From the UHGV virus genome UHGV-1063980: a stretch of DNA of 34,182 bases. One strand, written 5' to 3'. The notes beneath the pieces were generated by a model. The model did no database searches. It was not told the DNA's origin and worked only from the letters and a program-made list of their open reading frames with translations. Shown one piece after another: positions 1 through 34,182 of the stretch. The position numbers were made by a program, and so were the translations under genes. This DNA is from a virus. Numbering within the stretch: the first letter of the stretch is position 1; every line of letters starts with the position of its first letter.

Positions 1-1465
1 TCTTCGGGCAAGTTATCAGGCTTTGCAGGAATTCAACCAGCAAGAACGCACCAAAACCGTTAATGAAGAGTATCAAAACTATGTAAAGGGTATTACCCGT
101 GAATTTGAATATCAAACGGAAGAACTTGAAAAACAAATTCGCCTGAGACGGGAGGAAGCGGCCCGTAAGAAAGGAATTGATACACGTCAGGCGGAGCTTG
201 ACCGCGTCAATTTGGAGGTAGACTACCAGGAAGGAAGAATCTCCAAGAGGCAGCGCGATTATGGTCTGATGATGGTTGATCAAAATCTGGACCAGAAAAT
301 CCGCCAACGTGATTTAAGTGTGGAACAGGCGAATTATATGGATATGGGGAAACAGCTTGCGGAGGCAGTCAAGGCCAGAGATGCGGCCGAAGCTCATGCT
401 TTTGATATGCAGTTTAAACAAGGGAACCTTCCTTCTCTTCAAAATGTTCTTAGACTTTTGCAGCAGCAAGCCAGAGCTCAACGAGAAATTGACGAGATAA
501 ACGGGAAATTGCCGGAAATACAAGAGGCAATACAACGAAGAGAAATAGGCGTAAAATACGCCCCTAATGCTACCCGACGAGAGGATGCTCAACAATATTT
601 AAGACAAGCCCAAGAGGAAAACCAACGCCTTTTGTCTGCTCGTGCAACAGCGCAAAAAGAACTCAATGAGGCTAAAACCGGATTGGGGAAATTTCAAAAT
701 TCATTGAGATCTGGCGGCGTAAATCTTGAACTAGACTATGGACAAGGAACAGATATAAACAGTCGATTTAAACAGGCCGAAACTGCGGTAGAAGAATTTA
801 AAAATAATACGGAGGCCGCGAAAAAACAGTTTGATGATTTAACTAAAAAGGCCGGTTCATTAGGTGATGCTATGGCTTCTGCGGAGGCGTCCATAAAAGA
901 CATGGAACAAACCGAAGCCCTACAAAATCAAATAGACGCCGGCAAGGTCAAATCATTTAACTTGCAAAGAGACAGGGAAGAAGCCGAGGAAGCCCGAAGA
1001 AATGAAGAGAAAATAAAGAAGGCTCGTGAACAGGCCGAAAGGGAGGCGAAAAAGCAGACTGCCGAGAGGCAGCAGGCAATGATCCGCGGCATTACCCTTG
1101 AAGGTGTTCCCGAACATCCTACCGCCCAGCAACGCCCCCGGATTTCTGCCGCCCGCGAAGCCTTGAACGAAGGGAAGAAACGCCTTGCGGAAAGCATTTC
1201 GGAAACAGATACAGAAATAGATCCAAGCGAACTTCTGGGAACGTTTGACGCTATGGGAAACGTATTGAGAGAAAGCGGACAATACACTAAAAAATTGATG
1301 GATTATTTGGAAGCCATAGCAACGGCGCAGGTCGCTAAACTAAATGCCGTTCAAGCCGATACAAAAAAATATACAGACGCTAAATTTGAGGAAATCTTGA
1401 AAAAAGCACAGAAGAGTGAAGGAAGGTTGAGAACTGGAATAAACAGGCTTGCCGGAAGCTATTAA
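1..1465 (+). CDS. Tail tape measure protein, C-terminal ~480 codons; 5' part lies at 33320..34182
   Basis: Frame-2 reading frame is open from nt 2 with no upstream stop. The TTG at 23 is only an ORF-finder start. The sequence is a long charged coiled-coil (EKIKKAREQAEREAKKQTAERQQ and similar). It continues in frame from the 3'-truncated ORF at the window end. Confidence 0.55.
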   Translation, partial: LRASYQALQEFNQQERTKTVNEEYQNYVKGITREFEYQTEELEKQIRLRREEAARKKGIDTRQAELDRVNLEVDYQEGRISKRQRDYGLMMVDQNLDQKIRQRDLSVEQANYMDMGKQLAEAVKARDAAEAHAFDMQFKQGNLPSLQNVLRLLQQQARAQREIDEINGKLPEIQEAIQRREIGVKYAPNATRREDAQQYLRQAQEENQRLLSARATAQKELNEAKTGLGKFQNSLRSGGVNLELDYGQGTDINSRFKQAETAVEEFKNNTEAAKKQFDDLTKKAGSLGDAMASAEASIKDMEQTEALQNQIDAGKVKSFNLQRDREEAEEARRNEEKIKKAREQAEREAKKQTAERQQAMIRGITLEGVPEHPTAQQRPRISAAREALNEGKKRLAESISETDTEIDPSELLGTFDAMGNVLRESGQYTKKLMDYLEAIATAQVAKLNAVQADTKKYTDAKFEEILKKAQKSEGRLRTGINRLAGSY

Positions 1466-1511
1466 CAGCTTTTAGGCTTGCGCCATAGCCAGTTTATAGC
1501 ACCATATCGGT

Positions 1512-2021
1512 ATGACTAAATATTACGTCGCTTCTAATTCAAATAATGCCGAGGGGCCTTACTCTTTTGAAGAACTTCAAGCCTTGTACAAGGAAGGGAT
1601 AATCTTCTCAGAAACGCTTGTTTGTCCTGAAGGAGGACAAGAGTGGCTATCGTTTGGAAGTGTTTATCATCTTACCAAAAATACCAACAGAAAATCAGAT
1701 AAAAAAGAAACGGAGAGCAACCAAAAGAAGAGCTTTATTGAATCTATCTTAGAGATTCCAGAAAAAGATCCTTGTTGGAAAGAAAGTCAAGAAGGGATTG
1801 AGCAAGAGCCTCTAAAAATCACAGTAGAGGGGTTATTCTGTGTAGTCGGGGCAATGGCTTTACTTGCTGGGATTATCCTTCTTTTAGTTTATATGTCCGA
1901 AAGCTTTAACCAACCGTCATTAGGTTTCATCTATTTGCTATCAGGAGCCTTCTCCTGCCTCGTCTGCTTCTGGTTTGCGAAGGTTCTGACATTGCTTCAA
2001 AAGATCGCCGACAAGAAATAA
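1512..2021 (+). CDS. DUF4339 (GYF-like) domain protein with two C-terminal TM helices; moron-like
   Basis: N-terminus YYVASNSNNAEGPYSFEELQALYKEGIIFSETLVCPEGGQEWLSFGSV matches the DUF4339 pattern (YY..G.PvsleEL..L...G.i...TLVW.eGm.dW). Two hydrophobic helices follow: LFCVVGAMALLAGIILLLVY and IYLLSGAFSCLVCFWFAKVL. The region is AT-rich relative to its flanks. Confidence 0.6.
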   Translation: MTKYYVASNSNNAEGPYSFEELQALYKEGIIFSETLVCPEGGQEWLSFGSVYHLTKNTNRKSDKKETESNQKKSFIESILEIPEKDPCWKESQEGIEQEPLKITVEGLFCVVGAMALLAGIILLLVYMSESFNQPSLGFIYLLSGAFSCLVCFWFAKVLTLLQKIADKK

Positions 2022-2076
2022 ATAAACCACTAACCATTTTACAAGCAGCAGGAACCACGACATCACCATCAATGAT

Positions 2077-4221
2077 TTGCTGGATCTCAAGCCGTCCAGC
2101 CTGACCCACGACCAGCAAAGTTTTGCCGCCTCCACCATTACCGCGGTTTATCCCGTCCGAACGCTGGGGGAAGTCTTGCCCTTCCAGCAATTCGATACTG
2201 TCACCATCTCCCAAAACGGGAACACCATTCTTGCCGGCCTCGTTTCCAGCATCGAAAAGACCTACAGCGGCTCATCCCGTGCCTGGAAAATCGTCTTTTC
2301 CGATCCCTGGTATTACCTGGACAACTGCTTTGCCCTGGATTCCGAATGGAAGCCGGTATTTTCCATGTGGCAAAGCACCGGCGGCGGGAATGAAATCATT
2401 CCTAAAATAAGCATTTCCTCCGCCCTTTCCCGGGTGCTGAATCTGGCCAAACACCACCCCGCGGACTACGAACTGCGGATCAGCGACGACAAAATGCTGA
2501 TCCCGTGGAACGCCTCATGCGACACCCTTGGAAGTCTGCTCCAATCCATCCGCCACTGGTCGCCCCGCATGGTCACGTACTACGACTACAGCGGCGCGCG
2601 GCCCAAGCTGGTCATCACGGACTATGACGCCATGCCGCCTATCTCCCTGCCATTACAGCCGACGACGACAATCAAGTCGATGGATGTATCCCTGGTCCCC
2701 CGGGCCGACCTCGTGCCTCCCTGCGTGGCGATTGTCGCGGAAACTACCGGAAGCAACGGCTATCGCGTCTCTTACCTGTCCAAATACCCGGAAGACGGAG
2801 ACCCAACCTTACCGCATTCCATCGTTTACCGAACGTCCGTAGACTTCTATTATTCTAAGTTTAATTCTACAGGAGAACCGGTAGAAGAGCCTCAACCGGT
2901 ACAGGGAACCAGGGCCGGCAGTCTGTCCTACCAGCGCATGAAAGTGACGGGGGCCCGGATTGACCAGAACGACATGATCAACAGTTTCTGGAAAAATCAT
3001 TTCCCATGGATGAAAGACGTTGGAGCCATTGCGGCCTATGACCCAACTCCGGAAATCACCGGGAAGCCCTGGGAAGGGACGGATGAAGACAAACCGAAAG
3101 GCTATAATACCACGGCCACGGGCTATGAACTGACGGACGGCCAAATTCATACCAAATCCATCAGGCCGCAGTGGTGCAATGCCACCATCAAGCAGCGTCT
3201 CGCCATCCCGGAAAGCGCCCCTGCCAAGTGGCGGGAGAAATTCAAGAATGTGGGGACCTTGCAGGGTGTGCCCTGCTTTTGGGAAGAATTCTCGGTGGAT
3301 CTGGTCACCATGGACCGCCCCTTTGCGAGCTACCCCATCGACGGCATCTACAACGGGGAGCAGCCCTCCAACGGGCCGGAAGAAGGGGAATCGTCGGAAC
3401 CGTCGGAAGGTGTGCCATATGGTGACATTGCCAAAACGGTGTGGGAATCCATGCAGGAATTGCCCTGGGACGGCTCTATATCCTTTGTCGCGCTGGGGGA
3501 TGCTCAAACGCGGCAATACATGGGCCGCCGCGTCTCGCTGCTGGGAGGGAACCCCGCATGGCAGAATATCAACACCATGATCCAGACGGTGAACCGCGAC
3601 CTGCAGACCAACGTCATCACGTTGTCCTATGGAGCGCCGGAACAACTGGGAATTGAAGAATGGGTAGAATTGAAGCGCGTGAATGCCACATCACGCAGAT
3701 CCTCCACGCTGGAAAACATGCAGGGCGCGCCGGAATCGACGGAATACGCCTTTGACCCAAAGCCGGAATCCCCCACTATCAGCCAGCACATCACGACGGC
3801 GACGGGGGAAGCCACGCCCGCGCCGGAATACGGCTTCCAGGTGCGGGTGCAGAAAGATACGGAGGGAACCGTCACCGGGGCGCAAATCAAGCCCGGCGCG
3901 CTCTACCTGAACGGGAATCTGCTCGGCAAATACCCGCAGGGGGGCAGTTCCGGTTCCTCGTGGGTGCAGCTCACCCAAACCAGCGGGGAAGTATGGCTCA
4001 ACGTCCACTTTGACCAGGACGCCAAATTGACGGGCGTTGACGTCTCCGGCATTCCGGGGACGGTGTACCCAATCAGGCTTGCCGGAGAAAAACCGGGCGT
4101 CAACTTCGACTATTCCTTCCTGATTGCCGACATCGAAGATGACCAGGTGACGCAATACGCCCTGGGCATGATTCAGATTCCGGTCTTCGGAGGAACCTTC
4201 TACCCCTACGGACCAGCATAA
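2077..4221 (+). CDS. Large hypothetical phage protein (714 aa), possibly a tail tip or baseplate component given its position after the tape measure gene
   Basis: Long ORF with no recognisable motif. The frame is open from 2026 and the first canonical start is TTG at 2077. Antisense ORFs inside it are GC artefacts. Confidence 0.5.
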   Translation: MLDLKPSSLTHDQQSFAASTITAVYPVRTLGEVLPFQQFDTVTISQNGNTILAGLVSSIEKTYSGSSRAWKIVFSDPWYYLDNCFALDSEWKPVFSMWQSTGGGNEIIPKISISSALSRVLNLAKHHPADYELRISDDKMLIPWNASCDTLGSLLQSIRHWSPRMVTYYDYSGARPKLVITDYDAMPPISLPLQPTTTIKSMDVSLVPRADLVPPCVAIVAETTGSNGYRVSYLSKYPEDGDPTLPHSIVYRTSVDFYYSKFNSTGEPVEEPQPVQGTRAGSLSYQRMKVTGARIDQNDMINSFWKNHFPWMKDVGAIAAYDPTPEITGKPWEGTDEDKPKGYNTTATGYELTDGQIHTKSIRPQWCNATIKQRLAIPESAPAKWREKFKNVGTLQGVPCFWEEFSVDLVTMDRPFASYPIDGIYNGEQPSNGPEEGESSEPSEGVPYGDIAKTVWESMQELPWDGSISFVALGDAQTRQYMGRRVSLLGGNPAWQNINTMIQTVNRDLQTNVITLSYGAPEQLGIEEWVELKRVNATSRRSSTLENMQGAPESTEYAFDPKPESPTISQHITTATGEATPAPEYGFQVRVQKDTEGTVTGAQIKPGALYLNGNLLGKYPQGGSSGSSWVQLTQTSGEVWLNVHFDQDAKLTGVDVSGIPGTVYPIRLAGEKPGVNFDYSFLIADIEDDQVTQYALGMIQIPVFGGTFYPYGPA

Positions 4222-4232
4222 CCAGACACATC

Positions 4233-4988
4233 ATGATCAGAATTTACCTATTCACCTATGCCGGCGACGCCGATGAAGCTCTCGTATGCGTCCGGTGCGC
4301 TGCAGCGGCCCTCCCCGAAGCCGTCATCACGGTGGTGGACGATGAATCCAGTCCCATTGCTGAACGCGCCAGAACCGCCCTTGTTGAAGCCGGGGCCCGG
4401 TATTGTCAAACCAGCTGGCCAAGGAACGGCAACCTGCGCGGGCCGGACTGCGTCCGTGGCATCATTTCCACGCTGGCCCGTGGAGCGAGAGACCACGACA
4501 TTATTGTCAAAATCGACTCCGACACGCTCCTGTTGTCGGGGGACTGGGTTCGCGACATGAGATACACCGGGCTGGTGTTTCATGCCTCAGGCTACCAGGT
4601 CCCCAGCCATCCTTCCGAACGCTCCGCCTATGGTCCGTGTTACGCCATCAGCGGCTGGGCGGCCAGACTGGCGGCGGAGGAATTGGAACAGGCTGACCTT
4701 CCTCCGCTCGCACCGGAAGACCTCACCATCTGCCGGGCGGTTCAGAATCACTTTCCCGCCGAGCGGATCCGACTTGATGAACCCTGGACGCCCTTTTACC
4801 GGGAAGGGAAATGGACGGCCTGGAACTGGTTCAGCATCGCCGTGACTCCGCAGAAATACGCGGATTTCTGGATGGTTACCTTCGGCAACCCGCGTCCCAC
4901 GAACATCCCGAAATCCGAGCGGGCCCGCGCGATGGACGCCTTGTTCCGCTGCCGTTTCCCGCAGAACGAAGACGGATCATGTTGTTGA
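4233..4988 (+). CDS. Putative GT-A fold glycosyltransferase-like protein (lysogenic conversion candidate)
   Basis: N-terminal beta-strand MIRIYLFTYAG, then VITVVDDESSP (DxD-like), RNGNLRG and KIDSDTLLL. These match the order and spacing of GT2/GT-A motifs. It sits immediately beside the integrase 3' end. Confidence 0.4.
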   Translation: MIRIYLFTYAGDADEALVCVRCAAAALPEAVITVVDDESSPIAERARTALVEAGARYCQTSWPRNGNLRGPDCVRGIISTLARGARDHDIIVKIDSDTLLLSGDWVRDMRYTGLVFHASGYQVPSHPSERSAYGPCYAISGWAARLAAEELEQADLPPLAPEDLTICRAVQNHFPAERIRLDEPWTPFYREGKWTAWNWFSIAVTPQKYADFWMVTFGNPRPTNIPKSERARAMDALFRCRFPQNEDGSCC

Positions 4989-5004
4989 CGTCAACAACAT
5001 GATC
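4975..5004. terminator. Perfect 30-bp palindrome GATCATGTTGTTGACGTCAACAACATGATC between convergent genes
   Basis: Exact reverse-complement symmetry. It overlaps the TGA stop at 4986-4988 of the + gene and lies 17 nt from the 3' end of the integrase. Most likely a bidirectional terminator hairpin; a recombinase core site is the alternative. Confidence 0.5.
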
Positions 5005-5020
5005 AGGGCGGGGAAGGAGG

Positions 5021-6208
5021 CTAACGGGCCACGCCGGCGGCTATCTTGCTCATGGCCGCCTGGACGTCCGCAGAATCCGGACGGAAATAGACCCGTTCAA
5101 TCTCTTCGGAGTCGTGCCCGACGATGAAGCGGCATAAATCCGGGGACACCCCGGCCAGGCGCAGGACGGTCACGGCGGTCGCCCGTAGGCTGTGGAAGCT
5201 CTTTTCCGAAAGCCGGTGCCGGTCGCCTCTCACTTCCCCGGGCATCTCTCGGATGATTCCGTACGTTTTCAATAGCGTCGTGAACTCCGTGGAAAGCTTG
5301 TCGGAACGTCCTCCCGCATGTGCATGGCGAAGCGCGGCCAGGGGAAACACGTAATCGTTCACCCGGTTGAGCAGACGCCTTTCCAGAACCTCTTTCAAGG
5401 GCTGGATGATCGGCTTGTTCATGCGGCGCCGGCTTTTCTGCGTGGTCATGAACAGGAAGGAGTTCTTCAGGTCAATCTGGTCCCATTTCAGCGTCGCCAG
5501 GTCTCCGAGGCGCTGGCCTCCGGTATAGAGGCACACCCTCACCAGATCCGGCCATTCATCCGGGAACCGTTCAATGATGGTATTCACTTCCTCCATGGTG
5601 AAGGCGCCGCGCAGCTGCTTTTCCGCCTGGTGTTCCGCCCGGGAAGGCATGACGCCCCGGAACGGATTCCGGGAAAGGATCTCCCGGTCTACAGCGATAT
5701 TGAACGCGGTGGAGAGCGTGGACACATAGCGGATGACGGTTCCGGCGGAAACGCGCTCCAATTCCGTTTCTACAAAATCCTTCGCCATCCCTTTATTCAG
5801 GCCGGACAGCGGCATATTCCGCCGATCACCGAGGAACGCCAGAAGCCGGCGGACGGCCATGCCGTCCCGCTCATAGGCCCGCTTCTTGTTTTTCCTCCCG
5901 TCCAGCCAGTCAAAAAGGAACCGCGTCACCGTCATGCCGTTCATGGTGGCTTTCAGCACGCCGGCCTGGTCCCCGGCAATGGCCTTCACCTTGTCCAGGT
6001 CGAAAACCCCGTACCGGGCTTCTTTCTCCATCTCCTGGGCCACCAGCCGCGCCCGTGCTTCATTCTGGGACATGACCGATTTTTTATTGGCTCCCGGAAG
6101 AAGCGCCTTGGGAACCACGTCGATGCCGGTGGTCTTCCGAAGCTCTTTGCCGTCCAGGGAGCGGAAGACGGCCACCCATTTGTTGTTGCGTTTGATGATG
6201 CCTGCCAT
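5021..6208 (-). CDS. int: Tyrosine site-specific recombinase (phage integrase)
   Basis: Catalytic residues are in canonical order: R in TGGQRLGDLATLKW, HxxR in FHSLRATAVT, and H...Y in GHDSEEIERVYFRP. An N-terminal SAM-like domain is present. Length is 395 aa. Confidence 0.9.
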   Translation of the reverse strand: MAGIIKRNNKWVAVFRSLDGKELRKTTGIDVVPKALLPGANKKSVMSQNEARARLVAQEMEKEARYGVFDLDKVKAIAGDQAGVLKATMNGMTVTRFLFDWLDGRKNKKRAYERDGMAVRRLLAFLGDRRNMPLSGLNKGMAKDFVETELERVSAGTVIRYVSTLSTAFNIAVDREILSRNPFRGVMPSRAEHQAEKQLRGAFTMEEVNTIIERFPDEWPDLVRVCLYTGGQRLGDLATLKWDQIDLKNSFLFMTTQKSRRRMNKPIIQPLKEVLERRLLNRVNDYVFPLAALRHAHAGGRSDKLSTEFTTLLKTYGIIREMPGEVRGDRHRLSEKSFHSLRATAVTVLRLAGVSPDLCRFIVGHDSEEIERVYFRPDSADVQAAMSKIAAGVAR

Positions 6209-6212
6209 AGTG

Positions 6213-6403
6213 CTGTACAGTCCTTAGACAATGTACAGTCGCATGTACAGGGAGCTTTTTTCTGTCAGGCGCTTTCAGGTGCGCTCAAAACTGCGCAAAA
6301 CGTAGGAAAATCAAGGGTCATTCCGTCACGTGCTGACGAGAATTGGCATCGCGTACGGGATTTAGCGTCTTGTCCATAAGTTTTTAACGGGTCACCTGTA
6401 CAG
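6213..6403. promoter_or_regulatory. Four copies of the palindromic core TGTACAG immediately upstream of the int start
   Basis: CTGTACAG at 6213-6220, ATGTACAG at 6231-6238 and 6243-6250, CTGTACAG at 6396-6403. The first and last are parts of inverted copies of TGCTGTACAG. All lie in the 416-nt non-coding gap between int and the PanA operon. Confidence 0.45.
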
Positions 6404-6495
6404 CATACCGTATAGCACTGCCAGAAAGCCGCATCCACGGATGCAGGAGTATGTAAAGGGAGACATGTCATGACACAGAAAAAATGAACCCTCGC

Positions 6496-6530
6496 ACATA
6501 AAAACCGCCCGCGTCTCCCGACGCAGGCGG
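6496..6530 (-). terminator. Rho-independent terminator for the minus-strand PanA/PanT operon
   Basis: GC-rich hairpin CCGCCCGCGTC-TCCC-GACGCAGGCGG (11-bp stem, one mismatch). On the minus strand it is followed by TTTTTATGTG. It lies about 95 nt downstream of the operon's last stop. Confidence 0.55.
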
Positions 6531-6624
6531 AAAAAGAATGAATAGAAAGGATCCTTATTCAGGAAAGCACTTTTATATCACATTCTCATCGTTTTTCAAT
6601 CATTTTGACAGGATTTCCTAGAGA

Positions 6625-6954
6625 TTAAACATATTTTTGAACTGATTTTACCATGTACCCAACGAGGGTTGATAAAAATCCAGTAGTCATGATGTACCGT
6701 TTCTCTTCTACAATCCAGCACCATTTTTCAGGGAGAACGTAATTTAAAGTAAGCGTCGCCAATGCTACTATGCAACAAATAACAGCGGTAACCAGCACCC
6801 ATTTCCAAGCCTGATGCACAGTATGCTTTTTCTCTTTTTCCAAAGCTACTTCATCTCTTTTAGTTTCCTCTTCTATTTTTTCTATTGTCGGCACAGGCGG
6901 AGCCTTGTCCGAATTTACCAAGGCTTTGATCTGGTCATCTAGTTTGGTAGTCAT
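6625..6954 (-). CDS. Small membrane protein (109 aa), candidate toxin (PanT-like) partner of the upstream Panacea protein
   Basis: Central TM helix WKWVLVTAVICCIVALATLTLNYVL, with a possible second helix IMTTGFLSTLVGYMV. It is 4 nt downstream of the Panacea gene on the same strand. AT-rich. Confidence 0.55.
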   Translation of the reverse strand: MTTKLDDQIKALVNSDKAPPVPTIEKIEEETKRDEVALEKEKKHTVHQAWKWVLVTAVICCIVALATLTLNYVLPEKWCWIVEEKRYIMTTGFLSTLVGYMVKSVQKYV

Positions 6955-6958
6955 TTTT

Positions 6959-7435
6959 TCAAGAAGCAGAGGGGGTCAGCATTCGGTCAAAATAAATAGC
7001 CATTTGCCAGAGGGGGATACGCGAATACTTTTTTTTCTCCCAAGCAGCAGCCCAAGGGGAGTTTGGTTGGTGAGAAAGTTCCACTAACTGGGGAGCACTC
7101 AATTTCCCAAGCTTGTCTACAACATTTTTGATTACATTTTTAGCGTCTTCATCGTCTGTAATCGCGTCAGGAGATGCTAAAAATCCGGTGATTGGGGTAT
7201 CTCCCAAATGTTTCAGTTTTTTATAAAGTTCAGGAATGACGGGGCCATAAGTCCATGCTTGGATTTCTTCTGTAAATAGAGGGTGTTCTAATTGTTTCAG
7301 GGCGAATCCCTGCACGAAATAAGCCAGCTTCTGAATTTTCATGTTAGTTACAGATAAGCCTTGCTGCCAAGCTTCGGTTAATATCTGGTTGGCTATTGCC
7401 TCGATGCTATAGGATTTATATTCTATTTTGCACAT
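6959..7435 (-). CDS. Panacea domain (DUF4065, GepA-type phage-associated protein) antitoxin-like protein
   Basis: MKIQKLAYFVQGFALKQLEHPLFTEEIQAWTYGPVIPELY matches the DUF4065 core (KLqKLlYfaqgw.L...g.pLf.e.feAW.yGPV.p..Y). The C-terminal LSHQPNSPWAAAW matches the lsH...pW motif. Confidence 0.75.
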   Translation of the reverse strand: MCKIEYKSYSIEAIANQILTEAWQQGLSVTNMKIQKLAYFVQGFALKQLEHPLFTEEIQAWTYGPVIPELYKKLKHLGDTPITGFLASPDAITDDEDAKNVIKNVVDKLGKLSAPQLVELSHQPNSPWAAAWEKKKYSRIPLWQMAIYFDRMLTPSAS

Positions 7436-7555
7436 GTCTCAAGGGGCTGGGATGAACCTATAATATCATTGGACCAATAAGCAAGACAAACGTTTCATTA
7501 GCCTGCATAGGAGTTCCTGCATACACAACTGGCATCTTTCAATGATTTCATGGAA

Positions 7556-7595
7556 TGTCATGACTTGTCATCCTCTGAACGCGAAAGTCATGACA
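7556..7595. promoter_or_regulatory. Two palindromic GTCATGAC boxes 30 bp apart upstream of the PanA operon; a third copy, TGTCATGACA, at 6466-6475
   Basis: TGTCATGAC at 7556-7564 and GTCATGACA at 7587-7595, centre-to-centre 30 bp. The identical 10-bp palindrome TGTCATGACA occurs at 6466-6475 in the int upstream region. Confidence 0.45.
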
Positions 7596-7661
7596 AATCG
7601 TCTTAACGGAGCCACAAGGCTTCAAATCTCATGAAAAAACAGGAAATATTACCCCCCCCCC

Positions 7662-7672
7662 CGCATTATAAC
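7662..7672. repeat. Poly-C homopolymer tract (11 C) in the intergenic region
   Basis: ACCCCCCCCCCCGC read directly. It lies between the PanA operon promoter region and the + strand small ORF at 7728. Confidence 0.8.
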
Positions 7673-7727
7673 ACACTAAATATTAGTGTATTAGGAGATA
7701 AATTTTCAGCAAGAAAGGGTTACGTCT

Positions 7728-7874
7728 ATGTCGGGTAACGTGATGCTTGTGTTTTTCTTGCTGGCTGTGCTGTTCGGGTTCGTTTGTTTCGGCCTTGGTA
7801 TTGTAGAGGGTTGCCGGAGAACCACGAAGAGGATCTTGGAGAATATAGCAAAAGGAATGAAGAAGGGGGAATAG
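7728..7874 (+). CDS. Small hydrophobic peptide (48 aa, single TM helix)
   Basis: MSGNVMLVFFLLAVLFGFVCFGLGIVEGCRRTTKRILENIAKGMKKGE. AAAGGG lies 9 nt upstream of the ATG. A hairpin terminator follows immediately. Confidence 0.4.
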   Translation: MSGNVMLVFFLLAVLFGFVCFGLGIVEGCRRTTKRILENIAKGMKKGE

Positions 7875-7901
7875 ATTATTCCCCCGTTTCCTTTTGGAAA
7901 C
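7865..7901 (+). terminator. Tandem hairpins after the small ORF: GGGGGAATA-gat-TATTCCCCC then GTTTCC-TTTT-GGAAAC
   Basis: 9-bp perfect stem overlapping the TAG stop, followed by a T-rich run and a second 6-bp palindrome. Sits between a + gene and the 3' end of the minus-strand repressor gene. Confidence 0.5.
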
Positions 7902-7992
7902 GAGGACTTGCCCTGAGTGCTACTACCTCAATTAAATCCAAGTTATGAAGACAATACTCCTATACCTCCACACAACCCACTATGAGAGCACC

Positions 7993-8400
7993 TTAGTCCG
8001 TGTTTCGTGTTTTGCGTGGAGAACGGGAGCTCTGTACTCCTGCTTTATGAGCTTCCTGAACGGCCCATTTTGCAATTCCGTCTGCCGTAGGTTCAAATCC
8101 GTTTTGCGCAGCCCAAGCAGCAAATTGTCCGTAGGTTTCAGCATCCAGTTTCAGAACAAGGTCCAAGGCGCCTTTGCATTCACCCGTAACATCGGGAGAG
8201 GAAGGCTCCATCAGTTTTTTTATCAGCTCCGCCTTGGCAGGAGGAATTACCCCGGCTTTCTTCATCCAGTCGTCCACCGTACCCTTTTCAACAAAGAGCT
8301 GCTTTGCTAGCCAGAATCGATCTCTACCATTGTCTTTGAGCCAGCATTTTACAGATTCCTTGAAATCTTCCATGGCCTCAAGATAGAGATTTTTCACCAT
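7993..8400 (-). CDS. HTH DNA-binding regulator, candidate prophage repressor
   Basis: RFWLAKQLFVEKGTVDDWMKKAGVIPPAKAELIKKL resembles an XRE/Cro-C1 type helix-turn-helix. Divergent from the early + strand genes, with operator-like repeats in the shared intergenic region. Confidence 0.55.
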   Translation of the reverse strand: MVKNLYLEAMEDFKESVKCWLKDNGRDRFWLAKQLFVEKGTVDDWMKKAGVIPPAKAELIKKLMEPSSPDVTGECKGALDLVLKLDAETYGQFAAWAAQNGFEPTADGIAKWAVQEAHKAGVQSSRSPRKTRNTD

Positions 8401-8426
8401 TCTGCAAGATTAAAAATCAAGACATA

Positions 8427-8500
8427 GCGAAAATGCACCATTTTTTTGGTTGACGAATAGTGAAAATCCGCTAAATATATACATGTCAACCAGCGAAAAA
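8427..8500. promoter_or_regulatory. Three direct repeats AG(C/T)GAAAA(T/A) at 33-bp spacing, plus a TTGACG...TAAATA promoter-like element
   Basis: GCGAAAAT at 8427-8434, GTGAAAAT at 8460-8467, GCGAAAAA at 8493-8500. TTGACG at 8450-8455 is followed about 17 nt later by TAAATA. The region lies between the divergent repressor gene and the + early genes. Confidence 0.4.
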
Positions 8501-8514
8501 CCCCCATTATAACC

Positions 8515-8691
8515 ATGATCGAAATCAAAATCCCCATCGAAAAAATTGCCGCAGACAAAGCGGCAAGTAAAGCACTCATCCAAGAGTGCGTTGAATCCGG
8601 AAAGGCTCCGGAAGAAGCCTTCCTTGCCATTCTCAAGAGGCGCGGTCTTCCCCCAACCCAGAAAAAGAACCCCGAAACCGCCAACCGATAA
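8515..8691 (+). CDS. Small protein (58 aa), first gene of the rightward early transcript; Cro-like by position only
   Basis: ATG 8515 to TAA 8689-8691: MIEIKIPIEKIAADKAASKALIQECVESGKAPEEAFLAILKRRGLPPTQKKNPETANR. Below the 60-aa cutoff of the ORF track. Confidence 0.3.
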   Translation: MIEIKIPIEKIAADKAASKALIQECVESGKAPEEAFLAILKRRGLPPTQKKNPETANR

Positions 8692-8702
8692 ATATGGATT
8701 AC

Positions 8703-9188
8703 TTAGCTCAGCAAGTGGGGATTCTTTTTGAGATACTCCCAGGCAACATCGGTGATGTTGACGTCAAACCCGGTCACAATGCTTCCATAAAAGGAGAGCC
8801 GAATAAGAATGCCGGCTGCTATCAGACCATTTACGATGCCGTCCCTATCATCAAATCTCTGTGTGCGGGTATCGAAGAAGATATATCTGAGAAGAACATC
8901 TTTCTCTTTTGGAGTGAGAGCATGGAGACGCTTGATCACCTTTTTACGGGATTTTGCCTCGGCGTAAGAGGATTTGATTATATTCCAAACCCTTTCCAGC
9001 AGGGCGCATCCGGAAAAAAGGAATACGTACCCCGCAATATTGCGGTAATCATGATCCGCATAGCTGATATGCAGGGCCTCAAGAAGGCTTTGAGGAGCGA
9101 AAAGATAAACTGCCGCTGCGGAAAAGATTATGCCTGCATAATTGCAAGCGAATTTAAGCAGTTCTGCCAAGTATTGGAAAAAAACCAT
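8703..9188 (-). CDS. Membrane protein, SieB-like superinfection exclusion candidate
   Basis: Two N-terminal hydrophobic helices (AGIIFSAAAVYLFAP, YVFLFSGCALL). Then HALTPKEKDVLLRYIF...DDRDGIVNGLIAAGILIRL, which resembles the LTP.EK.VLREF...GIL pattern I recall for SieB-family proteins. The fully overlapping + strand ORF 8694..9203 is the alternative. Confidence 0.4.
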   Translation of the reverse strand: MVFFQYLAELLKFACNYAGIIFSAAAVYLFAPQSLLEALHISYADHDYRNIAGYVFLFSGCALLERVWNIIKSSYAEAKSRKKVIKRLHALTPKEKDVLLRYIFFDTRTQRFDDRDGIVNGLIAAGILIRLSFYGSIVTGFDVNITDVAWEYLKKNPHLLS

Positions 9189-9256
9189 AAACCCAGAGGA
9201 TAGGCTTAAACGGATGTATAGGCAACAGCTTTTACATTAAACCAATAAGAAAAAAC

Positions 9257-10048
9257 ATGAACAACAACATAGTACCATTCAACAATGCCGCGCTTGGCTG
9301 TTCTATCCGGACAGTCATCATCAACGAAGAACCGTGGTTCGTCGCGAAAGATGTTTGCGATGCACTTGAAATTGGACGTCATCAAGACAGTACTCGCTAT
9401 CTTGATGACGATGAAAAGGGGGTGTTTACTAAACACACCCTTGGAGGTCCCCAGCAAGTATCAATCATCAATGAATCCGGGCTCTACTCTCTGATTCTCC
9501 GCTCCCGCAAGCCGGAGGCGAAGAAGTTCAAGAAGTGGGTAACTGAAGAAGTCCTCCCGACGATACGCAAACACGGCATCTACGCCACAGGCGAGAAACT
9601 TCTTGAACTGATTTCCAAGCCGGAGAACGCACTTAAAGTTTTCCAAGCTCTCAAAGATGAACAGGACAAGAGGAAGTCTCTTGAAGCGAAGATAGAAGAG
9701 GACGCGCCCTACACGGAATTCGGAAAGAGCGTGGAAGTTTCCGAAGGCTGCATGCTGATAGGAGAATTCGCCAAGGTCCTTGCGCAGAACGGAAGGGAAA
9801 TCGGACAGAACCGCCTTTTTGAGCTGCTTCGAAATGAAGGCATCCTCGGGAAGGTTGGAAATCGCCGCAACGTCCCGTCACAGGAACATGTGGAAGCCGG
9901 TCGTTTCCGTCTCAATTACCGGATTATCCAACATGCGAGCGGAAGAGTGGAAAGTAAAGCAACTCCGTATCTGACGCCGAAGGGTCAAGTATGGCTTTTG
10001 AAGCGGATGACGGGGAATAAAACCGAGCAGAAGGAGGCGAAGAAGTGA
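9257..10048 (+). CDS. Phage antirepressor, Bro-N domain plus KilA-C/ORF6C-type C-terminal domain
   Basis: The N-terminus (VRTVIINEEPWFVAKDVCDALEI ... DDDEKG ... IINESGLYSLILRSRKPEAKKFKKWVTEEVLPTIRKHG) is a textbook Bro-N domain. The C-terminal half (GEFAKVLAQNGREIGQNRLFELLRNEGIL) is antirepressor-like. Confidence 0.85.
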   Translation: MNNNIVPFNNAALGCSIRTVIINEEPWFVAKDVCDALEIGRHQDSTRYLDDDEKGVFTKHTLGGPQQVSIINESGLYSLILRSRKPEAKKFKKWVTEEVLPTIRKHGIYATGEKLLELISKPENALKVFQALKDEQDKRKSLEAKIEEDAPYTEFGKSVEVSEGCMLIGEFAKVLAQNGREIGQNRLFELLRNEGILGKVGNRRNVPSQEHVEAGRFRLNYRIIQHASGRVESKATPYLTPKGQVWLLKRMTGNKTEQKEAKK

Positions 10049-10323
10049 AAGCTCTGGCCGCCCTCGTCTTCTCCTGCCTTGTTCTGTGCGCCTGTAACCC
10101 ACGTCCTCATGACTACCTTTCACAAGGAAATGAGGAATGGATTATCAAGATCGAACAGCCAGGTCTCCGCGATATTTCTTTTTACACTAACGACCGTGAG
10201 TGCGTGCAGACAATAGAGGCATATAAAACTGATATTTATGGCTATCTGGTCACTAAACCGGACGGTGAGGAACTCTTTATATCCGGCACCGCGAGAATAA
10301 CACGAAAGGAGGTGAAACAATGA
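10045..10323 (+). CDS. Small secreted protein, probable lipoprotein (92 aa)
   Basis: GTG start with AAGGAGG 7 nt upstream. Signal peptide MKALAALVFSCLVLCAC with a lipobox-like LCAC. The start overlaps the antirepressor stop. Confidence 0.55.
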   Translation: MKALAALVFSCLVLCACNPRPHDYLSQGNEEWIIKIEQPGLRDISFYTNDRECVQTIEAYKTDIYGYLVTKPDGEELFISGTARITRKEVKQ

Positions 10324-10487
10324 TCATTGAATACGATAACGACAACAAGTGTATCCGGATAAATGGAGAATACCTCCCCATCCGGGAAGCGGAGGGCATC
10401 AAGGACGAGTTGGAATTAGCGATTGACCAATGGGAAGTTGACCACGCCCCGCAGTGCGACAACCCGGACGGACACTACGACGACTAA
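10320..10487 (+). CDS. Small acidic protein (55 aa), hypothetical
   Basis: ATGA overlap with the upstream stop. AAGGAGG lies 7 nt upstream of the ATG. Product MIIEYDNDNKCIRINGEYLPIREAEGIKDELELAIDQWEVDHAPQCDNPDGHYDD. Confidence 0.45.
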   Translation: MIIEYDNDNKCIRINGEYLPIREAEGIKDELELAIDQWEVDHAPQCDNPDGHYDD

Positions 10488-10625
10488 ACGACTTTTAACC
10501 AATCGCCCGGCCCAGGTGGGGCCTAAAACCAAAACCAAAATACAAATCGAAACGGAAAAGAGTAATACGGTCTGGCAGGCGCGGGGATTAAATCCCGTCC
10601 GGGCGGCCAATTTAGAAGAACGAAC

Positions 10626-10937
10626 ATGAGCGAAAACAAAACAACAATGACCACCCTTGCGACCGCGCTGGAAACGCTGGCCGGAGTATTGCGGGAGCTG
10701 GCAACCACGCCTGTTCCTTCTACGCCGGAATCGTCTTCCGTTTCCCTTTTCGGAGCAACCGAAAAAAAGTACGCACGCAGCTCCACATTAGCCATTTACT
10801 ATGACATTTCGTCCCGTCAGATGGACAACATCCTCGCACGGGCCGGGAAGAACATAAGAAGGCTGGAAGGGGTTGGAAAAGGAACCCTTTACAACATGGA
10901 AGACGTGGAAAAATACTTAACCAACAACAGAAAATGA
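10626..10937 (+). CDS. Putative excisionase-like HTH DNA-binding protein
   Basis: C-terminal half (KKYARSSTLAIYYDISSRQMDNILARAGKNIRRLEGVGKGTLYNMEDVEKYL) fits an HTH_17/excisionase-type pattern. The match is weak. Confidence 0.45.
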   Translation: MSENKTTMTTLATALETLAGVLRELATTPVPSTPESSSVSLFGATEKKYARSSTLAIYYDISSRQMDNILARAGKNIRRLEGVGKGTLYNMEDVEKYLTNNRK

Positions 10938-11329
10938 CTACGTATCAACATCTGATCGACCGGGGTCCATACAAGGGGATGGTGGAAACGCTCACCGACA
11001 ACCCGCACCCGTCCAAGACGGCCCGCTGTTACATGTGCGCCGAGCCGCTGAAAGCTTCGACTTCATGGATGTCTCTGGTAGGGGACCATCAGAACGGCGT
11101 CTTCTGCGCCCGGTTTCTGTGCCCTTTGTGCGCTCGGGAACGGTTAAACGGCATCCCGGACGACGCGGAACGGAGCTGGAACTACACCCAAGAAGCCAAG
11201 CCCAAAGTCTTCTGGATAGAAAGGCTCTTTGAAAAGTTCATGGCCTTTTTTGTGTGGTCTCTGATCGTCTTGGCAGGAGGATTTATCTTATTTGTCTTCT
11301 TCCAGCTGATGAAAACCTTTTTTAACTGA
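10934..11329 (+). CDS. Cys-rich (CxxC...CxxC) protein with C-terminal TM helix, hypothetical
   Basis: CYMCAEP ... CPLCARE zinc-ribbon-like pairs. C-terminal FFVWSLIVLAGGFILFVFFQLM. ATGA start overlap with the upstream gene. Confidence 0.5.
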   Translation: MTTYQHLIDRGPYKGMVETLTDNPHPSKTARCYMCAEPLKASTSWMSLVGDHQNGVFCARFLCPLCARERLNGIPDDAERSWNYTQEAKPKVFWIERLFEKFMAFFVWSLIVLAGGFILFVFFQLMKTFFN

Positions 11330-11346
11330 TTAACAAAATAAATAAA

Positions 11347-11916
11347 ATGGAATTTAAAGATTGCACTGTCGGAACAAAAGTACAAATCAAAGGTACAATA
11401 ATTGAAGGGATAAAAGATAACCTATCCGTGCATGTCCGGTTGCCCAACGACCAAGAAACATACATCAGGCCCTGCGACCTTGAAAAAGATTCTTCGAAAT
11501 ACGACCCGAAGAGGAAATTCAGAAAGGGCGATATAGTCAGGCCCGATTACAAGGGAAGAAAATGGGCTAGCATGCTTGACGAAGGTATAGATTATGAAGT
11601 TCTAGAAGATGAAAGCCACGATGGACAAGTACTCATTAAGATAGATAAACGTATTGACCCAAACGGAAGAGGGTTTGTGGATTTTTCGAGGTTAGCTTTG
11701 ATTCAGCCAATAGAGAAAAGACCGTGCCCTTATTATATCTACGAGAGTCGTAATTGCTTTAAAATTCGCGTTAAACTGACGGATAAAATCCACCCAGTGG
11801 TTTATTGCGTGTTTTTTGGAGCCGGCACGGGAGTGACCAAAAACGAGGCCCGACTAAAAGCTCAAGATCTTTGGTTTGAAAAGCGTCGCGAGTACCGCGA
11901 ATCCTTGAAAAACTGA
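11347..11916 (+). CDS. Hypothetical protein (189 aa) in an AT-rich island; C-terminus weakly dsRBD-like
   Basis: No strong motif. C-terminal VVYCVFFGAGTGVTKNEARLKAQDLW resembles the GxG..K..A(K/R)..AA end of dsRNA-binding motifs. The region is AT-rich. A hairpin (AGCCGGGT...ACCCGGCC) follows at 11928-11956. Confidence 0.5.
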   Translation: MEFKDCTVGTKVQIKGTIIEGIKDNLSVHVRLPNDQETYIRPCDLEKDSSKYDPKRKFRKGDIVRPDYKGRKWASMLDEGIDYEVLEDESHDGQVLIKIDKRIDPNGRGFVDFSRLALIQPIEKRPCPYYIYESRNCFKIRVKLTDKIHPVVYCVFFGAGTGVTKNEARLKAQDLWFEKRREYRESLKN

Positions 11917-11977
11917 AACAAAATAGCCGGGTCAGCGGCAACTGAACCCGGCCTGTTACAACACAACATGAACGAAG

Positions 11978-12910
11978 ATGAGTAACGAACCAATAAATAA
12001 ACTCAATTTGCCTCAAAATCCAGTCCCAAAAAAGACACTCTATGAAATTGTCATGTCGGAAGACATGAAAAACGCCATAACGGGACTCGTTGAGGGGATG
12101 ATGACGCCGGAACGCTGCATCAGCATCTTCTGGCACTGCTGCCAGAAGACCCCGCAACTGCAGAAATGCGCCCCTGTGACGCTGATTGCCGCCCTCAAGA
12201 ACCTCCTGATGATGCGTTGCGAGCCGGACGGCATCCACGGCTATCTGGTGCCCTTCTGGGTCAACGATAAGTCAAGCGGACAGTCAATCTTAACTTGCGC
12301 AGCGATACCTTCCGCCCGGGGGCTGATGCGTATGGCCCGCTCCAATGGTGTCACCAATCTTAACATCGGCATTGTCCGGGAAGGAGAGCCGTTCTCCTGG
12401 CGCCTGGATGACGGCAAATTCACGATGGGTCATATACCGGGATGGGACGATACCAAAGATCCCATCAGGGGCTTTTACTGCACATGGACAGACAAGGACA
12501 GCTATTTGCATGGGGAACGTATGAGCCTGCACGCCGTTGAGGAAATCATGCACCGAACCAAATCAAGGAACAAGAAAGGGGAAATAGTGGGGCCGTGGGT
12601 GACCGACTTTGATCAGATGGGGCTGAAAACCGTCATCAAGCGTGCCTCCAAGCAATGGGATTTGCCTCTGTGCATCCAGGAAGCGTTGCAGAGCGCCGAC
12701 GATCATGAATTCGCCAAGGAAATGAGGAATGTGACACCGAACAAGGAAGAAAACGAGGAAATAGACCCCTTTAATCCGCCCGAACCGGAGGAAAAACAGT
12801 CCCCGGTGACGGAAGGATTGCCTGAACCCAAAGAACAGACGGACGATTTTTTTGAATGCATGAATGTGCCACAGCGCAAATTCGTGCCAGCCAATAGAGA
12901 GGACTATTAA
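11978..12910 (+). CDS. recT: RecT-family single-strand annealing protein
   Basis: The region GYLVPF ... ILTCAAIPSARGLMRMARSNGV ... IVREGEPFSWRLDDGKFTMGHIPGWDDTKDPIRGFYCTWTDKDSYLHGERMSLHAVEEIMHRT ... GPWVTDFDQMGLKTVIKRASKQWDLP follows the RecT signature order. Confidence 0.8.
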   Translation: MSNEPINKLNLPQNPVPKKTLYEIVMSEDMKNAITGLVEGMMTPERCISIFWHCCQKTPQLQKCAPVTLIAALKNLLMMRCEPDGIHGYLVPFWVNDKSSGQSILTCAAIPSARGLMRMARSNGVTNLNIGIVREGEPFSWRLDDGKFTMGHIPGWDDTKDPIRGFYCTWTDKDSYLHGERMSLHAVEEIMHRTKSRNKKGEIVGPWVTDFDQMGLKTVIKRASKQWDLPLCIQEALQSADDHEFAKEMRNVTPNKEENEEIDPFNPPEPEEKQSPVTEGLPEPKEQTDDFFECMNVPQRKFVPANREDY

Positions 12911-12913
12911 GCC

Positions 12914-13582
12914 ATGTTGGATCTTGAAAATATAGTCATCTATGATGACGTGCCGCAACGTAGCGACCTGTGGTTTAAGCTGCGTTCTGGGCATCTGACC
13001 GCCAGCAATCTTGACCGGCTGATCACTCCCAAAACAGGGAAACCGTCAGCCCAGCAGGATGATTTAATCATTGAATTGTGCTGCTCCTGCCTCCGTCCGG
13101 ACGAAATCAAATTTGAAGGGAACTTTCACACGGACCGCGGCGAAGCCCTTGAACCGGAAGCCCGTGAACTCTTCACAGAATTGACCGGGAAGAAGGTGCT
13201 GGAAGTGGGCTTTATCCGCCGCAAAAAAGCGCCCATAGGGTGCAGCCCTGACGGGCTAGTGGGTGATGCCCTAGAAGCCGTGGAAGCTGGCCTTGAAATC
13301 AAGTGCCCTCTCTCCAAGCATCATGCCCGGTATCTGCTGGACGGCGTATTGCCGGACAAATACAAACCCCAGGTGCACGGCTCCATGGCGGTGACTGGCT
13401 TGCGTGCATGGTATTTCCTCTCCTATTGCCCCGGCCTGCGTCCGTTTTTAATCAAGGTGGAATGGGACGAGTACACCGACCGTATCAAGGCGGCTCTGGA
13501 CGAATTCGGCCCAAAATACCTTGAGGCTTACACTCGCATTATGCCCCAAATCCGCCCGGACACAGAAGGGAGGGCGGCATGA
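12914..13582 (+). CDS. YqaJ-like viral recombinase/exonuclease (PD-(D/E)xK, lambda Exo-like)
   Basis: QRSDLWFKLRSGHLTASNL, TDRGEALEPEARELF, SPDGLVGD and GLEIKCPLS are YqaJ hallmarks. Adjacent to recT. Confidence 0.8.
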   Translation: MLDLENIVIYDDVPQRSDLWFKLRSGHLTASNLDRLITPKTGKPSAQQDDLIIELCCSCLRPDEIKFEGNFHTDRGEALEPEARELFTELTGKKVLEVGFIRRKKAPIGCSPDGLVGDALEAVEAGLEIKCPLSKHHARYLLDGVLPDKYKPQVHGSMAVTGLRAWYFLSYCPGLRPFLIKVEWDEYTDRIKAALDEFGPKYLEAYTRIMPQIRPDTEGRAA

Positions 13583-13923
13583 GGACTATGGCAAGAGCGA
13601 TCCACCGGCCCGGAGTGATGAACAAGACGGAAGCCGACTATGGCTTTTACTTGTCCAGCCTCCAAGCCAAGGGAGAGATAAGGGAATTCAAGTTTGAGGC
13701 CGTCAAACTGATCCTTGGGAGCCGATGCTCCTACACACCCGACTTCATGGTCGTCCGTCCTGACGGCACCCTTGAATTCCACGAAGTGAAAGGCTTCTGG
13801 CGTGACGATGCCCGGGTAAAAATCAAGGCGGCGGCTGATAAGTTCCCCTTTGTTTTTGTAGCTGTTCAAAAAATGAAAACAGGCTGGAACGTGGAAATCA
13901 TACAAGAAGGAGATATTAAATGA
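13579..13923 (+). CDS. DUF1064-like phage protein (possible resolvase/nuclease-like)
   Basis: Pattern SE.DY ... YTPDFMVVRPDGTLEFHEVKGFW ... RVKIKAAADKFPFVF resembles DUF1064. ATGA overlap with the upstream gene. Confidence 0.5.
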   Translation: MRTMARAIHRPGVMNKTEADYGFYLSSLQAKGEIREFKFEAVKLILGSRCSYTPDFMVVRPDGTLEFHEVKGFWRDDARVKIKAAADKFPFVFVAVQKMKTGWNVEIIQEGDIK

Positions 13924-14327
13924 AAACGCTTCAATGCCCTATTTGCGGCACACCTTTGAAAGCCATACGAGGATATGATGTTCAGGGAATAACAACCGAC
14001 TGGGTTGCTGGTTGCTACAACTGCTTCTTCCAGAGTTCCCATTTTTGGAAAAGCAAGAAGGCATGTATTGAAGATATGGATAGGCTTGTTTCTCTGTTCC
14101 CCCCCTTCATGCGGGTCTGGCCGGGGGATAAGGTGAAACTCTACGAAGACCGGCATCCTAAAAAGATCATCGGAAAGAACGCAGACCGGGGGATTCTTTA
14201 TCTGGAAACGGCTTCCGGGCCGCCTGAACCCGTGCGGCAGGACGATGTAGAGCTGTGGCCGTGGGAGATTGAGAAGATTGAGGCTTATAAATATTGGGAA
14301 CTCGATCAGAAAGGAGGGGACGAATAA
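13920..14327 (+). CDS. Zinc-ribbon protein, hypothetical
   Basis: N-terminal CPICG ... CYNC. ATGA overlap with the upstream gene. Confidence 0.5.
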   Translation: MKTLQCPICGTPLKAIRGYDVQGITTDWVAGCYNCFFQSSHFWKSKKACIEDMDRLVSLFPPFMRVWPGDKVKLYEDRHPKKIIGKNADRGILYLETASGPPEPVRQDDVELWPWEIEKIEAYKYWELDQKGGDE

Positions 14328-14581
14328 TGAAACGGAATCCTCACATCATCGTCCAGCAGGTCTGCCCCATGAAGAAAACCGACGATGGGAAATATGAAGT
14401 TCAGGCCGCGATTGTGCACCACAAAGGGATTATCGCCCGCTATCGCATGGAGTACCCCACGAAACGTCATGCCCGGTGGGCGCAGCACCTTATTTGCACG
14501 ACAAAAAATCATACACGTCTGCGAGCATTTGATGAATTAAGGGCCATCATTGACGGAAAGGAGACAAATGATGCTTTTTGA
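14327..14581 (+). CDS. Hypothetical protein (84 aa)
   Basis: ATG at 14327 overlaps the upstream TAA, with AAGGAGGGG 7 nt upstream. The 14294 start in the ORF track is an in-frame upstream extension. Confidence 0.5.
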   Translation: MKRNPHIIVQQVCPMKKTDDGKYEVQAAIVHHKGIIARYRMEYPTKRHARWAQHLICTTKNHTRLRAFDELRAIIDGKETNDAF

Positions 14582-14729
14582 TATTATACAGCTTTTCGTT
14601 ATATTGGCCACCATTGCTGTCTTTGGGTATTACTATTACCTGGCAGGCAAGATTAAAGGTTTTCTAGATGCTATAAGAGTTTTTATAGAATACAGCGACG
14701 ATGAACCAAGAAAGGATGATAATAAATGA
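14568..14729 (+). CDS. Small hydrophobic peptide (53 aa, one TM helix)
   Basis: AAGGAG lies 6 nt upstream of the ATG. Product MMLFDIIQLFVILATIAVFGYYYYLAGKIKGFLDAIRVFIEYSDDEPRKDDNK. Strongly AT-rich. Confidence 0.4.
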   Translation: MMLFDIIQLFVILATIAVFGYYYYLAGKIKGFLDAIRVFIEYSDDEPRKDDNK

Positions 14730-14830
14730 TAATTATTGATTTATTTGATATTATCACGGTTTCAGTTTTAATCGTGTTGGGGATTATTTTAATTATCCAA
14801 TATATTATATTCAAAATAAAAGAAAAATGA
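14726..14830 (+). CDS. Tiny hydrophobic peptide (34 aa)
   Basis: ATGA overlaps at both ends. Product MIIIDLFDIITVSVLIVLGIILIIQYIIFKIKEK. Extreme AT content. Confidence 0.3.
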   Translation: MIIIDLFDIITVSVLIVLGIILIIQYIIFKIKEK

Positions 14831-15495
14831 ATGCTGAACAGAAAGCTTTTTACGAATACGGAGAAGCCCGCGGCATCCTGAAAGAGCGGAAAAGCCTCAT
14901 GCGCTTCACGGAAGGCTACGGGGAATGCAGCGATTACCACGGAGAACCCCGAATAATGTACGGAGTTGAAGATGCCATTAGGGACGCCTGGCAGAAGCGG
15001 GCCGCGTGCCGGGCCAAGGCTGTGTGCCATGAGGCAGCGGCCCTGGTGGAGCAGGCGTCTTTGATTACTACGGAGAGGGATAAGTGGGAGTTGTTTTCCC
15101 CTGCCGAGAAGGTGAAGGCTTACCGCCTGGCGAAGACGGCAAAGAAATGGGCGGCGGCTGTGGATTACCGGTTTGAACAGGATGTGGCCGCCGGCCTGAT
15201 TCCCGGTTTTGAGATGGCGCCCGGACGCACCAGTTTCACGGTAACGGATCCTTCCGGGGCGTTTTCCGCGTTGAATGCCGTGTTCCCGGACGAGGTGACG
15301 GCGGAAGCGTTTGCCGGATGCTGCAAAGTCGGCATCACGGAACTGGACAGACTGGTGCACGCGGTCCGTAAAGCGGCGGATCCGAAGGCGACCACGAAGG
15401 CCAGCCGCGAATGGCTGCGGCAGTTGCTGGCGAAGTACGGCGAATCGAAAACCACGAAGGGTTCCGTGAAGGAAGTGGAAGGAGGTGCGGCATGA
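14827..15495 (+). CDS. Hypothetical phage protein (222 aa)
   Basis: Long ORF, ATGA-coupled to the upstream micro-ORF and to rusA downstream. No motif recognised. Confidence 0.55.
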   Translation: MNAEQKAFYEYGEARGILKERKSLMRFTEGYGECSDYHGEPRIMYGVEDAIRDAWQKRAACRAKAVCHEAAALVEQASLITTERDKWELFSPAEKVKAYRLAKTAKKWAAAVDYRFEQDVAAGLIPGFEMAPGRTSFTVTDPSGAFSALNAVFPDEVTAEAFAGCCKVGITELDRLVHAVRKAADPKATTKASREWLRQLLAKYGESKTTKGSVKEVEGGAA

Positions 15496-15884
15496 TGACC
15501 ACATTGACCATTACCTTGCCCCACACGCCGCGCTGCCTGTCTCCCAACGCCAAGGCCCCTCTCACGCAGAGGGGGGCCATTGTGGCCGGTTACAAGAAGA
15601 CGGCCGCCAAGCGCCGCGCCCGGACCATGGACGGCGCCGTGACGCTGGAAGCCCTGGGAGGCCACAAGATGCAGCCGACGCATTACCGGGTGATCTGGTT
15701 TTACAAGGGCAATAAACCGGACGCGGACAACTGCCTTGCCCGCTGCAAGGCGTACCTGGACGGAGCCTGCAAGGCCCTGGGCATTGATGACCGGACGCTG
15801 GACTGTGCCGGGATTGACCGGGTGCATGACCTGGCCCGCGCCGGACAGGTGGAAATCGTGTTTGAAAGGAGGGCGAGTGAATGA
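15492..15884 (+). CDS. rusA: RusA-family Holliday junction resolvase
   Basis: GNKPDADNCLARCKAYLDGACKALGIDDRTLD matches the RusA KPD.DN..K...DAL motif. The ATG at 15492 has GGAAGGAGGTG upstream. The track start at 15411 is an upstream extension. Confidence 0.8.
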   Translation: MMTTLTITLPHTPRCLSPNAKAPLTQRGAIVAGYKKTAAKRRARTMDGAVTLEALGGHKMQPTHYRVIWFYKGNKPDADNCLARCKAYLDGACKALGIDDRTLDCAGIDRVHDLARAGQVEIVFERRASE

Positions 15885-16656
15885 GCTACATCTTTTCGCG
15901 GGCGCTGGTGGAGGCATACTTGGCAGCGAACTGCTCGGAATCCGCACCATCTGCGCCGTCGAACTCGAACCCTATCCCGCAAGCGTACTGCTCGCCCGGC
16001 AAAATGACGGCCTTCTCCCGCCTTTCCCGGTTTGGGATGACGTATGCACCTTTGACGGACGACCATGGCGCGGTATTGTTGACGTGGTATCTGGAGGCTT
16101 CCCGTGCCAGGACATCAGCGTTTCCGGAAAAAGAAAAGGACTGGAAGGGGCAAGAAGCGGATTGTGGTCAGAAATGGCGCGAATCATTTGCGAAGTTCGA
16201 CCGAGATTCGCATTCGTGGAAAATTCCCCAAACCTTACCAGGATGGGACTTGACCGTGTCCTCGGAGACTTGGCCGAAATGGGGTACGATGCGGAATGGT
16301 GTGTGCTGGGATCTGATGCCATTGGATTACCCCATCGTCGCGCCAGATTATGGCTTCTTGCCCACGATGCGCGCATGTATCGCCAAACATGGCCTGTGCT
16401 GGAAGAGAGCGGAGGAAGGCAAACCGAAAGGGAATTTGGAAGATTACCTGGCATATCTCTATGTCAAAAACGGTGGGAAGCGAGTCAGGGGCATGTGCGT
16501 GTCAGCGTCTTTCGGCGGCCTGATGATGGGATGGCCGCAGAAGTGGACGAGCTTAAAGCCCTTGGCAATGGGCAAGTACCTGCTGTGGCGGCAACTGCAT
16601 TCCGGGTTCTGCTCGGCAGAATCATGAAAAACAACCCCCAACTGACGCTTTTTTGA
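15877..16656 (+). CDS. DNA (cytosine-5) methyltransferase, compact orphan
   Basis: Motif I LHLFAGAGGG, motif IV GGFPCQDIS, motif VI ENSPNL, motif VIII HRRARLWLLA, motif X ALGNGQVPAVAATAF. GTG start at 15877 (TTG at 15862 is the alternative). The overlapping frame 15881..16627 has no motifs. Confidence 0.85.
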   Translation: MNELHLFAGAGGGILGSELLGIRTICAVELEPYPASVLLARQNDGLLPPFPVWDDVCTFDGRPWRGIVDVVSGGFPCQDISVSGKRKGLEGARSGLWSEMARIICEVRPRFAFVENSPNLTRMGLDRVLGDLAEMGYDAEWCVLGSDAIGLPHRRARLWLLAHDARMYRQTWPVLEESGGRQTEREFGRLPGISLCQKRWEASQGHVRVSVFRRPDDGMAAEVDELKALGNGQVPAVAATAFRVLLGRIMKNNPQLTLF

Positions 16657-16657
16657 T

Positions 16658-17707
16658 ATGGAATATATGAACATACCAACAGCTTTGTTTTCCAGCCCTG
16701 AATTCATCGGGGCCGAACCCGTTCAGCGCGCTACCTGGATTGCTTTGTTGGCCTGGTGCTGCACTCAGGAGAACGGCGGCGTTATTGAGGGCTGCCGAAC
16801 CTGGGGTATGCGCCGCTGGATGCAGACTTGCGGCGTGATGGATAAGGAGGTTATGGCCGGCGGGGAGCTTTATCATTTTGTCGGTGATGATCTTGTTGTC
16901 TTCGGCTATCCCGGAGGCGTACAGGAGTTGCTTGAGAGGAAGCGGGTTATTGCCCGTGAGAATGGCAAGCTTGGCGGGCGGCCCAGGAAAACCAACGCAG
17001 GAACCGACATGGAAACCGAAGAGAAACCTACGTCGGTTAATTCGGAAACCAACGTAGGAACCGAAATAGGAACCAACGTAGGGGCCAACGTCCAAAACCG
17101 GAAGAAAGAAAGGAAGGAAGAAAGGAAGGAAGAAAGAAATATGGGGGGAGAAATTTCTACGGTGGACAGTACACCGGGGGAAGAGCCGTCCACTGCTCCT
17201 GCGCTGCCTGCCTCCCCTATCCCGAACCGGGAACGCTTGAACGATGTCCGGGGGATGCGCTGCGCCGACAACCATGCAGACCTGGGATCTTCTCCCGGTG
17301 CTGCCCGGTTTGTGGTTGCCACCCTTGCAATCAACCCATCCTGGTCCCGGACTTTGCCAACCGCCCTTGAGCAGGCCGCCGCGCTTGAGGCGTACCGGTC
17401 CGCGCAGGGCCGGGTGACGCCGCGGGATATGGAGATGCTCAAGGATTACTACGCCAGCGGCTTGACTCATGACCGGAGCAATAAGGCTTTTTGGAGGCCA
17501 GACAGCAGGCGCAAGTTCTGGGAGTGCTTCGGCGACGTTTTGACGCATGCCGACAGGTGGGCTAAGGAGACGCGTTGGAAGCCGGCAGCATCCCGCAAGA
17601 AACCGAAACCCGAAGAACTACGGCAGCCGGAAGGGCCCGTTGTGGATGTCGCGGACGCTGCGGCGGAGATCGCATCTCTGCGGGAGGAAATGGGACTGGG
17701 AGGATGA
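16658..17707 (+). CDS. DUF1376-like phage protein with AT-hook-like GGRPRK and a K/E-rich linker
   Basis: N-terminal domain pattern (ATWIALLAWCCTQENGGVIEG ... ELYHFVGDDLVVF ... ERKRVIARENGKLGGRPRKT) resembles DUF1376. Contains an in-frame 12-bp purine repeat. Confidence 0.5.
   Translation: MEYMNIPTALFSSPEFIGAEPVQRATWIALLAWCCTQENGGVIEGCRTWGMRRWMQTCGVMDKEVMAGGELYHFVGDDLVVFGYPGGVQELLERKRVIARENGKLGGRPRKTNAGTDMETEEKPTSVNSETNVGTEIGTNVGANVQNRKKERKEERKEERNMGGEISTVDSTPGEEPSTAPALPASPIPNRERLNDVRGMRCADNHADLGSSPGAARFVVATLAINPSWSRTLPTALEQAAALEAYRSAQGRVTPRDMEMLKDYYASGLTHDRSNKAFWRPDSRRKFWECFGDVLTHADRWAKETRWKPAASRKKPKPEELRQPEGPVVDVADAAAEIASLREEMGLGG
17101..17139 (+). repeat. 12-bp tandem purine repeat (GAAAGGAAGGAA x2 plus partial copies) within a 44-nt homopurine tract
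   Basis: 17108-17119 and 17120-17131 are identical. Encodes KKERKEERKEER in the DUF1376-like gene. Confidence 0.8.
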
Positions 17708-17740
17708 AGGATAAGCGACTGTATCCACCTTGAATCTTGA

Positions 17741-18289
17741 TTCCGTTTCCTTGAACCAGTAAACTTCAACCGCAGGAAAAAGAAAGCATCACCCACAACC
17801 AAAAGAAAGCCGGGGAGGCCGAGCCTCTACACCGAGGATTTAGCCCAGGAGATAGCCGTGCGGCTAGCCAATGGCGAAACCATGAAAGCCATCTGCGCCG
17901 ACAACCACATGCCGGACGTCTGGACAGTCTGGAACTGGCGGCAAACCAGGCCGGAGTTTTACCAACTTATTCAACGCGCGCGGGAAGCTCAGTCGGAAGC
18001 CATGCTTGACGCCTGTCAGGAGCTGGCCGACGAGGCCGCGAAAGTCGCCCTCGACCCGGAATGCGGCTCCGCCGCCGTCGCCGCCAAAAAGCTGGCCATC
18101 GAAACGCGGTTGAAAGTCGCCGCCCGATTCGCGCCGGAAAAATTCGGCGACCGGGTCCGTCAGGATGTCGCCGGCGTTCCCGGCGCGCCGCTGGAACGGA
18201 AAATCACCCTGGACCCCGAGCAGCTGGCCCAGCTGCAGGAAGACGAGAAAACCGCGCTGGAAACCATCGCCGGCAAACTCCACGCTTAA
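17741..18289 (+). CDS. terS: Terminase small subunit; start codon unresolved
   Basis: KRKPGRPSLYTEDLAQEIAVRLANGETMKAICADNHMPDVWTVWNW ... RLKVAARFAPEKFGDR matches the HTH-type small terminase pattern GRP..YT.ELA..IC..LA.GESL..IC ... RKWLL.K..PKKYGD. The frame is open from 17741 (after the TGA at 17738-17740). The first canonical start is GTG 17858, which lies inside the conserved HTH. Confidence 0.75.
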   Translation, partial: FRFLEPVNFNRRKKKASPTTKRKPGRPSLYTEDLAQEIAVRLANGETMKAICADNHMPDVWTVWNWRQTRPEFYQLIQRAREAQSEAMLDACQELADEAAKVALDPECGSAAVAAKKLAIETRLKVAARFAPEKFGDRVRQDVAGVPGAPLERKITLDPEQLAQLQEDEKTALETIAGKLHA

Positions 18290-18361
18290 CAGACCAGGAC
18301 ACGCCTCCCCGTCAGCTTCTTCCTCCGCCATGTCCTCCGCCTGGATCCCTATCCCTGGCAG

Positions 18362-19669
18362 GTGGAGGCCATCAAGGCGTTGTCCCTCGGCAAGCTGACC
18401 CTGGGAGGGAAAAGCGTGGCTCTGGTCGCCCCCAACGGATCCGGCAAGACGAGCAACTGCATTGCTCCGGCCATCCTGTACTTCCTCACCTGCTTCCCGC
18501 GGGGTCAGGTGCCGGTTACGTCGTCGTCGTGGATGCAGGTGGAAAAGCAGCTCTTTCCCGCGCTCCGCCGCTACATGGACAATCCCTTCTTTGACGGCTG
18601 GACATTCAACAAAACCGAGATTCGCACGCCGGAGGGAGGCTTTGCCGTGGGCTTCTCGACCGACAACGCCGGCCGCGCGGAAGGATGGCACCCGAAAATC
18701 TCGCCCGACGTGGACCCCGTCTTTTACGTCCTCGACGAGGCTAAAACCATCCCGGACTCCATCTTCACCGCCGTTTCCCGCTGCACGCTCTTCCACGCGT
18801 TCATTACCTCGTCACCTGGGGCCGATTCCGGCACCTTCTACGACTGCTTCCACAAAAATTCATCCCTCTACTACAAGATCCGCGTCAAATACGAGGATTG
18901 CCCCCACATTGAGATCAATGACCCGGGCAAGGCCGAGCGCCTGAAAAAAGAATACGGCGAGCAGTCCTCCTTCTACCGCTCCGCCATCCTCGGCGAATTC
19001 ACCGACCTCGACGGTCAGTCCGTCATTCCCCGGCGCGCCCTCATGGATCTGGTCAACAACCCGCCTCCCTTTCTGGACACCGGGGAGACCTGCGGCGGCT
19101 TCGACTTCGCGGCCGGAGGCGACGAAAACGTCTTCGCGGCCGGGCAGGGCAACCGATTCTTCATCGCCGACCACTGGTCGGACCCGGACACCGTAGGAGC
19201 GCGCGGACGGTTCCGCCGCAGGGCGTCCGAACTCGGCATCCCCGCCGACCGCATTTACGCGGACGGAGACGGCCTTGGACTACCCATCATTGACGACTTC
19301 CGCGCCGAGGGCTTCCCGGTGCACTCCTACCGGGGCGGTTTCCCGGCAGACGATACGCAGGCCTTTGTCAACCTCCGCGCCCAGGCGTGGCGGGCCCTGG
19401 CACGCGCCATCGAAGAAAAAGAGATCATCCTCGACATTGACGAGGACACGATCGAGCAGCTGGTAGCGCCCCGGCTCCAAACCGACGCGATCGGCCGCGT
19501 CAAAATCGAAAGCAAGGAAGACATGGCGAAACGGGGCGTCCGTTCTCCCGACCGCGCCGACGCCCTCGTCATGGCCTGGCACGCGCGCCGGCACAGCGGA
19601 CTGGCCCGGACGCTGGGAGCCTGGTACTCGCGCCCCGTGTCATCCAAACGATCCATCGGGAGATATTAG
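18362..19669 (+). CDS. terL: Terminase large subunit
   Basis: Walker A VAPNGSGKT and Walker B VFYVLDEA, with a nuclease-like C-terminal half. GTG at 18362. The upstream in-frame LDPYPWQ (from 18341) may belong to the protein. Confidence 0.85.
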   Translation: MEAIKALSLGKLTLGGKSVALVAPNGSGKTSNCIAPAILYFLTCFPRGQVPVTSSSWMQVEKQLFPALRRYMDNPFFDGWTFNKTEIRTPEGGFAVGFSTDNAGRAEGWHPKISPDVDPVFYVLDEAKTIPDSIFTAVSRCTLFHAFITSSPGADSGTFYDCFHKNSSLYYKIRVKYEDCPHIEINDPGKAERLKKEYGEQSSFYRSAILGEFTDLDGQSVIPRRALMDLVNNPPPFLDTGETCGGFDFAAGGDENVFAAGQGNRFFIADHWSDPDTVGARGRFRRRASELGIPADRIYADGDGLGLPIIDDFRAEGFPVHSYRGGFPADDTQAFVNLRAQAWRALARAIEEKEIILDIDEDTIEQLVAPRLQTDAIGRVKIESKEDMAKRGVRSPDRADALVMAWHARRHSGLARTLGAWYSRPVSSKRSIGRY

Positions 19670-19697
19670 AGTTGACAATATATCAACATATCCGTAT

Positions 19698-21179
19698 ATG
19701 ACGATATGTAATCAATCGCAGGGTGGTGAAACGGTATCACGCGGGGTTCCTGTCCCCGAGTCGAAAGTCCAACTCTTTCCCCTGCAACCACCATTTTTCT
19801 TTTGTTTCCGGCTCAGGTTCAACGCATTAAAAAATATTCTCAACGCTCCGAAGCTGGTCGCCCAACAGGAGACCAGAATCAAGGAGCTGGAGACAGACCT
19901 CGCCCGGAGAGCCCTGACGGAACAAAGCCGGCAGCCCAACCGTCCCCAATGGTACGAGTACTGGGACCCGCTGCAGGGTGCCGACTTGAGCACTCTTGTG
20001 GAGGCCAGGAATGAAGCCAGGCGGGGAGCCTTTGCCCGGCAAATGCTGATCTGGGATGAAATCATTTATTCGGACGGCCTTCTGGGCATGCTCTACTCCC
20101 GCTTGATCGAAAGCGTCGCCATGCAGGGCTGGAAGATTGACGCCGCGGACGACAGCCCGGAGGCCCAGCGACAGAAAAACGCCCTGGAAGAATTCTACCA
20201 CTCTGTCAACGGGTTGCAGCAATCTTTTGGACAGCTGGCTTCCGCTATGTTTTATGGATACGCGCACCTCCAATACATCGAGGATTCCTGGGGCCGCCGC
20301 TTTGAATTCATCCCACAGCGCTATTGGGTGCGGCCGGGAGTGTTGAATGAGTGGCAGTTCAACCCACAGTGCTATATCGGCGTCGACACCGGGGAGAGCG
20401 TGGAAGACGAAACGCTCGTCGTGATGGAACACCAGTATCCCATCCTGTTCCCGGCAGCCCGCGCCTCCTTTGAGCGCAACCACGCAAAGATAACGTGGGA
20501 CAACCACATGGACCGCTACGGAAGCGCCCCGGTCATCATCACCGCCCCAAAGGACGCGAGCGCCGCCGTCATGGACGCGCTGGAACGGGCCTGCGAACAG
20601 CTTAAATCAGGCGCCTCCATCGTGCTGCCTCCTGACTGCAAAGCGGAACCGCTCAAGGCGTCCAACATCAACGAAAACTATTTTCTCTCGCGCATCAATA
20701 TGGCCGACAAAGACCAGGTGCGTTTTGTGATGGCCGGAACCCTGACCGTCCTGAACGAATCAGGATCCGGCACGCTGGCCGGGTCCGCCCATACGGACAG
20801 CTGGAATGCGGTGGTCTCCGCCGTCTGCTCCAAAGTGGCGGAAGCGTTCAACACCGCCATCAGCCCGCTTATATTGGGAGACGGCGAACCGCTGGCCCGC
20901 CTCCACATCACCTTTGACACCGTCCAGACGCCCCTGCAAAAGGCCGAGGAAATCGCCGCCCTTGCGGACGGAGGCGTCCGTCCGGAGAAAACCGAAATCG
21001 AAGAAAAGATCGGCATGTCGATCGAGGACTCGAGGGAACCCGTGTCGGCGACGTCGGCAACCAACAGGGAGTCGGGAGCCTCCCTCATTCCGACCGACGC
21101 CTACGAACAGCTGCAGCAGATGATTTACGCCGGCCTCATGAAAGGATTTACCGATGATCAGTTCCAGACAAATAAATGA
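19698..21179 (+). CDS. Portal protein, Mu gp29-like (DUF935)
   Basis: LSTLVEARNEARRGAFARQMLIWDEIIYSDGLLGMLYSRLIESVAMQGWKI aligns by eye with the DUF935 N-terminal consensus. The size (about 490 aa) and position after terL fit. The first ~50 codons look non-protein-like, so the true start may be internal. Confidence 0.7.
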   Translation: MTICNQSQGGETVSRGVPVPESKVQLFPLQPPFFFCFRLRFNALKNILNAPKLVAQQETRIKELETDLARRALTEQSRQPNRPQWYEYWDPLQGADLSTLVEARNEARRGAFARQMLIWDEIIYSDGLLGMLYSRLIESVAMQGWKIDAADDSPEAQRQKNALEEFYHSVNGLQQSFGQLASAMFYGYAHLQYIEDSWGRRFEFIPQRYWVRPGVLNEWQFNPQCYIGVDTGESVEDETLVVMEHQYPILFPAARASFERNHAKITWDNHMDRYGSAPVIITAPKDASAAVMDALERACEQLKSGASIVLPPDCKAEPLKASNINENYFLSRINMADKDQVRFVMAGTLTVLNESGSGTLAGSAHTDSWNAVVSAVCSKVAEAFNTAISPLILGDGEPLARLHITFDTVQTPLQKAEEIAALADGGVRPEKTEIEEKIGMSIEDSREPVSATSATNRESGASLIPTDAYEQLQQMIYAGLMKGFTDDQFQTNK

Positions 21180-22269
21180 CCTGTCCAGGCCCGCCAACGG
21201 CTGGTTCCACGTTGAAAAAAGCGGGGACCATGACGTCGACTACGGCGAAGGCCCCGCCGTGCTGCGCATCGACGAGCAGGCGATCAGGGACATGGTGGAC
21301 GACTTCAACGCCCGCACCTTTGACGGCCCCGGCATGCTCATCGACGGCGACCACCTGAGCCACGACCTTTCCCGCGATACGCGGGCGCTCGGATGGCTCA
21401 AGAAGCTGGACACCTACCGAGACCCTTCCGGCACGCTGGAACTGTACGGGTTCATCGAATGGACGCCGCGCGGACTGAAGATGCTGGAGGACAAAGAATA
21501 CACGCAATCCTCCACGGAATACGGCGACGGGATGTCCTTCAAAGACGGCGTTTATCGCCCGTCACGGCTGACCGGATTTGCCCTGACCAACCGCCCCCGA
21601 ATCAAGGGCAAGCGGCCGCTGGTCAATCGACAGACTTCCCCCGCCTCTGACGAGGCCGGGGGCGACACCAAAAGCCCCACCGAAGAGGGGGAAACAAACC
21701 AGAAAACTAATATGGACAACGACGATAGAGAATATCCGTCCAAGGAAATGGACAAGGCCCAGCGGGCCCTGTTCGATTCCCTGCTTGACAAGCTGGATGT
21801 CGAATTTGACGGCACCGACGACATGAGCAGGGCTATCCTCGGACGCCTTGACGAACTGCTCTCGCTGGAAAAGCGTGAGAAAGACCACGTGAACGCCGAA
21901 GTGGACGACGCCGTCAGCACGTACGAAAACGCGCTGGACGAAGAAGAACGCGAGGAATTCACGGAAGAACGCCGGGAAGAGCTGAAAAACTCTCTCCGGG
22001 AAAGCCCCGCCGCGCTGGACGCCTTTGTCAGGGCGCTCAACCGCCAGACTCAACCCAGGGACAAAGAGGAGACGGAAAAGAAAGAGCTGCCGAAAAGGCA
22101 GCCCCTGAACCGCCGCGCTACCCTCACGCCTCCCAACCCGTTCCGCAAGAAGGAATCCATCGACGGATTCCAAAACCGCGTGAACGAACTGATGAAGGGA
22201 GGCATGGAACGCTACGAAGCCTTCCAGAAAGCCACTGAGGAAGGATACATCGTCACCTCCGAACGCTAA
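21154..22269 (+). CDS. Mu gpI-like prohead protease fused to an acidic scaffold-like C-terminal region
   Basis: NGWFHVEKSGDH ... LIDGDHLSH ... ALGWLKKL ... GTLELYGFIEWTPRGLKML ... YTQSSTEY matches the Mu protein I family. The C-terminus is a D/E-rich coiled coil. Confidence 0.8.
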   Translation: MISSRQINDLSRPANGWFHVEKSGDHDVDYGEGPAVLRIDEQAIRDMVDDFNARTFDGPGMLIDGDHLSHDLSRDTRALGWLKKLDTYRDPSGTLELYGFIEWTPRGLKMLEDKEYTQSSTEYGDGMSFKDGVYRPSRLTGFALTNRPRIKGKRPLVNRQTSPASDEAGGDTKSPTEEGETNQKTNMDNDDREYPSKEMDKAQRALFDSLLDKLDVEFDGTDDMSRAILGRLDELLSLEKREKDHVNAEVDDAVSTYENALDEEEREEFTEERREELKNSLRESPAALDAFVRALNRQTQPRDKEETEKKELPKRQPLNRRATLTPPNPFRKKESIDGFQNRVNELMKGGMERYEAFQKATEEGYIVTSER

Positions 22270-22290
22270 CCATCAACCTGATCAAAACCA

Positions 22291-22722
22291 ATGCCATCAA
22301 TCAACGTAACACAGAAAAGCGCCATCGTCTATTTCAACGCCCCGGAAGGCGTTGACCTGTGCGGACAGGAAGGAACCGTCGTGGCGCTGACCGCCAGTCC
22401 CGACATTCCTGAATTTGTAGGAACGCCGTTGTCCGCCATTCCCACACAGACGCAGCTGCTCGGCGTGGTCCTGCAGGCCCAGCCCAACCAGGGAACCTGC
22501 GTGGCCGCCCTCGTCGGCATCTACTCCGGCTTGATTAAAGCCGCCTTGTCCGACACACCCGGAACAATCAATGCCGGAACCCCCGTGACCATCACGGCCA
22601 ACGGGACCTGGAAGGCCGCCGCCAGCGGCGACACCGTCTACGCACGTGTCATTCACGCCCAGTGGGAACAGGGCCTTGTGGAAATCGGCTTTGTACCCTC
22701 CTACCAGGTCGCGGCAGCTTAA
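22291..22722 (+). CDS. Small Gly/Ala/Thr-rich structural protein (DUF2190-like position between protease and capsid)
   Basis: Composition and position only. Confidence 0.4.
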   Translation: MPSINVTQKSAIVYFNAPEGVDLCGQEGTVVALTASPDIPEFVGTPLSAIPTQTQLLGVVLQAQPNQGTCVAALVGIYSGLIKAALSDTPGTINAGTPVTITANGTWKAAASGDTVYARVIHAQWEQGLVEIGFVPSYQVAAA

Positions 22723-22944
22723 CTCTATTAACCCTAACCAACAGAAAGACCAAGAACAAGGGCTACTCCATTTTGCTCCGCCGTTCAGTTCACCGATGTT
22801 CTTACCGCGTATTCCGCGGGGTCCGGGAACACCGAAGAGAACTCCATCATCAGCCGAATCGCGCCGATTGTCCCGGTCTATGACCTGAACTTCCAGTACA
22901 AGGTCTGGGACACGGAATCGGCCTTCACCGTCCAGCCCATCCAG

Positions 22945-23685
22945 GTGGGACCGGGCGAACCTCCCCGCCAGACCGTTCTGCGCGGCAGGAATGAAACCGA
23001 CACCCTCCAGGGCTACGGCTTAACGCTGCCCATCCCGGACGCCTTGCTGGGCGTCAACCGTGAAAAGGCGCAGGCCATCACCCTGGCGGAATACAAACTC
23101 ATCGAATCGCAGTTTGTGACCTCGTACGAATACGAACGGGCCAAGCTGCTGATGAGCCAGCTTCCGGCCGCTTCCGGCATGGGGGACTGGGCCAACCAGC
23201 AGAAAAACCCGCTGGCGGACCTGGACCAGGCCATCCTGTCCATCAACGCGGCTACCGGCCACATGCCCAATACGATTGTCTTCGGCATCAACGCATGGCA
23301 GCTGCTTCGATCCAACCCGCTCGCGCGGCAGGTGGTTTCCTTCAACAGCGTCGGCCTCTTCAATGAAGACCTGCTCCGCATGGCATTGATACGGCCCATC
23401 CGGGACATTTACGTCGCCTCCATGCCTTACCGCGACGCCTCCGGAGACGCGAAGACGATCATGGAGAATGAAGTCTACGTCCTGTACAAGGAAGACTCAC
23501 CGACGCAGTTTGACGCCTCCGCCGTCAAAACGTTCGGTTTGTCCGGCAAGCTCCGCCGCGAAGTCATCACGGAATACAAGCCGACGCCGGCCGTGACGCT
23601 CGTCACCAACCGGGTTTACTCGCTGACCAAGCTGACCAACCCCGGTGCCATCGTCCGCATCGACGCGACGGCATCCTCCGATTAA
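22945..23685 (+). CDS. Major capsid protein, lambda gpE-like family; N-terminus probably extends upstream
   Basis: NTIVFGINAWQLLRSNPLARQVV parallels lambda E VNIIVFDPKGWALFRSFKAVKEKL. The frame is open from 22738. Upstream in-frame VQFTDVLTAYSAGS resembles the lambda E N-terminus MSMYTTAQLLAANEQ, but no ATG, GTG or TTG occurs before GTG 22945. Confidence 0.65.
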   Translation: MGPGEPPRQTVLRGRNETDTLQGYGLTLPIPDALLGVNREKAQAITLAEYKLIESQFVTSYEYERAKLLMSQLPAASGMGDWANQQKNPLADLDQAILSINAATGHMPNTIVFGINAWQLLRSNPLARQVVSFNSVGLFNEDLLRMALIRPIRDIYVASMPYRDASGDAKTIMENEVYVLYKEDSPTQFDASAVKTFGLSGKLRREVITEYKPTPAVTLVTNRVYSLTKLTNPGAIVRIDATASSD

Positions 23686-23705
23686 CCCCAACGCCCGCCT
23701 CCATC

Positions 23706-24182
23706 ATGTCCGCCTTTCCCGCCTGGTCCACAATCACCACGGATGAAGCCGACCGCCTTCTCGGCCTCAATACCATGGAGCGCAACGCCCTGGTGAAGGC
23801 CGGGGAGCAGCGCAGCCTGGACTACCAGGGTGTCATGATGGAGGCGGTCAACGATGTCTGCATGACCATCCGCGGGGCGCTGGCCAACAACCTCGCCCTG
23901 CGGCAATCGCTCCAAAACAGCGGCATGTACGACATTCCGCAGAGCATGCGCGCCCTGGCATGGCCGATGATCATCCGTCAGCTCTACCTGCGCTACCAGC
24001 TCAACCTGACCGAAACGCGCCAGAAAGCCGCCGAATCGGCCGACGCGATGCTGGCTCTCTATGCCCGGGGCGACATGCTGCCGGAAAGCGTGGACGGATC
24101 CGCTCCCGCGGACCCCGCCTACATGATGCCGCGCTACACGCGCCGGCCCTGGTTCAACCCGATGCGAAGCACCTACCGATGA
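23706..24182 (+). CDS. Head-tail connector/completion-like protein (DUF1320/Mu gp36-like, tentative)
   Basis: Position after the capsid gene. IRQLYLRYQLNLTE ... AMLALYARGDM loosely fits gp36-like proteins. Confidence 0.4.
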   Translation: MSAFPAWSTITTDEADRLLGLNTMERNALVKAGEQRSLDYQGVMMEAVNDVCMTIRGALANNLALRQSLQNSGMYDIPQSMRALAWPMIIRQLYLRYQLNLTETRQKAAESADAMLALYARGDMLPESVDGSAPADPAYMMPRYTRRPWFNPMRSTYR

Positions 24183-25315
24183 TGACCGCCGCCCAGAGAG
24201 AGATGATCTCCAACGACTACGCCGAGCGCGCCTTTTTCGTGTCCGGCGTGGAACCCGGCGTCATCCTGTCCGATTTCGAGGACAAGGCCGCGAAAGTCGC
24301 ATCCGGCGCCTTGAGCTACGAGGAAGCGCAGCAGGCCATCCGCGAAACCCTGCGCCAGCAGGGCTACCGTCCCCCGGCGACGGGTCAGGGAGGCATTCGG
24401 GATTTGTCCTCCTGGGTCCGCATCCAGGTCGTGATGGAAACCAACGCGGCCATGGCTCACGGATACCGGAACTGGTACAACTGGACGCAGGATGAAGACA
24501 CGGCCGCCTTCAAATTTTACCGCTCCCAGGGCAGGGAAGACCCGCGCTATTGGGCCGAACGCTGGAACCGGGCCAGAGCGGGGCTGGAAGAAGAAGCCAC
24601 GGAGGCGGTATCCTCCGGATTCATCCGGGGCGAGACCGTCGGCTATGCCCTGGCGTCCTCCGATATCTGGATCCGTCTGTCGCGGTTCGGCACGCCTTAC
24701 CCTCCCTTTGATTACTTGTCCGGAATGAACATTGCTCCCATCGGAGCCGAAGAAGCCCGCGCTGCCGGGCTGGACGTTTCCCGCGTCCGTCCCGCTCCGG
24801 CCAGCTTCAACGCCACACTGGAAAGCAATGCCCAGGGTGTGACGGAAGCCAACAAGAAGAAGATACGCGGCATCCTGAAAGACGCCCTGCGCGTCAGCAA
24901 CGAAAGCGACGGCAATACCACCTTTGTCTATACCGATCCGAACGGCACGCGGCCTTACACGGACGCGGAACTGGCGGAACTCCTGTCCGGGGATTTCCCG
25001 GAAGAGATCCCCTTGCGGCAGGCCCAGGCCTTCCGCCTGGCGGCAGCCGGGGGAGCGGTGGCCGGAACGCTGGCATCCCTCTACCTGGACCGCCTGCTGG
25101 ACCGCCTGTTTTCCGAACCGGAAGGCGTCTGGTTCGCCCGGCCCGCTGATGTGGCTGCCGCGTCGTCCCGCAAGTTCATCCCCGTCTCCCGGAAGGAAGA
25201 GGGGGAATTCACCTGGCGCTTTACCTCCGGGCACGTCAAAAAAGTGGAAGACGTCGCCGGAGCTATCCGCGTGGAACTGCCAACCCCTTACGTTTTGCCC
25301 GTCAAATGGCTGTAA
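24179..25315 (+). CDS. Hypothetical phage structural/morphogenesis protein (378 aa)
   Basis: ATGATGA overlap with the upstream stop. The track start at 23960 is an in-frame extension into the previous gene. Confidence 0.5.
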   Translation: MMTAAQREMISNDYAERAFFVSGVEPGVILSDFEDKAAKVASGALSYEEAQQAIRETLRQQGYRPPATGQGGIRDLSSWVRIQVVMETNAAMAHGYRNWYNWTQDEDTAAFKFYRSQGREDPRYWAERWNRARAGLEEEATEAVSSGFIRGETVGYALASSDIWIRLSRFGTPYPPFDYLSGMNIAPIGAEEARAAGLDVSRVRPAPASFNATLESNAQGVTEANKKKIRGILKDALRVSNESDGNTTFVYTDPNGTRPYTDAELAELLSGDFPEEIPLRQAQAFRLAAAGGAVAGTLASLYLDRLLDRLFSEPEGVWFARPADVAAASSRKFIPVSRKEEGEFTWRFTSGHVKKVEDVAGAIRVELPTPYVLPVKWL

Positions 25316-25971
25316 CCGTCCATATCGACCAGACCGCGATTGACCGGGCGTTTGCCGAGATGGAGCCGTCCGCGGCCCGGCACAAAACAGCCATCCGCAA
25401 AGCGGGCGTCGCCCTCAGCCTGCTTATTCAGGAAACCCTGCGCCAGCAGGGCAAGGACTACTACGATGGCGCGGCGGACGCCACCTCCATGGAAGAAACC
25501 GCCGAGGGCGTCAGCGTCTCCATCGCCTGGCGCGGCATCGGCCTGCACTGGCTCGGCACGCAGGGCTATCTGGGCGGCCCGCTCCGGCCCACCGGGCGCA
25601 CCTCGGAAATCACGGGGCAGCCGATCCAAAACCTCGCGATTCCCACCATCAACGCCCCGCGCGGGCATGGAGGGGCCCGGAGCATTTACAGCGCCGGGTT
25701 CCGCAAAGACGATTTACAATTCATCCCGTCCAGAAACGGAGGACGCAACGGCAATGTGACCGGCGTCCTCATCCTCAAGACAGCGCAGTCGTCCACCGGA
25801 AAGAAAGCGGCCCGGAAACTGTTCCGCAAAGGAGCCAGAACCGGGGACGTCCTCTACGTGCTTTGCCGCGAAGTCACGATCCCGCCCACGCCGGGGATCC
25901 TCCCGACGCTGGACCGGATGGCGCAGCGCGCCGCGGAAACCTACCTCGCCAACATCGGAAACGAATCATGA
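25306..25971 (+). CDS. Virion morphogenesis/tail completion-like protein (Mu gpG-like, tentative)
   Basis: The C-terminal region ending VTIPPTPGILPTLD resembles the V.IPARPfLg end of Mu G-like proteins. Weak. Confidence 0.45.
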   Translation: MAVTVHIDQTAIDRAFAEMEPSAARHKTAIRKAGVALSLLIQETLRQQGKDYYDGAADATSMEETAEGVSVSIAWRGIGLHWLGTQGYLGGPLRPTGRTSEITGQPIQNLAIPTINAPRGHGGARSIYSAGFRKDDLQFIPSRNGGRNGNVTGVLILKTAQSSTGKKAARKLFRKGARTGDVLYVLCREVTIPPTPGILPTLDRMAQRAAETYLANIGNES

Positions 25972-26480
25972 TCCCCTCCCTTGACCAAACCATGTGCCGG
26001 CGCATCATTGAGCGCCTGCAGAGTTTCGGAACATTGGACTGCCATATCTTTGAGCGGCCTTTCGATCCCCAGTACGCCGCCAATGACATCATCATGTCGG
26101 CGATGGGAAACAACGGCGTGGTGCTGGTGTGTCCGGGAGACGCGGACGAATACCAGGACGGGCACGGGCAGACGGAAGCGCCGACCATGTGGCGGCAGTA
26201 TTTCATTATTGCCGCCGTCTACCACAACGCGGCCCTGTTCCCCCCGGAATGCCTGACGCCCGACTACTACCTGCGGGCGGTAGGCGACGAAATTGAAGAA
26301 GCCCTGTGGAACTGGAACCCTTTTCCCTTTGCCGCGCCTGCGATGATGAAACCGAAAATCAAAGGCCGTTTTTCCTCTTCCGCCGTCATCGACGGCGAGA
26401 AGCGGCAAATGAACGTTTTGACCGTGGATTACCGCGTCCCGGTCAATATTAACATCAGAAACAACCCCCAATTCCAATGA
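25968..26480 (+). CDS. Hypothetical phage structural protein (170 aa)
   Basis: ATGA overlap; ATG at 25968. The track start at 25863 is an in-frame extension. Confidence 0.5.
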   Translation: MIPSLDQTMCRRIIERLQSFGTLDCHIFERPFDPQYAANDIIMSAMGNNGVVLVCPGDADEYQDGHGQTEAPTMWRQYFIIAAVYHNAALFPPECLTPDYYLRAVGDEIEEALWNWNPFPFAAPAMMKPKIKGRFSSSAVIDGEKRQMNVLTVDYRVPVNINIRNNPQFQ

Positions 26481-26785
26481 GCAGAAGAGCAACAAAGAAG
26501 AAACAGGACGCCAGGCAAGTCCCGGCGGAACCCGAAGCAGCCGGGGAATCTCCCGACCAAACACAGGCAACGCCGGATGAACTCCGGGAATCCGACGATG
26601 AACCATCGTCCACGACCGGCCAAACGCCGGCAACGCCCGGCAAGAAGGCCGTCCGGGTCATTTGCACCCGTGCGGAACTGGACGGGGGGCTGGTCATCAG
26701 CCTCTCCATGAAAACCGATACCCCGGAACTTCCCGCGCCCGTCGCGGAAGCTCTGCAAACCCTCAATCTTGTTGACATCAAATGA
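26477..26785 (+). CDS. Hypothetical protein with low-complexity acidic/Pro-rich N-terminus
   Basis: ATGA-coupled ORF. Confidence 0.45.
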   Translation: MSRRATKKKQDARQVPAEPEAAGESPDQTQATPDELRESDDEPSSTTGQTPATPGKKAVRVICTRAELDGGLVISLSMKTDTPELPAPVAEALQTLNLVDIK

Positions 26786-26979
26786 GCAAAGCAACTGCCG
26801 CCAATACCGAACCGGACAAAAAGACGGAGCAGGCCGCCGTCATCGACACGAACATCCTCATTCTCGCCAAAGAAGTGCGCATAGGGCGTTCAACGTTCTT
26901 GAAAGGAGCGCATATTCGTGTTACGAAAGAACTCGCCAATAAACTGGAAGCCGACGGCAAGGCATCCATCATCTACTAA
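26782..26979 (+). CDS. Small hypothetical protein (65 aa)
   Basis: ATGA-coupled ORF. Confidence 0.4.
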   Translation: MSKATAANTEPDKKTEQAAVIDTNILILAKEVRIGRSTFLKGAHIRVTKELANKLEADGKASIIY

Positions 26980-27032
26980 CCATTTCAAGCATCAGGGCTA
27001 CTACATACGACCCCACTTTTAGCAACCGCAAC

Positions 27033-27644
27033 GTGACGCCGCAGATTACCGGCGTTCTGGCTATTTTCCTTCCCGACGGCATCAAGGTGACCGAGGACGA
27101 GGGAGCTTCTTACGTCACCGGGCCGGATCAGTTTCCGACGCCTCCGACATCTCCGCCGACGGATCCGACCGCCGGGCCGGAAGCGCCCTGGGTGAGCTTC
27201 GGGCTGCTGGGTGCCTTCCAGTCCGTCGCCACGCAAGTCGAAGGAGAAGTGACGCGCTTTTACGGCGGCGCGCTTGGCTACCGCCAGCAGCGCAAGAACA
27301 CGACGACCGGCAAGCGCATGACCTTCACCACTCCGGACATGTCCCCCGAATGGTTCCAGCTGTCTTTCGCTCTGGGAGCGCCTCCCGCCAATGGAGAGGA
27401 ATCGACCACCGTCGGACATGGCGGCGACAACAAGATTGAGGGGTATCTTCACTTCTGGTACCAGAACGACGTCGGCACGATCTATCTGGTCGGAACGGCG
27501 CATGGCGCGTTGCGCCTCCTTCAAGATCCGGAACATACCACGGCGATCGCTTCGCCCCAGTTCGAGTTCGAGATGGATTACCGCGGCAAGTACCAGTTCA
27601 CGCCTTCCAATGTGCAGGACGTGACGCCGACGCCGGGTTCCTGA
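27033..27644 (+). CDS. Putative major tail/tube-like structural protein (203 aa)
   Basis: Position before the fibre gene and beta-rich composition only. Confidence 0.4.
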   Translation: MTPQITGVLAIFLPDGIKVTEDEGASYVTGPDQFPTPPTSPPTDPTAGPEAPWVSFGLLGAFQSVATQVEGEVTRFYGGALGYRQQRKNTTTGKRMTFTTPDMSPEWFQLSFALGAPPANGEESTTVGHGGDNKIEGYLHFWYQNDVGTIYLVGTAHGALRLLQDPEHTTAIASPQFEFEMDYRGKYQFTPSNVQDVTPTPGS

Positions 27645-27761
27645 CGTGTTTCACCAGGGGGCGGATGACGCCCCCGCATCCTTGTTTTTTTCAGGCAGCA
27701 GGCAGGCAAATATGATATCCGGACCGTCACGGGGCTGAACCAGTCCCTGGTCGTCCGCGTC

Positions 27762-29480
27762 GTGGATTTCCAGGGCGACCCCGTCGATATGGGCGGCGTC
27801 ACCCTGCGCGGAGCCGTCCGCCTCAAGACGGGCGTGACGGAGTTCGGATTTTCCCGAGACGACGAGGGAAACGGCGTGATTTCCTGGGAGTCGGTGCCTG
27901 CGGGCATGTGGTCCTATGACGTCTTCATGGACGACGGCAGCGAAGAAAGCCCCCTTCTTTATGGTTGCTTTGTTTCTTCCGGACGGGTAACGCCGGACTT
28001 GCCCGGCGAGCAGCAGGTCGTGGCGGGTGCGGTCGTCGTGCAGCTGCCGGAAGGAAGCGGCTGCGTGCAGGTAGTGCTTGATAATGCGTCCAGCGCCGCC
28101 TGGTACGCGGAACAGGCCAAGAAGTACGCGGAGAATTTTAACCTGTCCGTTGACGAAGTCACCACCGGGGAACCGGGGACGCCCGCCGCCGCGGAAGCCG
28201 TCAAAGGGGAGGCTGCCGGATCCTATAAGCTCTCCTTCACCATTCCCCGCGGGGATGTCGGTCCCGAAGGGCCGGCAGGCCCGCAGGGAGAACGGGGCGA
28301 AACCGGTCCCGAAGGGCCTCAGGGCCCCCGCGGCGAAACCGGGGAACGGGGGCCGCAGGGCGAAACGGGAGATCCGGGCCCGAAGGGAGATACGGGCCCG
28401 GCCGGCCCGCAAGGTCCCGAAGGCCCGCAGGGGCCGGAAGGTCCGGTGGGGCCCCAGGGCCCTCAAGGGGAAAAGGGAGATCCCGGCGACGTCAATACGG
28501 AAGAATCGTATACGTGGAGCCAGCCTCAGGCGTTTTCAAGCGCCATCAACGCCAATGGAGGCGTCAACATCCCGCTGGCCGTGGGAGCGCCGACCAATGA
28601 ATCCGGCGTCAACCGCCTGTATGCCGCGGGCATGGGAGGCGCAGCCAATGCTTATGCGGCGGCGGCTTTCCTGAATACGGACTCGCTGACAACTACCGGC
28701 ACGGCAACGGTGACTAAAACGGTTCCCTACCAGATGGCCAGAATAGGCATTCCCTCGGGCGCTCACACGACTATTCAGGCCCCCTTTGAAGGCCCCAGTT
28801 CCCAATGGAATTATTCTTCCTGGGCCGGCTTTTCATTTGTCTGGCGGGCCACGGCCGCGGCGAAGATAACGATGGGCATTGGACGGGGGGCGAAAACAAT
28901 CAGGGCGGACCTTACCACCGACTCCTACACGATTATTCCGGGCAATGACCTGGCATTTAATTCCGGGGAGATTCTGGACATCACCTTTGACAACGTGCGC
29001 GATACGGCTCGCAACGGCTATACGGTGCGGGTGCGGGAAATTTATGCGCTGACGTCCGCCGATGGATGGCAGGTCAAGACGACGACCAGCTTTATCCCGG
29101 CGACGCAGAACGAGCCCGTCCCGTGGACGGTGTGCAAGATTATTTACCAGCAGCAGACGGTTGCCAACAGCAGCGTTTATGAAAACCTGGGAGGCCTCTG
29201 GCTGCTGGTCACCGGAGGTCAGAGGTATAATCTGTATCAAATTGCCACCTGCCGGGGCGTCTCCAATTTTGAGACCGGCGTCGGCATTTCCAGGTGGGTG
29301 ACGGATGTGATCAACACCACCAGCGGCACGGCTTCCGTTTATGCAGGGCCCGGGGAATATGCCTACTACCAGCCGGGCAATGTGAACCCCCTCTTTTACG
29401 GGTTGGACGCGATAGGAACGAATGCCGTTGAATCCGAGGCAACCGCCGCTTTTGAAGATATTAACGTGCCGATAGAATGA
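27762..29480 (+). CDS. Collagen-like repeat tail fibre protein
   Basis: 25 uninterrupted G-X-Y triplets ([77 protein letters not shown]), then a ~330-aa beta-rich C-terminal domain. GTG start; the frame is open from 27669. Confidence 0.8.
28260..28490 (+). repeat. Collagen triple-helix (GXY)n coding repeat
   Basis: GGN CCN GAR periodicity for about 230 nt. Confidence 0.85.
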
Positions 29481-29884
29481 ACAACGCAGAAATACAAATA
29501 CAGTTCCCGAAACCTGGTCAATGGGATGAATTCGTTTTGACGCCCATTTATCAGGATTCGGGAGGTTATAGACCTCCGGCCCGCTATACGCAGGACGAGA
29601 TTCCGGCGGAGCAGGCTCCGGCCATGCAGGCCGTAGTTGCTGCGCTGGTGGGATTGTCGGAGCCGTGGCAGGCCTGTCAGGTATGGGCGCGGCTGTGTGT
29701 GACTATGAATTATGATGCTGCAAATGATCATAGCGAATATGTTTTTGCCGTGGATTTGACCGTGGAGGCCGTCAATCCCCAGGGAGGGCGCAGGGTGTTC
29801 ACTTCCCGCGACTACCCGGCTTTTGTGATCACGGATCCCGCCGCCGTGGACTTTTTCAAATACTTCACTACCCCCAATCAATAA
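29477..29884 (+). CDS. Hypothetical protein (135 aa), possibly fibre-associated
   Basis: ATGA overlap with the fibre gene stop. Confidence 0.5.
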
Positions 29885-29897
29885 CAACCATAATCAT

Positions 29898-30365
29898 ATG
29901 ACTACTAGTAATAAATGCAATCACGCCTTGGAAATTGCCGAGGATATGTATAACGCCTATGCCGACGGCAAGGACCGCTACAAGCACCAGCCGATGGTGA
30001 AATACGCCGACCTGCCGGACGACGATAAAGCCGGCTGGCTGAACGTAGCAGAACAGGCCCTCCCCATCATCGGCAAGCATGCTATGGAAGATGTTAAAAA
30101 CTACCTCTCCGGGCAGGCCAAGACCTCCACCGGCTTGCGGAAGTGGCTCTACTTGGCCGGGGTGGGCATTGTCGGTGCTGTCCTTGGCGGCCTGGGAATG
30201 TCCCTCTCCGGCTGCGGCCATTCCGTGGACGTAACGCCGGACAAGACGGTGGTCTGCAAAGACGGCTCGTGCCTCGTCATTGAGCAGGGGCATATTTCCT
30301 ATTCCCAAGCCCAACCGGAAACGGACGTTCCGCCCGTCGTGCAGGTAATTCCCTCCAAGAAGTAA
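29898..30365 (+). CDS. Membrane protein, holin candidate
   Basis: Single central TM helix WLYLAGVGIVGAVLGGLGMSL. First gene of a four-gene block that ends with the amidase. Confidence 0.4.
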   Translation: MTTSNKCNHALEIAEDMYNAYADGKDRYKHQPMVKYADLPDDDKAGWLNVAEQALPIIGKHAMEDVKNYLSGQAKTSTGLRKWLYLAGVGIVGAVLGGLGMSLSGCGHSVDVTPDKTVVCKDGSCLVIEQGHISYSQAQPETDVPPVVQVIPSKK

Positions 30366-30369
30366 AACC

Positions 30370-30621
30370 ATGTGCAAACTCTCCGAAGTACCGGCGCGGT
30401 TCATGGATTTTGCCAAGGCGTCACCCGTGTTTGCCTGCGTCATGCTGTCGCTGGTCATTTGCGGCGCGTCCTGCTGGTACATCGGAGATGTCATGGGACA
30501 CCATAATGACCGGCTGTGCGACCTGATGACCATGCAGACACAGGCCCAGGTCGAGACGGCCAAGGCGATCCAACTTCTTGCCGTCAGAATTGAAAACATA
30601 GAAAGAAAACTGGAAAAATGA
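30370..30621 (+). CDS. i-spanin-like protein (N-terminal TM plus coiled coil)
   Basis: TM helix VFACVMLSLVICGASCWYI, then a coiled-coil C-terminus QAQVETAKAIQLLAVRIENIERKLEK. Confidence 0.4.
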   Translation: MCKLSEVPARFMDFAKASPVFACVMLSLVICGASCWYIGDVMGHHNDRLCDLMTMQTQAQVETAKAIQLLAVRIENIERKLEK

Positions 30622-30770
30622 ATAAGCTGTTGAACCCTTACCTTTTGCTTCCGATGACAGGGTGCGCGATGGGCGTTGCTTTTGCCGCATTCGGCGACAC
30701 GACGGCGGGCATTGCCGCGTTCTGCTTTCCCATTGCGACCCTTGTGTTCCTCCGGATGTATGAACACTGA
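30618..30770 (+). CDS. Small membrane/lipoprotein-like peptide (50 aa), o-spanin position
   Basis: ATGA overlap. Product MNKLLNPYLLLPMTGCAMGVAFAAFGDTTAGIAAFCFPIATLVFLRMYEH, with a possible lipobox MTGC. Confidence 0.3.
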   Translation: MNKLLNPYLLLPMTGCAMGVAFAAFGDTTAGIAAFCFPIATLVFLRMYEH

Positions 30771-30835
30771 CCAACTGTAAAGTTTTTCTTACAAGTTCAA
30801 TCATATTGACAATCAACCATTAAAGGAGAATACTC

Positions 30836-31366
30836 ATGAAAATAGCCATTGATATTGGCCATGCCAACAATACCGGATCCCGCGGGAACGGGCTTGAAGA
30901 ACACGCCGTCGCCGTGACGATCGCCGAATGCCTCGCCCCCATGCTGCGGCAGCTGGGGGCCAAAGTAGACATGATTGACTTTCCGGGCATGAGCAATGCC
31001 CAGGATTTGAACGCCACCATCAAGGCCGCCAATGAAGGCGGCTATGACTTCGGCATCTCCCTGCATTGCGACGCGTCAGACAATCCCCAGGCCCACGGGG
31101 CCCATGTATGTTTTTTCCCGGGCAGCGTAAAGGGCAGCAGGCTGGCCATGTGCATTGCGGAACCTCTTTCCCGCCTGCTTCCCGGCCGGGCCAATACCGT
31201 GCAGTCGCGTCCGGGCCTCGCCGTCTTGAAAAGGACCCGCTGCCCGTGGGTGCTGTGCGAATGCGGCTTTATCACCAATCCTGAAAACGCCGCCCTGATA
31301 AAGGACCATCCCGGACGCATTGCTGAAGCCATTGCCGAAGGGGTGAAGGACTACCTCAACCAGTAA
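30836..31366 (+). CDS. N-acetylmuramoyl-L-alanine amidase (Amidase_3), endolysin
   Basis: IAIDIGHANNTGSRG, ISLHCDAS and ECGFITNPEN match the Amidase_3 metal-binding motifs. AAGGAG lies upstream of the ATG. Confidence 0.85.
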   Translation: MKIAIDIGHANNTGSRGNGLEEHAVAVTIAECLAPMLRQLGAKVDMIDFPGMSNAQDLNATIKAANEGGYDFGISLHCDASDNPQAHGAHVCFFPGSVKGSRLAMCIAEPLSRLLPGRANTVQSRPGLAVLKRTRCPWVLCECGFITNPENAALIKDHPGRIAEAIAEGVKDYLNQ

Positions 31367-31372
31367 CCGCCC

Positions 31373-32887
31373 ATGACCTACCAGGCCCCCTACGCAGCCC
31401 GCTACGTTTCCGCCGCCGGCAACCAGATTCAGCTGCTCAACCTCTGGGACGATACGCCGGAGCCGCCCCGTTTCGGCGGTTCCATGGAGGCGTTTGAAAC
31501 GTCGCTGGTGGACGGTCCCAGGGCGTTTGCGCAGGGGCTTGGGAGCGCCGTGGAGCAGCGCACAATCGCGTTTTACCGCTGGTTCGTTGATTTTCAGGAT
31601 ATGGCCTCCTATCAAGAGAACATGGCTCTGTGGCTGGCCAGCAACCAGAACGGCTATCTCTACCTGCAGTTCGCCGAACAGCCGCAATGGCGGTTTGCCG
31701 CCGTCATCACCGGCTACCAGTTTGAAACCGAAAACTTCGTCCCGCCTCCGTCTCCAGAGGACGGCTATCTGTGCCTGCTGGTCACGCTGACCATGACCGT
31801 CACCGACAGGACACCAGACAATTCCAACTGGGTTTTTGCCGTGACACCCGCTTCTTTTGACGTGCCCGTCCAGGGGGGTGAATATACCGTGAACGTGGAA
31901 TCTTCGTTTACCCCGGGTCCGGTCGGGCAGGGGTGGCAGATAGCCGACGTCTCCGAAGGGTTGACCGTCTCCGATGTGGTCAACGGGAACAACGGATCAT
32001 TCAAGGTGGCAGTCTCCGCCAACGAAGGAGACGAGGACAGGACCATGTCGCTCCAGGTCATTCAGGACGGAACCGGGCAGGCTGTTGAGGTTGAATTTCG
32101 TCAGCCGCTTCCTACTTTCTCATTCAGCCTTTCTCCAACCGAATTGCAGGTTCCCATTACGGGAGGCGATTATTCCGTGAATGTGTCTTCTTTTTACAGT
32201 CCGGGAGATGTCAGCGTTGACTGGACGGCCAGTTCTCCAAGTTCCTCTGTCGTCATCTCCGATGTGGTCAACGGGAACAACGGGTCATTCAAGGTCGCAG
32301 TTTCCGCCAATGAAGGAGCGTCGGGAACAGTACGTATCACCGCGACACAACAGGACTCCGGGGAAAAAGCGTACCTTAGAGTGCTGCGCGCGGGACTGGT
32401 CACGCGCAATTATACGCTCCCACCTCCCCAGGGAGAGTATACGGATGTCCCGATGGGATACAGTTCATGGCGGTTCATTCCCTCGGACGTTTATCCCGAT
32501 TTCCCGGAAGGCAACCCGGAAGGAAAGGGAATCACGCTGCAGGAAATCGTGACGACGAATCCTACGAGCGTCAATTCAGGCACGTTGTCGCTTTACCGGG
32601 TGGAAAATGGAACGGCTTCTCTTCTGGCGACCAGCAACGAGGCTGTTTCCACCGGAGAGGGCGGAAATGTGAAATGGACGTTTTCTCCAGGCGTGGAAAT
32701 TCGTTCGGACTGGCAGCTGGTTGTAGAAAATCAGAACGGCATTTATGAGAAGAACGCCATGCTGAACAACCCTCAGTCATTTGACGGCCTTGGCAATGAT
32801 GCTTATCCGGCCGCCGCTACCGCCCCCGGACGCACGTTCAGCTTATCCCTCGTCATCCGCTATACTTCCATTGATTACCCTTCTTAA
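31373..32887 (+). CDS. Protein with two tandem BACON-like domains and unique N- and C-terminal domains
   Basis: Two repeats of VP.QGGEYTVNVESSFTPG...W.....SDVVNGNNGSFKVAVSANEG...R fit the BACON G...V...W...W...G.G...N...R pattern. The repeats are ~94% identical at the nucleotide level. Confidence 0.65.
   Translation: MTYQAPYAARYVSAAGNQIQLLNLWDDTPEPPRFGGSMEAFETSLVDGPRAFAQGLGSAVEQRTIAFYRWFVDFQDMASYQENMALWLASNQNGYLYLQFAEQPQWRFAAVITGYQFETENFVPPPSPEDGYLCLLVTLTMTVTDRTPDNSNWVFAVTPASFDVPVQGGEYTVNVESSFTPGPVGQGWQIADVSEGLTVSDVVNGNNGSFKVAVSANEGDEDRTMSLQVIQDGTGQAVEVEFRQPLPTFSFSLSPTELQVPITGGDYSVNVSSFYSPGDVSVDWTASSPSSSVVISDVVNGNNGSFKVAVSANEGASGTVRITATQQDSGEKAYLRVLRAGLVTRNYTLPPPQGEYTDVPMGYSSWRFIPSDVYPDFPEGNPEGKGITLQEIVTTNPTSVNSGTLSLYRVENGTASLLATSNEAVSTGEGGNVKWTFSPGVEIRSDWQLVVENQNGIYEKNAMLNNPQSFDGLGNDAYPAAATAPGRTFSLSLVIRYTSIDYPS
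31968..32318 (+). repeat. Near-identical 63-bp direct repeats (31968-32030 and 32256-32318) from an intragenic domain duplication
   Basis: 4 mismatches in 63 nt between the two copies. Confidence 0.8.
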
Positions 32888-32906
32888 CAACATATCAACC
32901 ATCATC

Positions 32907-33188
32907 ATGAACGAACAACAAGAACACGGAATTGAACGGCTTTTCATTGAATTCGCCGAAGAATGCAACAAGAACCCGAATCTGAAACAGGCAGCGCAGG
33001 AGATGCGCGAAGACGTCTTTGAGGCTGCGGAATCTGCCGGCGTCAATCCCTCCCATGCCTTCGGCGTCATCATCCGCGATATGATGATGCTGGAATTGCT
33101 ACAGAAACGCGTCGAAGAATCCCGGACGGCGCTCACGTCCGGGAATTTGCCCGCTTTCGTCGTCGAAGAAGCGAAAAGAGAATTTTAA
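32907..33188 (+). CDS. Small acidic helical protein (93 aa); tail assembly chaperone by position
   Basis: ATG at 32907. The track start at 32781 is an upstream extension into the BACON gene end. No overlapping -1 frame extension was found. Confidence 0.4.
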   Translation: MNEQQEHGIERLFIEFAEECNKNPNLKQAAQEMREDVFEAAESAGVNPSHAFGVIIRDMMMLELLQKRVEESRTALTSGNLPAFVVEEAKREF

Positions 33189-33319
33189 TCAACTAATAGC
33201 GAACAATTTACCTTTCCAAAATCAGGAGTACCAAAAAAGAAATAACCGTTGAAGTTAAAAGTACCTTTGACACCAAAGGAATTCAGGAAGCAAAGAAGCA
33301 GATTGAGACTCTTGGCAGG

Positions 33320-34182
33320 ATGGAAGCCGGAGGCGACCTTTCCGCCTATGACAAGGCCCTTGAAAACGCCAATGAGAAGCTAGGGGAATTCGCCGATAAG
33401 ATGACGGATGCCGGCTCACGCATGCGGGCAGCCTTCCAGGACAACCCCGGACTTGAAGCGTTTATTGACGACGCGACCGGAGCCGTATTGACGGCGGAAG
33501 AACTCAAAAAGAAATTTGAACAGATTGATGACGTCGCGGAAGTCCTCAATAACAAAATGTCCGATTTGGACCTGGGGGCGAAGTGGGGCGAAAACCTTGA
33601 TGAAAACCTCCAAAAGATCCTCGACGGCTACAATAAGGAAATGGACGCCGCCGACACGGCCGCAGAAAAAGCGGCCGCTGCGGAGGCCCGGAAGCAACAG
33701 CAGGCCGCAGCAACCGTGGAACGGCTGGAAGCCAACAACCGCCGCGCCGCCGCGTCCTACGAGGAATTAGAGGCGGAGCTTGCTTCATATATTGCCAAGT
33801 TGGAAGAAGCCCGGAAGGCTGGGAACAACGTGGCACAGGCGGATGCCTTGCGGAATATCCAGGAATTGGAAAAAAGACTCCGATCCGCCAGTGCGGGCAG
33901 TCAAAAGGCAACCAGGAGTATCAAGAATATGGGGCAGGGAGCCTTGCAGGCTGCCTACTTTTTTGACGACTTGCAATACGGCATCAGGGGTATCATGAAT
34001 AATATTCCAGGGCTTGTGATGGGCTTCGGAGGCGGGGCAGGGCTGGCCGGGGCTGTCTCCATTGCCGTCTTAGCCGGCGCGAAGCTTTACGAGTGGATGG
34101 GCAAGACGGAAGACAAGTCGGCGGATCTTGCCAAAAAAATGAAGGAGCAGAGCAAAGAGATTGCCGAATCATATCGGGAGTC
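33320..34182 (+). CDS. Tail tape measure protein, N-terminal part (3' truncated by the window end)
   Basis: Not in the ORF track because no stop lies inside the window. The frame is open from 33200, with the first ATG at 33320. Coiled-coil rich, with the Gly-rich hydrophobic segment GLVMGFGGGAGLAGAVSIAVLAGAKL typical of tape measure proteins. The final codon is split (tc|t) and continues in frame at nt 1. Confidence 0.7.
   Translation, partial: MEAGGDLSAYDKALENANEKLGEFADKMTDAGSRMRAAFQDNPGLEAFIDDATGAVLTAEELKKKFEQIDDVAEVLNNKMSDLDLGAKWGENLDENLQKILDGYNKEMDAADTAAEKAAAAEARKQQQAAATVERLEANNRRAAASYEELEAELASYIAKLEEARKAGNNVAQADALRNIQELEKRLRSASAGSQKATRSIKNMGQGALQAAYFFDDLQYGIRGIMNNIPGLVMGFGGGAGLAGAVSIAVLAGAKLYEWMGKTEDKSADLAKKMKEQSKEIAESYRE

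Follow-up and report, generated by a model that had tools for sequence, protein, structure and literature searches.

A two-gene cassette of the viral genome UHGV-1063980 (34,182 nucleotides, the whole of which is referred to as the window) is, by homology and gene context, probably an accessory ('moron') element that an Akkermansia prophage carries in its lysogeny region: a PanAT module of type II, with a membrane-depolarising toxin. The cassette consists of panA, encoding a 158-aa Panacea (DUF4065) protein, and of a panT-like gene encoding a 109-aa membrane protein (Table 1). Both open reading frames lie on the minus strand exactly as the initial annotation had drawn them, the TGA of panA being separated from the ATG of the panT-like gene by 4 nt (AAAA). 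Adjacent genes on the same strand, at most 100 nt apart and with the antitoxin first, form the arrangement by which PanAT pairs are recognised (PMC8832971), and this arrangement is found here.

Table 1. Positions of the panA/panT-like cassette and of its associated sequence elements in the window.
Feature	Position	Strand	Basis
Cassette (promoter region, panA and panT-like gene)	6602..7551	minus	950-bp indel relative to a related phage
panA, 158 aa	7435..6959	minus	open reading frame and PF13274 match
panT-like gene, 109 aa	6954..6625	minus	open reading frame, family profile searches, hydropathy
Codons of the predicted TM helix (residues ~51-73)	6736..6804	minus	hydropathy
Promoter-like site TTGTCT-18-TATTAT (predicted)	7489..7460	minus	consensus scan; 24 nt upstream of the panA ATG
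11-bp dyad ATTGGTCCAAT, candidate operator	7478..7468		read from the sequence; between the promoter hexamers
Intrinsic terminator-like hairpin	6530..6505	minus	11-bp stem with 9 GC pairs, T (U) run; 95 nt past the panT stop

Profile homology of the small membrane protein to T12/PanT_D11 toxins

Residues 1-50 of the 109-aa protein are charged and rich in K, E and D, and include a KKHTVH stretch (residues 42-47) before the first transmembrane helix (TM1). The Kyte-Doolittle mean over 19 residues rises to 2.55 in TM1, with values of 1.5-2.55 for spans beginning at residues 45-58. The AF2 model, which is of low confidence (pLDDT 63), places helices at residues 4-13, 24-73 and 83-108, the last of these being a second, weaker hydrophobic helix. 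The loop signature reads N71-x3-P75-x4-W80-I81. A charged N-terminus with the membrane segment(s) C-terminal to it, as found here, is the architecture of T12/PanT_D11.

The protein had been annotated as belonging to no known family. This holds for the curated HMM libraries, where no model of Pfam, NCBIfam, PHROGs or PADLOC-DB v2 matches it above the curated cut-off, but not beyond them, given its homology to T12/PanT_D11. A match to CrgA (23.7 bits, cut-off 24.8) is below the threshold and is found for only one of 36 family members, so that an identity as CrgA was rejected as spurious.

Profile searches recovered a family of approximately 180 representatives of 50%-identity clusters, membrane proteins of 100-145 aa with the signature H-x3-P-x4-W-L between the TM helix and the C-terminal helix. 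In the Akkermansia clade this signature takes the form N-x3-P-x4-W-I, and the C-terminus reads TTGFLSxLVGYMxKSVQKY. The 109-aa protein is thus a divergent member, with N in place of the near-universal H of the loop signature and I in place of L after the W. A profile built from distant members, without the Akkermansia sequences, scores it at 60.3 bits, whereas none of 2000 segment-preserving shuffles exceeds 18.4 bits. One further candidate member, the 1690-aa protein P0052 with 16 matched stretches, was discarded because it is a translated tandem DNA repeat and its match a false positive.

The link to a characterised toxin goes through Aggregatibacter phage S1249, whose genes D11S_2261/D11S_2262 are listed as a PanA/T12 pair (order A|T, gap -14, 'notest'; Dataset S1, PMC8832971). 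D11S_2262 scores 78 bits (E=5e-26) on the family profile and 76 bits on the profile without Akkermansia sequences. Pairwise BLASTP between the 109-aa protein and D11S_2262 gives no match and the Akkermansia-only profile scores D11S_2262 at 20.8 bits; the tie between the two proteins is therefore transitive, via the profile. Cluster T12, the PanT_D11 of Ernits et al., includes the PanT of Bartonella, which depolarises and permeabilises E. coli membranes and is neutralised by its PanA (PMC8832971). At the level of profile homology, and through the assignment of the S1249 protein to this cluster by its authors, which is the tie to the validated Bartonella toxin, the 109-aa protein belongs to the homologous family of T12/PanT_D11. 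The pair is thus not of an uncharacterised kind, as had been annotated, since depolarisation and permeabilisation of the membrane, and neutralisation by the cognate PanA, have already been demonstrated in experiments with a T12 member.

Other relationships were also considered. An identity of the family with NetFlax D5 (RmrT of Gordonia phage Kita, KU963257) was rejected, as none of the seven Kita ORFs that were scanned near the integrase and immunity repressor (genes 39 and 41-46) resembles the family, each giving a negative score. When four gammaproteobacterial pairs were compared by blastn with all complete E. coli genomes, in order to reach the T3 pair of STEC O31, no match was returned, and an alignment search with the Akkermansia clade did not find related loci in the species-representative genomes.

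PanA is a stand-alone Panacea protein

The annotation of the upstream gene as Panacea/DUF4065 is confirmed by the HMM search, in which PanA matches PF13274 (SocA_Panacea) of Pfam over profile positions 1-112 of 113 with 68 bits (E=1.7e-18, cut-off 25.7). It also matches phrog_1281 of PHROGs (8e-40), and 33 clusters of homologues are found at E<=1e-10. [quoted passage not shown] Its sole match in PADLOC-DB v2 is a weak one to DarG (E=0.0037, 14.8 bits), and the PDB yielded no relative of PanA or of the 109-aa protein. Among 20 PanA proteins paired with the toxin family, Y63, G64-P65-V66, H122, P127 and W128 are invariant. In the Bartonella T12 pair, the Y56A or H120E substitution in PanA abolishes neutralisation (PMC10440598); the tyrosine and histidine conserved in the Panacea core are present here as Y63 and H122.

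A Panacea/SocA domain is also present in the antitoxin of SocAB, the type VI system of Caulobacter crescentus. In that system SocA is a ClpXP adaptor for SocB, a soluble toxin whose binding to the DnaN sliding clamp blocks replication. By analogy, PanA could be a proteolytic adaptor through which the membrane protein reaches ClpXP or a different protease, a mechanism that we consider improbable. PanA is homologous to SocA, after which the Pfam family is named, but its score on the NCBIfam SocA_antitoxin model (116.7 bits, E=8.5e-34) falls under the equivalog cut-off of 190, and its partner is a membrane protein of the T12 type rather than SocB, which forms cluster T10 (PMC8832971). Moreover, the PanAT pairs tested form complexes and were classed as type II by Kurata et al. 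(PMC8832971), and the loss of neutralisation upon mutation of the Panacea-core interface in T12 fits direct binding (PMC10440598).

The two genes form one unit inserted in a conserved phage backbone

Akkermansia phage DTMo-2021a (L001), a close relative, has 17 bp in the place of the cassette. As shown by blastn, the flanks are shared on both sides, with window 6500-6601 corresponding to positions 1323-1424 of DTMo-2021a (94%) and window 7552-7838 to positions 1442-1729 (97%). Between these related phages, panA and the panT-like gene are thus present or absent together. The two genes make up one compact unit, which has a promoter-like site of its own.

Despite differing flanks, two sister loci, L002 and L005, have cassettes in which some 75 nt upstream of panA are conserved with the present one. 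At the position of the dyad, both carry ATTAGTCTAAT, in which two symmetric changes leave the palindrome intact, and locus L009 has another 9-bp inverted repeat, which flanks its TACAAT; a 5+5 palindrome is by itself not significant. The initial annotation had credited the pair with its own operators and terminator. These elements are real: there are two GTCATGAC palindromes at 7556-7595, and the terminator hairpin forms in the MFE fold (z=-2.95). However, both lie in the sequence common (94-97%) to DTMo-2021a, which is devoid of the pair, and are therefore part of the backbone, while the cassette itself has the promoter-like site with the dyad ATTGGTCCAAT. The cassette probably uses the backbone terminator.

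The surroundings also differ in part from the first description. The GC content of the cassette is indeed low (0.41, compared to 0.60 in the integrase gene and 0.59 in the late region), but what was described as an AT-rich island is a tract covering the whole early region, from about 6500 to 9500, and is thus not specific to the pair. The location next to the repressor applies loosely: the nearest upstream minus-strand gene (8400..7993) is about 560 nt away, and its likeness to a Peptidase_S24 CI-type repressor is limited to the N-terminal region, with 54% identity over 50 residues. In sister prophages, among them A. muciniphila CP027005, the pair, its two genes overlapping by 8 nt, comes right after a full Peptidase_S24 repressor. 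A gene for a SieB exclusion protein is found 1.3 kb from the pair.

Linkage of the toxin family with PanA across phages and bacterial genomes

Species genomes were scanned for the signature of the small protein, leaving all PanA information unused. A first motif pattern gave one true member in viral contigs, and a revised pattern was applied to the genome contigs, where 47 family members were found. A PanA ORF lies directly upstream and on the same strand in 42 of the 45 members that could be assessed (two could not), and the 42 paired genomes belong to several bacterial phyla. In sister loci, the two genes overlap by up to 8 nt or lie up to 22 nt apart. A chance adjacency of the PanA gene and an unrelated small ORF, which the small size of the ORF would alone suggest, is already refuted by this count and can practically be dismissed, as in every locus examined the ORF also keeps its reading frame, at 29-89% identity.

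The pair is retained as a unit amid differing neighbours in Akkermansia prophages, Halomonas and Pseudomonas phages, S1249 and the 42 genomes. It adjoins the integrase in Halomonas phage vB_HmeY_H4907, lies between cI and the integrase in the early/lysogeny arm of S1249, and is present in 14 P. aeruginosa phages, in which the PanA ORF is unannotated. In L009 and L011, it is located between HTH regulators and lysis/terminase genes. The PanA protein of L012 is 49% identical and has a 245-aa partner with no detectable family membership, which is read as a partner swap.

In L009, L011 and L012, the pair is just upstream of amidase/peptidase endolysin and terminase genes, and one of 36 family members gives a weak match to Phage_holin_3_6 (E=0.003). 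Both observations would fit an element of lysis timing, in which the small protein would resemble a holin or antiholin and be regulated by PanA. This function is nonetheless very unlikely, because in the same three loci an opposite-strand HTH_17 gene or a gap of ~350 nt parts the pair from the lysis genes, and because the pair of the window, like that of L002-L007, is found in the lysogeny region, far from any of them. No holin family reaches its cut-off, and the identification of the 109-aa protein as a holin was rejected. With a crude profile, too insensitive to count prophage-borne pairs, an integrase-like ORF was detected in only one of the 42 paired genomic loci.

In three comparisons of the pair, the toxin and the antitoxin are 89 and 95%, about 62-66 and 79-81%, and about 30 and 59-66% identical, respectively. 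Such a quicker divergence of the predicted toxin is typical of TA pairs. The three family members without PanA consist of two shortened stumps, one of them beside IS66-type genes, and one full-length gene (L039). Prophage L017 has lost 65 nt between direct repeats (window 6727-6791); this deletion takes away most of the TM segment and frameshifts the toxin gene, and of panA only about the last 25 codons remain. The variant protein, P0005, is recorded on four contigs, with entries from three sources. In total, three of the four family genes that have lost PanA (L017, L044 and L091) are shortened or frameshifted, as would be expected if an intact copy on its own were harmful.

These decayed copies bear on whether the pair is a toxin-antitoxin system at all. 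The membrane protein could instead be a non-toxic effector or anchor, involved for example in superinfection exclusion or signalling, with PanA as its cytoplasmic partner or sensor. Strict genomic linkage proves partnership but not toxicity, and the SieB gene 1.3 kb away would mean that the region gathers membrane functions expressed in the lysogen. In addition, Kurata et al. note that E. coli showed no toxicity, or no neutralisation, with some of the predicted PanT proteins (PMC8832971), and the full-length, PanA-less L039 means that toxicity is not absolute or that it is neutralised in trans. On the other hand, toxicity and pore formation were directly demonstrated for a member of the same cluster, T12 (PMC8832971), and most of the PanA-less genes are broken. 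Taken together, we consider a non-toxic unit unlikely, if less so than a lysis-timing or proteolytic function. The initial proposal of a PanAT-type pair carried as prophage cargo is supported at the sequence level by the domain, the gene order, the recurrence of the pair and its presence or absence as a unit.

Comparison with known systems and proposed mechanism

The closest validated system is the T12 pair PanT_D11:PanA of Bartonella choladocola (apis), in which, as here, a stand-alone Panacea antitoxin is encoded first, followed by a toxin of ~110 aa whose N-terminal region is charged and whose membrane segment(s) are C-terminal (PMC8832971, PMC10440598). The present pair differs from it in its Verrucomicrobiota host, its prophage setting, its N-x3-P-x4-W-I signature and the distinctive C-terminus of the Akkermansia clade. 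The S1249 pair shares with it the temperate-phage setting and the toxin family, but the S1249 genes overlap by 14 nt, its host is gammaproteobacterial and the toxins are alike at the profile level only. The PanAT pair of E. coli STEC O31, a validated pore-former of cluster T3 compared here by description, likewise has PanA first and a toxin with a charged N-terminus and a C-terminal TM. According to its authors, T3 is possibly homologous to T12 (PMC8832971), and its spread over Flavobacteriia, Chitinophagia and Alpha-/Gammaproteobacteria resembles that of the family of the 109-aa protein.

In the PanAT module that we favour, panA and the panT-like gene are probably co-translated, since the 4-nt gap holds no separate ribosome-binding site and the genes overlap by 8 nt in sister loci. 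By homology with the Bartonella PanT_D11:PanA system, the 109-aa protein would enter the cytoplasmic membrane via its C-terminal half, where the free toxin would oligomerise into pores and cause the collapse of the membrane potential. PanA would neutralise it by direct binding via its Panacea core (Y63 and H122), contacting the cytoplasmic N-terminal region of the toxin and the short conserved helix that precedes the TM (KKHxVH), thus blocking toxin action. The least certain step is the physiological one: the pair would be constitutively expressed in the lysogen, and loss or inactivation of PanA would free the toxin to kill or arrest the cell, resulting in prophage addiction and/or abortive infection. 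The trigger could be prophage loss or, should Panacea serve as a sensor in the way proposed by Ernits et al. (PMC10440598), a signal from a superinfecting phage.

A more elaborate version, which remains speculative and which we hold to be rather doubtful, would make the cassette a dedicated abortive-infection system of the prophage, where the Panacea sensor frees the pore-former upon encountering a component of a superinfecting Akkermansia phage. In this version, the PanA-PanT complex would also repress its own promoter via the dyad, whose symmetry is retained between cassettes, despite the lack of a recognised DNA-binding domain in PanA. RosmerTA of Gordonia phage Kita (RmrT_D5/RmrA_D25), another two-gene prophage module of the immunity region, is a functional precedent for a role in defence: the system protects against some phages, and the membrane is both depolarised and permeabilised by its toxin (PMC10440598). 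Its antitoxin is an ImmA-type protease and not a Panacea protein.

Implications for Akkermansia prophages and the toxin family

The cassette opens no new mechanism, and its significance lies in where it is found and in the family that it helps to define. A. muciniphila is a candidate next-generation probiotic, and to our knowledge almost nothing is known of what its prophages bring to the lysogen. The presence of the cassette near a SieB homologue marks the early region close to the integrase as a site that accommodates membrane-acting cargo expressed in the lysogen. Such cargo could affect prophage stability, strain engineering and susceptibility to phages. The analysis also defines, in a form that can be put to use, a large toxin family missing from curated libraries. 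With this definition, annotation pipelines could assign names to thousands of 'hypothetical proteins', among them the unannotated PanA in 14 deposited P. aeruginosa phage genomes.

A stand-alone Panacea gene and its small membrane partner

Both open reading frames lie on the minus strand exactly where the initial annotation had placed them, and their co-orientation with a 4-nt spacing holds, the spacer between the TGA of panA and the ATG of the small gene being AAAA. The proposed Panacea/DUF4065 assignment is borne out by HMM search: the 158-aa protein scores 68 bits against PF13274 (cut-off 25.7, E=1.7e-18), covering the profile nearly fully, and matches phrog_1281 with E=8e-40; it is a stand-alone Panacea/DUF4065 protein. 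Because its score of 116.7 bits on the NCBIfam SocA equivalog model falls under the cut-off of 190, it is a SocA homologue and not a SocA equivalog; a SocA-like protease-adaptor mechanism is less well supported than a type II PanAT module. Two residues, Y63 and H122 (window numbering), are kept in all 20 PanA proteins compared whose partner belongs to the small-protein family. We infer that these residues correspond to Y56 and H120 of the Bartonella PanA, where Y56A or H120E abolishes rescue (PMC10440598).

In the 109-aa protein, the N-terminal half is rich in K, E and D, a strongly hydrophobic segment follows at about residues 51-73, and the C-terminal helix is hydrophobic to a lesser degree. 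None of the models in Pfam, NCBIfam, PHROGs and PADLOC scores it above a curated cut-off.

Features of the window and of related loci
Feature	Sequence	Position	Strand	Remarks
Tyrosine integrase gene	window	5021-6208	-	
Strong terminator	window	6530..6505	-	
Small gene, 109 aa	window	6954..6625	-	membrane protein
panA, 158 aa	window	7435..6959	-	PF13274 and phrog_1281 matches
11-bp dyad ATTGGTCCAAT	window	7478..7468		between cassette promoter hexamers
Promoter-like site TTGTCT-18-TATTAT	window	7489..7460	-	inside cassette insert
Promoter-like site	window	7571..7542		overlaps inverted repeat
11-nt perfect inverted repeat	window	7556-7566, 7585-7595		palindrome GTCATGAC in each arm
11-C homopolymer	window	7653-7663		intergenic, upstream of 48-aa ORF
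48-aa hydrophobic ORF	window	7728-7874	+	
135-aa protein gene	window	7993-8400	-	no family match, no S24 domain
SieB homologue, 161 aa	window	8703-9188	-	PF14163, E=4.6e-19
Bro-N/KilAC (ANT) antirepressor-type gene	window	9257-10048	+	divergent from SieB/regulator block
tRNA-Arg (anticodon CCT)	window	19717-19790	+	within GC-rich late region
PanA (49% identical) and 245-aa protein	L012/L013	4555-5292		
Decayed cassette copy	L017, IMGVR_UViG_3300029573_000021	2923-3250		35.6-kb IMG/VR contig
157-aa Panacea ORF	L019, Pseudomonas phage vB_Pae_CF183a, MK510977	1996-2469		unannotated
Full-length family member	L039, Saprospiraceae MAG JAHDFQ010000135	1804-2157		
61-aa family stump	L044, Rhodobacteraceae MAG SLBI01000064	3-185		

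The small protein and the T12/PanT_D11 toxins

Using a profile of 13 Akkermansia-clade sequences, an exhaustive search of 1.84 billion cluster representatives gave 184 matches at E<=0.001. All but one among the 150 matches listed are 75-147 aa long; the exception, of 1690 aa, was rejected as a translated DNA repeat. Family members are built alike: the N-terminus is charged and often contains K(K/R)HxVH, and it is followed by a TM helix, the loop signature H-x3-P-x4-W-L and a C-terminal helix (often with FSGxxG). A relaxed signature, [HN]-x3-[PGS]-x4-W-[LIFV], occurs in 130 of 146 sequences. The Akkermansia clade, with N-x3-P-x4-W-I and the tail TTGFLSxLVGYMxKSVQKY, is a divergent branch. When Pfam was run against 36 family members, every model matched at most one.

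PanAT systems were defined by Kurata et al. 2022, who validated three membrane-acting PanTs, among them toxins from E. coli (cluster T3) and Bartonella apis (T12) (PMC8832971). In the Bartonella PanT_D11:PanA pair, the stand-alone Panacea domain neutralises directly, contacting the N-terminal region of the toxin and the short helix before its TM segment (Ernits et al. 2023, PMC10440598). The accessible parts of these two papers contain no Akkermansia pairs. Dataset S1 gives YP_003344834/35 of Aggregatibacter phage S1249 as a PanA/T12 pair with a -14 nt overlap (PMC8832971), and both genes were found in the S1249 genome with exactly this overlap. The S1249 toxin, D11S_2262, scores 78 bits on the family profile (E=5e-26, full length). 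On a profile of distant members only, it reaches 76 bits and the window protein 60 bits, while 2000 segment-preserving shuffles of the window protein give at most 18.4 bits. On these scores, the window protein is most probably a divergent member of the T12/PanT_D11 family, the comparison with that family having been made through the S1249 protein. Pairwise BLASTP of the window protein against D11S_2262 found nothing, and the S1249 protein scores 20.8 bits on the Akkermansia-only profile. The earlier description of the small protein as of no known family thus remains true of the curated HMM libraries, but the toxin cluster to which the profile scores assign it is already described and validated, and the idea of an uncharacterised PanAT-type pair has to be given up.

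Recurrent linkage and partner exchange

A word-indexed search with the small protein returned only five clusters, all Akkermansia-type, and a Panacea gene stands directly 5' of the small gene at every genomic place examined among these near-home loci. In A. muciniphila CP027005 and several metagenomic prophages, the two genes overlap by 8 nt and are preceded by a Peptidase_S24 CI-type repressor. PanA homologues with 66% and 59% identity are followed by a homologous protein of 112 or 104 aa (29-31% identity to that of the window), and these pairs lie elsewhere, between HTH regulators and lysis/terminase genes; a role in lysis timing is less well supported than the toxin-antitoxin reading. At L012/L013, the gene that comes after the 49%-identical PanA encodes an unrelated multi-pass membrane protein of 245 aa, a partner swap of the kind described for Panacea, within a fairly close PanA clade.

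Beyond Akkermansia, tblastn located family members in Halomonas phage vB_HmeY_H4907, with a gene annotated as DUF4065 before the small gene and an integrase after it, and in 14 P. aeruginosa temperate phages. The Panacea ORF was inspected in MK510977 alone, the 13 further records having matched the small protein; in MK510977 this clear ORF overlaps the toxin gene by 14 nt, and of the two the record annotates the toxin alone, under the name hypothetical protein. A degenerate DNA pattern built from nothing but the signature of the small protein matched 72 times across 185,579 species genomes, and 47 of these matches encode a family member by HMM. A PanA ORF lies immediately upstream on the same strand in 42 of these 47, two others have no upstream sequence available, and estimated gaps cluster at about -40 to +28 nt. 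The hosts span Bacteroidota, Alpha-, Beta- and Gammaproteobacteria, Planctomycetota and Verrucomicrobiota. Chance adjacency is a less well supported account of the pair.

The three family members without PanA comprise a 65-aa stump, a 61-aa stump beside IS66-type genes and one of full length. At the 61-aa stump (L044), the gene has apparently lost its 5' part, together with the PanA gene, to an insertion sequence. L039 is the only full-length member found without an upstream PanA gene, and a divergent GNAT-like gene lies some 270 nt from it; the L039 gene may be silent, its product may be non-toxic, or neutralisation may occur in trans.

The cassette copy in L017, a related Akkermansia prophage, is decayed. 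Its toxin gene has lost 65 nt between two imperfect direct repeats (window 6715-6730 and 6792-6807), and with them most of the TM codons and the reading frame; panA homology ends at window 7032, leaving about 25 C-terminal codons, the upstream region having been replaced. The variant protein is recorded for 4 contigs, with three sources listed. Of four family genes without PanA, three (L017 and the two stumps) are therefore broken, as expected if the intact gene is harmful alone; this is suggestive, not proof. A non-toxic membrane partner is less well supported.

A discrete cassette in an Akkermansia prophage

The early region of the window shares 95% DNA identity with parts of Akkermansia phage DTMo-2021a, and the source records of its protein homologues name Akkermansia muciniphila; the window is an Akkermansia prophage. 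Alignment with DTMo-2021a gives 94% identity at 6500-6601 and 97% at 7552-7838, with 17 nt in that phage in place of the 950 nt at 6602-7551. The two genes thus form a discrete cassette, whose insert ends 23 nt past the stop codon of the small gene. The terminator and the two GTCATGAC palindromes, which the initial annotation had ascribed to the pair, are not its own because both lie in backbone shared with DTMo-2021a; the inverted repeat containing them is, for the same reason, a putative operator-like element of the backbone. The AT-rich island stands in part: the GC content of the cassette is 0.41 against 0.59-0.60 for the integrase gene and late genes, but low GC extends over the entire early region.

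Within the cassette, the dyad between the promoter hexamers is replaced at the equivalent place in two other prophages by ATTAGTCTAAT, a symmetric double change that keeps the palindrome. In a more distant cassette, the -10 hexamer is flanked by another inverted repeat. This thin evidence suggests candidate operator control.

Compared with DTMo-2021a, the integrase gene near the cassette points the other way with respect to the shared backbone and has a DNA identity of only 66-77%, which indicates a swapped integration module. The C run counts 12 C in DTMo-2021a; the tract may be prone to slippage, or the lengths may differ through sequencing. The 135-aa protein shares 54% identity over its residues 15-64 with the N-terminal region of the CP027005 repressor and is possibly a regulator or a non-cleavable repressor. 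The SieB gene, 1.3 kb upstream of the cassette and also present in DTMo-2021a (about 95% DNA identity), is a putative second lysogen-expressed membrane function in the region.

Proposed function

Taken together, the Panacea domain, the T12-type partner and the recurrent linkage support the proposal of a PanAT-type pair carried as prophage cargo, and a type II PanAT module is the best explanation, one that we consider likely. In the lysogen, the cassette promoter would drive both genes, probably with coupled translation, and PanA would bind the toxin at its cytoplasmic N-terminal part. Unbound toxin would insert through its C-terminal half and form depolarising pores. Its release could follow when the prophage is lost (addiction), or when Panacea, acting as a sensor, receives a signal from an invading phage (abortive infection). 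A role in defence is plausible by analogy, given the lysogeny-region location, the SieB neighbour and the precedent of Gordonia phage Kita, whose RmrT_D5 is, like the inferred toxin, a prophage pore-former and for which anti-phage activity has been shown; the seven Kita ORFs scanned have no similarity to the small-protein family. The by-products are mainly of use for annotation: a T12-type sequence signature with linkage statistics, natural examples of co-decay, and unannotated PanA genes in deposited phage genomes.
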